Shown here piece after piece: positions 1 through 64,000 of a stretch of DNA of 64,000 nt. A program made the translations under genes and the position numbers. Under the pieces are notes generated by a model. The model had not been told where the DNA came from. It worked only from the letters and a program-made list of their open reading frames with translations, and did no database searches. Numbering within the stretch: position 1 is the first letter of the stretch; every line of letters begins with the position of its first letter. The stretch comes from an uncultured Pseudomonadales bacterium (GTDB lineage: Bacteria > Pseudomonadota > Gammaproteobacteria > Pseudomonadales > Azotimanducaceae): positions 33,564-97,563 of the forward strand of contig CAYMUT010000018.1 in assembly GCA_964393625.1 (NCBI GenBank), in the 5' to 3' direction.

Positions 1-236
1 CCCATGAGGTATACGGTGCCGTCATACCCCATGAAGGCGATGATGCCCGCCATGGATATGAATGATGCTGCGCTCATCCAGTCAGCGGCGGTCGCCATGC
101 CGTTGGCGATCGGGTGAACGCCACCGCCTGCGACGTAGAACTCATTGGTGGAGCCGGCCCGGGACCAGATCGCGATGCCGATATACAGGCCGAAGCTCAG
201 GAACACGAACAGGTAAGTGAGGGTCTGTGCATCCAT
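1..236 (-). CDS. sodium:solute symporter family protein (cation/acetate symporter-like), N-terminal fragment running off the window
   Basis: Reverse translation from ATG 236-234 reads [64 protein letters not shown], a typical SSF N-terminus. It lies 2 nt downstream of a DUF4212-type small-subunit gene, the usual pairing. Confidence 0.75.
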
Positions 237-238
237 GA

Positions 239-511
239 TCAGTGGCCCTCGTCGTCGTCGGAAACGCCGTGCTCGCGGTCGATGCGTTTCATCCTCGCGG
301 AGTAGACGAAGATCAGCACGACAAATACATAGATTGAGCCCTGTTGCGCCCACCAGAAGCCCAACTTGAAGCCGAAAAAGCTGAACTGATTGAGCCAGTC
401 GACCAGTAGAATGCCAAAACCGAACGAGACGATGAACCACACCGCCAGCAGGGTGAGCATGAGACGGATATTGGCGCGCCAGTACGCGTGGTTGTTGTTG
501 TTTTGCGACAT
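239..511 (-). CDS. DUF4212-type small membrane protein (putative solute:sodium symporter small subunit)
   Basis: 90 aa from the internal ATG at 511: [42 protein letters not shown]...[25 protein letters not shown]. It has two TM helices. The 367-aa track ORF is an upstream extension antisense to the NUDIX gene. Confidence 0.75.
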
Positions 512-676
512 GGAGTTCCCGAGCAATGCGCCTGTGAGATGAGGTGTGGGGTACAGTACCGAACCACGGTAAGCTATGCCAGTTTTGCGAAATCTGGCAG
601 AATGGGTGCTTGGCTGCGTGGATGACCCAGCTGTTCGAGCGACGCGTCCGCCAACCCCCGGGGTAGAGGAGTCCAA

Positions 677-1432
677 GTGGCACAAGCTGTGCAGCCCATT
701 CGCCCGGCTGCAACCGTCATTCTCATAAGAGAAGCGCCTGTCAGCTTCGAGATTTTCATGCTCAAGCGCACGTCGCGGGCCAGCTTTGCCTCCGGGATGT
801 TTGTGTTTCCTGGTGGCAAGGTCGATGGTGATGACCATCTGCACATGTATGATGCTCATCGTCATGGCCCGACCGATGCCCAGTCTCAGCAGGTGAGCGC
901 GCTGGGGGACGAATGGCGTGGCTACTGGGTTGCCGCGATTCGCGAAACCTTTGAAGAAGCGGGGTTGATGCTGGCCTATCGCGGTGGCGAACTGCTTTCG
1001 TACGATGATGAATCCCTGCACGATCGATTTGACGCATACCGCGGTCCACTGCACAGCGAAGAGTTGAGTCTGCTGGAAATCTGTCATCGCGAAGACCTGC
1101 AGCTCGCCGTAGACCAGGTGCACTTCTACAATCGTTTCGTGACGCCGCTGGGTCGGCCACGACGCTTCGATACCCGATTTTTCATTGCCGCTGCGCCGGA
1201 AGCGCAACGCGCTCGCCACGACGAAAAAGAAACTGTAGACAGCATCTGGATCACCCCGGGCGAGGCGCTGGCAAGAAACAGGGCCAGAGAGTTTGACCTG
1301 ATGAATGTGACGCGCATGCAGCTCGAGTGGCTTGAGGCGCACGAAAATAAACAGGCTGTCCTCGATATGGCGTTGAGCAGAGCGGAGTTTCCCATCCGCC
1401 GTCCTGTGCTGCCGCCCGGCGGCGCCAGGTGA
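677..1432 (+). CDS. NUDIX hydrolase
   Basis: Nudix box GGKVDGDD...[15 protein letters not shown] start. Its stop overlaps the next gene (GTGA). Confidence 0.8.
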
Positions 1433-2688
1433 CTTCGCGGCGGGCGCCGAGCAGCGGCGGCCAGGAGACCTGTCTGTTTGACTACAAACGGGATCTTGCC
1501 GCGGTCAAGCGCATCTGGCGGGAGGTTGGTTGGGTCGAAGATGAAACCGTCGATGCCCTGGACGATTTCTTTGCCTGCGGTGTCACCCTCATTGCCAGGC
1601 TCAATGGCGCGGCGGAATGTTCTGTGCATACCGTACCGGGCAGCATGCGCGTGCAACAGACCGATCTGCCGTTGTGCGCGGTTACCGCGGTAACAACCAG
1701 CCGCGTGGCCCGTGGCTATGGTTTTGCCAAAAAACTTACAGCACAGCAATTGCGTGCGGGCGCAGAGAACGGCGCCGCCCTGGCTGCGCTTGGCATGTTT
1801 GACCAGGGCTATTACGATCAGCTTGGTTTCGGCACGGGCGCCTACGATCATGAGTTCGCTATAGATGCGGCGAATCTCAATGTCGATCATCGGGTGCCCG
1901 CTCCGATCAGGCTGACGAGGGACGATTTTGCCCGTGTGCATGAAGCGATGCGGCAGCGCAACAAGGTCAATGGCAGTGTGGTGCTCGAACCGGTTCGACT
2001 CATGCGTGCTGAGCTCGGACTTCGCCCCGACGGCTTTGGTCTCGGCTACGAACAAGCAGGTGAGCTCACGCACTTCGTGTGGCTGACCGGCGAAGCCGAG
2101 CGGGGTCCGTATGACGTTCGCTGGCTGGGTTATCGCACTGTGGAGCAACTGACGGAACTGCTTGGCCTTTTGAAATCACTGGCCGACCAGGTGTATTCGG
2201 TGCGGCTGATGGAGCCGCCTGAAGTTCAGCTGCAGAGCATGCTGCAGCGGCCGTTCCGCAGCACCGCGGTTTCCAGGCGGTCGAAATTCGCCAATGAACA
2301 TACGAGCTTTGCCTGGTGGCAGGCGCGCATTCTCGATTTGCACTCTGTGGTGGCGGCGCTGCGGGTGACCGGCCCGGGAGTGCGTTTTCAGCTGCAAGTG
2401 ACCGATCCGCTGGCGGAAATGTTGTCGGATACAGATCGCTGGAGCGGCGTCGGCGGTAACTACCTGGTGACGCTGGGTGAACGTTCCTCTGTGGAGACGA
2501 TCAGCTCTGAAGATACCGGCGTGCCACGTCTGACCTGTTCGGTGAACGCGCTCACCCGGTTGCTGCTGGCGGTAGTGCCCGCCAGCAGTCTGGCTGTAAC
2601 AGATGACTTTGCTGCTCCTGATGACCTGTTAGTGGCGCTCGATCAGGCGATCAACTGGCCGAGCCCTCGTCCGGGCTGGGATTTCTGA
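1429..2688 (+). CDS. GNAT family N-acetyltransferase with C-terminal sterol-carrier-like domain (Eis-like)
   Basis: 419 aa. The GNAT core reads CAVTAVTTSRVARGYGFAKKL. Length and architecture match Eis-type acetyltransferases. Family recalled from memory, not searched. Confidence 0.55.
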   Translation: MTSRRAPSSGGQETCLFDYKRDLAAVKRIWREVGWVEDETVDALDDFFACGVTLIARLNGAAECSVHTVPGSMRVQQTDLPLCAVTAVTTSRVARGYGFAKKLTAQQLRAGAENGAALAALGMFDQGYYDQLGFGTGAYDHEFAIDAANLNVDHRVPAPIRLTRDDFARVHEAMRQRNKVNGSVVLEPVRLMRAELGLRPDGFGLGYEQAGELTHFVWLTGEAERGPYDVRWLGYRTVEQLTELLGLLKSLADQVYSVRLMEPPEVQLQSMLQRPFRSTAVSRRSKFANEHTSFAWWQARILDLHSVVAALRVTGPGVRFQLQVTDPLAEMLSDTDRWSGVGGNYLVTLGERSSVETISSEDTGVPRLTCSVNALTRLLLAVVPASSLAVTDDFAAPDDLLVALDQAINWPSPRPGWDF

Positions 2689-3717
2689 TTGGACGTTACC
2701 CTCGAACAGGTGGGGTGGAAGCCGGTTTTTGCTCAGCAACTGGCGCAGCTCGATGTGCCGCAGCAGCCGGCTCGGGTAATTGCCGTTCATCGTACCGGTC
2801 TGACCATCGCTCCTGAAGTTAATGGATTTTCCGATATTCCGGTGGGCGGACGTTGGTTTGCACTGCCGGTGAATGAACGTCCCACCGTAGGTGATTGGGT
2901 GCTGGTAGATCCACATACTGGCAGTCTGAAAGTGATACTGGAGCGCACCAGTATCATTGAGCGGCTGGCGCCGGGCGGTGAGTTGCAGTTGATCGCCGCC
3001 AATATCGATACCGCCTTTCTGGTTACCTCCTGCAATGAAGATTTCAGTCTTGCGCGGCTCGAACGCTATCTCACCGCAGTGCTGGATGCAGGCATACAGG
3101 CGGTAATCGTGCTGACCAAGGCTGACCTGGTCGATGAAGTGGACGATTACATCGACCCGGTGCGGTCCCTTGGCGCGGACCTGCCCATCTACGCCGTCAA
3201 TGCACTGGATTTCGCAGACGTCGAAGCGCTGACGGCATGGGCAATACAGGGTCAGTCGATCGCATTACTGGGTTCTTCCGGCGTGGGCAAGTCAACTCTG
3301 GTCAACACGATGATGGGTGAAAACATTCAGCTCACCCGCGCGGCCAGGGAAGATGATGCGAAAGGGCGCCATACCACCACGCACCGTTCTATACATATAC
3401 TGCCGCAGGGCGGCGTGATTCTCGACAGTCCCGGCATGCGCGAGTTCCAGCTGGCGAATGTGGAGCAGGGAGTCGCTTCGGCGTTCAGCGAGGTGGAAGA
3501 ACTGGCCAGCCACTGCCGCTTCAACGATTGCGGTCATGAAACCGAACCCGGCTGTGCCGTGCAGGCGGCCATCGCCGCTGGTGAGCTGGATGAGCGGCGT
3601 CTGCAGAGCTACTTCAAACTGCTGCGTGAAGAACAGTTCAATACAGAATCCATCGCCGAGCGCCATGCGCGTATGCGCGCATTTGGCAAAAAGGTCAAAG
3701 CGCACAAGAAGAAGTAA
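2689..3717 (+). CDS. rsgA: ribosome small subunit-dependent GTPase A
   Basis: Circularly permuted GTPase motifs: VLTKADL, GSSGVGKSTLVN, DSPGMREF. C-terminal zinc knuckle CRFNDCGHETEPGCAV. TTG start directly after the upstream stop. Confidence 0.9.
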   Translation: MDVTLEQVGWKPVFAQQLAQLDVPQQPARVIAVHRTGLTIAPEVNGFSDIPVGGRWFALPVNERPTVGDWVLVDPHTGSLKVILERTSIIERLAPGGELQLIAANIDTAFLVTSCNEDFSLARLERYLTAVLDAGIQAVIVLTKADLVDEVDDYIDPVRSLGADLPIYAVNALDFADVEALTAWAIQGQSIALLGSSGVGKSTLVNTMMGENIQLTRAAREDDAKGRHTTTHRSIHILPQGGVILDSPGMREFQLANVEQGVASAFSEVEELASHCRFNDCGHETEPGCAVQAAIAAGELDERRLQSYFKLLREEQFNTESIAERHARMRAFGKKVKAHKKK

Positions 3718-3766
3718 CCGCCTGATAATTAGGGTAGAGTCCCTGTTTTTTCGGGGTAGAGGTGTC

Positions 3767-5176
3767 GTGGCTAATCTGGACGCGCCGGATTTCAGACTGC
3801 AGCCGATTTCGGTGACGCGCAAGATGGCGGCGTCGTTACCCGGGCTGCGTGCACTGGCCCAGAGTAAGGGCCTGAAGATTCATCACCTGGGCGCGGGCTA
3901 TCCGCACCCGGAAGTGACCGATCCACGGGATTTTCTCGCACATCAGGCAGCTTACCTTGCGCACCTGGAGAGCGAGGAGGGGTTGAACGATCCTGCGGCG
4001 CTGCCCGAACATCTGCGCGAGTCATTTTCGTACACCGACACCTTGGGTCCGGCACGTACCAGAGAGGTCTTCGCGGAAATCTACGGGCATGACTGGGGCG
4101 TTGAGATCAATCCTCAGCTGCTGATACCAACCGTTGGCGCAACCGGCGGCATCAATCTGATGTGTGCACTGTCGGAGCGTCCCGGTAAGCCCGTCGCCTA
4201 TATCGCCGATGCGCCGACTTATGCAGGATTCACCGCCAGGGTCGGGCTTTGTCATCACGCCGAGATTTTCAGTGTCGAGATGGATGGCGAGGGAGCGCTG
4301 CCGGAGGTATTCGAAGCGCAGATTCACTCGGCCCGGGAGCAGGGCTATTTCGTGCCGTTTTATTACACGGTGCCCGATGGACATAATCCTGCCGGGTTTT
4401 CCTTTTCCCAGCGTCGCCGGGAGGCCCTGCTGGAGATCGCCCGGCGTGAGGGCATTCTGATTGTGGAAGACGCCCCGTATATCTACATCAGCTTTGCGCC
4501 GGTAGAACAAAGACCAAAGCCCTTTTTCGCCATGGCGCCGGAGCAGACCGTGCACCTGTTTACCGGGTCGAAAATCGGCTTCCCGGGACCCAGGGTCGGA
4601 TTCCTCTATTCTCAGGCCAAGCTGTCGATCGCCGATGGTGCTCTCGTCAATCTTGCGGAAATGGCGTTGACCGAGGCCAGTGCAGACATGCTGTTTCAAA
4701 ACCCGGCCGCGTTGCGCGGTTTTGAAGCCATGCTGCATGATGAATCGTTTACCCCAATCGAGTCGATGTGGCCGCTGGCTGAGAAAAAGCTTGTGGTATA
4801 CCGGGAGAACCGGGAAATCATGCTGAGTATTCTCGAGGAAGAACTCGGGCCTTATCCGGAACATTTTTCCTGGACGAAACCCGGCGCCGGTTTCTTTACG
4901 GTATTCAGCTTCCTCAAGGGCGGTGTAAAGACCGACGATGCCTTCATAGAATCAATGGTGTCGGACTACGGTATTGTGGTGATCCCGATGTACGACTTTT
5001 ATCCGCAGGACGCCAAACAGCGTGATGCGCAGGCAGGCCTGAATCAGTTGCGTTTGAGCTTCTGTTTCAGTGAGAGTAACGGTGAAGCGCGTCGCCGGGA
5101 TTTACGCGAAGCTGTCAGGGCATTTACCGTCGCGGCCCGCAATGCGGTTGGTCTGAATGCCGGCAGCCCGGATTGA
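3767..5176 (+). CDS. PLP-dependent aminotransferase (class I/II fold)
   Basis: PLP-lysine context FTGSKIGFPGPRVGF; also TVPDGHNPAGF and IVEDAPY. The track ORF starts at 3458 inside rsgA. A realistic start is GTG 3767 or ATG 3824, after the rsgA stop. Confidence 0.8.
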   Translation: MANLDAPDFRLQPISVTRKMAASLPGLRALAQSKGLKIHHLGAGYPHPEVTDPRDFLAHQAAYLAHLESEEGLNDPAALPEHLRESFSYTDTLGPARTREVFAEIYGHDWGVEINPQLLIPTVGATGGINLMCALSERPGKPVAYIADAPTYAGFTARVGLCHHAEIFSVEMDGEGALPEVFEAQIHSAREQGYFVPFYYTVPDGHNPAGFSFSQRRREALLEIARREGILIVEDAPYIYISFAPVEQRPKPFFAMAPEQTVHLFTGSKIGFPGPRVGFLYSQAKLSIADGALVNLAEMALTEASADMLFQNPAALRGFEAMLHDESFTPIESMWPLAEKKLVVYRENREIMLSILEEELGPYPEHFSWTKPGAGFFTVFSFLKGGVKTDDAFIESMVSDYGIVVIPMYDFYPQDAKQRDAQAGLNQLRLSFCFSESNGEARRRDLREAVRAFTVAARNAVGLNAGSPD

Positions 5177-5178
5177 AC

Positions 5179-5673
5179 TCAGCTGCTGCCGCCGCGCCGC
5201 GCGCTCACCCGATCAGTATTGAAGCCCAGCCAGTGCATGCGCCCCTTGTAGCGTGCGTGTTCTATTTTTATGCACTTGTCGACGATGCACTGTAAGCCGC
5301 CGCGTTCAGCAATCTCGACACCCTGGGGGCTGATTACGCCGAATTGCAGCCACAGGTACTTCGCGCCGATTGCCACCGCCTGTTCTGCAATTTCCGGTAC
5401 CGCACTTGGATCGCGAAACACATCAACGGTGTCTATGGGATGGGGAATGTCCTGTAGCGTCGCGTAGCACTTGAGGTCGAAGATCCGTTCTTCTCGGGGA
5501 TTTACCGGGGTGACTTCATAGCCGTTGCGCAGCAGGTAGTAGCCGACGAAATTGCTGGCTCGCAGCTCGTTGGAAGACAAACCGACAACGGCAACGCGTT
5601 TGGCTTGCAGCGAATTCTGAATGACCTGTGGATCCTGCCAGGCGGCAAGGTCTTGTGTGGTGTTGTCTGTCAT
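5179..5673 (-). CDS. CoA-binding domain protein (YccU/YneT-like)
   Basis: RVAVVGLSSNELRASNFVGYYLLRNGYEVTPVNP. Start taken at the internal ATG 5673 because the metY stop is at 5693. Confidence 0.8.
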   Translation of the reverse strand: MTDNTTQDLAAWQDPQVIQNSLQAKRVAVVGLSSNELRASNFVGYYLLRNGYEVTPVNPREERIFDLKCYATLQDIPHPIDTVDVFRDPSAVPEIAEQAVAIGAKYLWLQFGVISPQGVEIAERGGLQCIVDKCIKIEHARYKGRMHWLGFNTDRVSARRGGSS

Positions 5674-5692
5674 GCTTGCTTCTCTATCAGAT

Positions 5693-6985
5693 TCAATTGC
5701 TGGAGCGTTGCAGCGCGAATGCGAGGTCGGCAATCAGGTCGTCTGCATCTTCGATACCGATCGACACTCTGATGGTTCCCGGGCCGATGCCGCTGGCTGC
5801 CAGTTCTTCGTCGTTGAGTTGGCGGTGGGTAGTGGTAGCAGGGTGAATGACCAGGCTCTTCGCGTCGCCAACGTTGGCAAGGTGACTGAACAGATTCAAG
5901 TGCTCGATGAACTTCACCCCTTGTTCTCTGCCACCGGGCAGATCGAAGCAGAATACCGCGCCGGCGCCGCGGGGCAGGTACTTCTCGACCAATCCGGCGT
6001 AGCGGCTGGTGGGTAGCCCGGCATAGTGCACCGCCTCGATCTGCGGGCTGTCCGCCAGGTATTGTGCGACCCTCACCGCATTGCTGACATGCTGGCGCAT
6101 GCGCAGCGGCAGCGTTTCGATACCCTGAGCCAGTAGAAAGGCATTGAACGGGCTCATGCAGGCGCCCAGATCGCGCAGGGTTTCCGCGCGGAGTTTCATC
6201 AGATAGCCGAAGGTGCCGAACGTTTCGTGGAATTTCAGGCCGTGGTAAGCCGGTGAGGGTTCGGCGATCACGTCGAAGCGGCCATTAGACCAATCGAACT
6301 CTCCAGACTCCACCACCACACCGCCGATGGAAGTGCCGTGCCCGCCCATGAATTTGGTTGCTGAATGCACCACGATGTCTGCGCCCCATTCCAGCGGCCG
6401 GCACAGGTAGGGAGTAGCAAAAGTATTGTCGACCATCACCGGTATGCCGGCGTCGTGGGCGATCTGCGCCAGCGCTTCGATGTCGAGCACGCACCCGGAT
6501 GGATTGCCGATGGTTTCCGCAAAAAACAGCTTCGTGTTTTCGCGAATGCTGCTTTTCCATAGGTCCAGATCGTTAGCGTCCACGAAATCGAGGGCCACCG
6601 ACATCTTGCGCAGGAAGTGCTTGAACTGCGTTACCGTGCCGCCGTACAGCGCACCGGAAGCGAGTACATGATCACCGGGCTGCAGCAGGGTGAACAGGGC
6701 TGCCGATTGTGCCGCCAAACCGCTGGCGAAGGCTACGGCGCCGACGGCGCCCTCCAGATTGGCAACGCGCTCTTCGAACGCCGCTACGGTCGGGTTCATT
6801 ATGCGTGCGTAGGTGTTGCCGTATTCCTGCAGATTGAAGTAGGCCGCGGCCGCTTCGGAATCTTCGAACACGTAGCTGGTGGTCTGGTGAATGGGCATGG
6901 CCCGCGAACCGGTGTTGGGGTCAGGCCGGGCACCGGCGTGTACTGCGCGGGTATGAAAACCGGAGAAATCTGGTCGATCAGACAT
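5693..6985 (-). CDS. metY: O-acetylhomoserine aminocarboxypropyltransferase/sulfhydrylase
   Basis: 430 aa. N-terminus FHTRAVHAGARPDPNTGSRAMPIHQTTSYVF. PLP lysine in HSATKFMGGHG. Confidence 0.9.
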   Translation of the reverse strand: MSDRPDFSGFHTRAVHAGARPDPNTGSRAMPIHQTTSYVFEDSEAAAAYFNLQEYGNTYARIMNPTVAAFEERVANLEGAVGAVAFASGLAAQSAALFTLLQPGDHVLASGALYGGTVTQFKHFLRKMSVALDFVDANDLDLWKSSIRENTKLFFAETIGNPSGCVLDIEALAQIAHDAGIPVMVDNTFATPYLCRPLEWGADIVVHSATKFMGGHGTSIGGVVVESGEFDWSNGRFDVIAEPSPAYHGLKFHETFGTFGYLMKLRAETLRDLGACMSPFNAFLLAQGIETLPLRMRQHVSNAVRVAQYLADSPQIEAVHYAGLPTSRYAGLVEKYLPRGAGAVFCFDLPGGREQGVKFIEHLNLFSHLANVGDAKSLVIHPATTTHRQLNDEELAASGIGPGTIRVSIGIEDADDLIADLAFALQRSSN

Positions 6986-7095
6986 ATGTCATCAGAGCTG
7001 TTCGGGCGGTACAAGGTATATCCCCCACTCTATCGTGTCTAGCAGGCGGCCATGGACCTCTGGACCTCAGGTCCGGTCGATGGGACCATGTCCCA

Positions 7096-8790
7096 ATGAA
7101 CAGTCGCATGAGAATTGCCCTTGTGGTTCTGGTGGTTGCCGCTGGATTCTGGGGCTACGAGACCTTTGGAACCGCCACCATTGCAATCACCAGTGAGCCC
7201 ACTGGCGCAATGGTACGGGTCGATGGGCGCCTGCGCGGCGTGACGCCGCTGACTCGGCTGGAGCTGGATACGGGTAATCACCGCGTGGAAGTCATCCACA
7301 GTCATCTGCAACCCTTTGTCGAGGGTTTGAGTCTGCGCCGCGGCGATCACATCGAGCGCCATGTGCAGCTCAAACCGGGCACCGGCACACTGCAGCTCAT
7401 GTCCAATCCCCGGGGCGCGTGGGTTGAAGTTGATGGCGAACGCGTTTCCGGTAGAACTCCGGTGACCATAGAGGTGGTGTCCGGGCCCCACAACATCGCC
7501 ATGGGGCAGGAAGAACGTCATATCGTTGAGCAAGAGCATACCGTCAAGCACGGTGAAACCCGTGAAGTGAATTTCAATCTCAACATCGATCCCCACGGCA
7601 GCGTGACCATGACCACGGCGCCCCGGGGAGCTCGGATTGAGTTCATTGGTGAAGATGTCGAATACCGACCCAAAATGCGCATGCGCATCGGTGAAGTGGC
7701 GGTACGGATCAGCAAGCCCGGCTACGTCGCCCAGGAGTTCCGTTACAAGGTGCGTTACGGCGACAACCTCCATCACGTCAAACTTGAGCGGGATTTCGGC
7801 AACCTCGTGGTGCGAGTAACGCCGACAGATGCCGATGTCAGGGTGACTTACGAAGACGAAGGCAAGACCCTGCGCAAACCTTACCAGGCGGGTATGCGGG
7901 TTCCGGTGGGACGCGTCGAGGTACAGGCCCGGGCACTGGGCCATAGAACCGGCATAAAGACCATCCGCCTGGGCAACAAAGGCGCCACGGTGCGATTTTC
8001 GCTGTCGGCCATGACGGTACCAGCAGGGAAAGTGTTCAACGATACCCTGCAAAACGGTGCTCCGGCGCCGCATCTGGTGGTCATTCCCGCCGGGTCATTC
8101 ATCATGGGTGACGACGAAGGACCCCCTTCAGAGCAACCGGCGCGCGAGGTCACCATTACCCAGCCGTTTGCCGTGTCGCGCTACGAAATCACCATTGGCG
8201 ACTATCTTCATTATCTCCGCGTGCAAGGCCGCCAGCTGCACGAGCGCCTTGACCCGGCTGACGCGACCCATGCAGTCGGCTATGTGGATTTTGCCGACGC
8301 CGTCGACTATGCCGAATGGCTGTCTGACCAGACCGGGGAGAAGTACCGCCTGCTGTCGGAGGCTGAGTGGGAGTACGTGGCCAGGGCCGGATCGACCACC
8401 CACTATTTCTGGGGCAATGATAAAGCTGAACTGTGCAGGTTTGCCAACATTGCAGACCGCACAGCGCGAAAGAGTTTTCGCGAGTGGGACACACTGGATT
8501 GCGACGATTACCTGGTGCGTGCGGGCCCGGTGGGCAGCTACGAGCCCAATCCTTTCGGCGTGTATGACATTTACGGGAACGTTTCAGAATGGGTGCTGGA
8601 TTGCGGCATGCCCGACTACGACCGGGCGCCGAACGACGGCTCCGCGGCAGATGAGGGCAGTGGCTGCGCCAGTCACGGCATTCGCGGCGGCTCGTGGGAT
8701 TCCATGCCCGTAGAGGCGCGTTCCACTTATCGTAACGTGGCATCGACCGCTAACGATGATCGCGGCATTCGCCTGTTACGGGTTTTATAG
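7096..8790 (+). CDS. PEGA-repeat protein fused to a formylglycine-generating-enzyme (SUMF1/FGE-sulfatase) domain
   Basis: N-terminal TM helix. About four PEGA-like repeats (SEPTGAMVRVDG, SNPRGAWVEVDG, TAPRGARIEFIG, VTPTDADVRVTY). FGE-type C-terminus (PAGSFIMGDD..., YRLLSEAEWEYVARAG, NPFGVYDIYGNVSEW, RGGSW). Confidence 0.8.
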   Translation: MNSRMRIALVVLVVAAGFWGYETFGTATIAITSEPTGAMVRVDGRLRGVTPLTRLELDTGNHRVEVIHSHLQPFVEGLSLRRGDHIERHVQLKPGTGTLQLMSNPRGAWVEVDGERVSGRTPVTIEVVSGPHNIAMGQEERHIVEQEHTVKHGETREVNFNLNIDPHGSVTMTTAPRGARIEFIGEDVEYRPKMRMRIGEVAVRISKPGYVAQEFRYKVRYGDNLHHVKLERDFGNLVVRVTPTDADVRVTYEDEGKTLRKPYQAGMRVPVGRVEVQARALGHRTGIKTIRLGNKGATVRFSLSAMTVPAGKVFNDTLQNGAPAPHLVVIPAGSFIMGDDEGPPSEQPAREVTITQPFAVSRYEITIGDYLHYLRVQGRQLHERLDPADATHAVGYVDFADAVDYAEWLSDQTGEKYRLLSEAEWEYVARAGSTTHYFWGNDKAELCRFANIADRTARKSFREWDTLDCDDYLVRAGPVGSYEPNPFGVYDIYGNVSEWVLDCGMPDYDRAPNDGSAADEGSGCASHGIRGGSWDSMPVEARSTYRNVASTANDDRGIRLLRVL

Positions 8791-8940
8791 ACACCATCGA
8801 TGAGCAGCGCTCGTCGGGCAGATTCTGGCGCATGGGGGCTGGCGGCGGCGCCGATGCGGCGCAAATTTCCTATTGAGTTTGCTAGTATACGCCGGCCTCG
8901 CATCGCTGGCGCCAAGTAGCGCATATAGGAAGTCATAACG

Positions 8941-11022
8941 TTGAAGAAGTCTCTTACAAAATGGGTGGGCGCGATGGCGCTCCTGTTAATCGGTCCCTGG
9001 CTTGGTGCCGCGGAAGATGAAGCAATCTGGATCGAAGAAGTCACCGTAGTCTCGACACGGGTGGCGAGCGCGCTGCGCGATGTGCCGGCAGCAGTGAGCG
9101 TAGTCGAACGTGCCGACATTCAACAAGGGCGTCAGCAGCTGGGTCTGGATGAAGCGCTGAATCGTGTACCCGGTGTGTTTGCGCAGAACCGCTACAACTT
9201 TGCCCAGGACCTGCGTCTGGCCATTCGAGGCTTCGGCGCTCGTGCCAATTTCGGTATTCGCGGCGTTAAGGTTTACATCGATGATATTCCGGCAACCACT
9301 GCAGATGGCCAGAGTGGTGTGGACGACATCGATCTTGCCTCTCTGGACAGAATCGAGGTGACCCGCGGTCCGTTTTCATCGCTATACGGTGCTGCGGCTG
9401 GCGGCGTGGTCAATCTCTACAGTGAAAGCGGCAGTGAGCCTGGGTTTCTGCGCGCACGCGCCACGGTCGGCGAAGACGGGCACCGCAATTATCAACTCAA
9501 GGCTGCCGGACGCGGCGAAACGGTAGACTACATGGTCAGCGTCAACGATCTGACCTACGATGGCTATCGGGACCTGTCGCGGGTGCAGAGCACGCAGTTC
9601 AACAGCAGATTCGGTATCGAACTGGACGAACGGTCCAAGCTGACCGTCGTGTTCAATTTGGTGGACTCACCTCAGGCGGACGACGCCGGTGCCATAACGG
9701 CCGCCCAAGCGGACGCTGATCCGACCCAGGCCCAGCCCCGCAATATTGCCTCCAACGCCGGCGAAGAAGTCGAGCAGCAGCGCCTGGGTCTGCTGTACAC
9801 CCGGCAGATCAATGATGGCCTGGAACTGCGCTTGCGCAACTACTATGTGTGGCGGGATTTCGAAGCATTTCTGCCCATCGGTACCCACATCCCTTTCGTG
9901 TCAGATGACGGTGTGGTGGCATTCGATCGGTTCTTCTACGGTGGCGGTGCGCAGCTGGCAATGACTGCCGAGCTGTTCGGAATGCCCCATCGAATGACCC
10001 TTGGTTTCGATGTGGATCTTCAGGAAGACGACCGTCAACGCTACCTCAACAACGCCGGCACCCGCGGCACGCTCAGTTTCGATCAGACCGAACAGGCGGA
10101 CAGTTACGGTATCTATCTGCGCAGTGAGCTCGACCTGAGCGACACGCTCACGCTGGTCGCCGGTTTGCGCTATGACGAGGTGGAGTTGTCTGTGGATGAC
10201 GATTTTCTCGACAACGCGGATCAATCCGGCAGTCTCGACTTTGATGAAGTCAGCCCCATGCTGGGGCTGCTGTGGGATCTGCGCAGCAATGCCACACTGT
10301 ATTTCAACTATGGCACTTCATTTGAAACGCCCACGTTTACGGAACTGGCCAGTCCCGCCCGTAATCTGGATGTGAGCCTGGGGGGATTCGCCAACGTATC
10401 TGCACAGCAGGCCGAGAGCTTTGAAGTGGGCCTGCGCGGCAGTTTTGCCGACAATCGCGTGTACCTCGATGTGGCCGCTTTCACTATGACCGTTGACGAT
10501 GAAATCACCAATGTGGAAAACATCGGCAGTCGTTCCTTTTTCGAAAACGCCGACACCGAACGCGATGGTCTTGAAGTCAGTGTTATTGCCAATCTCAGCG
10601 GCGCTCTGCGGCTGAGTTTTGCTTATACCTACACCGACTTCGAATTCGACAGTTTTGCGGCAAACCCCGGATTTGCTGGCAATCAGCTACCGGGTCTGCC
10701 GGAACAGCAGTTGTTCGCCGAGCTTCGTTATCAGGCTGCCAACGGTTTTTACGTTGTGGCGGACAGTCTTTACGTGGATGAGATGTACGTCAATAACGCC
10801 AACAGTGTTATCAGCGATAGTAGCGTAGTGGCGAACCTGCGGACGGGCTTTGAGATGGAAGCCGGCAAATGGCGCATCGGCCCGTTTTTCGGCATCAATA
10901 ATTTGTTCAATGAGCAGTATATGGCAAACGTTCGTATCAACGGCTTCGGTGGTCGATTGTTTGAACCAGGCCCTGAACGAAATGTCTATGCAGGGGTGAT
11001 ATTCACTTTGAGCAGAGGTTGA
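8941..11022 (+). CDS. TonB-dependent receptor
   Basis: Signal peptide. Plug-domain motifs ([19 protein letters not shown]). Long beta-barrel with alternating-residue pattern. TTG start. Confidence 0.9.
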
Positions 11023-12446
11023 TGGAACAACGGACTTTGCCGCCTCGTGATACCGAGTCTCACAAGGGCACCGGCCAGAAGGTAGACATAGAGGTTGGTC
11101 CCCGGGGCAGTCTGGAACTGCTTTCCCAGCGGGAAGCTGATGCGCTGACCTATGGCCCACGTCCCGAGGAACTGCAGGAACTGTTTCGCCGCTGTGCCCT
11201 GGCGGTGCTCAATACCGGTAATGAGAGCGATGACGCTGCGGCGATCTTCGATGCTTACGACGATTTTTCCATTGAAGTGGTCAAACGCACCCGGGGTCTG
11301 CAGCTGTTCATCAAGAACGGGCCCACCACGGCACTGGTCGATGAGCGCATGGTCGAGGGCATCCGACAGCATCTGTTTGCGGTATTGCGCGATGTCATCT
11401 ACATCGGCACGGAGATCACTGACCCCGGTCGTTACGATCTGGCGTCCCCGGCGGGGATAACCGACGCGGTGTTCGAAATTCTCAAACACGCGCGGGTCAT
11501 GGAACCGGGTACGCGGCCTAATCTGGTGGTGTGCTGGGGCGGCCACTCGATCAGCCGTAGTGAATACGAATACACAAAAGAAGTGGGCTATCATCTTGGC
11601 TTGCGCGCCCTGGATATCTGCACCGGCTGCGGGCCGGGGGCGATGAAGGGCCCCATGAAAGGCGCTGCCGTGGGGCATGCTAAACAACGGGTGGTAGGTG
11701 CGCGGTTCATCGGTCTGTCGGAACCCGGCATCATCGCAGCTGAACCGCCGAATCCTATGGTGAACCATCTCGTCATTCTGCCGGATATCGAAAAGCGCTT
11801 AGAGGCGTTCGTGCGCCTGGGCCACGGCATCGTGGTCTTTCCGGGCGGCGTGGGTACCGCGGAAGAAATACTGTATCTGTTGGGTATTCTGCTGGATCCC
11901 GCCAATGCAGATCAGCAGGTTCCCGTGGTGTTTACCGGTCCGCCGGAGTGTGCCGGATACTTCGAACAGATCGACCGCTTTCTGCGGCTGCTGTTCGGAA
12001 CAGCGGTTGAGGGCAAGTACCGGGTCATCATTGACGACGCTGAAGAAGTCGGCCGTCACCTGAGCAAAGCCATTGATAAAGTGCGAGGTGCCAGACAGGC
12101 CAGCGGTGACGCTTACTACTTCAATTGGTTGCTGAAGGTTCCGATGGCGCATCAGCAGCCGTTCGAGGTCGATCATGACAGCGTGGCCACGCTGAATCTG
12201 AGCCGTGATCTGGCGCCTTGTGAGCTTGCAGTGCAGGTGCGTAGAGCATTTTCCGCTATCGTGACCGGCAATGTGAAGGATCAGGGTATCCGCGCTATCG
12301 CCAGGCATGGTCCGTTCAGTCTGCATGCGGATTCGGTTCTCACGGATGCGTTGGACGAGTTGTTGAAAGGGTTTGCCGATTCCGGCCGCATGCGGCTGCA
12401 TGGTGAGTATGAGCCCTGCTATAAGGTTTTACCCAAGTCGTGCTGA
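11019..12446 (+). CDS. ppnN: nucleotide 5'-monophosphate nucleosidase PpnN (YgdH/LOG family)
   Basis: Long colinear matches to my memory of E. coli YgdH: [83 protein letters not shown] at 11022 is an equally possible start. Confidence 0.8.
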
Positions 12447-13045
12447 CGCTTGACCAACTGGTGTGTAAACGGGATGAGCGAAGCCTGTTCGAAGCGGTGT
12501 CGCTGAGCATCGAGCCCGGCTGCTGCGTCGAACTGCTGGGTCCGAATGGAGCTGGCAAGAGCACCTTGCTGCGCACTGTGGCAGGTATTCACAGCCAGTT
12601 TGAAGGTGCCTATGAGTGCGCCGATTTCCTCTACCAGGGCCACCGGCTCGGCCTCGATGAATTACTCTGTCCCATCGAGAATCTGCGCTGGTATGCCTCT
12701 GTGCAGGGTGAACAGCTTACCGAGTCACGCTTGCGTGACACCCTCGAGCGCGTTGGTATGCTGGGCTATGCGCTGACGCCTACTCAGCGATTGTCTCAAG
12801 GTCAACAGCGCCGGGTGGCCATGGCCCGCTGGTTGTTGGCACCAGCCAAGCTGTGGTTGCTTGATGAACCCTACACGGCTCTGGATCAGGCCGGTCAGGG
12901 ATTGCTCAACGAAATCATCGAGGGCCATTGTCGCGGTGGTGGGGCGGTTTTCTGCGCCACGCATACACCATTGACGGTTGCGGGTGCCAGGCAACTGTAT
13001 TTGACGCCCCTTGCTTCGAATCGAACTGCAGGAGCGCAGGCGTGA
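12440..13045 (+). CDS. ccmA: heme ABC exporter ATP-binding protein CcmA
   Basis: Walker [13 protein letters not shown], signature LSQGQQRR, Walker B LWLLDEP. First gene of the ccm operon. Confidence 0.9.
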
Positions 13046-13710
13046 AGCTGGCCGGTGTGTTTGCCAGAGAGTGGCGTACCGTGGCGCGCAATCGCGCGGC
13101 AGTGGTCAATCCCCTGGCGTTCATGTTTCTTGCGGTGATGCTGTTTGCCGTGGGCAGCCCCCTTGAGGATGATGCCCGCGCGCTGTCCGGCGGCGCGGTG
13201 CTGTGGCTCATTGTGCTGCTCACCAATATGCTGTCGTTAGACAGTCTGTTCCGGCGTGACTACGACAACGGTGTGCTGGAGCAGATCATGTGCGGCGCGC
13301 CGGCGCCATTTCTCGTGGTGCTGGTTCGCATTACGGTACAATGGTTGAGCACGGGTGTGCTGCTGGCGATGCTTTCACCGCTGCTGTGTTTGATGCTGGG
13401 TATTCCATCCAATGTCATCGGCATCGTCATGGTTGCGCTGCTGGTGGGAACCCCAGCCGTGAGCCTGCTCGGTGCACTGGGTGCGGCGTTGACCGTCGGC
13501 TTCAGCCGGGGCGGCACCATTCTCGGACTGTTGGTGCTGCCGTTACTGTTGCCGGTGCTGGTCTTCGGTACCAGCGCCATCAATCAGGCGGTCGCAGGCA
13601 TGGAATATCAGGCGCCGCTATACTGGATGGGTTTCATCAGTATGCTGGCGTTGACCATCGGGCCGCTGGCCACGACTGCAGGATTAAGAATCAGCCTGCA
13701 GGTTCAATAA
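13042..13710 (+). CDS. ccmB: heme exporter permease CcmB
   Basis: Polytopic membrane protein. GTG 13042 overlaps the ccmA stop (GTGA). The track start at 12928 lies inside ccmA. Confidence 0.9.
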
Positions 13711-13738
13711 GGCAACGCAAAGGAGTAAGGGAAAAGAT

Positions 13739-14512
13739 ATGTCACTGGGCGCAACATTGCGGCGATTCTGGCACAAGCTGGGGTCTCCGCGCTGGTTTTA
13801 CCAGATTTCCGGACCCTGTGTTGGTGTCCTGGGTTTCGCTGCGCTGGCGTTACTCGGCACCGGGATCGTCTGGGGGCTCGCCTTTGCGCCTGAAGACTAC
13901 CAGCAGGGCAACAGCTTCCGCATCATGTACGTACACGTGCCTGCGGCCATGGTCGCTCAGAGTGTCTATATGGGCATGGGTGTCGCTGGTCTGGTACTGT
14001 TCGTCTGGCGAATGAAACTGGCCGATGTCGCCATTGCCGCCTGTCTGCCGTTCGGTATGATGCTGACGGCACTGGCCCTGTTCAGCGGCGGGGTGTGGGG
14101 TCGGCCGACCTGGGGCACATGGTGGGAATGGGACGGACGCACTGTCTCGACGCTGGTATTGCTGTTTTTGTATGTAGGTATTTTTGCATTGCGCGAGGCG
14201 ATTCCAGATAGCCATCTGCGGGCCCGTGCCAGCGCCCTGGTGGCTATGGTGGGAACGGTCAATATCCCCATCATCAAATACTCGGTGGATTGGTGGCATA
14301 CGCTGCACCAGCCTGCTTCGTTCACGCTGACTGATAAACCCACTATGCCCATGGAGATGTGGGCGCCGCTACTGGTAATGGTGCTGGGTATTTATTGTTT
14401 TGCCGGCCACAACATCATGAGCCGGATGCGTGTCGAGATTCTGCAGCGCGAAAGCGCGACACGCTGGGTACGCGAAGAGGTAGTCGGCGAGGGGGGAAAT
14501 CATGCAGTTTGA
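13739..14512 (+). CDS. ccmC: heme exporter/heme lyase subunit CcmC
   Basis: Trp-rich motif [15 protein letters not shown] and conserved His residues. Confidence 0.9.
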
Positions 14513-14705
14513 TAACTTGCAGGCCTTTCTGGCCATGGGCGGCCACGGCCTCTATGTATGGCTGGCCTATGGTGCAACGCTGCTCGTACTCATTGGGAAT
14601 TACCTGAGCGTTCGCGCTGCGCAGCGCGCTGTGATTCAGCACCTGCGCTGGAGCGCCAACGAGCCAATAGACCCGCAACTTTCTGACGACGACAATAAGC
14701 TATGA
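14502..14705 (+). CDS. ccmD: heme exporter protein CcmD
   Basis: 67-aa single-TM protein ([15 protein letters not shown]) sitting between ccmC and ccmE. Confidence 0.8.
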
Positions 14706-15142
14706 ATCCAAAACGCAAAAGCCGACTCTACCTTGCCGTGTTCTTGTTGGTGGCCGTCGCCGGCACCACCGCGGCGTTGATGACGGCGCTCGAACAGAAC
14801 ATCAACATGTTCTATCCGCCGCAGGACATCGTTTCCGGCGCCGCCCCGGCGGACACGCAGATCCGCGCCGGCGGTATGGTGGCGGACGGATCCGTGCAGC
14901 GTGACTCTGACAGTCTGGCGGTATCTTTCGTCATTACCGACCATCTTGGCGCAGACTTTACTGTGACCTATACGGGCATACTGCCCGACCTGTTTCGCGA
15001 GGGGCAAGGAATCATCGTGCAGGGTAAACTGGGCACGGATGGCGTATTTGCCGCCAATGAGGTGCTGGCAAAACACGACGAAAACTACATGCCGCCGGAA
15101 CTGATGGATATGGCGGGCCACTCGGACAATAAGGGGGCTTGA
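14702..15142 (+). CDS. ccmE: cytochrome c maturation heme chaperone CcmE
   Basis: N-terminal anchor, OB-fold region, heme-binding LAKHDENY motif. Confidence 0.9.
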
Positions 15143-15146
15143 GCCG

Positions 15147-17120
15147 ATGATTGCTGAATTCGGGCAGCTCAGCCTGGCCCTGGCCGGCTGTCTCGCAATT
15201 GCGGCTGCCGCTACCGGTTTTTTTGCCAACGGGCCTCGCCTGGCGCTGCTGGCCGGGGCAACCCGCTCCATGGTGGCCGGCCAGCTCGTATTTGTGGCAA
15301 TTGCATTCGCGATTTTGGTTTGGTGTTTCGCTACCGACGAATTCAGCGTGGCCTATGTGGCCAATCATTCGAACAGTCTGTTGCCGATACAGTACAAGAT
15401 CAGCGCTACCTGGGGCGGACATGAAGGGTCGTTCCTGTTGTGGACATTGATCATGTGCTGCTGGATGGTGCTGATAGTAATGCGCAGCGGCAACTATCCG
15501 GAGCGTTTCATTAATCGCGTGCTGGGCACCATGAGTGTGCTCAATCTGGGTTTTATCAGTTTTCTGTTTTTTTCCAGTAACCCGTTTACCCTGCTGGTGC
15601 CGCTCACGCCGGCGGACGGCAGTGATCTCAATCCGCTGCTGCAGGATTTCGGTCTCATCGTACACCCGCCGTTGCTGTATGCGGGTTATGTGGGGATGGC
15701 GGTGCCGTTTGCATTTGCTATCGCCGCGTTGCTGGAAAACCGCGTAGACGGCGCGTGGGCGCGCTGGTCGCGGCCATGGACCAATTTCGCGTGGGCGTTT
15801 CTCACTCTGGGTATCGCGCTGGGCAGCTGGTGGGCCTACTACGAGCTTGGCTGGGGCGGCTGGTGGTTCTGGGATCCGGTGGAAAACGCCAGCTTCATGC
15901 CGTGGCTGGTGGCGACCGCGTTGATTCATTCGTTGGCGGCGACCGAAAAACGGGGTGCGTTCAAGAGCTGGACGCTGCTACTGGCTATCGCCGCGTTTTC
16001 CCTGTCGCTGCTTGGTGGTTTCATCGTCCGCTCCGGCGTGCTGACGTCTGTGCATGCGTTTGCCGTGGATCCCGAGCGTGGCGCATATATTCTGGTGTTC
16101 CTGGCGCTGGTGGTGGGTAGCTCGTTGCTGTTGTACGCCCTGCGGGCAGGCCAGGATCGCGTGCAGGTGGGCTTTGCGCTGCTCAGCCGGGAGTTTTTCA
16201 TGCTCACCAACAATGTCATTCTGGTGCTTTCGCTTGCGGTCGTTCTGTGGGGCACCATGGCGCCCATCGGCTATGAGGTCTTGACCGGTGACCGTATCTC
16301 TATCGGCGTGCCGTTTTTCAATACCTTTTTTGTGCCCTTGATGCTTGTGCTGGCGGCAGCTCTCGCACTGGTGCCGGCTTTGAACTGGAAGCGCAGCGGC
16401 TGGTCATCGGTAAAAGGCGAGATTATTCAGGCGCTGCCCGGCGCGCTCGTGGTAAGTGCGTTGCTGTGGTTCCTGACCGACCCGCAGTCGCTGACGGTGT
16501 TGGTCGCGCTGTCTCTTGCGGTGTGGATCGTGCTGACTCACCTGCAGGATCTGTGGCGCAGGTTGCGCAGAAAGGGTGCAATTCCCTTGGCCTACTGGGG
16601 CATGATGCTTGCCCACTGGGGCTTCGCCATGTCCATCGTAGGGGTGGCGATCACTTCTTCTCAGTCCATCGAAGAAGATGTGCGCATGGCGCCGGCGCAG
16701 ACTCAGATGCTCGGTCAGGCAGAGGTACGCTTCGAAGGCATCAATCAGGTGCAGGGTCCCAATTACCAGTCCCAACAGGGGCAGTTCGTGGTGACCCGGG
16801 CGGATGGTTCGCAATTCCGGCTGTACCCGGAGAAACGCCGGTACCTCGCCGGTGGCAACGTTATGACCGAAGCGGGTATCGAAGCGGGTTTTTTTGCAGA
16901 TACCTATATTTCCCTGGGCGAACCCCTGGGTGGGGACGCCTGGGCGGTGCGCCTGCATTATAAACCGCTGGTCCGCTGGGTCTGGATCGGTTGCCTGTTC
17001 ATGGCGCTGGGCGGCAGCTTAGCGGTAATGGACAAGCGCTACCGGCGCCTGCAGCGGAGGCAGAACGTTACCCGACGCCCCACGGCGGGTGGCATAAGCG
17101 CCGAGGAGGCACAGGCATGA
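15147..17120 (+). CDS. ccmF: cytochrome c-type biogenesis heme lyase CcmF
   Basis: 657-aa polytopic protein with [20 protein letters not shown] Trp-rich motif. Confidence 0.9.
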
Positions 17121-17677
17121 ATCGGGCCAGCCTGTTCGTGCCTTTGTTGATTTTTACCATCATTCTGGTGGCGGGTTATGTTGGCTTCACTCTCGAAGAT
17201 CGCCATCAGTTACCGTCAGCATTGCTGAAAAAACCTTTTCCGGATTTCTCTGCGCAGAACCTCCATGACCCTGGCGCAACCATTCAGCGGCAGGATCTCA
17301 TCGGCCGGCCAACTCTGGTCAACGTTTGGGCCACCTGGTGCCCGACCTGTAAGGCTGAACACGAGCAACTGATGCAGATTGCCGCGACCACCGACGTGCA
17401 GATGGTCGGTATCAACTACAAAGACATACCCGCCAAGGCGCGGCGCTGGCTCGCCAGCTATGGTGACCCGTATGACCTTAGTATTCTTGATGAGGACGGC
17501 CGTCTTGGCGTGGAACTCGGCGTGTATGGTGCGCCGGAGACCTTTCTGCTGGATGCGGCAGGCACCATAATTTACAAGCGCGTTGGAGAAGTTAACCCGC
17601 GTATCTGGCGGCAGGAACTGGCCCCGCGACTGGCAGCCATGGGAATCGTGCAGACTGTCCAGGAAGCCGGTGAATGA
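17117..17677 (+). CDS. ccmG: thiol:disulfide interchange protein CcmG/DsbE
   Basis: Anchor helix plus thioredoxin motif [12 protein letters not shown] and [12 protein letters not shown] 17117 overlaps the ccmF stop (ATGA). The track start at 16991 is inside ccmF. Confidence 0.9.
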
Positions 17678-17687
17678 GGACTGGCCC

Positions 17688-18161
17688 ATGAAGAAAGAAT
17701 TCGTGCAGGGCATACTGGGTGGGCTGGTGATGTTGATTTCCGCGTCGGTGTGGGCTGCCAGCCCGGTGGATGTCTACCATTTCGACAATGACGAGCAACA
17801 GCAACGCTATCGCGCCCTCATCGAAGAATTCCGCTGCCCCAAATGCCTCAATACGAACATTGCCGGCAGCGATGCCCCGATTTCGAAAGATCTGCGCGCG
17901 GCGGTGCATCGCCTGGTGGTTTTGCAAGGCTATACCGATCAACAGGTGCGTGATTATCTGCAGGAACGCTACGGCGACTTCGTTTTGTACAAGCCTCCGT
18001 TCAATGCGCAGACCTTTGCCATATGGCTGATGCCGGTCGGCCTGGCGGTAGTCGGCATCGGCGTGTTGGTCATGCTGGTCATGCGTGCAAGGCGGCAGCG
18101 GTCAGTGACTCTTGATGACGAGGAACGACAACGACTGCAGTCGTTGTTGAAGGGCCACTGA
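17688..18161 (+). CDS. ccmH: cytochrome c-type biogenesis protein CcmH
   Basis: Signal peptide, [17 protein letters not shown] (CxxC) motif, C-terminal TM helix. Start at the internal ATG 17688, after the ccmG stop. Confidence 0.85.
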
Positions 18162-19330
18162 TGCTGGTTGTGGGCTTCCTGGCGCTGGCTGCTGGCGCTT
18201 TACTGTTTGCCTGCTGGCCGCTGCTGCGCCAGCAAAAATCCGGCGTTGAGCCGGAAGGCGGCGACGCGGCAACTGCGGTATATCGCAGTCGTCTGGAGGA
18301 AATGGGTGGCGAGATCGAAGATCAGCAGCTGCTTGATGAATTGCGCAGCGAGCTGGGCGCAGTACTGCTGTCGGAAGCCGGCGCAGACGGCGAATTGAGG
18401 AAACAGGATTCGGATCAGTCGCAGCCTGACCGCCGCTGGTTTGTTCTCATGTTACTGGTACCGATAGTGGCCTCACTGCTATACGTGACGGCAGCAGATC
18501 CAGGCGCGCTGGCTGTGCGTGGCGCCGAAGCGGTGCTGGAGCTGGATGCGGTGGAAGATCAGAATGCACTGGCGGACTGGGCGGAGCGCCTTGCGCAACG
18601 TACCGATGACCGCCCTCAGGACAACCGCAGCTGGTATCTGCTGGGGCATGCCTATGCGAAACTGAGCAGGTACCCTCAGGCGGCCGAGGCATTTGGCACC
18701 GCATCCGCACTGGTAGACGATGACCTGAATGTGAAGATCTACTGGCTGCAGGCTCGTTATCTGGCGGCGGGCGGGATTATGGACGCGACCTCGCGATCGC
18801 TGGCGGAGCAACTGCTGGAGCAGATTCCCGGCTTGAGTGTAGTCCTGGAAATGCTCGCCATGGAAGCGTTTCGTCAGGGCGACCCCGAACTGGCCATTGT
18901 CCACCTGAACGGTGCGTTGACAGGCACCAATGATCCTCGCAAGCAGGCGACCCTGGCCAATGGCATTACCCAGGTGCGTGCATCACTGCAGGATCCTCCG
19001 GCAGGGGTGACTGTGAATGTCAGCGCTGATGGTGAGGTGGCTTCTCACGGCATGGTATTCGCGCTGGCACGGCCGGTGGGCGGCGGTATGCCGTTTGCGG
19101 TAGTCAAACGCCCGGCGCTTCTGCTGCCCTTTGCAGTGCGGCTGGACGATCTGGTGAGCATGAGTCCAGAACGCAAACTGAGCGATGCGGACCAATTCGA
19201 GATCGTCGTGCGCCTCAGTAGCTCCGGTGCTGCCATGGCTCAACCTGGTGACTGGCAGTGGCAGTCTGCGCCCCAGTCTCTGGTAGATGGGGGTTCCATC
19301 AATTTAGAAGCGAACCTGCAGGCCCCCTGA
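18161..19330 (+). CDS. ccmI: c-type cytochrome biogenesis protein CcmI (TPR-containing)
   Basis: Two N-terminal TM helices and a TPR-like middle region. Last gene of the ccm operon, with ATGA overlap onto ccmH. Confidence 0.75.
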   Translation: MLVVGFLALAAGALLFACWPLLRQQKSGVEPEGGDAATAVYRSRLEEMGGEIEDQQLLDELRSELGAVLLSEAGADGELRKQDSDQSQPDRRWFVLMLLVPIVASLLYVTAADPGALAVRGAEAVLELDAVEDQNALADWAERLAQRTDDRPQDNRSWYLLGHAYAKLSRYPQAAEAFGTASALVDDDLNVKIYWLQARYLAAGGIMDATSRSLAEQLLEQIPGLSVVLEMLAMEAFRQGDPELAIVHLNGALTGTNDPRKQATLANGITQVRASLQDPPAGVTVNVSADGEVASHGMVFALARPVGGGMPFAVVKRPALLLPFAVRLDDLVSMSPERKLSDADQFEIVVRLSSSGAAMAQPGDWQWQSAPQSLVDGGSINLEANLQAP

Positions 19331-19389
19331 CAACGAACTTCTAGCGCGATCGATTGTCATACTGTTTTAACGTCAATGAGCGGTATGAC

Positions 19390-20058
19390 ATGAGCTTTCA
19401 GCCTATCACCAGTATCACCGTGCAGATCGCCGATCATCTGGCCAGTGAAATCATCAAAGGCGTGTTACCCGCCGGCGTGCGTATTCAGGAAGTGAAGCTG
19501 GCCCGCCAGCTGGATGTATCCAGAGGCTCGGTGCGTGAAGCGCTGTTGATATTGCAGCGCCGGCATCTGATCGACTTGGTGCCCCGCAAAGGTGCCGTGG
19601 TCAGCGCGATGAGCTGCTCCGAGGTACTGGAAATGCTGGGTTTGCTCAAGGTCATGGAGGAAACCTGGTTGGGCAAACTGTGTGCTGATGAGAGCGCAGG
19701 CGGTCTGCTGAAGCACGCGGAAAAGTCTCTGGCAGATATGGAAAATGCAGCCAGAGAAAGTGATCTGGCGGGTTTGCTGGCTGCCAGAACCTTGTTTTAT
19801 GAAGCACTGCTTGGCCGGGCCGGGCCTCATGCCCGAGCGGTCTTCGACGCGTTACTGCCCGCCAGTCAGCGCCTGCTGTACAAGCTTACCAGCGATGCCA
19901 AGGTCGACCTGCACGACTTTCCCCGATTTTACCGCGCCCTGCACGAATCCATTTCGCAACACGATTCGGTACGCCTGACAGAGTTACTTGCGGCGCTGCA
20001 CCGACGCCTCGAGGGGCTCGGCGCAAAAACCTCGCTCGGAACGTCTCAAGCCGCGTAA
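19390..20058 (+). CDS. GntR family (FadR/FCD-type) transcriptional regulator
   Basis: Winged HTH: EVKLARQLDVSRGSVREALLILQRRHLIDLVPRKGAVV. ATG 19390 preferred over the TTG at 19354. Confidence 0.8.
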   Translation: MSFQPITSITVQIADHLASEIIKGVLPAGVRIQEVKLARQLDVSRGSVREALLILQRRHLIDLVPRKGAVVSAMSCSEVLEMLGLLKVMEETWLGKLCADESAGGLLKHAEKSLADMENAARESDLAGLLAARTLFYEALLGRAGPHARAVFDALLPASQRLLYKLTSDAKVDLHDFPRFYRALHESISQHDSVRLTELLAALHRRLEGLGAKTSLGTSQAA

Positions 20059-20061
20059 GTC

Positions 20062-20095
20062 GCAGATAAATAGCGCTTTTTCTGCTGTTTTTTTT
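20062..20095 (+). terminator. candidate rho-independent terminator after the GntR gene
   Basis: GCAGATAAA-tagcgc-TTTTTCTGC hairpin (9 bp with one mismatch) at 20062-20085, followed by a T8 run at 20088-20095. Confidence 0.45.
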
Positions 20096-20284
20096 GTGCT
20101 TTTTTTGCCGGAGGGTATTACCAACGTGCGCGCTATCGGTGTAAACTGAGACCTTCACGAAATGGGGTAACGTTCGTTGACCACAATCCCTGGTTCGTTG
20201 AGTAAGTGATTCCATTTGCGGGTATAGCATTTCCCAGTGGTGCACAGGGCTCAATAGACCAACGGGGCGTGCAACGAATTCAAC

Positions 20285-23200
20285 ATGCGACTGAAGCAAA
20301 TCAAGCTTGCTGGTTTCAAGTCTTTTGTCGATCCGACAACGGTTACCCTCCCCGGAAATCGCTGCGCAGTCGTTGGTCCTAACGGTTGCGGTAAATCCAA
20401 CGTCATTGATGCGGTCCGCTGGGTCATGGGCGAAAGCTCGGCCAAGCAGTTGCGCGGCGAAAACCTCACGGATGTCATCTTCAACGGTTCCAACACTCGC
20501 AAGCCCACGGCGGTCGCCGGCATCGAGCTCATTTTCGATAATTCCGATGGGCGCATTGGCGGCGAATATGCGGCATACGCTGATATTTCCATTCGCCGCC
20601 AGGTTACTCGCGATGCTCAGTCGAGCTATTTCCTGAATGGCAACAAGTGCCGTCGCCGGGATATTCAGGACATTTTCCTCGGCACCGGCTTTGGCCCGCG
20701 TAGCTACTCCATCATCGAGCAGGGCATGATTTCCCAGCTGGTGGAAGCCAAGCCTGAAGAACTGCGCGTTTACCTGGAAGAAGCAGCGGGTATCTCCAAG
20801 TACAAAGAGCGCCGCCGAGAAACCGAAAACAGGATCAGACACACCCGGGAAAACCTCGAACGTATCAGTGACATACGAGAGGAACTTGGCAGACAGCTTG
20901 ATCGTCTGGAACGGCAGGCTCAAGCGGCGGAGCGCTACCGGGAGCTGCGTGCGGAAGAGAATCTGGTTACTGCACAACTTTACGCACTGCGCTATGCAAG
21001 TCTGCATGCCGAACTCAGTGAGCGCGAGGAGCGCATCCGTAAGCTCGAAATAGAGCAGGAAAAAACCATAGCGTCACAGCGTCAGATGGAAGCCAGCATA
21101 GAGCAGAGCCGGCAGACCCATGCTCAGACCTCAGACCAGTTCAACGAAGTACAGGGCCGCTTCTATCAACTCGGCGCCGATATAGCGCGCATCGAAGAGG
21201 CTATTCAGTTCAATACCGAGCGGGTCAAACAGCTCGAACTCGATATGCAGAGCGTCAGTCAGCGCGCCGGTGAAACCGAGCGTCAGTTGCGCATGGATGA
21301 AAGCCAGATCGAAGAACTGCAGCAGCGCCTGGGTGAGCTCACGCCTCAGGTCGAAGAACTCGCCGTTGCCGATGAGAACGCGCAGCAGCAGTTGCACGAT
21401 GCCGAAAACAACGCCCGCCAGCTGCAGCAGCGCTGGGACGAATTCAATGTATCGGCGGCCCAGAACGATCGCGAAGCTGAAGTTCAGGCATCCCGTATTG
21501 AGCACCTCGAACAGCTGTTACAGCGTCTGCGCAGCCGCCAGGCAGAATTGCAGAGCCTCTCAGCCCAGCAGATCGACACCGGCGACAGTGCCCAGATGGA
21601 CCTGCTCGCCGAGCAGATCACCAGTCTGGAAGGTGAATCACGCTTGCTGGAAGTGCAGATTGACGAAACCCTCACGGAAATGGCCAGCGCCCGTGAGGAC
21701 GTGCTGCTGCGGGAAAGAGACCTGGAAGCAGCTCGCCAGGAGGTGCAGTCTTTGCGCCACGAGCTGGCCAGCCTCCAGGCGGTGCAACATGCCGCGTTAG
21801 GCCAGCACGTGAAACAGGCGGAAGACTGGATTCAAGATCATGAACTTGGCGCCAGTCCACGTCTGGGTGAGTCGCTGGCCGTAGTTGCCGGTTGGGAACG
21901 TGCTGTGGAAGCGGTGCTGGGGCATTTTCTCACTGCTCTGCAGGTTGATGATCTGAATGACTTTGCAGCTTCTCTGGCCGAATTGCCGGATGGCGAGCTG
22001 GCGCTGGTGGAGGCCGGCGATACCCCCGACGATATCGAAGCCGGCGATTTCGAACTGCCCAGCCTCGATTCCCTGGTCCGCACTGGCGGCGGGCGGCACA
22101 TTTCATTGCTGCGCGGTGTTTTTGCGGCGCAATCTGCTTCTGTGGCCCTGGCCAAGCGCGGCGAGCTGGCTGTGGGGCAGAGCATCATCACCCGGGAAGG
22201 CTTCTGGGTTGGCCCCGACTGGGTGCACGTGTTGCACGAGCACGATGAAGAGGCTGGTATTCTCGAGCGGGGCCAGATGCTTGAAACGTTGGGTGTACGT
22301 GTGGAGGAAGCCGAGCGCACCCTGGGTGAACTGCAACAACACGTAGTAGACGGCCGTGCCCGGGTAGAACGACTGGAAGTCCAGCGCGAAGAACTGCAGC
22401 AGCAGGTCAACGCGTTGAAGGAAAACCTGGGCCAGCGCCGTACAGATCATGGCGTCACGCGTGTGCGTGTAGAAGAAGCCGACGCGCGCCGCGAGCAGTT
22501 GAGCAAAGAGCTCAGCGAAATCGCCGGACAGATCGAGCAGGAAAACGCCCGTCTGGATGTTGCCCGCGAAGCGCTGCGCCAGGCGGAGCAGCAGCGCGAG
22601 GGGCAGAGTGAAGCGCGCCAGGAAATGTCCGCCGAACGAGAGCGCATGGAGGCGGACCTGGCTGAGGTGCGCGAGCTGGCGCGCGGTAGCCGCGACCGCT
22701 TTCACGCTCTGAACCTCGAAAAGGAAGGTCTGCAGTCGCGTCTGTCGGCCAGCCAGACCGCGCGCGACCGTTTGCTCGCGCAGCAGCATGAACTGGCAGA
22801 ACAGCAGGACAAACTGAGCGACGGTATCTCCAGCAGTACCACGCCCATGCCGGAACTCCAGCAGGAACTGGAAAGTAAACTGGCCGAGCGTGTAACCGTA
22901 GAAGGTCAGCTGGGCGAAATCCGCTCGGCCATGGAAAATGCCGAACAGAGCACGCGGGAACTCGACGGTGAGCGGGCAGGGTTTGAACAGCAGGTCGGCG
23001 AATTCCGCGAGAACCTGCAGGACGAGCGGGTTGAACGTCAAGGCCTGGCCGTACAGGAGAGCAACATCCTCGAACAGCTCGCCAGCACCGGCCACGAGCT
23101 CGATAAAGTACAGGCAGAAATGCCTGAGGGTGCAGATCAGTCGGCCTGGAGCGAGCAGCTCGACCGCATTGGCCGTCGTATTCAACGTCTTGGCGCGATC

Positions 23201-23800
23201 AACCTCGCCGCCATTGACGAGTACGAAGCAGAATCAGAACGAAAAGTATATCTCGATGCGCAGGCTGAAGACCTGGAGCAGGCCATGGAAACCCTGCTCG
23301 ATGCGATCCGCAAGATCGACAAAGAAACACGCAGGAGATTCAAAGACACTTTTGAAGCGGTGAACAGCAAACTGGGTGAGCTGTTCCCGAAAGTATTTGG
23401 CGGAGGACACGCCTATCTTGAACTGACCGGGGAGGACCTGCTCGATACCGGCGTCTCGCTCATGGCGAGGCCGCCCGGTAAGCGCAATGCCAACGTGCAT
23501 TTGCTATCCGGTGGTGAAAAGGCCATGACGGCCATTGCATTGATCTTTGCGATCTTTCATCTCAACCCCAGTCCGGTGTGCCTGCTGGATGAGGTTGATG
23601 CGCCACTTGATGATGCGAATGTGTCGCGCTTTGCGTCGCTCATCGCAGAAATGTCAACCGATGTGCAGTTCCTGGTGATAACACACAATAAAATCACCAT
23701 GGAGATGGCTGACTACCTGATGGGCGTCACAATGCAGGAGCCGGGCGTATCGCGCCTGGTCTCTGTAGATGTGGACGAGGCCGCGGCCATGGCGGTATAG
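20285..23800 (+). CDS. smc: chromosome segregation protein SMC
   Basis: 1171 aa. Walker [10 protein letters not shown], long coiled coils with a central hinge, LSGGEKA signature, Walker [11 protein letters not shown]. Confidence 0.95.
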
Positions 23801-23835
23801 CCTGGCGCGGAAAAAGATGGTGGTAGTGGGTTGCC

Positions 23836-24927
23836 ATGAGCGCAACCAAGGAGCCTCGGTTGGACATTAAAGATTTTATACTGATAGGTGGCGGCATCCT
23901 CATTGCCATGGTCATTGGCCATGGATTCTGGATTGCCATAAGAGCAAAGCGCGAAACGTTGCGCATGGACATCGTGCCGGGTCTGATCCTCGATGACGCC
24001 ATTGACGACATCGAGCGGTTGCGTGGTGAATTACCTAATGGGCCGGCACGGGTGCGCCGGTATGGCGATGAGCCCCAACCTGAAAATCTGGAACTCAACT
24101 TGACGCCGCCGACGCTGACCGATCGGGTGGCCGAACCATCCGAAGCGACTGCCCGCCAGGGCCGGCCGAGCCGCCCCGTAAAGGTAGCAGAGGCTGATGA
24201 CCACGAAAGCGCCGGGCCGGATCCTGTGCTGGAGAGCGTGACGGCTGCAGCAGCGCAGCCTACTGCTGAACGGGCCGAGGTCCGTGAGGTGCAGATCCCC
24301 ACCGGATCTCAGGCTACGCCCCGGGAGCGCCCGCGCGGGGCGAAGAATCCGGCTTTAGAACGTAGTCTGGCGAGGCGTCGGACGCGTGCTGACCGGCCTG
24401 AGCGTCCATCCAATGTTGCCGCAGCGCATGCGGCGGAGGCGCCCGAACGCGAGGCCGAGAGTTCCGGCGGGCGGATGCTCGACTTGGGCGTCGAAGAACT
24501 TCTGGTGCTCAATTTGCTGGCGCCGCGAGGTACCCGCTTTGAGGGTGAAGGTATCGTCAACGCGTTGCGTGCTCAGGGGCTGCGTTATGGCGATATGAAT
24601 ATCTTTCACCGTGTCGACCCGGCAACCAAGGCCAAGGTTTTCAGTGTGGCCAATGCGATAGAGCCCGGCACCTTCGACCTGGCCGATCTCGATTCTCTGC
24701 GCTGTCCGGGTATGTCGTTCTTCCTGCAGTTGCCGGGTCCCGATGACGCCATCAGCGCATTCGAAGATATGCTGGAAGCTGCCCGGAAAGTCATGGTGGC
24801 CCTGGGCGGCGAGCTGCGCGACGAAAACATGAGCGTCCTGTCGGGGCAGACCGCGGGACATATGCGTCAACGCATTTCCGATTACTCGCGTCGCCGGTTG
24901 TCCAGGCGGGCCAATACCCTCGGGTAG
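23836..24927 (+). CDS. zipA: cell division protein ZipA
   Basis: N-terminal TM helix (ILIGGGILIAMVIGHGFWIAI), a P/E/A/R-rich linker, and a C-terminal FtsZ-binding-type domain. Conserved smc-zipA-ligA order. Confidence 0.85.
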   Translation: MSATKEPRLDIKDFILIGGGILIAMVIGHGFWIAIRAKRETLRMDIVPGLILDDAIDDIERLRGELPNGPARVRRYGDEPQPENLELNLTPPTLTDRVAEPSEATARQGRPSRPVKVAEADDHESAGPDPVLESVTAAAAQPTAERAEVREVQIPTGSQATPRERPRGAKNPALERSLARRRTRADRPERPSNVAAAHAAEAPEREAESSGGRMLDLGVEELLVLNLLAPRGTRFEGEGIVNALRAQGLRYGDMNIFHRVDPATKAKVFSVANAIEPGTFDLADLDSLRCPGMSFFLQLPGPDDAISAFEDMLEAARKVMVALGGELRDENMSVLSGQTAGHMRQRISDYSRRRLSRRANTLG

Positions 24928-24939
24928 CCGCTGGTCTGA

Positions 24940-27598
<2,659 letters not shown>

Positions 27599-27766
27599 TA
27601 GCGGTTCAGCACCAGGAACGGTTGGGAGACCCTGGCAGGACAGGTGCCCCCATGTTAGGTTGCTTCGGCCTGCCGCTAGCACAGGCCTGTATCGGTTACC
27701 ACAAGACCTGGCGCAGCGTGTGCACACCCAGTTCGAAATTCAGCACATACAGTGAGGCAAAGACCT

Positions 27767-29743
27767 ATGTCCAGTGAACAAACGGCCCAGGCGCCGATGA
27801 ACAAACCGGTGTTTTATGTTTCAGCCGCGCTGCTGGTAGCCATCGTTGCTGCGTCGGCGATAGCGCCTGACCTCGCCAATGATCTGTTCGGTGACATGCA
27901 GGCGCGCATCGTCGCCAACGGCAGCTGGTATTACGTGCTGGTGGTGGCCATTGTACTGGTCAGCTCCTTTGCCATCGCGCTGACGCGCTACGGTGATATC
28001 AAGCTCGGCCAGGATCACACCGAGCCTGAATACTCGCTGATTTCCTGGTTCGCCATGTTATTTGCAGCGGGTATGGGCATCGGTCTGATGTTCTTTGGCG
28101 TTGCCGAGCCGGTCATGCACTTTCTCGATCCGCCGATCGGCGAGGGCGGTACCCTGCCTGCCGCTAAAGAAGCGATGAAACTGACGTTTTTCCACTGGGG
28201 GCTGCATGCCTGGGCGACCTACGCCATCGTCGCGGTGATTCTGGCCTATTTCGGCTTCCGCCATGAGCTGCCGCTGACGCTTCGTTCGGCGCTGTATCCG
28301 CTTATTGGTGAGCGGATATACGGTCCCATAGGCACTGCCGTGGACGTGTTTGCGATTGTCAGCACCACTTTTGGCGTTGCCACATCACTGGGCTTCGGCG
28401 TCGAGCAGATTAACTCAGGGTTGAATGAGTTGTTCGGCATCCCGAAGAGCACGTCAGTGCAGGTGGTACTGATCATCGTGGCCACGGCGCTTGCGACGGT
28501 TTCGGTGGTACTTGGCCTCGATGCGGGCATCAAGCGGCTTTCGGAAATCAACATAGTACTGGCGATTGCATTGTTGATCGGCGTGCTGGCATTGGGCCCC
28601 ACGGTCTACCTGTTGCAGATGTTCATGCAGAACACTGGCGATTACCTGGCAGATATCGTTGGTAAGACCTTCAACCTGTACGCCTATCAACCCACGGACT
28701 GGCTGGGCGGCTGGACGATTTTCTACTGGGGCTGGTGGATCAGCTGGGCACCATTTGTCGGCTTGTTCATCGCACGCATATCCAAGGGGCGCACCCTGCG
28801 AGAGTTCGTGTTCGGTGCACTGGTGGGGCCCACCCTGTTTACATTGTTGTGGATGACGGTATTCGGCAACTCGGCCATTGACCTCATAATGGGGCAGGGT
28901 GTGGATGGCCTGGCGACAGCGGTACAGCAAGATTCGTCTGTTGCGCTGTTCAAGTTCTTCGAACACTTTCCCTTCTCCCAGGTATTGTCACTGATGGCAA
29001 TGGTCATGGTGATCGTCTTCTTCATTACTTCTGCTGATTCCGGCGCCATGGTATTGAATATGTTGTCCTCCAATGGCCGGGACGATACGCCGGTACTGCG
29101 CCGGATATTCTGGATGGCCATGATCGGGCTGTCGGCCATGGTGTTGTTACTTGCAGGCGGACTGTCGGCACTGCAGACCGCTGCGATTGCCAGCGCGCTG
29201 CCGTTCTCACTGGCGATTCTTGCGTCGATCTGGGGGTTTACCCGGGCGTTGAGCATAGATCATGCGAAACGCCAGACATTGATGATGGCCAGCGTGGGGC
29301 CCAGCGGCGGGCCGCGTTCTTCCGACTGGAAAGAGCGGCTGAGCAATCTGCTCAACTACCCCGAGTCGCCGGAAGTGGCGACCTTTATCCGGCGCGTGGT
29401 GATGCCTGCCATGCGTGAGTTTGCCGAGGAGGTGCGCGGCCATGGTCTGAATGTCCGCGTCGAAGCAGATGACGCTGCAGGCAGCGTTGCAGTGCAGGTG
29501 CTGCACGGCGACGAAATCGACTTCCAGTACGTTGTGTTGAGTAGAGAGCATTCGCTTCCTAATGAAGCGCTCGTTGGCGAAGTGGTGGATGATCCGGATG
29601 TACGCGGCTACCACCGCGCCGAGGTACATCTGAACGAAGGCAGCCAGGATTATGACATCATGGGTTGGACGCGGGATCAGGTATTGCATGACCTGGTCGA
29701 GCACTACGAAAAGCATCTGCATTTTCTTCACGTCTTGCGCTGA
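27767..29743 (+). CDS. BCCT family (betaine/carnitine/choline) transporter
   Basis: WFAMLFAAGMGIGLMFFGVAEP, FHWGLHAWA, GWTIFYWGWWISWAPFVGLFIARISKGRTLREF. GAGG lies 9 nt before ATG 27767. Long cytoplasmic C-terminal tail. Confidence 0.9.
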   Translation: MSSEQTAQAPMNKPVFYVSAALLVAIVAASAIAPDLANDLFGDMQARIVANGSWYYVLVVAIVLVSSFAIALTRYGDIKLGQDHTEPEYSLISWFAMLFAAGMGIGLMFFGVAEPVMHFLDPPIGEGGTLPAAKEAMKLTFFHWGLHAWATYAIVAVILAYFGFRHELPLTLRSALYPLIGERIYGPIGTAVDVFAIVSTTFGVATSLGFGVEQINSGLNELFGIPKSTSVQVVLIIVATALATVSVVLGLDAGIKRLSEINIVLAIALLIGVLALGPTVYLLQMFMQNTGDYLADIVGKTFNLYAYQPTDWLGGWTIFYWGWWISWAPFVGLFIARISKGRTLREFVFGALVGPTLFTLLWMTVFGNSAIDLIMGQGVDGLATAVQQDSSVALFKFFEHFPFSQVLSLMAMVMVIVFFITSADSGAMVLNMLSSNGRDDTPVLRRIFWMAMIGLSAMVLLLAGGLSALQTAAIASALPFSLAILASIWGFTRALSIDHAKRQTLMMASVGPSGGPRSSDWKERLSNLLNYPESPEVATFIRRVVMPAMREFAEEVRGHGLNVRVEADDAAGSVAVQVLHGDEIDFQYVVLSREHSLPNEALVGEVVDDPDVRGYHRAEVHLNEGSQDYDIMGWTRDQVLHDLVEHYEKHLHFLHVLR

Positions 29744-29763
29744 ATTCGTTGTCCGACTGAGGG

Positions 29764-29824
29764 TTGACAAGGCGTGCTTAGATTGTTGTAGTGAGGCCAC
29801 TTCAATGTGGTGCGGTATTGAAGT
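29764..29824 (+). promoter_or_regulatory. candidate sigma70-like promoter plus an 8-bp perfect inverted repeat in the TBDR leader
   Basis: TTGACA 29764-29769, a 17-nt spacer, then TGTAGT 29787-29792. ACTTCAAT (29799-29806) pairs with ATTGAAGT (29817-29824), 10 nt apart, about 30 nt before the TTG start at 29855. Confidence 0.3.
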
Positions 29825-29854
29825 CTTGATTATCACAATAATGGGGAGAAGCTC

Positions 29855-32800
29855 TTGAAAAGGCTCATGTTATTCACCCTGGGTGTATTTGTTACCCTGG
29901 GGGCTACACAACAACTATTTGCGGCAGATGAAGATGCCGCCATCGAAGAAATCGTCGTTACCGGTTCTTACATCAAAAGAAACGCAGCCGACTCACCTTC
30001 ACCACTGTCCGTCGTAACCTCTGCTGACATCGAAGATATCGGTGCCGCGGACGTCGCGGAAGTTATCGCGTCCATGCCTTGGAACTCAGGCGGGCAGACC
30101 CGCGCGGCGACCTTCCAGGGCGAGGGTGCAGACGGTCGTAACACTGTCAACCTGCGAAACCTCGGTAACGCATCCACACTGCCCCTGGTGAATGGCAAGC
30201 GCCACGTACCTTCCTGGTACAACGGTCGCGGTAACCAGTCCACCAACATCAACGCACTGGTGCCAACCATTGCGATTGAGCGCTTGGAAGTCGTAAAAGA
30301 CGGCGCCTCGGCGTTGTACGGTTCTGACGCGGTAGCAGGTGTTGTCAACTTCATCACCAAGAGCGACTTCGAAGGCTTCGACGTTTCCTATCAGTTCACT
30401 ACCGATGACAACACCGGTGAGGGCGATACGGGTACCTTGAGCGCCATCTGGGGCACCCAGGGTGACCGCGGCAGCATCGTGGTGTCGGCTTCGGTCATGG
30501 ATCGAAACGAAATCAACGTATCCGATGACTATGGACGCTTCGGCGGCAGCACCCTGTCCTCTACCGGCCAACCAGGTCGCCTCCTGCCGATTGCCGGCCA
30601 GACGATCACCTGGGGGCCCAACGGCTTGTTCCCCGGTCAGCAGGTTGGCGCTAATGGCGAAACCTCGCTGAACAACCTGCCTCGTAACGCAGCAGGCACT
30701 GATTTCGGCCAGGCTGACGTTAATTGTGAAGATGCGGCGGCTTTCGGGCGCGGTTTTGGCGGTGCCCTGGTTAACGCCTTCAATCGCTGCGTCTATGACT
30801 ATGGCTCCTTCTTCTCCATTCAGGCCGCGGAAAAGCTGCAGAACTTCTTTGTAGAAGGCCATTACGACATTTCGGATACGTTGACGGCTAATTTCGAGTT
30901 TGCGTCTAACTCTTCTGAATTCAGGCGCTTGAACTCTTTGAACCCCAACGCCCCGGCGTTAACCATTCCAACGGGTACCACTTACTTCGACAGCGACGGC
31001 AATCCGGCGTTTGCGCCGAACCCCAGCAGCGTCGAAGACGCGTTCCGACGCGGCATTGAACCCATCGATTACGCCAACCTGACGCGTCTGCAGGGTTACT
31101 CTTCGCGGGAGAATGGTTCCTTTATGCGTCCGATCAAAACCTTCACGGATACCAACCGAAGCGACCAGCGCATGGTAGTTGGTTTTGAATGGGACGTTGA
31201 AATCGCCGGCAACCCCTGGGTGATCGACGCGAGCTACACGGCCAGTGACCACACCACCCAGAGCGCGCAGGTGCAGGATACTCTGTCTACCCATATGGAA
31301 CTGGCTTTGAACGGCTACGGTGGTCCTAACTGCGACCCGATCAACGGTGTACCCGGTGATGGCAACACCAGCTACGCGGCATCCGGTGGTGACTTCGGCG
31401 CCGGTGCCTGCTATTTCTTCAACCCGTTCGGCAGCTCGGTGTGGAGTCGCGCCGGTACGCCGGATCAATCCGACCTCACTCTGCGCAACCCGCGTGAACT
31501 GTATGAATGGCTGATCGGGCGGGCAAGCAGTGACTCGGACTACAGCCAGCGTGTGATCGATATTATCGCCACGGGTGACTTGTTTGACACGCCCTCTGGC
31601 CCAGTTGGCCTGGCGGTGGGTTTTCAGCGTCGCTCGGACAGAGGAAAGGTCGTTCTGGACTCGTCATTAACGACGGATAACCTCGACTTCGTATTCGGTG
31701 CCGATGACTGGCAGGGCGAATTGACCACCACTGCGTTTTTCGTAGAAGCGGCCATACCGATCGGCGATATGCTCGAAGTGAACCTGGCCGGTCGCTATGA
31801 AGACTTTGATGAAATTGGTGAAGACACCGTAGATCCAAAGATCACGGTGCTGTTCAGACCAACCGATTCGTTGACGCTGCGTGCATCCGCGGGTAGTTCG
31901 TACCGTGTGCCGTCGCTGCTGCAGTCCTTCGGTGCGCTGACCACGGTATCCAACCAGGCTGACCTGATTGGCGGCACCACATACAAGCCGTCCATAACCG
32001 AGGGTAATCCGGAACTGACCCCGGAATCTGCTGACAACGTCAACTTCGGTTTCTCCTGGATACCTCAGGAAGGCATGCTGGAAGGCTTGTCGGTTGATGT
32101 CGACTACTTCATGTATGAGTACGAAGACATCATTACCCGCGAAAACAGTTCCGCGCTGGTGGCTGCGGATAATGCGGCGATTGCGGCCTACGCGACAGCC
32201 AACGGCATTTCGAATGAGGAAGCCGCCGTTGACCCGAACTCCGGTCGTAACTTCGACCAGATCATCCGCAACGGTTCAGGCATTCTGCTGAGAATTCTGC
32301 CCGAGTTCGCCAACGCGGATTCCGCCGAAGTTGAAGGTATAGATATGAACGTCGCTTATCGCTTTGATAACGGCTGGGGTAACTGGCGCGTTGGCGTTCA
32401 GGCGGCCTGGATGAAGACCTATGATGTAGAAGTAGGCAATACCACGTTTGACGCGGTAGGCAGCTACAACTTTACAACACCGGTCGCTCGACCTCTGCCT
32501 GAGTGGAAAATCAATGGCACACTGTCTTGGAGTAAGGATAACCATCGTGTATTCATGCTGGCGCGCTGGATCGACGAAGTTGAGGAAGACATTCCTGCCG
32601 GTACGGCTGGTTTCTTCAGAGCAGTTACCAATCTGGCGGGTAACGCCTCCACTGCTGCCGATATGGCGGATGGTGAGATTGAGGACATGCTGACCGTAGA
32701 CCTGCAGTACAACTACAGCTTCGGCGAAGTCTCGTTCTTGAGTGATATGAATATCACCATTGGTATTCAGAATATCCTTGATGAAGAGCCGCCGGTGGTC

Positions 32801-32881
32801 TCGTACATTACGGGTTATGACCCGAGGCTGCATGACGGGCGTGGACGACTGTTCTTTGGTCGTATCGGCGCCAGTCTTTAG
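29855..32881 (+). CDS. TonB-dependent receptor (large, 1008 aa)
   Basis: Signal peptide, plug (EEIVVTGSYIKRN, LRNLG, IERLEVVKDGASALYGSDAVAGVVNFITK) and a long barrel. Confidence 0.9.
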   Translation: MKRLMLFTLGVFVTLGATQQLFAADEDAAIEEIVVTGSYIKRNAADSPSPLSVVTSADIEDIGAADVAEVIASMPWNSGGQTRAATFQGEGADGRNTVNLRNLGNASTLPLVNGKRHVPSWYNGRGNQSTNINALVPTIAIERLEVVKDGASALYGSDAVAGVVNFITKSDFEGFDVSYQFTTDDNTGEGDTGTLSAIWGTQGDRGSIVVSASVMDRNEINVSDDYGRFGGSTLSSTGQPGRLLPIAGQTITWGPNGLFPGQQVGANGETSLNNLPRNAAGTDFGQADVNCEDAAAFGRGFGGALVNAFNRCVYDYGSFFSIQAAEKLQNFFVEGHYDISDTLTANFEFASNSSEFRRLNSLNPNAPALTIPTGTTYFDSDGNPAFAPNPSSVEDAFRRGIEPIDYANLTRLQGYSSRENGSFMRPIKTFTDTNRSDQRMVVGFEWDVEIAGNPWVIDASYTASDHTTQSAQVQDTLSTHMELALNGYGGPNCDPINGVPGDGNTSYAASGGDFGAGACYFFNPFGSSVWSRAGTPDQSDLTLRNPRELYEWLIGRASSDSDYSQRVIDIIATGDLFDTPSGPVGLAVGFQRRSDRGKVVLDSSLTTDNLDFVFGADDWQGELTTTAFFVEAAIPIGDMLEVNLAGRYEDFDEIGEDTVDPKITVLFRPTDSLTLRASAGSSYRVPSLLQSFGALTTVSNQADLIGGTTYKPSITEGNPELTPESADNVNFGFSWIPQEGMLEGLSVDVDYFMYEYEDIITRENSSALVAADNAAIAAYATANGISNEEAAVDPNSGRNFDQIIRNGSGILLRILPEFANADSAEVEGIDMNVAYRFDNGWGNWRVGVQAAWMKTYDVEVGNTTFDAVGSYNFTTPVARPLPEWKINGTLSWSKDNHRVFMLARWIDEVEEDIPAGTAGFFRAVTNLAGNASTAADMADGEIEDMLTVDLQYNYSFGEVSFLSDMNITIGIQNILDEEPPVVSYITGYDPRLHDGRGRLFFGRIGASL

Positions 32882-32904
32882 GCCCACCGCTTAACAGGCG
32901 AAAT

Positions 32905-32934
32905 AAAAGCCCCCCGATTGGGGGGCTTTTTTTT
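32905..32934. terminator. bidirectional rho-independent terminator
   Basis: AAAAGCCCCCC-GATT-GGGGGGCTTTTTTTT: an 8-bp GC-rich stem flanked by an A-run and a T-run, between the convergent TBDR (ends 32881) and nitroreductase (ends 32941). Confidence 0.9.
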
Positions 32935-32940
32935 GCCTGC

Positions 32941-33591
32941 TTACTGAGTGGATTGACCGAATCGGTCCTGATAGATCATCTGGGCGGGTTCGCGACGCGA
33001 GATGGGACCGTGTCCTCCCAGCACCGGGTAGCCCAAGGGCACATGTGCTGCTGTGTGCCAGTCTGCCGGTATATCCAGCAGCTTTTTGACGGCGGGTTCT
33101 TCCATGCACAGCAGGGTCGTCAGCACGCAGCCTAATCCTTCATTCCGAGCTGCGAGCAACAGATTCTGAGCAGCGGGGTAAATCGATCCGCCTCCCACCA
33201 CGCTGGGCCGCTCTAACGCGGCATCGGTAATGGTGATGTGGTCTGCATTGAACAAAAACACGCAGATGACTGGCGCTTCGTGCATGTGGGTAGCGAGATA
33301 GGTCCCAGCGGCCAGCGCCTTGCGGGAGCTCTCTGCCTGCGCCGGCGACATGTGCTTCATGTGCTCTTCGTACCCTGGGATGTAGCCTTCCCAGTGGGGG
33401 CGATACAGATCTTCCAGGCCCTGTTTCAGTTCCGGGTCTTTGACCGCGATGATACGCCAGGACTGATGATTGCCGCCGGTCGGCGCCCATGTCGCGGCAC
33501 GCAGCACCCGCTCGAGTACATCATCTGGTATGGGGTCCGGCTTCAGCCGGCGCACCGCTCGCAGGGTGGACATCGCTTCGTAAATTTCCAT
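32941..33591 (-). CDS. nitroreductase family protein (paralog A)
   Basis: LRAVRRLKPDPIPDDVLERVLRAATWAPTGGNHQSWRII. Roughly half of positions are identical by eye to the ORF at 39479-40150. Confidence 0.8.
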   Translation of the reverse strand: MEIYEAMSTLRAVRRLKPDPIPDDVLERVLRAATWAPTGGNHQSWRIIAVKDPELKQGLEDLYRPHWEGYIPGYEEHMKHMSPAQAESSRKALAAGTYLATHMHEAPVICVFLFNADHITITDAALERPSVVGGGSIYPAAQNLLLAARNEGLGCVLTTLLCMEEPAVKKLLDIPADWHTAAHVPLGYPVLGGHGPISRREPAQMIYQDRFGQSTQ

Positions 33592-33611
33592 AGTAATCCC
33601 CGGTCTGTGAA

Positions 33612-34400
33612 TCAGTTGGTGTAACTTACACCCATGCCCGCGCGTACGTCGTTGTTTACGCCGTACTGAGGAATCGGGTAGCGCAGGCCGTTACGCGATA
33701 GCGCGGCAAGGCCCTGGATCACTTTCGGCAGAAAGTGCGGCGGTATCGCCATGAGCAGTTCGTCTTCCATGACGCCGCCATAGCGGCGCTCCGCAAAACA
33801 TGGAATCGACAGGCTGGGTTCACCGGTAGCCAGGGCGCGGCCCCAGGAGTCCGCGCAGGCAGACTCACCGACACAACCCCATTCTAGTTTTTTGAAGCCG
33901 CTCCACTGCAGGCCGTTGATGAACAGGATCATTTGCGCCGGCGTGGCATATATCAGGCAGATGTCCGGCGGATTCAAACGACCGCTGGCGAGCGGGCTGA
34001 CGGCCATCGCTTCGTACTGGCCTTGTGGTGCGACGTCCATGGAATGCTGGTGAGCGGCGGCATCTTCGGGTGTTTCGTACCAGACACCGACCATGCGGTC
34101 TCCGGAGAGCCATTCTTCGTTGCGCGGGTGCAGGCCGATGACGGTGCTGCACTGCGCGCCTACCAGGTCGTCTACGGTTACTCCCACCGTCCAGCCGTTG
34201 CGTGACGCCTGGCCGACGATCTGGTCGGTGGTGTGCACGTCACTCGGGCGGCGGATGCGCGGTACGGCTTCCATTTCTTCCCTGGTGGCAAACAGCTTCA
34301 TGCCGATAGGTGTCGTCCGCAGGCGCAGATACTGATTGAGCCCCGCAACGATTTCTTGGCCATCGAAGCTGGACAGGTCGGTGGTAATGATCTCAGACAT
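33612..34400 (-). CDS. DUF169 domain protein (uncharacterized)
   Basis: 262 aa. Its size and N-terminal LRLRTTPIGMKLFATREEMEAVP pattern resemble DUF169/COG2043 as I remember it. Not verified. Confidence 0.45.
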   Translation of the reverse strand: MSEIITTDLSSFDGQEIVAGLNQYLRLRTTPIGMKLFATREEMEAVPRIRRPSDVHTTDQIVGQASRNGWTVGVTVDDLVGAQCSTVIGLHPRNEEWLSGDRMVGVWYETPEDAAAHQHSMDVAPQGQYEAMAVSPLASGRLNPPDICLIYATPAQMILFINGLQWSGFKKLEWGCVGESACADSWGRALATGEPSLSIPCFAERRYGGVMEDELLMAIPPHFLPKVIQGLAALSRNGLRYPIPQYGVNNDVRAGMGVSYTN

Positions 34401-35388
34401 GATTTTCCTCCAGGAATTTTCTGGTCAGCCGCGCCAGGCGGTCGGGTTCGTCGTAGTGGACCATGTGCCCGGAATGCTCGAACCAGTGGTGTTGCGCATT
34501 GGGGAACAGGTTTATGCGTTGTTCCATCTCGCCTTCGGCGAAACGGCCGGTGAATGTTTCGTCGCCCATTTCGCGGCCCCAGTATTCATGGGAAAGCGTG
34601 CCGCTGACGATACAGGCAGGGGCGCGTACCTGGCGCCAGAAACGCATATTGTCCGTGGTGGAAGTGCCGAGAAATACGCTGTTGGCACGAGGGTCGAATG
34701 CCCAGAGCAGGCCATCCATCGACTCATTTACCAGGTGCGCGGCAAACTCCACGGCTGCACTTGCGTCGAGGCGCGGATTGTTGCGGCACAGCCGGTTGAC
34801 CACCTCATCTATGTCGGCGATGGGTTTGCCGGGCCCGTCGCGGGCGATGGCCCGTGTCAGCAGCATGTTGCGATAGGCCTGCAATTCCGCGACATCATCG
34901 CCTTCGTGTGGTCGGCGTGGCGGGCCCAGTCCTTCAACGATGACAAGCGCGGTAACAAGTTCGTGAAACAGTGCCGCATATTTCGTGACGATGTGTCCGC
35001 CCAGGCTGTGACCGAACAGGGCGCAGCCCTGGGGCGCCAAGGTGTTGATCACAGCATGCAGGTCGAGTAGAAAGTCGGACATGCTGTAGGCAGCGCTGTG
35101 GTTGCTGGCGCCATGACCACGCAATTCGCAGATCAACACGCGGAAAGGGTGCGCTGGGTGTTCAGCAAGATGCCCGGCCACCGGCAACAATGACCAGGCA
35201 GTATCGCGCAGACCATGCAGCATGACCACACACGGTGCATCTGCGGGTCCCAGTTCCAGTATGCTCAGTTCAATGCCGTTGCCGGCGACCCGGTGCTGAA
35301 TGGGCGCCTCAGCCGGTGACACGCTTGAACTCTGGCGGGCGTTTCTCGATGAAGGAGCGTACCCCTTCGCGGAAATCTTCCCGTTCAA
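34393..35388 (-). CDS. alpha/beta hydrolase
   Basis: HG oxyanion motif VVMLHGLRD and nucleophile elbow GHSLGG. The ATG at 35388 overlaps the upstream gene by 80 nt. GTG 35322 is an alternative start with a 14-nt overlap. Confidence 0.8.
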   Translation of the reverse strand: MNGKISAKGYAPSSRNARQSSSVSPAEAPIQHRVAGNGIELSILELGPADAPCVVMLHGLRDTAWSLLPVAGHLAEHPAHPFRVLICELRGHGASNHSAAYSMSDFLLDLHAVINTLAPQGCALFGHSLGGHIVTKYAALFHELVTALVIVEGLGPPRRPHEGDDVAELQAYRNMLLTRAIARDGPGKPIADIDEVVNRLCRNNPRLDASAAVEFAAHLVNESMDGLLWAFDPRANSVFLGTSTTDNMRFWRQVRAPACIVSGTLSHEYWGREMGDETFTGRFAEGEMEQRINLFPNAQHHWFEHSGHMVHYDEPDRLARLTRKFLEENHV

Positions 35389-36169
35389 GACTCTGGGCCA
35401 TCCAGGTATTTGTTTCCTGCATGGATTCGCCGAGCTGCATATTCAGGTGACGGTAGACCTGTGCCTTCATAACCCGCAGGGAAGTCGGCGAGGATCCTGC
35501 GGCAAGTTGAGCAACGTACTGTTTTGCGGTGCTGAGTGCTTCACCGGTTTCAACGAGGCGTTCTGCCAGCCCTAAACGATGCGCCTCTTCACCGTCGAAT
35601 TTGCGCGCGCTCCACAGTAGATCCAGTGCATTGCCGGAGCCAACCAGACGAGGAAGCGTCCAGCTGATACCGTGCTCGGCGATCAGACCCCGCTGTGCAA
35701 ATGCGGTGCTGAATTTTGCCTGACGCTCAACGATGCGTAGATCGCTCAGGGTGGCGATGGCCATGCCGAGACCGGCGCAGGCGCCGTTTATGGCGGCGAT
35801 GATGGGTTTGCGAACCGAGCACAGGTAGCTGAACGTCACTTGGAAATTGCCACCGAGTTCAGGGTCTCCGGGACTTGCCTCCAGTGCGCTCAGGTCATCT
35901 CTGGCGCCGCTGCCGCTACTGAGATTGTCCAGCGCGTTCATGTCCATGCCCGGGCAGAAGCCGCGCCCGGCGCCGGTAAGAATGATGCCCACCACCCGTT
36001 TGTCCTGTTCTGCTGCTGCTAGAGCGTGGCGTATTTCGGCAAGCATGCGGTTGGTGAAGGCGTTGAGTGCCTCAGGGCGGTTCATGGTGATGATGGCCAC
36101 CGGGTCTTCCACGTCGTAGATGATGTCCTGGTAGTCAGATGCGGTGTCCGTCATGACGTCTCCCCTCAC
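35309..36169 (-). CDS. enoyl-CoA hydratase/isomerase family protein
   Basis: Crotonase fold motifs: ITMNRPEALNAF, LTGAGRGFCPGMD, PIIAAINGACAGLG. Confidence 0.85.
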   Translation of the reverse strand: MRGDVMTDTASDYQDIIYDVEDPVAIITMNRPEALNAFTNRMLAEIRHALAAAEQDKRVVGIILTGAGRGFCPGMDMNALDNLSSGSGARDDLSALEASPGDPELGGNFQVTFSYLCSVRKPIIAAINGACAGLGMAIATLSDLRIVERQAKFSTAFAQRGLIAEHGISWTLPRLVGSGNALDLLWSARKFDGEEAHRLGLAERLVETGEALSTAKQYVAQLAAGSSPTSLRVMKAQVYRHLNMQLGESMQETNTWMAQSLEREDFREGVRSFIEKRPPEFKRVTG

Positions 36170-36435
36170 GATTAGTCAGCAAGTTAAGCGTACCGGGCGA
36201 ATGTTTGGGGGTAAAGCGCGTAACATGGGGCCAGCTTCAGTATTCATCGATGAGCTGTTGTGGGCGGAAATCCGGGTATTGGTTTGAGCGTGCTGGCGGG
36301 TATTGTCCTGCCGCTCTGGGAAGCGGGGCAGGGGCGTGTTGTAGCGAACGAGTCACTGTTGGTGCTGGATGACGATCCCGGTTTCGGCCGCATGCTGATT
36401 GGCGATTTTTCATCAACCCGGGCAGCGCTGGCCCT

Positions 36436-37398
36436 CTACGGGGAGTGACGCCCCCCGGATAATGCTGTCTGGCGGAAGTCGCTGGGTGTCACGCCGGCCT
36501 GACGCGTGAAGAACCGTGAGAAGTAGGCGGGATCGGCAAATCCTAATTCGGCGGCAATCGTGCTTACCGCGCTGGTGGTATAGATAAGGCGCCACTTGGC
36601 TTCTTCGATCTGCTTGGCGTGCACCAGGGTTTTCGGCGATTCGCCGGAAATGTGCCGGCAGATGGATGCCAGCCTGCTGCCGGTTACATTCAGCTGCCCG
36701 GCGTATTGCGCCAATGGCCAGTGCTCGGCGTGATGCGCTTCGATGAGTTGATTGAACTGCTGGAATATCTGCAACTCGATTTCGCGAAGTGGCTCGCCCC
36801 GTTCCGGGAGTTGCGCCAGTCGGAATACACAGATCAGCGCTGCCTGGGTCAGCGCGGGCACAGTGTGTTTGCGGCCGGGTCTGGCGGCAAAGAATTCGTC
36901 TGCCAGCAGCTGTATCAATACGGCCAGCCGTTGCGCATCTGCGGCCAGTTCGCGGTTGACCCTGGCCAGTTCCACATATGCAGGGGTGGTGAAGGTATGC
37001 GCAACTACCGCGGCGTCCGAACCGGTAGAAAGGCGATGTATCACATCCTGCCGGATCGTAAGTAACAGGCCGGTGACCGACTCGTCGAGAACGAAGGCGT
37101 GGGGTACCGCCGCAGGCGTAAAGAAGAACAGCGGTGCCTTGCCAGCAAAGGATTGATCACCCAGCTGAACCTGGGCACTACCCGTCTGTAGATAGTGGAC
37201 CTGATAGTAGCGGTCGTGCCGGTGCGGATGCATCTCCCGTCCGAAGAACTCAGACAGATTGTGCAAGGTGTCGACGTGAATGTCGGCATCTTCATAACGC
37301 TTATCGTACGATTTCCCCAGGTCTATGTTGGGGATTGCCCGCTGATGGTCTGGGTGGGTCAAGAACCTCTCCGCATTGCTGTGCTCGAAAAAGTACAA
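36436..37398 (-). CDS. AraC family transcriptional regulator
   Basis: Cupin-like N-terminal domain and a C-terminal double HTH (IAAELGFADPAYFSRFFTRQAGVTPSDFR). Lies 58 nt downstream of the P450 on the same strand. Confidence 0.85.
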   Translation of the reverse strand: MYFFEHSNAERFLTHPDHQRAIPNIDLGKSYDKRYEDADIHVDTLHNLSEFFGREMHPHRHDRYYQVHYLQTGSAQVQLGDQSFAGKAPLFFFTPAAVPHAFVLDESVTGLLLTIRQDVIHRLSTGSDAAVVAHTFTTPAYVELARVNRELAADAQRLAVLIQLLADEFFAARPGRKHTVPALTQAALICVFRLAQLPERGEPLREIELQIFQQFNQLIEAHHAEHWPLAQYAGQLNVTGSRLASICRHISGESPKTLVHAKQIEEAKWRLIYTTSAVSTIAAELGFADPAYFSRFFTRQAGVTPSDFRQTALSGGRHSP

Positions 37399-37456
37399 GG
37401 CAACGCAGGGTGTGTCCAGGGCCAGGGATGTTCCCTGATCGAGGTTCAGGGTGTGG

Positions 37457-38737
37457 TTATTTGCGTTTCACGCGCACAGGTAACGAATTGTAGCCTTTGA
37501 CGAACACACTCCGGGAAAGTTCGGGTTCACCCAGCACTTCGATGTCTTCGAAGCGATCGAGGATCTCTTCCCAGAGAACACGCAACTGCATTTCCGCCAG
37601 GCGATTACCCATGCAGCGATGAATACCGTAACCGAACGAAACGTGCTGGCGTGCGTTTTTCCTTTCGATATCGAGGCTGTGCGGGTCTTCGAATACGGTT
37701 TCGTCCCGGTTGCCCGATACGTACCACATCACGACCTTGTCGCCCTTGGCGATAGTTCTGCCGCCTAACTCTATGTCTTGGTTGGCGACCCGGCGCATAT
37801 GGGCCAGGGGCGTCTGCCAGCGGATCACTTCGGCCACCATATTGGGAATGAGGGCTGAGTCGGCTTTGAGTTTGGCGAACTGCTCAGGGAATTTGTTGAG
37901 CGAATAGACGCTGCCGCTCATGGTGTTGCGGGTGGTGTCGTTGCCACCCACGATCAGCAGGATCAGGTTACCCAGGAATTCGAAGGGTCGAGAGGGCAGA
38001 TCCCAGGTATCCGGGTGATGGGCCATCATCGAGATGAGGTCGAAATCGGCGGGTTTGTTGGCGCGGTCTTTCCACAGTTCTCCGAACGCTTCGAGGCACT
38101 GCAGCAGATCGGCCCGGGACGCGTCCTGGGCTTCCTGGGTGAAGTCGGTGTAAACGCCGCCGGTTGCGACGTCCGACCAGTAGGTGAGTTTGCGACGGTC
38201 TTCGAATGGAAAGCCGAACAGCGTGGCCAGCATGCGCGTGGTCAGCTCTATAGATACGTTTTCGACCCAGTTGAATTCCTCATCGTGGGGCAGACTGTCG
38301 AGCACGTCGATGGTTCGTTCCCGGATCAGGCTTTCGAAATTGACCAGGTTTCTCGGCGCTACCACGGGCTGCACGACCTTGCGCTGATCATCGTGCTTGG
38401 GCTGATCCATGGCGATGAACATGGGCATGGTGAAGTCGTCATCGGGTTCGTCGATGGTGATGGCCGGCTGTGAACTGAACAGCTTGTGTGCCTGATCGAC
38501 TTGTTTGATTTCTTTGAAGGTTGTGACCGACCAGTACGGGCCGAAGGCGCTTTGTGGTGTGTAGTGCACAGGCGCTTCTTTGCGCAACCGCTCAAAAAAC
38601 GCCCAGTGATCGCCGCGCTGGAAATATTGCGGCCGCGCCGGATCGATGAGTTCCAGGGGCGTTTCCCAGGGATCCTGCTCGGGGAGTTCCATGGGATTGA
38701 TGCGGTTGAATGTACTGGTTTCTACAGGTTCACTCAT
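37457..38737 (-). CDS. cytochrome P450, CYP153-like (terminal/alkane hydroxylase family)
   Basis: Heme loop FGYGIHRCMGNRLAE. I-helix LLIVGGNDTTRN. Also GPYWSVTTFKEI, PMFIAMDQPKHDDQRK, IRWQTPLAHMRR and VVMWYVSGNRD, which match my memory of CYP153A sequences. Confidence 0.85.
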   Translation of the reverse strand: MSEPVETSTFNRINPMELPEQDPWETPLELIDPARPQYFQRGDHWAFFERLRKEAPVHYTPQSAFGPYWSVTTFKEIKQVDQAHKLFSSQPAITIDEPDDDFTMPMFIAMDQPKHDDQRKVVQPVVAPRNLVNFESLIRERTIDVLDSLPHDEEFNWVENVSIELTTRMLATLFGFPFEDRRKLTYWSDVATGGVYTDFTQEAQDASRADLLQCLEAFGELWKDRANKPADFDLISMMAHHPDTWDLPSRPFEFLGNLILLIVGGNDTTRNTMSGSVYSLNKFPEQFAKLKADSALIPNMVAEVIRWQTPLAHMRRVANQDIELGGRTIAKGDKVVMWYVSGNRDETVFEDPHSLDIERKNARQHVSFGYGIHRCMGNRLAEMQLRVLWEEILDRFEDIEVLGEPELSRSVFVKGYNSLPVRVKRK

Positions 38738-38846
38738 GGTCGCCGAGCTCCGGCAAGAAAGTACCCGGCCATACTAAATTATTCAGTTTAGATTGCAATG
38801 ATGCTACTGTGCCGACGTTGTTGGGAGTTGTAGAAAGGGCAGTAAT

Positions 38847-39458
38847 TTGTCTTTAGAGGAGTTCCGAATTCAGCGGGAACGCTCGAAACGGGCGTCAATC
38901 ATCCATGGTGCCCGCAAGCTGTTTTCCCAAAACGGATTTCATGAGGTGACCACTGTCGCATTAGCCGCAGAGGGCGGCGTGTCCACGGCTACCCTATACC
39001 GCTACTTCGACGACAAAGAAACGCTGTTCAACGCCGTGATCGATGAATTCGTCGATCAGATCAGCACCGCACTGGACGCCTCGGCGCAACGCAACGAAGA
39101 CCGGCTGGGCGCGCTGTGCGTGGCTTACGCCAACCTCTTTTCCAACCCGGAATTCATCGGCCTCCTGCGCGTGATCATTGCTGATGCCGGGGAAAGTGCC
39201 GGCTTTGGCGCAAAACTGGAAGAGCAGGGGCACGCCCTGTTTTTCTCGGCCATAGATGCCGAAGTCAGGGGGTTGCTTGGTGGCCAGCCGAGCGAGGAAA
39301 CCATTGCGCAGGCAAGTTCTGAATTATGCGCGGTGATCGAACACCACACCCTGGTTCCGCATCTGCTGTTCTGCGAGTCGACTGACGCCCACGAAGTGAA
39401 GGCCATGGTAGAGCGTACCCTGGCCAACTGGCGCAGACACTGGCGGGTGACCTGGTGA
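38847..39458 (+). CDS. TetR family transcriptional regulator
   Basis: N-terminal HTH: ARKLFSQNGFHEVTTVALAAEGGVSTATLYRYFDDKETLF. Divergent from the P450. TTG start. Confidence 0.8.
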   Translation: MSLEEFRIQRERSKRASIIHGARKLFSQNGFHEVTTVALAAEGGVSTATLYRYFDDKETLFNAVIDEFVDQISTALDASAQRNEDRLGALCVAYANLFSNPEFIGLLRVIIADAGESAGFGAKLEEQGHALFFSAIDAEVRGLLGGQPSEETIAQASSELCAVIEHHTLVPHLLFCESTDAHEVKAMVERTLANWRRHWRVTW

Positions 39459-39478
39459 GCTGTTTCGTATAAGAGGCC

Positions 39479-40150
39479 CTAATTCAGCGCGATACGCTCG
39501 CCAAACTTATCTTCAAACACCAGCTTTTCCGGTGGTCTGCGTGAAATCGGGCCGTGCCCTTTGCTGCGCGGGTATCCAATGGCGACTACGCCGCAGGTAT
39601 GCCAGTCATCCGGGATGTCCAGCAGTGTCTTCATTGCACTTTCTTCATAACACAGCAGCGTGGTCAGCGTGCAGCCGACGCCTTCGTTGACGCAGGCGAG
39701 CATGAGGTTCTCGACCGCGGGATAAACCGAGCCGCCCCCGACCACAGACGGGCGACCCAGGTCGGCGTCGGTAATCGCCATGATATCGGGGTTGAAGCAC
39801 ACCACCAGCAGTACCGGTGCGGTGCCCATGTTTTCGCCTAGATAGTCTGCAGCCGCAAGCATGCGCTCCTGCTTGGCCCGGGCTTCGCCTTCCAGGCGCT
39901 CGAGGCCACGTCTGTTTGCTGCACCGTATTTTTCCCATTGTGGCTTGTACAGCTCACCGATCTGCTGACGCAGTTGCGCATCGCGCACTGCGACTATGCG
40001 CCATGGCTGCACATTACCGCCGCTCGGGGCCCATGCGGCGGCCTGCAGAATGCGTTTGAGTACGTCATTGGATATCGGATCAGGCTTCAGACGGCGCACC
40101 GCGCGAAGGTTGCTCATGGCGTCATACAGAGCAATAGATTCGGTGGTCAT
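39479..40150 (-). CDS. nitroreductase family protein (paralog B)
   Basis: LRAVRRLKPDPISNDVLKRILQAAAWAPSGGNVQPWRIV. Colinear with paralog A through to the C-terminal GHGPISRR motif. Confidence 0.8.
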   Translation of the reverse strand: MTTESIALYDAMSNLRAVRRLKPDPISNDVLKRILQAAAWAPSGGNVQPWRIVAVRDAQLRQQIGELYKPQWEKYGAANRRGLERLEGEARAKQERMLAAADYLGENMGTAPVLLVVCFNPDIMAITDADLGRPSVVGGGSVYPAVENLMLACVNEGVGCTLTTLLCYEESAMKTLLDIPDDWHTCGVVAIGYPRSKGHGPISRRPPEKLVFEDKFGERIALN

Positions 40151-40236
40151 GGCGTTGTTCCTGCTAAAATTTGACTTTGACTATAAAAACCGTTCGAATA
40201 AATGAATTCAAGTATTTTTTCTTGTTTCGCGTTCAG

Positions 40237-40917
40237 ATGCAGAAAATAGTGAATATCCCGCAAACCGACAATAGTGACACTGGTTCCGAGCGCCCGACAG
40301 GCAAGCTCGCCCGTACCCGTAACAAGCTGGTGCGGGCGGTGCGCGAAGAGATTGCCGAGCATGGGGGATTCAGTGCCGAACGCGTAGCGCTGCGCGCGGG
40401 CACCTCGACGCCCACTTTCTACAATCATTTTGCAACTAAAGATGATGCTCTGGCTGCCGCGTACGAACAGATGATGCTCGGAGTGGTGGAGCTGGCGCAG
40501 AGAAAATGTCAGATCGAGCGCTTGCTTGATGAGGGGCTGCAGACACTGGTAGCCGACTGGGTGCTCATGACCGGCGCCTTTTTCCGCGAGAACGTCAGAT
40601 TGAGTCGACTGGCCCAGGCTGCCATCGACCGCTCCAAAACCATGCGGGATCTGTTCCGTGATCATGAAGCCCGGACCATAGAAGTTTATCGCCGGTTCAT
40701 CGAACTGGGGCAGGCGGCATGCGCCATCCGTCAGGGTAATCCGGACGCCATGGCCAGGGTGCTTACCATCACCGCACAGTCCTGGCACCACCAACTCGTG
40801 CAGAACGTAGAAGCGGGCGATGACCTGCATCGTGAACTCACCGGCATGATCGTCGGCATGTTGCAGCCGTCTGTCGACATGCCCCATCAGCTGAAGCTTG
40901 AGGAGAACCACACATGA
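40237..40917 (+). CDS. TetR family transcriptional regulator
   Basis: HTH: VREEIAEHGGFSAERVALRAGTSTPTFYNHFATKDD. Internal ATG 40237 preferred. Its stop overlaps the next gene (ATGA). Confidence 0.8.
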   Translation: MQKIVNIPQTDNSDTGSERPTGKLARTRNKLVRAVREEIAEHGGFSAERVALRAGTSTPTFYNHFATKDDALAAAYEQMMLGVVELAQRKCQIERLLDEGLQTLVADWVLMTGAFFRENVRLSRLAQAAIDRSKTMRDLFRDHEARTIEVYRRFIELGQAACAIRQGNPDAMARVLTITAQSWHHQLVQNVEAGDDLHRELTGMIVGMLQPSVDMPHQLKLEENHT

Positions 40918-42071
40918 CTGACAGTGAACTGATTGATGCCGCAGAGCGGCTCAGGCGCGTCTGCTATGAAGCGGCTGACGAGATTGAAACACAACGTCGC
41001 GTACCGGCAGAAATCTCTGCCCAGATCGCTGCTGCAGGGTTTTATGGGATGGGCATACCAGCCTCGGTGGGCGGTCTGGAAACACCCCCGGCGGTTAGCA
41101 GCAAAGTGATAGAGACCCTGGCCCGGGGTGACGCTTCGTGCGCCTGGGTGGTGTTTATCGGTGTGACCAGCGGTACTGCGTTGGCCATGGTTCCGGGAGC
41201 ATCGGCGCGGGCCATCTATACAAGTCCACAGGTGATGCTGACCGGGGTGTTTGCCCCTTCCGGGCGCGCTGACAAGGTAGACGGCGGTTTCCGTGTTTCG
41301 GGTCAGTGGCAGTGGGGTTCCGGCAGTCAAAATGCGGACTGGGTACTTGGCGGCTGCATGTTCTACGACAATGGAGCGCCTTTGCTCGATGAGCGCGGTA
41401 ATCAGCGCACCCATATGGTGATCATGCCGGCCGGTGAGGTCGAGTTCCTCGATACCTGGCATGTCTCCGGGTTGTGCGGAACCGGCAGCCTGGACTATCG
41501 GGTCAACGACGTGTTCGTACCCGATGAGCGCGTGTCGGGTTATATGATCGACCGCGAGACGCTGCGGCAGCCGCTTTATGCGTTTCCTCAATTTACCTTT
41601 CTGGCGCTGGGTATCGGCGCAGTCTGCATGGGTATCGCACGGGCCGCCATCGACGAGCTGATAGACGTCGCGGTGACCAAGAAGCGGGCGGGCAACAGCG
41701 CGACCATCGCCAGTAAGTCGACCTCGCAGACCAAACTCGCCCAGGCCGAAGCAGACCTGCGCAGTGCGCGGGTGTTTTATTACCATACCTTGGAGCAGGC
41801 ATGGGAAGTTGCCCGCAGCGGCGGTAAAGTCAGTCTGGATGTGCGCCGTGACCTGCGTCTGGCTACTACCAATGCGGTGATGAAAAGCGCGGGCGTGGTG
41901 GATGAAATGTACAACCTTGCCGGTGGCACATCGGTCTACCGCCGCTCGCGCCTGCAACGCCATTTCAGAGATGTGCATGTGGCGACCCAGCACATCATGG
42001 TGGCGCCGCAGACGCTCGAGGTGCTGGGTTCGATGTACTTCGGCAATGACGCAAAGTCGGCAATGATCTGA
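40914..42071 (+). CDS. acyl-CoA dehydrogenase family protein
   Basis: 385 aa with ACAD-like N, middle and C domain pattern (WGSGSQNADW, RHFRDVHVATQH). Confidence 0.75.
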   Translation: MTDSELIDAAERLRRVCYEAADEIETQRRVPAEISAQIAAAGFYGMGIPASVGGLETPPAVSSKVIETLARGDASCAWVVFIGVTSGTALAMVPGASARAIYTSPQVMLTGVFAPSGRADKVDGGFRVSGQWQWGSGSQNADWVLGGCMFYDNGAPLLDERGNQRTHMVIMPAGEVEFLDTWHVSGLCGTGSLDYRVNDVFVPDERVSGYMIDRETLRQPLYAFPQFTFLALGIGAVCMGIARAAIDELIDVAVTKKRAGNSATIASKSTSQTKLAQAEADLRSARVFYYHTLEQAWEVARSGGKVSLDVRRDLRLATTNAVMKSAGVVDEMYNLAGGTSVYRRSRLQRHFRDVHVATQHIMVAPQTLEVLGSMYFGNDAKSAMI

Positions 42072-42106
42072 TTGTTACCTGTCCCTGACCTTGAGAGGAG
42101 CCATTT

Positions 42107-42919
42107 ATGACCCAGCAATTCAATATCGAAGACGTGGCCTACACCCGCTTCACCTTCGAACGGTCAGGCCGGGTGCTGACCGCCGCCATTACTTCGGATC
42201 ACCCGGTAAACGGCGTTGACGAGCCCATGCACGATGAGCTGGCCAGGGTGTTCAACGATCTGCAGCGGGACTCCGACAGCGACATCATCATTCTCACGGG
42301 TAAAGGCCGGGCCTTCTGCGCGGGGGGCGATTTCGACTGGTTCGACGAGCAGATCAATGACCCTGCCAATTTCCGGGCAATCGCCTGGGACGCCAAACGC
42401 ATTGTGTTGAGTCTGCTGGAAATGGAAAAACCCATTATCTGCCGTCTGAACGGTGCGGCGGCGGGCCTGGGCGCCACCATTGCATTGCTGTGCGATGTGA
42501 TCATCGCCGATGACAAAGCGGTCATAGGCGATCCGCACGTCAAGGTGGGGCTTGTTGCCGGCGATGGTGGTGCGCTGATATGGCCGCAGCTGATCGGCTA
42601 CGCGAGAGCCAAAGAACTGCTCATGACCGGCGACATTCTGAGCGCGGCGCAAGCCCAGGAACTGGGCCTGATCAATTACGCAGTGCCCACCGGGCAGCTC
42701 GATGACAAAGTGGGCGAGCTTGTTGCCAAACTGCAGGGCAATCCCCGCTGGGCGGTGCGCTGGACCAAGACGGTGACAAATATTCCTCTGCGGGCGCTGG
42801 CCGCTCAGATCATGGATGCATCTATAGGATGGGAGAGCGTTTCCAACTTCCACGAAGATCGTAAGGAAGCGGTAGCCGCCATGCGCGAGAAACGTGCGCC
42901 GAAGCTGACCGGCGAATGA
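42107..42919 (+). CDS. enoyl-CoA hydratase/isomerase family protein
   Basis: LTGKGRAFCAGGD, PIICRLNGAAAGLGATIALLCD. GAGAGGAG Shine-Dalgarno upstream. Confidence 0.85.
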   Translation: MTQQFNIEDVAYTRFTFERSGRVLTAAITSDHPVNGVDEPMHDELARVFNDLQRDSDSDIIILTGKGRAFCAGGDFDWFDEQINDPANFRAIAWDAKRIVLSLLEMEKPIICRLNGAAAGLGATIALLCDVIIADDKAVIGDPHVKVGLVAGDGGALIWPQLIGYARAKELLMTGDILSAAQAQELGLINYAVPTGQLDDKVGELVAKLQGNPRWAVRWTKTVTNIPLRALAAQIMDASIGWESVSNFHEDRKEAVAAMREKRAPKLTGE

Positions 42920-42926
42920 GGCTGGC

Positions 42927-44105
42927 ATGATGAACGGAGCATCCTTCGCGCCGGAAGACCCACACATTACTCAGATCAGATCACAGCTGCAGCGTTTGGT
43001 GGCGCAACATGCGCCCCGGGAAAAACGCCGCGAGTGGGATCAGCAGCACACCTGGCCCCGGGATCTGTTCCGGCAGATCGCCGACATGGGATTGATCGGG
43101 TTGACCATCCCGGAAGAGTTTGGTGGCGCCGGTCAGGATCTGCTGGCGGCAGTAGCGGTGATCGAAGAACTGGTGCAGGGGAGCATGTCGCTTGCCGGAC
43201 CATATATACACGCGGCCTTCTATGGCGGCATGAACCTGTCGGAAAATGGATCGCAGCAGCAGAAAGAGGCGCTGCTGCCGAAAATAGCCCGAGGTGAGTT
43301 ACTGCTCGCTTATGGTCTGTCGGAGCCCAACATCGGTGGCGATCTCGCCAGCGTGGAAACCCGTGCGGAACGGCTGGGCGATGAGATTGTGATCAATGGC
43401 GCCAAGCGCTGGTGTACAGGTGCCGACTGGGCGGATTATATCTACTGTCTGGTGCGCAGTGGCGCGCCGGAGGAACGCTACCGGAACTTATCCATGGTGC
43501 TGATCCCGACGGACGCCCCGGGTATCACCATGCAGCCCATTGAGCATGTGAACCTGCGCTATACCACCTCGATGGATGTCTATTTTGACGATGTTCGACT
43601 TGGCGAGGACGCCATCGTCGGCGGCCCTGACATGTGGAATAAGGGCTGGAAGCTGCTCGCCGGTCGAGCGCTGGACGTGGAAAAGATTGAAATCACCGCG
43701 GCGGCCTACGGAGCGGCGCGGGCCGCCGTGGACGATGCCTGGCGCTACGCCGAGGAGCGCACACAGTTCGGCAAACCCATCGCCCAGCATCAGGCTATCC
43801 GTCACAAGCTGGTCACCGCTAAAACCAAACTGCAGGCGGCGCGGCACATGCTGTATCACGGTGCCTGGCTGGCAAATGAAGGGCTGCCCTGTTCGGTGGA
43901 GACTTCCATGGCGAAATTGTTCGTTGCCGATGTCGGCGTGGAGATCGCATTGGCGTGCCAGCAGATCATGGGCGCCTATGCGCTGTCGGATGCCTACGAC
44001 ATCGAGCGCAATGTCAGAGATTTACTGGGCATGCCGATTGTGGGCGGCTCGTCCGACATGCAAAAGAACAACCTTGCGAGTATGCTCAAGCTTGGTAATC
44101 CATAG
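42927..44105 (+). CDS. acyl-CoA dehydrogenase
   Basis: LAYGLSEPNIGGDLASV, RWCTGADWADY, QFGKPIAQHQAIRHKL and a C-terminal IVGGSSDMQKN-type motif. Confidence 0.85.
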   Translation: MMNGASFAPEDPHITQIRSQLQRLVAQHAPREKRREWDQQHTWPRDLFRQIADMGLIGLTIPEEFGGAGQDLLAAVAVIEELVQGSMSLAGPYIHAAFYGGMNLSENGSQQQKEALLPKIARGELLLAYGLSEPNIGGDLASVETRAERLGDEIVINGAKRWCTGADWADYIYCLVRSGAPEERYRNLSMVLIPTDAPGITMQPIEHVNLRYTTSMDVYFDDVRLGEDAIVGGPDMWNKGWKLLAGRALDVEKIEITAAAYGAARAAVDDAWRYAEERTQFGKPIAQHQAIRHKLVTAKTKLQAARHMLYHGAWLANEGLPCSVETSMAKLFVADVGVEIALACQQIMGAYALSDAYDIERNVRDLLGMPIVGGSSDMQKNNLASMLKLGNP

Positions 44106-44128
44106 GATGGCTGGGCAGGGGGCTATAA

Positions 44129-45175
44129 TTGGGGTCAGTACAGAAACGGGTTCATGAGGTCCAGGACGATCTTCTCAGTGCCATCGACTACTGCTATGAG
44201 CAGGGCTGGACAGATGGGCTGCCGGTGGTGCCGCCGGAGCGATCCCGGGTCGAGGCCATGCTGGGCATGGAAGGCCGGCCGCCGGAAACGGTCATAGCGA
44301 CGCATCCTGCGACCGGGCTTGAATTGTCTATCCATGCCGCCGCGGTCAATGCGGTGATGGCCGGGTGCCTGCCTGAGTACTTTCCTGTAGTGGTGGCTGC
44401 CATGGAGGCCATGGATAAGAAACCATTTACCTTTCACGGCAGTACCGCCAGCACCGGTGGTTCCGCGCCGTTGCTCATCGTCAGTGGACCGGTGGTAGAT
44501 GAGATCGGCATGAACAGTGGCGCTAACCTGTTTGGTCCGGGTAATCGGGCCAACGCGACCATCGGGCGTGCGGTGCGGTTGATCATTCTCAACGTTTTCC
44601 GCATGACACCAGGTATCGCTGACAAATCTACCCAGGGGCACCCCGGCAAATTCAGTTTCTGCATCGCCGAGCGCGGGGATGTTAACCCGTGGCCCGGCCT
44701 TAACGAGGATCTCGGGTATGGCCCGGATATCTCCTGCGTGGTGACTTTTGCCGGGGCTGGTTTCTGCAATGTGGAAAACCATGGCGCCGGCGATGCCGAG
44801 GGAATCCTGCTGTCGGTGGCCGACAGCATGGCCAACCTGGGCTGTATTACACTGGGCCAGAGTGTGGTCGTGCTGTCGCCTGAGCATGCCGGCATCATTG
44901 CCAATGATGGCTGGTCAAAGCAGCGTGTTCAGGAGTTCCTGTTTGAGCACGCGCGGCGCAGTGTCGCGGATATGCAGGAGGCGGGCAAGTACATGACACG
45001 GGAGCATGAACGGCAGGGCAGGGATGACATGCATCGCGGTCTTGGTCCGGAAGACATTCTGATCACGGTTGGCGGCGGTGACGCGGGTGGCCACAGTGCG
45101 TTCATACCTTCATGGAGTCGGGGTAGAAGTTCAATTATGCAGCACCAGGCCATTGGTGTGTGCATTGACTGTTAG
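44129..45175 (+). CDS. hypothetical protein (348 aa), partner of the UGSC selenoprotein candidate
   Basis: No family recognised. TTG start with AGGGGG 7 nt upstream; it is the only in-frame start codon before residue 44. Soluble and Gly-rich, ending in the CxxC-like tail GVCIDC. Its TAG stop sits inside the AGGAGG Shine-Dalgarno of the next gene. Confidence 0.6.
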   Translation: MGSVQKRVHEVQDDLLSAIDYCYEQGWTDGLPVVPPERSRVEAMLGMEGRPPETVIATHPATGLELSIHAAAVNAVMAGCLPEYFPVVVAAMEAMDKKPFTFHGSTASTGGSAPLLIVSGPVVDEIGMNSGANLFGPGNRANATIGRAVRLIILNVFRMTPGIADKSTQGHPGKFSFCIAERGDVNPWPGLNEDLGYGPDISCVVTFAGAGFCNVENHGAGDAEGILLSVADSMANLGCITLGQSVVVLSPEHAGIIANDGWSKQRVQEFLFEHARRSVADMQEAGKYMTREHERQGRDDMHRGLGPEDILITVGGGDAGGHSAFIPSWSRGRSSIMQHQAIGVCIDC

Positions 45176-45183
45176 GAGGCGCA

Positions 45184-45705
45184 ATGGAACTGATTGATCC
45201 CACTGTCGAGGGTGCCGAACAGAATAGATCACGTGCGCCGGCCATAAGCGATCTGCACGGATTGACGATCGGGCTGCTGTCCAACGGTAAAGCGAATGCT
45301 GATCACCTGATCGGAAAGACCGCCGATCTGCTGGTCGAACGGTTCGGCGGCAGGCGCCTCGATGTTCTATACAAGAAACATCCGAGCGAGCCGGCTCCCG
45401 GCGAGCTGCTGACCAACCTTTGCCACGAGTGCGACTATCTGATCACTGCTGCGGGGGACTGAGGCAGTTGTTCAACGTGCAGTGTGCATGACGGAATTAT
45501 GTTCGAACAAATGGGTAAACGTGCCGTAGTGCTGTGCACTACGCCATTTGACGTCACGTCGAAAAATATCGCCAGGGTGCTTGGCCTGGCTGACTATCCG
45601 TTCGCGCTGCTGGAACATCCGCTGGGGTCGCTGGCACAAAGCGAGGTGGATGCCAGAGCCGCGGCCGCGGCTGTGGCGAGCGTGCGGATTCTAACGGCGC
45701 CTTAG
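45184..45705 (+). CDS. UGSC-type selenoprotein candidate (173 aa; TGA 45460-45462 read as selenocysteine)
   Basis: Track ORFs 45184-45462 and 45484-45705 share one frame and are separated only by TGA plus 7 sense codons. The fused sequence reads ...LCHECDYLITAAGD-U-GSCSTCSVHDGIMFEQ.... A strong AGGAGG precedes ATG 45184. No Shine-Dalgarno or ATG serves the downstream piece. A hairpin follows the TGA. Confidence 0.65.
45468..45510 (+). other. candidate bacterial SECIS element
   Basis: Inner hairpin CGUGC-AGUGU-GCAUG (45476-45490; 5 bp including one G-U). The GU-containing apical loop starts 21 nt from the U of UGA. A possible outer helix UUGUUC (45468-45473) pairs with GAACAA (45505-45510). 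Confidence 0.4.
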
Positions 45706-45726
45706 ACCGGCTGATCAGGGGGAGAT

Positions 45727-46665
45727 ATGGGGCAACTGGTAGACGGGCGCTGGACGAACGAAGATGTTCGTCGCACTGGCGCAAAGGGTGAATTCATCCG
45801 GCCGGAGTCGCCGTTCAGGGCCTGGCTCGGTGGCTCTGCCAATGAATTTCCAGCGGTGTCGGGACGTTATCACCTGTTTGTTAACTCCGGGTGTCCCTGG
45901 GCCTACCGGACAGTGCTCTACAGGCGCTTGAAAGGCCTCGGAGAGCACATCTCATTGTCGCTAACCGAGCCTGCCGCAGGCGCTGAAGGGTGGACCTTTG
46001 GTGATCGAATGGAACCGTTGCTCGGTGCCCGGCACATTCATGACGTCTATAGTGCCGCTGACAGTGCCTTTACTGGCAGGTGCACTGTGCCGGTTTTATG
46101 GGACAAGCAGCGGCGTACCATCGTCAACAATGAGTCTTCTGAAATCATCCGCATGTTGAACAGTGAATTTGACGGGCTCGAGGGGGTGAGCGCAGATGAT
46201 TTCTACCCTGAGGCCAAGCGCGATGAGATCGATGGGTTGAATAACCTCATCTATCGCACGGTGAATAACGGCGTGTACCGATGTGGATTTGCGCAGACGC
46301 AGCAGGCCTATGAAGAAGCCTTCGATGCGCTGTTTGCGACACTCGACGAGATGGATACGAGATTGGCGGATCAGCGCTACCTCTGCGGTGATCGTGTTAC
46401 CGAGGCGGATTGGCGTTTATTTTCGACGTTGATCCGATTCGACGTTGCCTACTACACACAGTTCCGCTGTAATCGGCAGATGATCAAAGACTATGAATAT
46501 CTGTGGCCCTATACGCGCGATCTGTATCAGTACCCGGGTGTGGCCGAGACAGTGAGTATTGATGCGATCAAAGGCATATATTTCGGCAGCAGGCCTCCCC
46601 GGATCATCCCCAAGGGACCCCAGATGGATTTTGAGGAACCCCATGGCAGGGGGCAGTATGTCTAA
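45727..46665 (+). CDS. glutathionyl-hydroquinone reductase (Xi-class GST, YqjG-like)
   Basis: Catalytic motif SGCPWAYRTVLYRRLKGL (the CPWAHR type). RCTVPVLWDK and NNESSEIIRMLN. 312 aa. Confidence 0.85.
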   Translation: MGQLVDGRWTNEDVRRTGAKGEFIRPESPFRAWLGGSANEFPAVSGRYHLFVNSGCPWAYRTVLYRRLKGLGEHISLSLTEPAAGAEGWTFGDRMEPLLGARHIHDVYSAADSAFTGRCTVPVLWDKQRRTIVNNESSEIIRMLNSEFDGLEGVSADDFYPEAKRDEIDGLNNLIYRTVNNGVYRCGFAQTQQAYEEAFDALFATLDEMDTRLADQRYLCGDRVTEADWRLFSTLIRFDVAYYTQFRCNRQMIKDYEYLWPYTRDLYQYPGVAETVSIDAIKGIYFGSRPPRIIPKGPQMDFEEPHGRGQYV

Positions 46666-47827
46666 CGCCCCGGTATACGATATCGATGTTGAACGGTTCC
46701 GGGCCGACCCATACCCGGATCTGGCAGAGATGCGCAGCACCTGTCCAATCGCCTTCGTGCCGCAACTCGGTGCCACCCTGATTACCCGTCGCGCAGACAT
46801 CACTGTGTGTGAGAAAAACACAGCGGTGTTTTCTTCCTATCAGCCTGATGGTCTGATGACGGTGCTCATGGGTGAGAATCTCATGCGCAAAGATGGCCGT
46901 GCTCACATGCAGGAACGCCGGGCGATCTACCCGTCGATGTCGCCCAAGACCGTGGCGGCAGTATGGCGTGAACAGTTCAGCACTGATGCGCAGCGCCTGA
47001 TCGACGGCCTGGCCCCTCAGCAGTCTGCGGACCTGTTCTGGACCTACGCGATGCTGCTGTCGGCGGATGCACTACGGGCGATGACCGGTCTCACCAATAT
47101 GGCCCCCGAAGAAATGAATCGGGTGAGCCAGGGCATGATCGATGGTTGCGCGAACTATACGGGTGATGCTGAGGTGGAGGCGATCTGCAACGACTGCACT
47201 GCCAGCATAGACCGTCATATCGATGAGCGGTTGCCCGAGGTCCGCAGTCAGCCGGATCATTCGCTGTTGTCGGTGCAGGTGCAGGCGGATATGTCGGAAG
47301 AGCAGATCCGCGCCAACATCAAACTGTCGATATCCGGTGGACAGAATGAGCCACGCGACGCCATTGCCGGGGCGATCTGGGCCATGCTGAGGCATCCCGA
47401 ACAACTGGACATGCTGTTGCGTGGTGAAGTGAGCTGGCTGCAGGCGTTCGAGGAGTATTGCCGATGGATATCGCCCATCGGCATGTCGCCGCGGCGCATT
47501 GCGCAGGACTTTGATTACGCAGGCGTATGCTTCGAGCCGGAAGATCGAGTGTTTCTCATGTTCGGTTCAGGTAATCGGGACGAAGCGGTGTTTAGCGACC
47601 CGGACGTATTCGACATTACCCGGGATGTCTCTGCTTCGCTCAGCTTCGGCGCCGGGCCCCACTATTGCGCAGGCGCGTGGGCTTCACGTGCGCTGATCGC
47701 AGATGTGGCGTTGCCGGAATTTTTCAAGCGGGTGCATAATCCCCAGCTCGATGGAGATGTTCCATTTGGTGGATGGGCCTTTCGCGGGCCGCTGGCCCTG
47801 CCTTGTCGTTGGCAAGGGGTCGACTAG
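46658..47827 (+). CDS. cytochrome P450
   Basis: Heme loop FGAGPHYCAGAWASR and ExxR (EEYCRW). AGGGGG precedes the internal ATG 46658. The start overlaps the upstream stop by 8 nt. Confidence 0.85.
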   Translation: MSNAPVYDIDVERFRADPYPDLAEMRSTCPIAFVPQLGATLITRRADITVCEKNTAVFSSYQPDGLMTVLMGENLMRKDGRAHMQERRAIYPSMSPKTVAAVWREQFSTDAQRLIDGLAPQQSADLFWTYAMLLSADALRAMTGLTNMAPEEMNRVSQGMIDGCANYTGDAEVEAICNDCTASIDRHIDERLPEVRSQPDHSLLSVQVQADMSEEQIRANIKLSISGGQNEPRDAIAGAIWAMLRHPEQLDMLLRGEVSWLQAFEEYCRWISPIGMSPRRIAQDFDYAGVCFEPEDRVFLMFGSGNRDEAVFSDPDVFDITRDVSASLSFGAGPHYCAGAWASRALIADVALPEFFKRVHNPQLDGDVPFGGWAFRGPLALPCRWQGVD

Positions 47828-48342
47828 GAAGTCACTTCGCCGATGACCGCTGCCACCGTGCAGTGATAAGAGCGGCTTTCGGTGCCGAAACACCACAGAA
47901 TGTCATTGGCCTTCGACGGGAAATAGACCGGCTTGTCACGTTCAGCCCGGTGACAGAAACACCTGGCGCAGGTGGATTTGCCGCAGCAGTCGTTGTAAGA
48001 AATCAGATAGTCTTTACCGTCCACCGGATTACGGCAGGTGCCGACCCAGGAAATGGGTGAAATCTCTGAGCCTGGCGGGCACGAACTTACCGATCCGCCG
48101 CAGCAGGTGCACAGGGTGCCGCCCAGCGCACAGTAGCGCCAGTAGTCGCAACTCTGTGGGTCACCTATTTCTTCTGGAGGCTGCTGCTCCGCGCGGGCTA
48201 CAGGCAACACCGGCAGCAGGCTGGCGCCGACCATGGTGCTGCCCAGCTTACCGAGGAAACCCCGGCGGGAACTGCGGCGGGCGATCGCGCGGCTCGACGC
48301 ACGGGTCTTGGAATCGATCCATTCAAACAATGTCTGGTTCAT
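47824..48342 (-). CDS. TTQ-type amine dehydrogenase light chain (methylamine/aralkylamine dehydrogenase small subunit family)
   Basis: Tat-like leader SRRGFLGKLG. The Cys-rich mature domain SCDYWRYCALGGTLCTCCGGSVSSCPPGSEISPISWVGTC...DCCG...NDILWCFG...YHCTV is colinear with my memory of MauA. Both TTQ tryptophan contexts (SW and WCFG) are present. Confidence 0.85.
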   Translation of the reverse strand: MNQTLFEWIDSKTRASSRAIARRSSRRGFLGKLGSTMVGASLLPVLPVARAEQQPPEEIGDPQSCDYWRYCALGGTLCTCCGGSVSSCPPGSEISPISWVGTCRNPVDGKDYLISYNDCCGKSTCARCFCHRAERDKPVYFPSKANDILWCFGTESRSYHCTVAAVIGEVTS

Positions 48343-49472
48343 CGTGCGCCCTCCACGCTAAAGCCCTGCAGTAATCCCGGCGCGACACCGACGCTGCCGA
48401 TGCTGCGCAGCAGGACATTAGTTTTCACGTCGTAGACGTGCAGTTGTGAGTCGGCTCCGGTAACTGTGAGCAGCGGATCCTCACCTGGCGAGACATGCAG
48501 GTTGGTCCCGGGTGACGCAAGTTCGAGTCTTGCGATGCGCCGCTGGTTGCTGCGGTCATAAATCCATACTTGCGTACCCGGGTCGTCATGAGAAAACTCA
48601 CCGCCGGGATTCATCAGTACAAACAATAGATCCATGGGCGCATAGTAGGTTTTGAACTGGCCACCGCCGGGTCGCCACCCGGCGGCCAAGTCGTCTGCTT
48701 CGACCAGCGACCAGGGTTCGCTGAATTCGATCTCATCGCCATTCACAACAGCTTCGTGCACTTTGCCGTGGTAGGAAACCATCAGCCATCCCTGGGGTGT
48801 GGCGATGGGTTTGGCGAAGACCGGGTCTTTTTCCAGATCGAAAAACACCTCGCTGCGGCTGCGATCAATTTCAGCGCCATTGTCGTCCAGCTTGATCATC
48901 TGCAGCTTGCCGTCCGCACAGATCTGCAGAAACGTACGATCCGGCGTCGGCATGATCATGGAGCAGGCCGGAGTGGAAATCTCGGTGACGAACTTGCGCT
49001 GTTCAACATCGACAATGCTCACCGACATGGCGGGTGTCAGATTGAATACCGCCAGGTATCGACGATCGTCCATCATCGCAAGGTACTGGGGAAACGACAG
49101 AGCGGCGATCTTGTCGGGAATATCGATTTCGTCAACGACGGCGAAATTTTCATAATCGTAGACGGTCAGCACGTCGTTGCGTTTGCCGCGGGTACCTCGC
49201 GTGAAATAAGACTCTGCGGCATAGATCTCCTGACGTATGGGGTCGTCGACCAGGGCGGGCGTGAATGAAGGCGTGGAAATCATGCCGACCATTTCGCCGC
49301 TGGCGACATCGAGTACATAACGGGGGCCGAATGAATCTCTAGACACGACCCAGCTTGCCTGGGGTTGACCGAGGGTCTCGCGGCTTACCTGCTCGGGCTC
49401 TATGGCAAAGACGCTCTGCATGGTGGCGGCAGTGGCCAGCAGGCCGGCCAGGGCACGTGTTAATGGGCTCAT
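48339..49472 (-). CDS. TTQ-type amine dehydrogenase heavy chain (beta-propeller large subunit)
   Basis: Signal peptide. Colinear with my memory of MauB (FTRGTRGKRNDVLTVYD, GWRPGG, LHVYDVKT). Its stop overlaps the light-chain start (ATGA). Confidence 0.85.
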   Translation of the reverse strand: MSPLTRALAGLLATAATMQSVFAIEPEQVSRETLGQPQASWVVSRDSFGPRYVLDVASGEMVGMISTPSFTPALVDDPIRQEIYAAESYFTRGTRGKRNDVLTVYDYENFAVVDEIDIPDKIAALSFPQYLAMMDDRRYLAVFNLTPAMSVSIVDVEQRKFVTEISTPACSMIMPTPDRTFLQICADGKLQMIKLDDNGAEIDRSRSEVFFDLEKDPVFAKPIATPQGWLMVSYHGKVHEAVVNGDEIEFSEPWSLVEADDLAAGWRPGGGQFKTYYAPMDLLFVLMNPGGEFSHDDPGTQVWIYDRSNQRRIARLELASPGTNLHVSPGEDPLLTVTGADSQLHVYDVKTNVLLRSIGSVGVAPGLLQGFSVEGAR

Positions 49473-49527
49473 CGCTCCCCCAGAGTCATTGCAGGTGACT
49501 CAACTTTACCGCAAGCCCGGCACCTGG

Positions 49528-50181
49528 TCACCTGCAGTGCCAGGCAAATACGTGGGCAGTATTGAATTCGTCGAATTCACCCAGGTTCGGGAATGTCAGT
49601 GCCTGGATGGTGGTGAGTTGCCGATATGCCGGGTCGGGTAGTGTGGTAACCCGGGAATCTGCCACCAGCACTGTGTCGGCGTGCTGCTGGGCCAATGCCA
49701 GCAAGGGCAGGTTCTGCTTGTCGTACAGTACATCCGCCATCAGCAGCACATCGCAACGCTCCGGCAGATGCTCTGCAACCCTCATGTCAACGTCGTTCAG
49801 TGTGGCGTTGACCTCGGTGGCCAGTCGGGCGTCGGCGTCGGTATCGCAGGCAATGACTTGTGCGGCGCCGGCCAGGGCGGCGGCGATGCCGGCGACGCCG
49901 GACCCGGAACCCAGGTCGATGACGGATTTGCCGCTCACCCAGTCCGGTTGTTCCAGCAGGAATTGCGCCAGGGCCAGGCCGCTGCCCCAGCAGAAGGCCC
50001 AGTATGCCGGTTGGGCGATGACTGCGCGCATTACATCTTCCGGCAGAGGACCAGTCGGAAAATTGTCATTGATCAGCCCAAGGCGTATCTCGGGTAGTTC
50101 CGGAAGCTCGGTTTCGACAATTGATGCCATCGGCAGAGTCGTCTGCAGGCGGGCCTGAAGCGCGCAGAAGCGGTTGGACAT
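49528..50181 (-). CDS. class I SAM-dependent methyltransferase (PrmA/protein-lysine MTase-like)
   Basis: Motif I VIDLGSGSGVAGIAAALAGA followed by VIACDTD. 217 aa. Confidence 0.7.
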   Translation of the reverse strand: MSNRFCALQARLQTTLPMASIVETELPELPEIRLGLINDNFPTGPLPEDVMRAVIAQPAYWAFCWGSGLALAQFLLEQPDWVSGKSVIDLGSGSGVAGIAAALAGAAQVIACDTDADARLATEVNATLNDVDMRVAEHLPERCDVLLMADVLYDKQNLPLLALAQQHADTVLVADSRVTTLPDPAYRQLTTIQALTFPNLGEFDEFNTAHVFAWHCR

Positions 50182-50222
50182 TTGGATTTGAGGACGCCTT
50201 CAGGTGTGTGTTGCGAAGGTGG

Positions 50223-50582
50223 CTATAATGCCTGAGCCTGGCGGCGAATATATAGCAGACCGAGCGTGCCCAGCACCAGTACGACATAGTAAGAAAAGTC
50301 CAGAACGGGAGCGGAATCCTGCGATTCCGCCCGCACGTCCTGGTAAACACCGTTTGCGGTAGCGCCCGGCGTAGACTCATGTGGCTCCACGTCTGGCAGC
50401 GCTGCCAGCATTGAGCTCGTTTTAATGGTACTTGCCTCGGGCAGGCCTTCAGCTTCCGCGTGAAGCGGTGTCCACGCTAGAAGAACGAGTAAGATTGAAA
50501 GTAACGGACTAAATCTCACTGTTGTGGCTTGCTGTCTGAAGTACGGGGCCAGTGTAGAGCAAGCGCGAGTCTGAATCTGCAT
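50223..50582 (-). CDS. hypothetical secreted protein with C-terminal TM/basic anchor
   Basis: From the internal ATG 50582. Signal peptide ...LLSILLVLLAWTPLHA/EAEG, an acidic and Ser/Thr-containing middle region, and C-terminal YYVVLVLGTLGLLYIRRQAQAL. Confidence 0.4.
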   Translation of the reverse strand: MQIQTRACSTLAPYFRQQATTVRFSPLLSILLVLLAWTPLHAEAEGLPEASTIKTSSMLAALPDVEPHESTPGATANGVYQDVRAESQDSAPVLDFSYYVVLVLGTLGLLYIRRQAQAL

Positions 50583-50762
50583 GGCAGGTGTATCTGCATG
50601 TAATGACCTCGTAAATTTACCCGGGCGGGTTGAGTTGGCCGGAATCGGCCGGGGCAAGCCTCGACATTGAATTCAGAACCTGCTTTCATAACGAGTTTGA
50701 TATTTACCAGAAACTAAAGCGCCAGTTCAGGCGTCTGCCTGTACAGCGACGTATCAAAGGGG

Positions 50763-51914
50763 ATGCACATGCCGATGATTCTCAACGAAGAGCAGAACAT
50801 GCTCAAAGACAGCGCCAAAGACTTCTGCGCCAACAGTGCGCCGATCAGTCAGCTGCGTTCGTTGCGTGACGAGGACAATGCCGATGGCTACGACAAGGCC
50901 ACGTGGAGTTCAATGGTTGAACTGGGCTGGTCTGCGATCCCCTGGGGCGAAGAGCACGGCGGTCTGGCGTTCGGTTACAAGGGTCTCGGTGTTGTGACAG
51001 AAGAAACCGGGCGTACTCTGGCGGCAAGCCCCATGTACGGTACCGTCTGGGTTGGCGGTACGCTGGTCAACATCGGCGGCAGCGATGCCCAGAAAGCCGA
51101 TATTCTCCCCCAGCTCGCGGGCGGTGAACTGCTGCTGGCACTGGCGCTTGAAGAAGGCCACCGTCACGCACCCTACAACATAGCCACTTCAGCGGAAGCA
51201 GCGGGTGACGGCTATACCATCAACGGCAGCAAGACCTTTGTGCTCGATGGCCACGTGGCAGACAAACTGATCGTCGCAGCGCGCACCGGCGGGGACGCCG
51301 ACGCTCGTGACGGCATGACACTGTTTCTGGTTGATCGTGGCGCCGACGGCGTGAACGTTATCCGCACCAAGATGGCTGACTCACGTAATGCTGCAAACAT
51401 TGAGTTGAGCAACGTCTCTGTAGACGGCGACGCGGTTCTTGGCGAGGTAGGAAAGGGCGCCGATGTGCTTGACCCCGCCCTGGATATCGCCCGCATCGGC
51501 CTCTCGGCGGAAATGCTGGGCAGTCTGCAGGAGTGCTTCGAGCGCACCGTCGAGTATCTCAAAGAGCGTAAGCAGTTCGGCGTCGCCATCGGCAGCTTCC
51601 AGGCTCTCAAGCATCGCGCTGCGAATATGTTCTGTGAGATCGAGTTGTCCAAATCCTGCGTGCTGGAAGCACTCACCGCGCTGGACGAAGGCCGCGATGC
51701 AGAAGAGGTGGCTAAGCTTGCCAGCCTTACCAAGGCGAAAGTGGGTGAGACCTTCAATCTGGTGTCTCGCGAGGGCATTCAGATGCACGGCGGTATCGGC
51801 ATGACCGATGAATTCGACATCGGTTTCTTTATCAAGCGCGCCGCGGTGACCGAGCAGACCTTCGGTGATGTGAACTTCCACCGCAATCGCTACGGCGAAC
51901 TGGAAGGGTACTAG
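50763..51914 (+). CDS. acyl-CoA dehydrogenase
   Basis: ACAD domain pattern: LALEEG, TINGSKTFVLDGHVAD, QFGVAIGSFQALKHRAANM, IQMHGGIGMTDE. ATG 50769 is also possible. Confidence 0.85.
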   Translation: MHMPMILNEEQNMLKDSAKDFCANSAPISQLRSLRDEDNADGYDKATWSSMVELGWSAIPWGEEHGGLAFGYKGLGVVTEETGRTLAASPMYGTVWVGGTLVNIGGSDAQKADILPQLAGGELLLALALEEGHRHAPYNIATSAEAAGDGYTINGSKTFVLDGHVADKLIVAARTGGDADARDGMTLFLVDRGADGVNVIRTKMADSRNAANIELSNVSVDGDAVLGEVGKGADVLDPALDIARIGLSAEMLGSLQECFERTVEYLKERKQFGVAIGSFQALKHRAANMFCEIELSKSCVLEALTALDEGRDAEEVAKLASLTKAKVGETFNLVSREGIQMHGGIGMTDEFDIGFFIKRAAVTEQTFGDVNFHRNRYGELEGY

Positions 51915-51923
51915 AGCGTACGC

Positions 51924-52430
51924 CTAGTTCTTCTTCGGTATGCCGATGACATGACCGACCTGGGCTGGTATCTCCAGCCCGGCGTGGGCATCTCGTAACT
52001 CTTCGAGTCTGAGCAGTACTTCATCCGGAAATGGTGCTGAACGACGGCTGGCCATGTCTACATGCATGCCGATCTGTTCCGATGTGGCGGCAATGTAACC
52101 TTCGCCGCGGTGATGCATCTGTTCGAAAAAATGTACCCGCTTGTGATCGAAATCGAGCAGTTGGAAGTGCACCTCGACCTCATCCCCGAGAGACAGCTCC
52201 TGCAGGTAGTGCAGGTGCACTTCCATGGTGAAGCATGAGCCGTTACCGCTTGCGGTATAGTCCTCGCCGATGCCGAGAAAGTCGTACACATGATCCACGC
52301 CCTTGTCGAAGATCACATTGTAAAACGCCATGTTGAGGTGATTGTTGTAATCGATCCAGTCTGGGATCACCCGTTGCACAGGGCAGATCGCCGGCGCGCC
52401 GAGTGGGTGGGTGGATTGCGTCATGAGCAA
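51924..52430 (-). CDS. hotdog-fold acyl-CoA thioesterase (4HBT/YbgC-like)
   Basis: VIPDWIDYNNHLNMAFYNVIFDKGVDHVYDFLG. 168 aa. Confidence 0.75.
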   Translation of the reverse strand: MLMTQSTHPLGAPAICPVQRVIPDWIDYNNHLNMAFYNVIFDKGVDHVYDFLGIGEDYTASGNGSCFTMEVHLHYLQELSLGDEVEVHFQLLDFDHKRVHFFEQMHHRGEGYIAATSEQIGMHVDMASRRSAPFPDEVLLRLEELRDAHAGLEIPAQVGHVIGIPKKN

Positions 52431-52492
52431 CTTGCTTCTGTGTGTGTGCCGGCATATTACCCGACTAGCGAACCGGTATACACTTCACGCCA

Positions 52493-52915
52493 ATGACTGA
52501 GCAAGCTACGAGCAGCCCAAGGCGTCAGGTACCGCGCTTTCTACAAGTAGGGGCTATCGGCTTTCTCATTGATGCGGGTGTGCTGGGGGTGCTTGTTTAC
52601 GGGCTGGGATTGCCACCGGTCCCGGCGCGGAGCGTGTCGTTTGCCGCAACCATTGTGGTGACGTTTGTACTGAACGCCCGTTATACCTTTTCGGCTTCGC
52701 TTCGTGCCTCGAACAAAGGCCGCTATGCGGCAATCCAGCTGATCGGTGCGGGCATTAATTTTGTCAGCTATACAATGCTGGTTGGGTTGGGCCCCATGCG
52801 CGACTGGCCCATCGCCGCGTTGGTTGTCGGCTCTGCGCTGTCATCGGCGCACAATTTCTACATGATGCGTCGATTTGTGTTCGTCGCTGCGGTTGAATCT
52901 GAAACCAAGTCGTGA
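52493..52915 (+). CDS. GtrA family membrane protein
   Basis: 140 aa with four TM segments. FLQVGAIGFLIDAGVLGVL ... NFYMMRRFVF. Confidence 0.75.
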   Translation: MTEQATSSPRRQVPRFLQVGAIGFLIDAGVLGVLVYGLGLPPVPARSVSFAATIVVTFVLNARYTFSASLRASNKGRYAAIQLIGAGINFVSYTMLVGLGPMRDWPIAALVVGSALSSAHNFYMMRRFVFVAAVESETKS

Positions 52916-54010
52916 CTAGCGGCATTCCCCCTGCATGGCGTTGATCCACGCATCGATCAACGCTGCACCCTCAATATGGGCCAGAGATCTGCCCAGCTCA
53001 GGCATCATCGTTGCCGGGTTTGTGGTGCGCATACGGAACGGCATAATCGAGCTGGCGGCGTCGCCAGGTACGATGCTGTAGTTGAAGCCACCGGAACCAC
53101 GTCCTGCGGCGATAGGTGGTTTGCACACGCCCAGCGCCCCAGGTGCGTGGTCTTCGTAGTCGAGCAGCAGCCCTGACGTATCTGCGGCGCCAGCTTCATT
53201 GTGGCAATGGCCGCAATTTATATCGAGGTACGAGCGCGCCATGTGATCCAGTTCTGCGGTGGCATCGCCCCAGCGGGCATTGGCGGGAATCGTCGCAGGA
53301 TCGGGTACCGCCTGCAGCCATCCGGCAGTGCTGAGATCGGTTATCTGGTTGCGCCCGTGTACCGGGTCTTCACGGTTCAGGTGGCGGGCTTTGATACCAA
53401 TGGGCTGTACTTCGCCGCTGGTGTGATTACTGGCGTGACAGCTCGCGCATTCATTGCGGCTTGGTACGATGTAGTTGAATGCTTCGCCGTCCGCGGTGTT
53501 CAGCGTGAACAGGTCACCGGTAATGCTGAGATAGGCGTCGTCGCCCCGCCAGACATAGGGCAGCGCGTCCCAGCCATGGGGTTGATGGACCAGCAGTCTG
53601 GTTTCAACGAATCGGATCGACTTGTCCGCCAGGCTTGCCGGGTTCTCATCCCACTGTGCGTCGAGCAAGATGCCGCCTTCATCGTCAGATTGATATAGAA
53701 AAGTCTTGCTGATCACGCTGCCGACAGGCAGATCGAAAGCCTCGCTGGCATGGTACTGGCCCGTTGTACCGTCAGGCAGATAGATCGTGCGCAGTTTCAG
53801 GGCGTAGTCGGTGAACAGCGGGGTATTGAGAGAATAAACGTAGCTGTGGTCAGGTACCAGCAAGACGCTGGCGTCTGAAGAAATCGCGCCCCACGCGGAA
53901 AGACGCTCGGGATACTGGTTCGGCTCGTGCAGCGTGACCGGGCGGTCGCCGCTGCAGGCGCACAGCAGCGCCAGCAGCAGGCCGAAAATCCAGTGCTTAT
54001 TCGGCACCAA
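52916..54010 (-). CDS. diheme c-type cytochrome lipoprotein (SO2930/HNE_0200-like family, function unknown)
   Basis: Lipobox LLCAC and two CxxCH motifs (CASCH, CGHCH). Family name recalled from memory. Paired with a beta-helix protein, as I recall for that family. Confidence 0.65.
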   Translation of the reverse strand: MVPNKHWIFGLLLALLCACSGDRPVTLHEPNQYPERLSAWGAISSDASVLLVPDHSYVYSLNTPLFTDYALKLRTIYLPDGTTGQYHASEAFDLPVGSVISKTFLYQSDDEGGILLDAQWDENPASLADKSIRFVETRLLVHQPHGWDALPYVWRGDDAYLSITGDLFTLNTADGEAFNYIVPSRNECASCHASNHTSGEVQPIGIKARHLNREDPVHGRNQITDLSTAGWLQAVPDPATIPANARWGDATAELDHMARSYLDINCGHCHNEAGAADTSGLLLDYEDHAPGALGVCKPPIAAGRGSGGFNYSIVPGDAASSIMPFRMRTTNPATMMPELGRSLAHIEGAALIDAWINAMQGECR

Positions 54011-55238
54011 ACTGAATGGGCTCCAGTTTCGCTAGATCACAGCTATGGCTCTCCATATCTACCCGCGGGTTGGCGAACTCGTTGGCGGTATCGATATTGA
54101 GCAGTTCGGCAGCGCCATTGCGCACACAGATGACCGCAAGATCTTCGGCTTTTTCGGGGTTCACGATGCCGTCCCAGATGATGTCTGGAAAGGCGCCCTC
54201 AGCGCCGTATACAGCATCGCGCAGCTGCACCAGGTAATCACTTCCAGGTGCACTGCCGCCGCCTTCGAAACGGTTGTCGTAAATGTAGATTTCCTCCGGG
54301 TAGGGGTCGAATTCTGCTGCCAGTTCCTTCTGCCCGGCGTAGTTCGCGCTGAAGTAGCTCGATACCAGCACGTTGGCGGTATTGTTGTTGGTGACGTCGT
54401 TGTCGAAAATTTCGACGCGGTCATTGGAGTTGACGATGATGCCCGATCCGGATGGTACGCCGGAAACGGCGGTACCAGGTGCGGCGAAGTTGCGCGTATT
54501 GTTGTTATGTACCTGGTTGTTATACACCCGGGTGCTGTGTCCGCGCTGGGGAATCTGCGGCATATTGAAAACTAGAATGCCGCCGGTGTTATCAACCGCT
54601 TCATTTTCGTAAACATCTGCACCGATGGTGTTTTCGATTTCGATGCCGGCGACATTGAAGCTGGCCTTGTTGTGGCGCACCACGACATTGCGCGACTGGC
54701 CGACGTAGATGCCTGCATCGGATGCGGCGATTGCGACTGATCCTTCCACCAGCGTATTGGTCGTCTGCACCGGGTAGATGCCGTATGCGCCGTTGCTGAC
54801 GTCGGGTCCGTTGGTCCATTCAGTACGCACCCGGCGGATGACGATGTTGTTGCCTTCATTGACTTTGAGGGCATCGCCGATGGTGTCTTCAATGGCCAGA
54901 TCTTCGATCAGAAAGTCACTGGCGCTGACGCTCAGGCCTTCGGCTCCTGCAATCTGGCCGGCAAAGCTCAGTATGCTCTTGTCCATGCCGGCGCCGCGGA
55001 TGGTGACGTCGTCAGTATTGAGCAGCAGGCTGCGTTTGAAGGTGAATGTGCCTTGTGGAATCTCGATGACATCGCCGGGTGAGGCGGTTTCCAGGGCGGC
55101 GCGAAGTTGTTCCGGGTACCCGGCGGCCGAGTCGGCAGGGGCTGCTGCATCCTGGACGGGAGGCTGTGCCGGCTGCTCGCCGCAGCCGGCCATGAGCGTG
55201 ACTAAAATGGTTGTTACGACCAGACAGATGTTGCGCAT
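53997..55238 (-). CDS. parallel beta-helix repeat lipoprotein (NosD/CASH-like)
   Basis: Lipobox LMAGC. Repeated G-x-x-V/I-x-N beta-helix turns (AGIYVGQSRNVVVRHN, AGIEIENTIGADVYEN, GGILVFN). Overlaps the downstream cytochrome gene by 14 nt. Confidence 0.7.
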   Translation of the reverse strand: MRNICLVVTTILVTLMAGCGEQPAQPPVQDAAAPADSAAGYPEQLRAALETASPGDVIEIPQGTFTFKRSLLLNTDDVTIRGAGMDKSILSFAGQIAGAEGLSVSASDFLIEDLAIEDTIGDALKVNEGNNIVIRRVRTEWTNGPDVSNGAYGIYPVQTTNTLVEGSVAIAASDAGIYVGQSRNVVVRHNKASFNVAGIEIENTIGADVYENEAVDNTGGILVFNMPQIPQRGHSTRVYNNQVHNNNTRNFAAPGTAVSGVPSGSGIIVNSNDRVEIFDNDVTNNNTANVLVSSYFSANYAGQKELAAEFDPYPEEIYIYDNRFEGGGSAPGSDYLVQLRDAVYGAEGAFPDIIWDGIVNPEKAEDLAVICVRNGAAELLNIDTANEFANPRVDMESHSCDLAKLEPIQFGAE

Positions 55239-55265
55239 GATTTCTCTACCTTTATTTGTCTACCT

Positions 55266-56300
55266 TTAGACGAGTAACAGTGTGCGGTCTATGGTCCAGT
55301 ATGCGGCCATGCAGCCCATACCCCAAGCGCCTGCGCGGATGAGATGCTGCATGGAAAAAAAGCGCATGGCCAGGCGGCTGATCACCACGATCACCGCGAC
55401 GATCATGAGTTGCCCAACTTCAATGCCGATGTTAAACAGCAGCAGTGACATCCACAATGCATCGTCCGGTAATCCAACGTCGCGCAGGGCCCCGGCGAAA
55501 CCCAGTCCGTGCAACAGGCCGAATACGAAGGCCATGATCCACGGCGCGCCCTGGGTCAGGCGTGAGCGCTGTGATTCATCCTGAACCAGCTCCCGGGCCA
55601 GGAACAGAATCGACAGAGCAATGACCGCTTCCACCGGCCCCTGTTCCAGACTTACCCAGCCCAGAATTGACAGAGCCAGGGTAATGCTGTGGGCCACGGT
55701 GAAAGCGGTGATTGTTTTGATCAGCGCCCAGGGTTCGCGGATGAACAGTACGAGACCGATGATGAACAGCACGTGGTCAATGCCGAACAGCAGATGCTCG
55801 ACACCAATCACCAGGTAGCTCAACGTCGGCGCGGCGTCGTTGCGCAGATCAAGGGTGGGTGATTCCGGACGCAGAATATAATTTCTGGTTTCGCCGTCGG
55901 CGCTGTCGAATCGGACCAGCACGTCTGTCAGGGTCACCGACAGGCCGCTGATATGAATGGCGCCGTCAGTCAGGTCGCAGGACGTCACCCAGCGATGGAT
56001 CAGTGCGCTGGAGGTGACTTCGGGAGGCTGCTGATCGGTGAGTTCGCAGCCTTCGGGAAATACCGGGTCGATGGCCAGGCGTCCGTTCTGCACCACCGGT
56101 TGTTTCCACAATACTTCGAAATAAGTCTGCTCCGCCTCGACACGTTCGCTGATCTGCAGGAATGCCGGTCTGACCTCGTGCGCGAACGATGGCTGGACGA
56201 ACAGGCAGGCCAGCAGGCCTAACAGGGCCAGGCACGGTGGCGTCAAACGACTGGTTCCGCTGGGACGCGGTACCTGGTTTGTATGCAGTGTGTGGCTCAC
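55266..56300 (-). CDS. HupE/UreJ-like membrane protein
   Basis: Periplasmic N-domain after a signal peptide ending FAHE. Membrane domain with GVEHLLFGIDHVLFIIGLVLF and LLHGLGFAGAL motifs. Confidence 0.7.
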   Translation of the reverse strand: MSHTLHTNQVPRPSGTSRLTPPCLALLGLLACLFVQPSFAHEVRPAFLQISERVEAEQTYFEVLWKQPVVQNGRLAIDPVFPEGCELTDQQPPEVTSSALIHRWVTSCDLTDGAIHISGLSVTLTDVLVRFDSADGETRNYILRPESPTLDLRNDAAPTLSYLVIGVEHLLFGIDHVLFIIGLVLFIREPWALIKTITAFTVAHSITLALSILGWVSLEQGPVEAVIALSILFLARELVQDESQRSRLTQGAPWIMAFVFGLLHGLGFAGALRDVGLPDDALWMSLLLFNIGIEVGQLMIVAVIVVISRLAMRFFSMQHLIRAGAWGMGCMAAYWTIDRTLLLV

Positions 56301-57097
56301 GCGTTGTCCGGGTAGGTAATCGAATAGCGTACCTTGAGGTCGTCGTAGTAGGCCTCGTTGGCGGCATCCCTGGCAGCCTGCTGAGCGTCAACTGCAACGC
56401 GGTCGCGCACGGCCTCGAAGGGGCGCACGGTTTCATCGGCGATTTCAGTAAGCCGGATGGCATGCCAGCCATAGGCAGATCGAATGGGTCCCTGCCATTG
56501 ATCCGAAGTGCCCAGTTCCGCCAGCGCCGCGGCGAATTCCCGACCAAACAGGTCACCGATTTCGCGTTCGGAGCGCAGTGCGTACTCCCGTTGCAGCATG
56601 AATGGATCGCCGATCACCTTCGGCTCGGTCAGTGCTGCGGAAGCATCTGCTTCGGCATCGCTGCGCCGGTCTGCGGAGAAGTAGCGGTGCCGAAAGCTGA
56701 ATCGCCGGGGTAGACGATAATCGTCGACATTGTTCTGGTAGAAGGTGCGCAGTTCTTCTTCGCTGGGCGGTATGGCAGTAGCGATGTCTTCGGTGAGGAA
56801 CGTCAGTTTCTGAACCATGCGACGGCGCACGATGGTGTCGTTGGCGTCGAGCCCGAGTCGCTGTGCTTCACGGTAGTAAATTTCTTCCTTGACGAATTGC
56901 TCGACGAGGCCTGCCATCTCCAGTTCGTTGGGCGGACGGCGCATCTGCATGGACCATTGATCGCTGATACGTCGCAAATCCTGTTCGCCAACATCAATGC
57001 TGTAGGGAATGTCATCTTCCGCAAACAGGCCCGCAATATAGAAGATCGCCGTGCCGACGATCAGAAAAGCAACGAGGGGGTCTTTGATCCAGGTCAT
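56297..57097 (-). CDS. PpiC/parvulin-type peptidyl-prolyl isomerase-like protein, membrane anchored
   Basis: N-terminal TM helix. Rotamase-like C-terminus (WQGPIRSAYGWHAIRLTEI). ATGA overlap with the next gene. Confidence 0.65.
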   Translation of the reverse strand: MTWIKDPLVAFLIVGTAIFYIAGLFAEDDIPYSIDVGEQDLRRISDQWSMQMRRPPNELEMAGLVEQFVKEEIYYREAQRLGLDANDTIVRRRMVQKLTFLTEDIATAIPPSEEELRTFYQNNVDDYRLPRRFSFRHRYFSADRRSDAEADASAALTEPKVIGDPFMLQREYALRSEREIGDLFGREFAAALAELGTSDQWQGPIRSAYGWHAIRLTEIADETVRPFEAVRDRVAVDAQQAARDAANEAYYDDLKVRYSITYPDNA

Positions 57098-57909
57098 CAG
57101 TTCATCTCGAAGCCGCCGGCGACCGCCAGGGCTATGCCGCTTACGTTTTCCGCGCAGGCCAGATATACCACGGCCTCTCCCATGTCGCGGGTGGTCTGTG
57201 GTCGGCCCAGGGGGATGGTGCTCTGCATCGTTGTGGTGAATTCCTCTTCCTTCTGTGCGTCGCTAGTGGCGTTGGTCGGCAGCAGGTGTTCCAGCCACAT
57301 GGCGGTGCCGACCATACCGGGACAGATGGCGTTGACGCGGATGTTGGCAGGCGCCAGTTCCGCCGCCAGTGATTGGGTAACGCCGATGGCGGCGAATTTC
57401 GAGCCGCAATAGGCCGACATGTTGGGGTAGCCCTTCTTGCCGGCGATGGAAGCGGTGTTGATGATGCTGGCCTGATTCGAAGTCTTGAGGTGGGGCAGCG
57501 CTGCCTGAGTCATGAGGAAGATACCCTTGGTGTTGACCGCGAATATACGGTCCCATGCTTCGACGTCGAAAGTGTCAACCGGGCCGCTGTCGACAACCCC
57601 TGCGTTGTTGACCAGGATATCAATGGCGTTGAACCGGTCCACTGTCGCCGTGACGGCTGCTGTGCAGCTGTGCGGGTCGGTGACATCCACATGGGTGGCG
57701 TCAATGTCCTCACCCAGGGCCAGCACCTTGCGCAGGTCGTCTTCGTCCGCCAGCGCATAGCGCCAGTCGGAGCTTGCCTGGGAGGCAACGCCGATGTCGG
57801 CAATCATGACTTTGGCTCCGGCTTCCGCCAGACAGGCGACGATACCGGCCCCGATGCCCCGGGCGCCGCCGGTCACCAGAGCGACTTTGCCTTCCAGTGA
57901 AAGCACCAT
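57097..57909 (-). CDS. SDR family oxidoreductase
   Basis: TGGARGIGAGI, NNAG, and the S...YCGSK catalytic motif. GAGGGGG lies 5 nt before ATG 57909. Its stop overlaps the PPIase-like start by 1 nt (TGATG). Confidence 0.85.
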   Translation of the reverse strand: MVLSLEGKVALVTGGARGIGAGIVACLAEAGAKVMIADIGVASQASSDWRYALADEDDLRKVLALGEDIDATHVDVTDPHSCTAAVTATVDRFNAIDILVNNAGVVDSGPVDTFDVEAWDRIFAVNTKGIFLMTQAALPHLKTSNQASIINTASIAGKKGYPNMSAYCGSKFAAIGVTQSLAAELAPANIRVNAICPGMVGTAMWLEHLLPTNATSDAQKEEEFTTTMQSTIPLGRPQTTRDMGEAVVYLACAENVSGIALAVAGGFEMN

Positions 57910-58048
57910 CCATTCCCCCTCAATTCTCGTCAAACACTCGCTGGGAATTGTTATCGTTCCCAGCAGCGGGGCAGCTTACTGGTTTATCGGGATGAAGTTA
58001 AGAAGTAGCATGTGCGTGTCAAAATCAGATCTGTTTGGGGGACCTTAC

Positions 58049-58837
58049 ATGAGTTACGAAACGCTGCTTTACGACGTGGCCGACGGTGTAGCCACCATCA
58101 CCATCAATCGACCGGATGCGGCCAATGCCATGTCGCCGCTGTGTGCCCGAGAGTTCAATGAAGTCTCTCTCGAGGTGGAAGGCAATAGTGAAATTCGAGC
58201 GGTGATACTGACCGGTGCCGGCAAGATGTTCTGCGCTGGCGGAGACCTCGGCGATTTTGTCGCCGCGGGAGACAAAGCGCGTTCGCTGCTGTTACAGATG
58301 ACCGGCGATCTGCATCTGGGTATTTCCCGGCTGTCACGAAATGCCGCCCCGGTAATCGGCGCCATTAACGGCACCGCCGCGGGTGCTGGTTTTTCCATGG
58401 TCATGCTGTGTGATCTGGCCATTTCTGCAGCCAGCGCGGTTTACACCATGGCTTACACCAATGCGGGGCTCTCGCCTGATGGCAGTTCCACGTTCTTCAT
58501 GCCGCGCAAGATCGGTGACCGCAGAGCGCGCGAGCTGATGCTGACCAACCGCGTGTTGAAAGCCGAAGAAGCCCTGGAATGGGGTGTGGTCAATCAGGTT
58601 GTGCCTGATGAACAGCTGATGGACGAAGCCAGGCAGCTGGCTACCAGACTGGCCAAGGGGCCAACCCAGGCTTTCGGGCAGGTGAAGGCGTTGCTCAACA
58701 CTACATTTGATAACTCCCTCGAAACCCAGATGGAACTGGAAGCCCGCGCCATTGCAGACATGGTGGGTACCGCTGACGGTCAGGAAGGGCTGGATGCCTT
58801 CTTCAACAAGCGTAAGCCGGATTTCAAAGGAGCATGA
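58049..58837 (+). CDS. enoyl-CoA hydratase/isomerase family protein
   Basis: [46 protein letters not shown] lies before ATG 58049. The track start at 57794 is antisense to the SDR gene. Confidence 0.85.
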
Positions 58838-59709
58838 TGAACACAGCAGAACACGCGAAGAAATCCGTCGAGGTCCTTGGCAAGACCATGAGCTATGTGG
58901 AGATGGGCGAGGGCGCCCCGATCGTTTTTCAGCACGGCAATCCCACGTCGTCCTACCTGTGGCGCAACATTCTGCCCCACACAGCGCATCTGGGGCGTTG
59001 TATCGCGCTGGATCTCATCGGCATGGGCGATTCCGAAAAGCTGGAGGACTCCGGGCCCGCCCGCTATACCTTTGCCGAGCACTATCGCTATTTTGATGCG
59101 GCCATGGAGGCGCTGGGCGTTACCGAAAACGTAACCCTGGTCATCCATGACTGGGGCTCAGCGCTGGGGTTTCACTGGGCCAACCAGCATCGCGACGCGG
59201 TGCAGGGCATCTGTTACATGGAGGCCATCGTGGCGCCCATGCCCACCTGGGATGACTTCTCCAAAGATGCCGCGCCGGTATTCCAGGGTTTCCGGTCCCC
59301 TGCCGGTGAGGAAATGGTGCTGGAAAAGAACATTTTCGTCGAACGGGTACTGCCTGGATCAGTGCTGCGTGGGCTGACCGAAGAAGAAATGGCGGTGTAC
59401 CGGCGACCGTTCGCCAACCCTGGTGAAGATCGACGTCCTACGCTGACCTGGCCGCGCCAGATTCCCATCGAGGGTGAGCCCCCGGAAGTGGTTGAGATTG
59501 CCCGGGCGTATGCAGAGTGGTTAGGTCACAGCAATGTAAAAAAACTGTTCATCAATGCCGAGCCCGGCGCCATTCTGACCGGCAGAATGCGCGACCTGTG
59601 CCGCACCTGGCCCAATCAGACAGAGGTGACGGTAGCCGGTTCGCATTTCATCCAGGAAGACAGCCCCGACGAGATCGGCCAGGCGCTCGTTGATTGGATG
59701 AGTGCCTAG
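58834..59709 (+). CDS. haloalkane dehalogenase (HLD-II type alpha/beta hydrolase)
   Basis: [12 protein letters not shown] (halide-binding Asn), [11 protein letters not shown] (nucleophile Asp plus Trp), YMEAIV (Glu), [10 protein letters not shown] (His). ATGA overlap with the upstream hydratase. Confidence 0.85.
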
Positions 59710-60578
59710 CTGGGTTCCGTTTGCGCGATGCGCAGACCGAGCACGATCACCAGCAGGGCGCCCACAGCGCCCCAGGTAATGTATTCGCCGAGTACGAAGT
59801 GAATTAACACCAGCGACACAAAAGGAGACAGGAAGATCAGTTGCCCGATGCGTGCGGCCTGAGTGCTGAGGCGCAGCGCCTGTTGCCAGAGCAGAAAGGT
59901 AACGCCCATTTCGATCACACCTACCCAGGCGCCGTAGAACGCAGTATCGGCATTCATTGCAGGCAGTCCCGGTCCCAGCAAGCAGGCGATCAGCACCAAT
60001 GGGGTGCCCACCGAAAAGCTCCACAGCATCAGCGCCGCCGGCGGACTTGCGCTGCGTGTGTTGAGCAGCCAGTACGATGCCCACAACACCGTGCTGAACA
60101 GCGCCAGGGCGATGCCCAGCATATCCCAGGTGCCCGCTTCGCCCTGGTCGGCGGTAGCCAGCAGCAGCACCACGCCCAGATATGAAACGACGATGCCGCC
60201 CAGCATGCGCCGGGTCAGAGGTTGTTTGAGAATCGGTACGGCGAGCAGAGCCAGGGTGATGGCCCAGGTATAGTTCAGCGGTTGTGCAATATGCGCGGGC
60301 AGCCGGTCATATGCCGCAAACAGAATCAGATAATAGCAGCAGGGGTTGATTACGCCGAGGACTACAGCGAGCCCGATATCGGCGCGGCGGATCGCCCAGG
60401 AGCGGGTGAGCGCGGCATAAACTGCGAATACGCACCAGGACACCACGCTGCCGGCCAGCAGCAATTGCTCCACGGCCAGTACACCCAAGCCCAGTTTGAA
60501 TCCGGTAGCGACGCTGGACCACAGCAGCACTGCCGCCAGGGCGTACAGATAGGCTTGCGATTCTTTGTTGATTTGCAC
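59706..60578 (-). CDS. DMT (EamA) family transporter
   Basis: 290 aa and about 10 TM segments, with two EamA-like halves. Confidence 0.8.
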
Positions 60579-60604
60579 ACAGTGACTATATAGGACTCCA
60601 GCTT

Positions 60605-61264
60605 ATGTTGTGCAACGAGACTCTAAGAGAACGAATCAGCGCCAATCTGCGGGCGTTTGATGTGCATACCGCAACCGGTAGCGGCATACGTCGCGCGGCT
60701 GTGGCCATCACCGTCACCGATGAGGGGCTCGGCGCCGACCTGCCGGGAATAGACGATCCTGATGAATGGTCCGGCAATGCCGCGCTGTTGCTGACGCGTC
60801 GCTCGTCCAAGTTGCGTAATCACCCGGGCCAATGGGCCTTTCCCGGCGGACGGCTCGATGAAGGCGAAACCCTCATCGAGGCGGCGTTGCGCGAAATGCG
60901 CGAAGAAATATACGTCGATGTGCCGGAAGATGCAGTATTAGGTGTGCTCGACGACTTCGTGACCCGCTCCGGATTTGCCATGACGCCGGTCATCGTATGG
61001 GGCGGGGCCAATCTGCAGGCGCGGCCCAACCCGGACGAGGTCGCCAGCATTCATCGGATTCCTCTGCGGGAATTTTTTCGCGACGACGCGCCGATACTGG
61101 AAGAGGCGGAGACCAGCGAACATCCGCTGTTGCGCATGCCGGTGGGCACCGACTGGATCGCCGCGCCGACTGCGGCGTTGATCTATCAGTTCAGGGAAGT
61201 CTGTCTGGCCGGGCGGCATACCCGGGTTTCCCATTATGAGCAGCCGGAATTTGCGTGGCGGTAG
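60605..61264 (+). CDS. NUDIX hydrolase, CoA pyrophosphatase-like
   Basis: LLTRRSSKLRNHPGQWAFPGGRLDEGETLIEAALREMREEI. Confidence 0.75.
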   Translation: MLCNETLRERISANLRAFDVHTATGSGIRRAAVAITVTDEGLGADLPGIDDPDEWSGNAALLLTRRSSKLRNHPGQWAFPGGRLDEGETLIEAALREMREEIYVDVPEDAVLGVLDDFVTRSGFAMTPVIVWGGANLQARPNPDEVASIHRIPLREFFRDDAPILEEAETSEHPLLRMPVGTDWIAAPTAALIYQFREVCLAGRHTRVSHYEQPEFAWR

Positions 61265-61276
61265 GCAAGTGCCGGG

Positions 61277-62080
61277 TTAGCCGAGTTGCTCGAACACTGC
61301 CCTGAGTTTGGCAACGACTCCGCTGACACCGTCCCCCCGAAGAATCTCATCAGCTGCGCTCTGGGCGTACCGATCGCAGTGGGCGGGCGCTGCGCTGTGA
61401 CCCGCCCATTGGAGCATTGATACGTCGTTGACGCTGTCGCCGATGGCCAGAGTGTGTGATCGGTCGATGCCCAGCTCATCCCTGAGCTCCTGCAGCGCGT
61501 TGCCCATGCTGGCCGCTGGAGCGTGCATGGCGGTCACCGATGGAAAATCCAGCAGGCACAAACGGTCGCCGTAGTGGGCGGCCAGTTCATCGTGAACATC
61601 CTGGGCGTGGTCGCGGGTGCTGATGATGTCGATGCCTGTGGCGCGTACGCCGGAGCGGTGTGGCTCAGCGTGGATTTCCATGTCGATCATGGATACGTCT
61701 GCGAAAAAACGCGCTTCATCGCTGTGCCTTGTCACGAGGTATCGTTGTGAATCGAACCAGGCCAGTGACCAGTCGTTACTGCCGGCGTAGTCGATCAGTT
61801 CCAGCGCAATGTCTTCGTCGATGGCGTGGCCATGGCGAAGCTGGCCGTCGAACTCGTGCACAGAGGCACCCTGCTGACAGATCAGCGGCTGGCTGATTTC
61901 GAGATGTCGGGCGATGGCGGCGGTGCCGGGATACATCCTCCCAGATGCCAGCACTACGGTGACGCCGGCCTGGGTCAGCTGCTGTACTGCATGGGTCATG
62001 TCGTCCTGCGGCATGGCGTCAAAAGGCACGCCGGGCGTGAGTAAGGTTCCATCGATGTCCAGGGCGATCATGCGAATCAT
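61277..62080 (-). CDS. Cof-type HAD-IIB family hydrolase
   Basis: Motif I IALDIDGTLL. C-terminal LAIGDSVNDVSMLQWAG. Confidence 0.8.
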   Translation of the reverse strand: MIRMIALDIDGTLLTPGVPFDAMPQDDMTHAVQQLTQAGVTVVLASGRMYPGTAAIARHLEISQPLICQQGASVHEFDGQLRHGHAIDEDIALELIDYAGSNDWSLAWFDSQRYLVTRHSDEARFFADVSMIDMEIHAEPHRSGVRATGIDIISTRDHAQDVHDELAAHYGDRLCLLDFPSVTAMHAPAASMGNALQELRDELGIDRSHTLAIGDSVNDVSMLQWAGHSAAPAHCDRYAQSAADEILRGDGVSGVVAKLRAVFEQLG

Positions 62081-62098
62081 GCAGTAGTGCCCGGGGTG

Positions 62099-63523
62099 TT
62101 ATTCCGACTCATCGCCACTCATGGATTCGGAAATGGCCACGTCGAGTCCCTCGGCGTGAATATGTTCGTCTTCACCGGCCTGGTTGAGGGGTGCTTCTGT
62201 GGCGAGGTGGAATGTGGCAAATCCAGGCATGACGAACTGATCGAGGGCCATGCCGATTACGCGCCCGGGATAGGGCGCGCTGATCCCCACCTGTTCGTTG
62301 GAAATGGGGTCGGTTACAGTGCCCAGCAGGTCGCCTTGTTTGACGCGGCGTCCGAGCCTGACCTTGGACAGGAGAATGCCGCCCTGATCCGCGCGTATCC
62401 AGCTCGAACTGTAGTAGGTGGGTTCCGGGTTGCCCCACAGACTGCGCCTGGCATACATCTCCATGGTGTCGAGCAGGGTAAACAGGGCTTTGACAGTATG
62501 GTCCACCGCGTCAGATTGCAGGCGCAGGGGCTCACCGGCTTCCAGAGTGACCGACGGAATTCCTGCATCCACTGCAGCCTTGCGCAATGTGCCCTGCGAG
62601 CCTTTGCTGTGCAGGATGACCGTTGCACCGAAGCCCTTGGTCAGTTGCAGCACTCGCTCATCCTTCAGGTTGGCGCGCAGCTGGGGCAGGTTGGTTCTGT
62701 GAAACGAGCCGGTGTGCAGGTCGACCAGCCCGTCGCAATGGCTGATGACATCGGTAAAGAAACTGTTGGCCATTCGTGACGCAGCGCTGCCTTGCGGATT
62801 GCCCGGAAAAAAGCGATTCAGATCTCTGCGGTCCGCCAGATACCGGGAGTGTCTCTGAAACCCCTGCAGGTTGACGATCGGTACGCCGACCAGCGTACCG
62901 CTGAGTTTTTCCGGCTTGAGGCTGTACATGAGCCTGCGCACCGACTCGATACCGTTTAATTCATCGCCGTGTACAGCGGCAGTGATGCAGAGGGTGGGGC
63001 CCGGTTTGACACCTGTTGCGACCAGCACCGGGGTTGGTATCTGGGCGCCGTGCAGGGTCTCGCCTGCAGACCAGGTCGCCTGTATCAGGGTGCCGGCGGG
63101 ACGTTGGGTACTGAGCAGTTCGGCGGCGGGTTTGGCCGAAATGGTGCTTCCCGCTTCGGACTGCTCTGAAAGCTGCGCGAACTTATCCGGTTCGGTTTCG
63201 GCGCTGGCGGGACGTACGTCCCCCCCGGTATTCGCCGGATCTGCTATGGGGGCGAGCGCCGGCGCAGATATGGAGAAATGGAAGTCGATCTTGGGTGCCG
63301 CAATGATTACCGGTGCATCCCAGTCGGCATCTCTGGGCATACGGATGACTATGGGCGGCCGGTGTGCCGATGTATCGGCCAGCTCCACGGGCGGCGGCAC
63401 CCAGTCCGGCTCCTTCACTTGCGGCGCACACCCGAACGCTGCCAGTACCATGACCGGCATATACGGGTGCCACCAGAGGCGATGTCGTTTCAGGCTGGCC
63501 ATATAGTGGCGTACAAGCCTCAA
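62099..63523 (-). CDS. succinylglutamate desuccinylase/aspartoacylase (M14-like) family lipoprotein
   Basis: Lipobox AAFGC. Zn-binding context CITAAVHGDELNG and DLHTG. C-terminal beta-domain GDLLGTVTDP. About 150 extra N-terminal residues. Confidence 0.7.
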   Translation of the reverse strand: MRLVRHYMASLKRHRLWWHPYMPVMVLAAFGCAPQVKEPDWVPPPVELADTSAHRPPIVIRMPRDADWDAPVIIAAPKIDFHFSISAPALAPIADPANTGGDVRPASAETEPDKFAQLSEQSEAGSTISAKPAAELLSTQRPAGTLIQATWSAGETLHGAQIPTPVLVATGVKPGPTLCITAAVHGDELNGIESVRRLMYSLKPEKLSGTLVGVPIVNLQGFQRHSRYLADRRDLNRFFPGNPQGSAASRMANSFFTDVISHCDGLVDLHTGSFHRTNLPQLRANLKDERVLQLTKGFGATVILHSKGSQGTLRKAAVDAGIPSVTLEAGEPLRLQSDAVDHTVKALFTLLDTMEMYARRSLWGNPEPTYYSSSWIRADQGGILLSKVRLGRRVKQGDLLGTVTDPISNEQVGISAPYPGRVIGMALDQFVMPGFATFHLATEAPLNQAGEDEHIHAEGLDVAISESMSGDESE

Positions 63524-63716
63524 GTAGTTGAATACATTACAATTCTAGCCGGATATACCACAAAGCGCCGCGAATCTGTGGGCATAGCTTAGTGAACAAT
63601 TGAGCCAAAATGAGTAAAGGCACACGATAATAGGGGTTTGACCGCCAGCCTGGCAATCTCCACAATCCGGCCTCTTGAACGGTTTCTTTAGCAGCAATCT
63701 ATACGAGGAATTCACT

Positions 63717-64000
63717 ATGGCGATACAAGAGGGAGATAAATTACCGGAAGCAACCATGCACACCATGCAGGATGGCAGGCCGGCGCCGGTAACCACAGCG
63801 GACCTGTTTGGCGGCAAGAAAGTTGTATTGTTTGCCGTGCCGGGTGCATTTACCCCGACCTGTTCTCAGGCGCATCTGCCTGGTTATGTGGTCAATGCCG
63901 ACGCCATCAGCGCCAAGGGTGTTGACAGCATCATCTGTCTTTCGGTCAACGATGCATTCGTTATGGGTGCCTGGGGCGATTCTGCGAACGCCGAAGCGCT
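63717..64000 (+). CDS. peroxiredoxin (Prx5-type), 5' fragment running off the window
   Basis: ATG 63717 is preceded by GAGGA. Translation [57 protein letters not shown] carries the PGAFTPTCS peroxidatic Cys motif. It is absent from the ORF track because no stop falls within the window. Confidence 0.8.

Follow-up and report, generated by a model that had tools for sequence, protein, structure and literature searches.

The glycine (Grd) and proline (Prd) reductases, the proteins of which are covered by the Pfam families PF09338 (Gly_reductase, GrdE/PrdA), PF07355 (GRDB) and PF04723, are described systems with which the locus considered here can be compared. Thioredoxin-dependent reductases operating with a single cysteine, among them PAPS reductase, Msr and ArsC, constitute a second group of this kind. 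The GrdB protein carries the motif UxxCxxC, and the Grd system receives its electrons from NADPH via thioredoxin reductase and thioredoxin (PMC13188914). In ocean metagenomes, proteins of the UGSC family belong to the most abundant selenoproteins. The literature describes them as having a presumed thioredoxin-like fold and, from 2007 through a 2026 review, lists their function as unknown.

The window, which is the whole stretch of 64,000 nucleotides that was analysed, contains a gene for a protein designated X here, followed by a gene of the UGSC family (Table 1). The X gene starts with TTG, the sole in-frame start downstream of the preceding stop codon, and public data contain an independently called 348-aa protein that is 100% identical to X (P0001). 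The gene is real and strongly conserved, far beyond chance, since at least 8000 homologues were found in the databases, the best 120 of which are all 66–100% identical. The peptide stretches quoted in the initial annotation and the GVCIDC tail were all found in the translation of X, and the TAG stop codon (45173–45175) does lie inside the AGGAGG sequence, 8 nt before the ATG of the UGSC gene at position 45184. The annotation took this arrangement as a sign of translational coupling and 1:1 co-expression, but it proved to be a local one. The gap between the two genes in relatives is mostly 8–77 nt and amounts to 128–1450 nt in five loci; the UGSC gene is convergent to X in eight close loci and lies upstream of X in many distant ones.

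Table 1. Features of the X-UGSC locus, in positions of the window.
Feature	Position	Strand	Basis
Shine-Dalgarno-like AGGGGG, 6 nt 5' of the TTG start of X	44117..44122	+	Read from sequence
Gene for protein X, 348 aa	44129..45175	+	ORF and translation, homologues, conservation, AF2 model
AGGAGG Shine-Dalgarno of the UGSC gene, overlapping the TAG of X	45174..45179	+	Read from sequence
UGSC-family selenoprotein gene, 173 aa, Sec at residue 93	45184..45705	+	Pfam PF24696, orthologues beside X
In-frame TGA = Sec (U93), in AAGD-U-GSCSTC	45460..45462	+	Translation; TGA at the aligned codon in orthologues
SECIS-like element	45469..45509	+	Hairpin pairing across sequences, frozen synonymous sites

UGSC lies beside X in 75 of the 80 close genomic loci, and three of the five exceptions end at a contig edge. 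It also adjoins X in 72 of 80 diverse metagenomic loci (36–78% identity) and in all four distant stand-alone representatives examined. Clustering of all ORFs from 80 + 94 loci revealed no conserved wider operon: only X and UGSC were common. Moreover, the two proteins occur as single chains in both orders, both as UGSC-X (P0178, P0197, P0216 and about 35 more) and as X-UGSC (P0128, P0136), and gene callers cut the latter short at the Sec TGA. For P0216, a natural UGSC-X fusion, the AF2 model reached a pTM of 0.92 despite a disordered linker, which implies a fixed interface between the domains; in this confidently predicted packing, the cysteine equivalent to Sec is located at the N-terminus of a helix. 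The two-component module proposed in the initial annotation is supported by adjacency, by fusions and by the fusion model. It is most likely that X and UGSC form a thiol/selenol-driven enzyme.

With Cys in place of Sec, the product of the downstream gene matched the Pfam UGSC model PF24696 (3e-46, 158 bits at a cut-off of 25) over model positions 1–171 of 172. Its score with NCBIfam NF041046 was 117.4 bits, below the equivalog cut-off of 125. Both the profile match and the combination of the U/C-G-S-C motif, the TGA and the SECIS-like element place the gene in the UGSC family. TGA occupies the U position in all 74 full-length close orthologues; among the 72 diverse loci, at least 66 have it. 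The UxxC motif is kept in about 90% of UGSC partners, and some partners read UGSS or UGTS. The initial annotation had drawn attention to a CHEC...UGSCSTC cluster in the small protein; neither the CHEC motif nor the third cysteine of UGSCSTC turned out to be conserved in the family.

The upper hairpin of the SECIS-like element (CGUGCA-GUG-UGCAUG, 45476–45490) begins 13 nt past the UGA and contains GU in its loop, and the lower stem is formed by pairing of positions 45469–45473 with 45505–45509. The upper stem is paired in all 24 sequences, the hairpin is invariant, the synonymous sites are frozen, and one pair of the lower stem covaries (UA in 8, CG in 7, UG in 5). Structure and covariation of this region did not exceed shuffle controls, and its single-sequence fold was not significant. 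Scans of the window with Rfam and for tRNA genes found no Sec machinery within the 64 kb.

In the AF2 model of the fusion, the UGSC domain comprises five consecutive beta-alpha units, and in PDB it is most similar to lumazine synthase, CheY-like proteins and a succinyl-CoA synthetase chain (TMt about 0.5). The domain is predicted to be flavodoxin-like and not to possess a thioredoxin fold. The models of the UGSC family (PF24696, NF041046) span only this small domain of about 170 aa, X being outside every model, and NCBI labels X-UGSC fusions “UGSC family (seleno)protein” (P0271).

In some proteins X is fused to other domains, namely Pyr_redox_2 (P0173), FeThRed_B (P0207, P0218) and AhpC/TSA (P0230). 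Pyr_redox_2 is a thioredoxin-reductase-like flavoprotein, FeThRed_B is the catalytic domain of ferredoxin:thioredoxin reductase, and AhpC/TSA is peroxiredoxin-like. At two of these loci, P0173 and P0207, a Sec-UGSC gene still immediately precedes the fusion gene. Genes trxB and trxA belong to the cluster in Arthrobacter (trxB-trxA-X-UGSC), and trxB follows the pair in Roseovarius (X-UGSC-trxB); such clusters were also found in Variovorax. A TrxR-like gene was present in 10 of 131 loci of at least 6 kb and, in the close clade of the window, in none of 77 within 6 kb. The redox reading offered in the initial annotation is strengthened by these fusions and by the trxB and trxA genes in the clusters.

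The other neighbours of X are variable and include TctC, TRAP and ABC binding proteins, CoA-transferases, ACAD, ECH and SDR; CoA-transferase III was encoded in 18 of 131 loci. These catabolic genes give a hint of small carboxylates as substrates of X, and the hint rests on variable neighbours, as only X and UGSC are conserved in the context. A role of X in sulfite or sulfonate metabolism was considered and dismissed, because occurrences of ComA-like phosphosulfolactate synthase are too few: one locus was scored, and the annotation of Natrinema shows a further, short copy.

Judging by its sequence relatives, X is a typical member of a very large and highly conserved family that has no name or curated model. 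The family comprises 5004 clusters at 50% identity and occurs in bacteria and haloarchaea. Comparison of X with Pfam (threshold E up to 1) and NCBIfam yielded no family, 63 diverse relatives gave nothing meaningful in the same databases (Pfam E up to 0.1), and searches of PDB sequences by phmmer and profile hmmsearch found no match, in line with the initial description of X as uncharacterised. Figure S1A of Zhang and Gladyshev 2008 is said to depict a fusion of UGSC with a domain named Unknown_1. It is likely that Unknown_1 is identical to the X family, so that the sole passing mention found in the literature may refer to it.

Residues D29, P32, N74, C80, T109, R140, N142, R147, C178, E181 and W188 of X are invariant or nearly so, with C80 and R147 invariant in two independent alignments. 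Only two cysteines are conserved, C80 and C178, the latter in at least 90% of members; it is replaced in some of them, e.g., in P0197. The CxxC-like tail GVCIDC noticed earlier is present in X but is specific to a clade: CIDC is kept only at 68% identity and above and in a few other members. Cys-rich tails of X occur only where the partner UGSC has the extra cysteine of UxxCxxC, in three separate subclades, which agrees with a joint thiol/selenol function of the two proteins.

This distribution also bears on the possibility of a metal centre, an Fe-S cluster or Zn, shared by X and UGSC where the two meet. X would contribute Cys80 and Cys178 (and the CxxC tail where present) as ligands and UGSC would contribute Sec/Cys93 and Cys96(/99), Sec being a metal ligand and not a redox selenol. 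The UxxCxxC spacing is like that of cluster-binding motifs, and the co-occurrence of Cys-rich tails with the third UGSC cysteine would fit such a centre. So would FeThRed_B, a 4Fe-4S protein, as a fusion partner, some weak NifU-like matches, and a weak resemblance of X to an Fe-S hydro-lyase in fold. In addition, the UGSC of Arthrobacter is extended at its C-terminus by a segment that carries another CxxC (CSDC) and is possibly NifU-like. However, C80 alone is invariant, many members do without C178, C99 or the tail, the UGSS and UGTS partners depart from the motif, and the associations with TrxR, Trx and Prx point to dithiol exchange. A shared metal centre is therefore regarded as quite improbable.

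The AF2 model of X (pLDDT 93.5, pTM 0.93) found no good match in the fold search against PDB (TM below 0.3) and no matches in BFVD. The structure search recommended in the initial annotation, Foldseek on an AlphaFold model, linked X to no well-characterised family. The best PDB match was the alpha subunit of class I fumarate hydratase, a two-subunit enzyme (E 6.8e-5, prob 0.96, TM 0.25–0.29); Toblerone-fold cyclic amide hydrolases were also found (E 1e-3 to 1e-1, TM 0.2–0.3). The assignment of X as an alpha subunit of a class I Fe-S hydro-lyase of the FumA/TtdA type was rejected on the basis of the TM values and of the hhalign comparison of the X family profile with E. coli TtdA (probability 0.3%). 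FumA and TtdA are recognised by three cysteine ligands of a 4Fe-4S cluster, and the conserved cysteines of X are C80 and C178.

Another possibility is that X catalyses a non-redox reaction of small organic acids, for instance as a hydro-lyase, isomerase or racemase. Cys80 would then be a catalytic base or nucleophile and UGSC a structural or regulatory subunit, the Sec/Cys-x-x-Cys of which, where present, would merely keep Cys80 reduced or toggle the enzyme. Besides the fumarate hydratase match, this agrees with the frequent CoA-transferase, CoA-ester lyase, ECH and MmgE/PrpD neighbours and with a minority of fusions in which the UGSC domain has neither Cys nor Sec (Vibrio, Sporomusa, P0178). 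Such fusions retain the motifs of X, including AGC, and those of Vibrio and Sporomusa adjoin genes of aconitase-X and DUF126 dehydratase. They indicate that thiol/selenol chemistry by UGSC is not obligatory for every member and, together with some X-X tandem proteins with no UGSC in view, that X can work without a redox-active partner. Nevertheless, the fold match is poor, fumarate hydratase is absent from the 50 matches listed for the Foldseek search with the fusion model, and the hhalign probability is negligible. Furthermore, the upkeep of one thiol alone would hardly account for a costly Sec that is nearly universal and for the repeatedly recruited TrxR, FTR, Prx and Trx modules. A non-redox function of X seems unlikely.

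On balance, we are inclined to view the pair as a cytoplasmic enzyme of two components, in which X, the larger subunit, binds the substrate and carries out catalysis and UGSC serves as the dedicated small subunit, and to regard the whole as a reductase fed by NAD(P)H. The following scheme is an inference as to which way the electrons flow, what Cys80 does, that the substrate is anionic and that the reaction is a reduction. Electrons of NAD(P)H would enter via a flavoprotein of the thioredoxin reductase type, with or without thioredoxin, or, in some lineages, would be supplied instead by a module resembling ferredoxin:thioredoxin reductase. The Sec-x-x-Cys selenenylsulfide of UGSC, located at the helix N-terminus of the flavodoxin-like domain docked on X, would then be reduced. 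The resulting selenol may reduce Cys80 of X, which would be oxidised or covalently linked in an adduct, or else reduce the bound substrate itself. The putative pocket of X would be lined by the invariant Arg147, the nearly invariant Arg140, Asn142, Glu181 and Asp29, and the Gly-rich GPGxRAN loop; these residues suggest a small anionic substrate, probably a carboxylate.

The comparison of the pair with glycine and proline reductases made in the initial annotation holds for the logic of the systems, as both combine a UxxC(xxC) Sec protein with a partner of larger size and a link to thioredoxin; at the level of homology nothing was detected that would support it. It appears highly improbable that X and UGSC are true divergent homologues of the Grd/Prd B-component system, with X as a GrdE/PrdA protein bearing a pyruvoyl group and UGSC as GrdB/PrdB. 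The motif of GrdB and the reduction of the Grd system by thioredoxin would be consistent with such kinship, and the trxB-trxA-X-UGSC order of Arthrobacter recalls the layout of grd operons. However, no similarity of X to PF09338 or of UGSC to PF07355 was detected with Pfam E values up to 1, the only match being PF24696, and the 63 X members had none at E up to 0.1. Positions 108–109 of X are S/T followed by T, and no conserved Cys or Ser stands out as a candidate for self-cleavage. Neighbours resembling grdA, grdC or grdD were not found in the 80 + 94 loci, and the hosts are mostly aerobes and haloarchaea.

Viewed as part of such a pair, UGSC is most likely the small subunit of a two-part enzyme and not a free-standing redox protein, the large subunit being X. 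The X family, being very large and having no name, curated model or solved structure, merits a curated family model. It is conceivable, and we suggest it tentatively, that X, UGSC and a TrxR-type reductase constitute a new, globally abundant selenium-dependent reductase that acts on small carboxylate-type compounds in haloarchaea and in bacteria of marine, freshwater and soil habitats. If this is true, such a reductase would explain the abundance of UGSC in ocean metagenomes. The X-UGSC system appears to draw on the thioredoxin reductase system. Cys-type X-UGSC occurs in culturable Arthrobacter sp. ERGS1:01, Roseovarius sp. THAF8, Variovorax and Halalkalicoccus jeotgali B3, and the Sec type in Paracoccus. 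The pairing with X, the link to thioredoxin reductase and these culturable hosts make the long-standing question of UGSC directly testable by ordinary experiments.

Among the folds in PDB, only the alpha subunits of fumarate hydratase and tartrate dehydratase and the Toblerone-fold hydrolases gave a Foldseek signal for X. Class I hydro-lyases, too, consist of two subunits and have small dicarboxylates as substrates, but they need three cluster-ligand cysteines, and X has two conserved ones, no Pfam match and the very low hhalign score with TtdA. In the Grd (GrdB with GrdE) and Prd (PrdB with PrdA) systems, as proposed for UGSC and X, a small Sec protein with UxxC is paired with a larger substrate-binding partner. 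UxxCxxC is common to GrdB and the UGSC of the window (UGSCSTC), and trxB and trxA in the same operon in some X-UGSC hosts resemble the thioredoxin supply of Grd and Prd. In contrast to Grd and Prd, which belong to Stickland fermenters, X-UGSC occurs in haloarchaea and in aerobic bacteria from the sea, soil and fresh water, is often one fused chain, shows no sequence similarity to them, and has neither evidence of a pyruvoyl group in X nor GrdA, GrdC or GrdD partners. By analogy, the proposed reductase might tentatively be seen as an aerobic equivalent of the glycine and proline reductases of Stickland fermenters that is not homologous to them. With the class of PAPS reductase, Msr and ArsC, X-UGSC would share an invariant reactive cysteine by an anion-binding pocket, a separate CxxC/UxxC protein and recycling by TrxR. 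Unlike that class, it is unrelated in fold and sequence, and the protein servicing the reactive cysteine would not be free thioredoxin but a flavodoxin-like Sec protein dedicated to this task and either fused or tightly bound.

The gene of the 348-aa protein (X) is real and conserved. Its TTG is the sole start codon from the upstream stop to the conserved core, AGGGGG lies 6 nt 5′ of it, and a product of the same length and 100% identical to X (P0001) was called independently in public assemblies. All peptide stretches quoted in the initial annotation, with the GVCIDC tail, were found in the translation, and the coordinates agree with the claim that the X stop TAG (45173-45175) lies inside the Shine-Dalgarno sequence (TAGGAGG) of the next gene, 8 nt before its ATG. 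That gene had been named as a selenoprotein candidate; with Cys for Sec, its product matched the UGSC family PF24696 over the full model length (3e-46) and scored 117 bits against NCBIfam NF041046, slightly under the model cut-off. It is an ordinary UGSC member.

Features of the window and of loci carrying X relatives
Feature	Position	Strand	Remarks
X gene	window 44129-45175	+	348 aa, TTG start
UGSC gene	window 45184-45705	+	in-frame TGA 45460-45462, context AAGD-U-GSCSTC
GST_N_2/GST_C_2 protein gene	window 45727-46665	+	directly after UGSC; CPWA motif
Catabolic island	window 37457-44105, 46559-51914		two cytochrome P450s, two TetR-like regulators, nitroreductase, three acyl-CoA dehydrogenases, one enoyl-CoA hydratase
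P450 gene	window, listed start 46559		overlaps GST gene by ~100 nt; real start probably later
Methylamine/aromatic-amine dehydrogenase-type subunit genes	window 47824-49472	-	small and large, adjoining, stop/start overlap; PF02975 1.5e-52, PF06433 4e-43
Tandem X-X (P0127)	L086 7213-9366
Vibrio europaeus UGSC-X fusion	L178 5374-7059		motif LADMGTS
Sporomusa termitida UGSC-X fusion	L184 5311-7035		motif LGDMGTS
P0178 UGSC-X fusion			motif AEIGGSL
Phosphosulfolactate synthase, Arthrobacter	L176 3698-4486		ComA-like, sulfite-adding
Phosphosulfolactate synthase, Natrinema	L177 2862-3329		ComA-like, sulfite-adding
selB, Paracoccus ferrooxidans pFER4 megaplasmid	L183 10380-12155		Sec-specific elongation factor; ~3 kb from Sec-type UGSC/X pair
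UGSC, Paracoccus	L183 5408-5977		Sec-type; annotated as two hypothetical ORFs, split at TGA
UGSC, Variovorax sp. SRS16	L181 7102-7611		Cys-type; labelled hypothetical
Doubled X/UGSC modules or X paralogues	L039 2420-3970; L182 4279-6978; L185 4319-6981

The expectation that the X family is paired with UGSC was borne out. As was found by tblastn, a UGSC gene lies ~1.5 kb or less downstream of X in 75/80 close-relative genomic loci, being convergent to X in eight of the 75; three of the remaining five stop at a contig edge, and two (L041, L054) are genuinely without UGSC nearby. The codon aligned with the Sec of the window (U93) is TGA in 74/74 full-length close orthologues, surrounded by an invariant GD-U-GSCSTCS[LV]HDG. 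Profile searches over a diverse set of 80 metagenomic loci, whose X is 36-78% identical to one distant representative, placed UGSC beside X in 72, in both gene orders, and contig ends explain five of the eight exceptions. At least 66 of these 72 partners carry a Sec codon and 2 a Cys codon; their motif is in general GD-U-G-[SAG]-C, and the third Cys is frequently missing. A Sec-UGSC gene also adjoins all four distant stand-alone X representatives looked up. Few gene-gene associations are as strong as this pairing. Public annotation of UGSC is faulty in Variovorax and Paracoccus (table). On many contigs the X/UGSC module is doubled or two X paralogues adjoin each other (also L089, L093, L103, L117, L124 and L171), and the haloarchaeal gene order is X′-UGSC-X; the doubled modules suggest paralogue expansion or heteromeric X/X′ enzymes.

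A hairpin, CGUGCA-GUK-UGCAYG, begins 13 nt past the UGA; it is invariant, has GU in the loop and is paired in 24/24 diverse sequences. Its ACG, TGC and AGT codons show (almost) no change at synonymous positions, an indication of constraint at the RNA level. The lower stem contains one covarying pair, and the structure statistics of the element are no higher than those of shuffle controls. The sequence pattern is consistent with, but not proof of, a bacterial SECIS. In Paracoccus ferrooxidans, selB and genes for DsrE, TusA and cysteine desulfurase lie near the pair.

X had been described as unassignable to any family, and this still holds: no Pfam-A or NCBIfam model matched it at E ≤ 1, no meaningful match to either was obtained for any of 63 relatives (35-70% identity), and no PDB chain was found by the X sequence or family profile. 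Homologues gave at least 8000 matches in a 90%-clustered database, the best 120 of which are 66-100% identical and called “hypothetical protein” wherever the source names them. The family comprises 5004 clusters at 50% identity (E ≤ 1e-3), 1115 of them reaching 1e-30. Relatives 68-83% identical come from Gamma-, Alpha- and Betaproteobacteria, Entotheonella and Chloroflexota MAGs, and remoter members from cultured Arthrobacter, Roseovarius, Variovorax, Paracoccus, Vibrio, Sporomusa, Neorhizobium and several haloarchaea. In the 63-member alignment P32, A78, G79, G120, R147 and G316 are invariant, positions at least 90% conserved include D29, N74, C80, T109, R140, N142, C178, E181 and W188, and the signature motifs are GWTDGLPVVPPT, NAVMAGCxPEY, GPGxRANATIGRA and CIAE. 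C80 and R147 are invariant in 39 fusion proteins too; the C-terminal CIDC is not general to the family. X thus falls into no described family, and its catalytic protein family is, judging from these databases, entirely uncharacterised. Its sole earlier notice found in the literature may be the “UGSC/Unknown_1 fusion” named in one sentence of a 2008 paper.

The AlphaFold2 model of X from this alignment reached pLDDT 93.5 and pTM 0.93. Foldseek against the PDB gave one match below 1e-3, the alpha subunit of the two-subunit class I fumarate hydratase (TM 0.25-0.29), followed by Toblerone-fold cyclic amide hydrolases (TM ~0.2); when a second family member was searched, the fumarate hydratase did not appear in the 50 listed matches. 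Kinship with hydro-lyases was not borne out by hhalign, which gave a probability of 0.3% between the X family profile and E. coli tartrate dehydratase alpha subunit (TtdA), a relative of the matched hydratase. Given the low TM, the hhalign result and the lack of recurrence in the second member, we regard the predicted fold as having no counterpart in the PDB and the hydro-lyase likeness as at most a distant lead.

Fusion of the two proteins is frequent: full UGSC-X chains (530-590 aa) account for ~35 of the best 120 matches of one search. Gene calls of the X-UGSC fusions P0128 and P0136 terminate exactly at the Sec position, and those of P0132, P0144 and P0244 start immediately past it. In the AF2 model of the natural UGSC-X fusion P0216, built from 39 aligned sequences, pLDDT is 90.5 and pTM 0.92, although the linker (187-192) is disordered. 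Since X makes up just ~63% of the chain, such a pTM by its definition points to one confidently predicted arrangement of both domains. The UGSC domain is modelled as five beta-alpha units, and the Cys in place of Sec stands at a helix N-terminus. Lumazine synthase, CheY-like proteins and a succinyl-CoA synthetase chain match this domain best in the PDB; its predicted fold is therefore flavodoxin-like, whereas the literature presumes a thioredoxin fold.

X is also fused to a thioredoxin-reductase-like Pyr_redox_2 domain (P0173), the ferredoxin:thioredoxin reductase (FTR) catalytic chain (P0207, P0218) and AhpC/TSA (P0230), and weak NifU-like matches occur in X fusion proteins. A Sec-UGSC gene lies directly upstream of the P0173 and P0207 fusions, which are therefore three-part systems. 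Annotated replicons show trxB-trxA-X-UGSC on one strand in Arthrobacter sp. ERGS1:01, X-UGSC-trxB in Roseovarius sp. THAF8 and trxB two genes 5′ of X in Variovorax sp. SRS16; in V. boronicumulans, genes for a flavoprotein the size of thioredoxin reductase (TrxR) and TctC precede a UGSC-X fusion. Among loci of at least 6 kb, a TrxR-like gene is present in 10/131 and, in the window's own clade, in 0/77.

Apart from X and UGSC, no gene is common to X loci. Recurrent, variable neighbours include TctC, TRAP, TAXI and SBP_bac_5 binding proteins, family III CoA-transferases (18/131 loci), CoA-ester lyases, ACAD, ECH, SDR, LLM oxidoreductases, MmgE/PrpD and, in two unrelated hosts, aconitase X with DUF126. 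Such surroundings suggest that small organic acids are catabolised, but they define no substrate. In the window, ACAD-ECH-ACAD precedes X, UGSC and a GST gene, the last encoding a putative glutathionyl-hydroquinone-reductase-like, thiol-dependent reductase, whose CPWA motif is characteristic of Xi-class GSTs, and not kept beside X-UGSC in relatives. A ComA-like gene is annotated near X-UGSC in Arthrobacter and Natrinema; a tblastn tally over X loci scored only the Arthrobacter copy, and two unrelated hosts are too few to interpret.

On balance we lean towards X-UGSC being a reductase. Electrons from NAD(P)H would reach the Sec-x-x-Cys of UGSC through a TrxR-type flavoprotein, alone or together with Trx, or through an FTR-like module, and would then go on to an X active site built around the invariant Cys80, which directly precedes helix 82-96; the GPGxRAN loop, R140 and R147 may form an anion-binding pocket. 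There is indirect support for the proposal that the CIDC tail meets the UGSC cysteines: three separate subclades have an X with a Cys-rich tail, always with a UxxCxxC partner (GVC[IV]DC with UGSCSTCS; PxCxDGxC with UGSCTSCC, 6/6 loci; GICRECE with UGSCSSCS). The converse fails, however, as many third-Cys partners accompany X without such a tail.

Three UGSC-X fusions (Vibrio europaeus, Sporomusa termitida and P0178) have a UGSC domain lacking both Sec/Cys and the +3 Cys; aconitase X and DUF126 genes adjoin the first two. Tandem X-X proteins of ~710 aa also exist (P0127, P0131, P0133, P0143, P0175, P0254); L086, the single contig inspected, showed no UGSC gene, and an SBP_bac_5 gene lies directly upstream of the tandem gene. 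Because of these proteins two other explanations stay alive. X could be a non-redox enzyme with UGSC as a structural or protective subunit, which is unlikely, and a metal or Fe-S centre shared at the X-UGSC interface is less probable still. The thiol/selenol module first proposed draws on the UGSC pairing, the TrxR, FTR and AhpC fusions and the trx genes, against which stand the Cys/Sec-less fusions; this redox reading has good support but falls short of proof.

A ~19-year-old unknown of marine selenoproteomics thus becomes a defined, experimentally testable system with culturable hosts named. In glycine reductase protein B and D-proline reductase, too, a Sec protein with UxxC(xxC) works with a larger partner that binds the substrate, and the Trx system takes part (PMC13188914). 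True homology of X-UGSC to these proteins is very improbable, since the analysis found no Pfam similarity, no Grd partner and no evident pyruvoyl site. The sequence-based features of membership are all missing. The analogy drawn in the initial annotation survives: in its logic X-UGSC is closest to these two reductases, and it is rated a selenoprotein- and thioredoxin-system-dependent two-subunit enzyme.

Follow-up and report, generated by a model that had tools for sequence, protein, structure and literature searches.

A UGSC-family gene of a marine gammaproteobacterium with an in-frame UGA, a bacterial SECIS element and a conserved unannotated partner gene

Introduction

Two short open reading frames (ORFs) of the same frame, separated by a TGA codon, can represent two small genes, a decayed gene or one gene in which the TGA is read as selenocysteine (Sec). 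This question arises at a locus of an uncultured Pseudomonadales bacterium (assembly GCA_964393625.1, contig CAYMUT010000018.1), of which a stretch of 64,000 nucleotides, called the window in the following, was analyzed. A first-pass annotation of this stretch had joined the two ORFs into one candidate selenoprotein of the UGSC family.

The UGSC family itself has been known for some time. A "UGSC-containing protein" was listed among the selenoproteins without an assigned function and is also present in Hyphomonas neptunium (Zhang and Gladyshev, 2007; PMC1976440). In the GOS ocean survey, UGSC ranked fifth in abundance among the selenoprotein families, with 255 Sec forms and 21 Cys forms. It was characterized by a UxxC motif and a "likely Trx-like fold," and was also seen fused to a domain termed "Unknown_1" (PMC2398784, 2008). 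Reviews of 2022 and 2026 still list the function of UGSC as unknown.

Here, the locus is read as a single UGSC gene at 45184–45705, in which the UGA at 45460 would be decoded as Sec. A probability of about 0.9 is assigned to this reading, with the insertion of selenium itself predicted from the sequence. The gene is a new member of an already known selenoprotein family and not a discovery. New are the leads that it offers, namely an unannotated partner, a predicted non-thioredoxin fold and a covariation of residues imposed by the SECIS element.

Reading frame of the UGSC gene

The gene lies on the forward strand at 45184–45705 and comprises 173 codons including Sec93, with a TAG stop codon at 45703–45705 and a lone internal TGA. 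The ORF 45184–45462 closes at this TGA (45460–45462, forward strand) and the ORF 45484–45705 shares its frame, so that the coordinates given by the first-pass annotation were reproduced. Its quoted read-through translation (...LC80HEC83DYLITAAGD-U93-GSC96STC99SVHDGIMFEQ...) matches exactly, and the junction peptide of the fused protein reads ...AAGD-U-GSCSTCSVHDGIMFEQMGK.

A Shine-Dalgarno motif AGGAGG is present at 45174–45179 of the forward strand, as had been noted, and is separated from the ATG at 45184 by a spacer of 4 nt and not of 5 nt. The downstream piece had been described as having neither a Shine-Dalgarno motif nor an ATG. Inspection of the sequence confirmed that no Shine-Dalgarno motif precedes it; an in-frame ATG, however, is found at 45499–45501 (Met106). 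It is this ATG at which public gene callers start, yielding a "hypothetical protein" of 64–68 amino acids. The public assemblies thus record the UGSC locus as two "hypothetical proteins" of 92 and 64–74 amino acids, in line with the expectation that a standard gene caller would split the gene. Both the two annotated products and the ATG at 45499 would fit a TGA that acts as a real stop, the locus then being a pseudogene or encoding two small proteins of 92 and about 64–73 amino acids. The missing Shine-Dalgarno motif ahead of the downstream piece already argues against this explanation, and further evidence comes from the homologs.

Family membership and homologs

With U replaced by C, the fused protein matches the Pfam UGSC family PF24696 with 158.1 bits (E = 3e-46; gathering cut-off 25), and the alignment, residues 2–171 on positions 1–171 of the 172 of the profile, is continuous over the TGA, well beyond what chance would give. 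The NCBIfam model NF041046, "UGSC family (seleno)protein," is matched with 117.4 bits (E = 5.2e-34; residues 26–167 on positions 2–143 of 147), by which its equivalog cut-off of 125 bits is narrowly missed. The residues G91, D92, U93, G94, S95, and C96 correspond to the conserved G-D-[U/C]-G-S-C column, which is at least 90% conserved (alignments A1 and A5). With the Pfam model matched and the motif in place, the assignment to the UGSC family, made at first from the motif, holds. The statement that some homologs carry Cys at the U position was also right: the distant homologs P0002–P0008 have Cys at the U93 column and, of the 150 best family representatives, 99 show a CxxC there. Across residue 93, the fused sequence therefore aligns without a break and Cys or TGA occupies the column, as the proposed profile check had foreseen for a true selenoprotein.

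The closest homolog, P0001, shares 48% identity, is found in two separate marine assemblies and has TGA at the U column on the DNA level, where its ENA record gives Trp (W). This record would support a decoding of the UGA as one of the standard amino acids, namely Trp, Gly or Cys, either by a reassigned code or by near-cognate read-through. However, the W of P0001 is an artefact of the gene caller, since the same call also translates through the true terminal TGA. Homologs have Cys, not Trp, at this column, and 25 of the 49 long ORFs of the window end at a TGA, among them neighbors with full-length Pfam matches. A conserved SECIS-type hairpin with a G-U loop, described below, also speaks against a standard amino acid, and such a decoding is regarded as very improbable.

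A search of the window for other genes read through a TGA gave 14 further matches. The ten most plausible were inspected; at +1430 and +18159, a true stop has only junk behind it, and the remaining eight are junk frames.

To find further genes of the TGA form, one genome per species was scanned with the pattern GGN GAY TGA GGN WSN TGY WSN N15 GAY GGN AT. At least 120 genome loci were obtained. All 120 loci listed are true UGSC homologs, and in 115 of them the alignment extends across the U column. They belong to Dehalococcoidia, Alpha-, Beta-, and Gammaproteobacteria, Methylomirabilota, Actinomycetota, Acidobacteriota, and Desulfobulbaceae, with the cultured Reyranella massiliensis 521 among the carriers. 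Among the matches listed, the nearest relatives of the UGSC gene are Gammaproteobacteria/Pseudomonadales MAGs (L105, L109, and L118). At another locus, L049, a tRNA-Sec gene is located approximately 1 kb from the TGA-form UGSC gene. Within the window, neither selA, selB, selC nor selD was detected by a SelB/SelD motif search and a tRNA scan, a result that is uninformative for a fragment of 64 kb.

Homologs that consistently end at the TGA had been named as evidence against a selenoprotein. Instead, homology continues downstream of the TGA at these loci. Identity to close relatives is 62–69% in the downstream half and 45–63% in the upstream half, and roughly every second changed codon of the downstream half is synonymous. 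This conservation together with the synonymous changes indicates that the downstream half is translated and under selection. For a real stop, one would have to accept that at least 120 genomes of several phyla share a TGA at one alignment column, that the downstream half is conserved no less than the upstream half, that the Pfam domain is uninterrupted across the TGA, and that a hairpin with compensatory changes accompanies the TGA forms only. A pseudogene or a pair of small proteins is therefore considered highly improbable.

The existence of Cys forms in the family would also fit a sequencing or assembly error, in which the TGA stands for TGC or TGT and the protein is simply a Cys form. Here, at least 23 metagenome contigs carry the N-terminal half-ORF of the UGSC gene. 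The six independent contigs that were read, from assemblies of different samples, all contain the TGA and encode an identical fused protein. Furthermore, the gene carries the codons NCG at position 98 and AGU at position 100, which are specific to TGA forms and absent from Cys forms. The error, which the first-pass annotation had listed as a finding that would undo its reading, is thereby effectively refuted.

A profile search in 1.84 billion representatives at 50% identity gave the size of the family: 6210 representatives at E ≤ 1e-3, 2208 at E ≤ 1e-10 and 241 at E ≤ 1e-30. The representatives listed at E ≤ 1e-30 are nearly all full-length, and many matches of the homolog search are "hypothetical proteins" of 72–78 amino acids. 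The low share of strong matches (241 of 6210) and these many short entries indicate that the majority of public UGSC records are fragments of TGA forms that were split in two.

A SECIS element downstream of the UGA

In the mRNA just 3′ of the UGA, a small SECIS hairpin would form with G23 and U24 in its loop, when the U of the UGA is numbered 1. This mini-hairpin, CGUGCA-GUG-UGCAUG, is located at 45476–45490 of the forward strand. Its stem (45476–45481 with 45485–45490) pairs nucleotides 17–22 with 26–31, and the loop (45482–45484) consists of G23, U24, and G25.

The hairpin was evaluated in an ungapped, UGA-anchored alignment of 111 distinct TGA-form sequences (A2). Standard pairs are found in 98.0% of the cells of the 6-bp helix, and double-sided compensatory changes occur in four of the six pairs (55 cells). 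The covariation score was reached by none of 500 shuffles, controls with the helix slid out of register gave 11–63% pairing, and RNAalifold applied to the TGA forms returned the identical helix. As a control served 120 metagenome genes, 105 of them distinct, which show the same codon pattern with TGY. The five core pairs are present together in 99% of the TGA forms compared to 8% of the 105 Cys forms. The loop nucleotides G23 and U24 are nearly invariant, with G23U24 in 99% of the TGA forms and in 0% of the Cys forms. Since the Cys-form sample consists mostly of soil Actinomycetota, these comparisons are partly confounded by phylogeny; a comparison of codons within the same peptide is unaffected. 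Within the identical peptide SSGSVLD, Ser100 is encoded by AGU in 15 of 15 TGA forms and by UCG in 7 of 7 Cys forms. More generally, codon 100 is NGU in 110 of 111 TGA forms and in none of the 105 Cys forms.

The bacterial SECIS (bSECIS) model asks for a loop of 3–9 nt, an upper stem of 4–16 bp, a G within the first two loop positions, 16–37 nt between UGA and loop and an energy of −7.5 kcal/mol or lower (PMC13188914). The geometry of the UGSC hairpin agrees with this model, with a GUG loop (A-GUG-U, pattern N1-G-[G|U]-N-N2), a 6-bp stem and a spacing of 19 nt, which amounts to three of the four model criteria overall. By itself, the hairpin reaches −4.5 to −5.6 kcal/mol (z = −2.7 at −4.5) and is thus weaker than the −7.5 kcal/mol of the model, because pair 18–30 is a G·U pair in this gene and G-C in most relatives. 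A region of 48–64 nt attains −9.7 to −11.6 kcal/mol, but the fold is then another one, which is not conserved and does not surpass shuffles. Similarly, single-sequence folding of 64–101 nt around the TGA did not exceed shuffles, and the minimum free energy structure was unlike the conserved hairpin. A possible lower stem, UUGUUC/GAACAA (45468–45473 with 45505–45510), was dropped as it is not conserved in the family. No SECIS match was found in Rfam, neither in the whole window at the gathering threshold nor in 45300–45700 at E ≤ 10. The suggested search for a SECIS element behind the TGA hence gave a conserved hairpin and no match to the covariance models of Rfam.

Based on its covariation and its specificity for TGA forms, the hairpin at 45476–45490 is a bacterial SECIS element. 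In E. coli, such a hairpin recruits SelB with Sec-tRNA(Sec) to the ribosome. By analogy, the UGSC hairpin would deliver SelB together with its Sec-tRNA(Sec) to the translating ribosome, and the UGA at 45460 would be read as Sec. The family profiles, the pairing of Cys and TGA in one column, the covarying SECIS element specific to TGA forms, the purifying selection on the downstream half and the split public gene calls all support the proposal of one Sec-containing protein that is divided by gene callers.

The UxxC motif

The first-pass annotation had also pointed to a UxxCxxC motif as in GrdB and PrdB. Here, the third position is not conserved. Residue 99 is C in 77 of the 111 TGA forms, A in 15, G in 15, S in 3, and W in 1, and it is C in only 1 of the 105 Cys forms. 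It changes together with residue 102 in the combinations C/H (UGC/CAY), A/A (GCC/GCC), G/L (GGC/CUC), and S/L (AGC/CUC). Each of these combinations keeps the RNA pairs 19–29 and 20–28, which shows that Cys99 is an imprint of the SECIS stem and not a conserved catalytic residue. The feature of the family is therefore UxxC only, and the UxxCxxC motif is illusory. Homology to GrdB was not found either: the fused protein has no match to PF07355 (GRDB) at E ≤ 1, and 55 UGSC and 41 partner sequences gave no match to PF07355 (GRDB) or Gly_reductase at E ≤ 10. A resemblance to the reductase subunits in motif and sequence is consequently not supported.

The conserved partner gene

Directly upstream, at 44129–45175 of the forward strand, a gene for a 348-amino acid protein of an unannotated family adjoins the UGSC gene. 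The intergenic gap is 8 nt, and the Shine-Dalgarno motif of the UGSC gene overlaps the TAG stop codon of the partner gene (45173–45175); this gap and overlap make a translational coupling of both genes probable.

The partner is found next to the UGSC gene, adjacent and on the same strand, in 106 of 120 Sec-form and 104 of 120 Cys-form loci, in sum 210 of 240. The gene order is mostly partner–UGSC in the Sec forms and UGSC–partner in 93 of the 104 Cys forms. About 30 of the 240 loci are without the partner, with many of these contigs truncated. Searching from the side of the partner in genomes of 5–6 Mb again revealed a split UGSC gene in the adjacent position, with unrelated flanks. Furthermore, UGSC and partner are fused into a single chain in 17 of the 150 best UGSC representatives; one of these, P0254, matches the 348-amino acid protein at E = 9e-61. 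Genuine fusions were found only among the Cys-form representatives. Apparent fusions in TGA-form genomes, which appeared as long upstream ORFs, were rejected as out-of-frame junk, and one further case (L030) is a probable frameshift. With gene pairs in either order and 17 fusions, the data point to an obligatory partnership of UGSC with this protein family.

On the contrary, the other neighbors of the UGSC gene in the window, encoding an acyl-CoA dehydrogenase, an enoyl-CoA hydratase, a GST-like protein and a P450, recur in just 0–5 of the 240 loci. A third conserved neighbor was not found, the most recurrent ones being an SDR (29 loci) and a Zn-ADH (15 loci). Thus, the true conserved companion of UGSC is the upstream 348-amino acid gene and not the acyl-CoA/P450 genes. 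A selenoprotein in an aerobic acyl-CoA/P450 operon of a gammaproteobacterium had been called unusual; this view does not stand, since the context is not a property of the family and UGSC is among the most abundant predicted selenoproteins of the surface ocean (PMC2398784). Since the family has been listed as a major marine selenoprotein from 2007–2008 on, it is to be expected that an aerobic marine gammaproteobacterium carries a Sec-UGSC gene.

The homologs of the partner form at least 8000 clusters, each bearing the name "hypothetical protein," and the 120 best of these clusters show 70–84% identity. Searches by sequence, by profile and with 41 diverse members gave no match in Pfam (E ≤ 10), NCBIfam (E ≤ 1) or the PDB. 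The motifs W27-x-D-G-L-P, N74-A-V-M-A-G-C80, and G136-P-G-N-R characterize the protein. Cys80 is invariant in 165 sequences, C178 is 88% conserved, and the C-terminal CIDC of the protein in the window is lineage-specific (approximately 10%). The AF2 model of the partner (pLDDT 80, pTM 0.84) places Cys80 in a loop just before helix 82–95, and the invariant loops STGGS, GPGNR, and DKSTQGxPGK are disordered. Foldseek against the PDB returned class I fumarate hydratase, cyanuric acid hydrolase and RidA; with a best E of 4e-3 and TM scores up to 0.28, no assignment was made.

Predicted fold and proposed function

The UGSC gene would encode a protein of about 19 kDa with a predicted flavodoxin-like alpha/beta fold. 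This prediction is based on the AF2 model of the homolog P0001 (55-sequence alignment), which stands in for the protein of the window. The model has a pLDDT of 92.4 and displays a five-stranded parallel-sheet alpha/beta/alpha sandwich, in which position 93 lies in the loop between strand 85–89 and helix 94–109 and C96 in the first helical turn. Its best structural matches in the PDB are flavodoxin-like domains, 3fni (5.8e-5), 4heq, WrbA (2rg1), and lumazine synthase, with modest TM scores of 0.4–0.5. No thioredoxin structure is present among the 50 best PDB matches. Among 55 family members, no recurrent match to a Pfam family of thioredoxins was obtained; one weak Thioredox_DsbH match (E = 0.011) was seen. 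The fold of UGSC is thus predicted to be flavodoxin-like and not thioredoxin-like.

The loop or helix N-terminus following a beta-strand is the usual site of a redox-active CxxC or UxxC pair. Sec93 and Cys96 may accordingly form a redox-active UxxC pair at the start of the helix after the beta-strand. Domain fusions point in a similar direction: in P0354, UGSC is fused to a pyridine-nucleotide-disulphide oxidoreductase (TrxR-like) domain, and about seven representatives contain a C-terminal domain of approximately 90 amino acids with a CxxC, for which NifU-like Pfam support exists in two members only (E = 0.0033).

Taken from gene linkage, fusions and conserved cysteines, a mechanism can be proposed in which UGSC and the 348-amino acid partner with its invariant Cys80 would form a two-protein unit, with UGSC as its selenol/thiol redox component. 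Here, UGSC would alternate between the selenol/thiol and the selenenylsulfide state, and an NAD(P)H-dependent flavoprotein would reduce it again. The odds for this redox mechanism are judged to be even.

A different view, which follows the literature, sees in UGSC a free-standing thioredoxin-like antioxidant oxidoreductase, for which the adjacent partner gene is a mere operon neighbor. UxxC motifs are indeed typical of thiol oxidoreductases, and the roughly 30 loci without partner would fit, although many lie on truncated contigs. Against this stand the flavodoxin-like model without a thioredoxin among its closest structures, the lack of a recurrent thioredoxin match in the 55 members, a pairing that survives the inversion of gene order and the single-chain fusions. 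A free-standing role is therefore considered unlikely. As broader picture, UGSC and the 348-amino acid protein may constitute a widespread two-component (seleno)enzyme, with the partner as catalytic component, UGSC as redox arm and a TrxR-like protein for recharging; this would be an evolutionarily unrelated parallel to PrdA/PrdB in aerobes and in variable catabolic operons. We consider this picture as probable as its negation.

Implications

For annotation, the locus is a textbook case of a real selenoprotein gene that is recorded as two "hypothetical proteins." It also illustrates how an RNA element can dictate protein sequence, since the SECIS stem couples residues 99 and 102. Due to the linkage with the partner, the function of UGSC becomes experimentally approachable by co-expression of the pair. 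If the two-component enzyme is real, this would open one of the ocean's most abundant selenoproteins to experimental tests.

Comparison with known systems

The gene resembles the known UGSC family (PF24696, NF041046) in its full-length profile match, the U-G-S-C column, the alternation of Sec and Cys and its occurrence in marine Proteobacteria. In nothing essential does it differ; its NF041046 score stays below the equivalog cut-off, and the predicted flavodoxin-like fold deviates from the "likely Trx-like" fold proposed in 2008.

Concerning the SECIS element, G23 and U24 of the UGSC hairpin are the counterparts, by their numbered positions, of the SelB-contacting G23 and U24 in E. coli fdhF. 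Like fdhF and the consensus bSECIS, the UGSC element is a hairpin within the coding region just 3′ of the UGA, with a loop of the type N1-G-U-N-N2 and, in this gene, the spacing given above (PMC13188914). In contrast, its stem is much shorter (6 bp), a bulged U17 and a conserved lower stem are missing, and there is no Rfam model for it.

The dithiol relay of thioredoxin and thioredoxin reductase shares with UGSC the CxxC/UxxC at a helix N-terminus, and one UGSC–TrxR-like fusion (P0354) is present. However, UGSC is predicted to be a flavodoxin-like alpha/beta/alpha protein and is without a recurrent thioredoxin match in Pfam.

The pairs PrdB–PrdA and GrdB–GrdE (PMC11229817) are similar in architecture only, with the gene of a small UxxC selenoprotein beside that of a larger catalytic protein with an essential Cys, with which the selenoprotein probably acts. 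There is no sequence similarity to PF07355 (GRDB) or Gly_reductase at E ≤ 10 in the 55 UGSC and 41 partner sequences, the xxC extension is not conserved in UGSC, and the carriers of UGSC are aerobes and not Stickland fermenters. In comparison to the pyruvoyl subunit GrdE/PrdA, the neighbor protein of UGSC is without any Pfam match and gives no evidence of a pyruvoyl group.

Partner Gene, Gene Order and Fusions

Directly upstream of the UGSC gene in the window lies an ORF of 348 aa (44129-45175, + strand), which constantly accompanies UGSC and is occasionally fused to it. This partner has no match in Pfam, NCBIfam or the PDB. Its family is very large and highly conserved, comprising at least 8000 clusters, all of them named "hypothetical protein," and has an invariant Cys80.

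In the Cys-form loci (L129-L248), which are metagenome loci mostly from soil with Actinomycetota-like sequences, UGSC precedes the partner, the reverse of most TGA forms. The same order is present in all natural fusions found. An apparent read-through ORF joining partner and UGSC was also observed at the TGA-form locus L030 (~4200-5260). Here, the conserved C-terminal motif of the partner is replaced by unrelated sequence, so that the ORF probably results from a frameshift or an assembly error rather than from a real fusion.

Predicted Sec Decoding at Individual TGA-Form Loci

A Dehalococcoidia MAG (UBA1123) carries a tRNA-Sec gene with the anticodon TCA (L049:4952-5049), separated by ~1 kb from its UGSC gene, which is of the TGA form. 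Among the loci listed, the only TGA-form locus without a SECIS hairpin is that of a Solirubrobacterales MAG (L032:2693-2746). This locus carries the Cys-form peptide SASAVAD, and it may represent a sequencing error or a pseudogene.

For two short marine contigs (L001:504-1025 and L002:367-888), the ENA gene calls translate TGA as Trp not only at the Sec position but also where the gene truly ends, resulting in a spurious full-length "W" protein. The full-length TGA-form homolog in the first protein search appeared solely because of these calls.

Genomic Surroundings and Domain Architectures

Downstream of UGSC by 21 nt, a GST_N_2/GST_C_2 protein of 312 aa is encoded (45727-46665, + strand), an adjacency which is not conserved at other loci. 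Judged by size and domain content, it may be a Xi-class (glutathionyl-hydroquinone-reductase-like) GST, a guess that draws on its size only. Further along, the - strand (47824-49472) carries two neighboring genes, convergent with the P450 gene, whose products resemble the light (172 aa, PF02975) and heavy chains (377 aa, PF06433) of methylamine dehydrogenase. Two P450 genes are also part of this region, along with several acyl-CoA dehydrogenases, two TetR regulators and a nitroreductase, which gives it the appearance of a catabolic island.

Other architectures were found among the UGSC proteins of the database. About seven representatives (e.g., P0004, P0267, and P0292) display a C-terminal domain of ~90 aa with a CxxC motif, for which two members only gave a NifU-like Pfam match. 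In another representative, P0354 (502 aa), the UGSC domain is joined to a Pyr_redox_2 flavoprotein domain resembling thioredoxin reductase.
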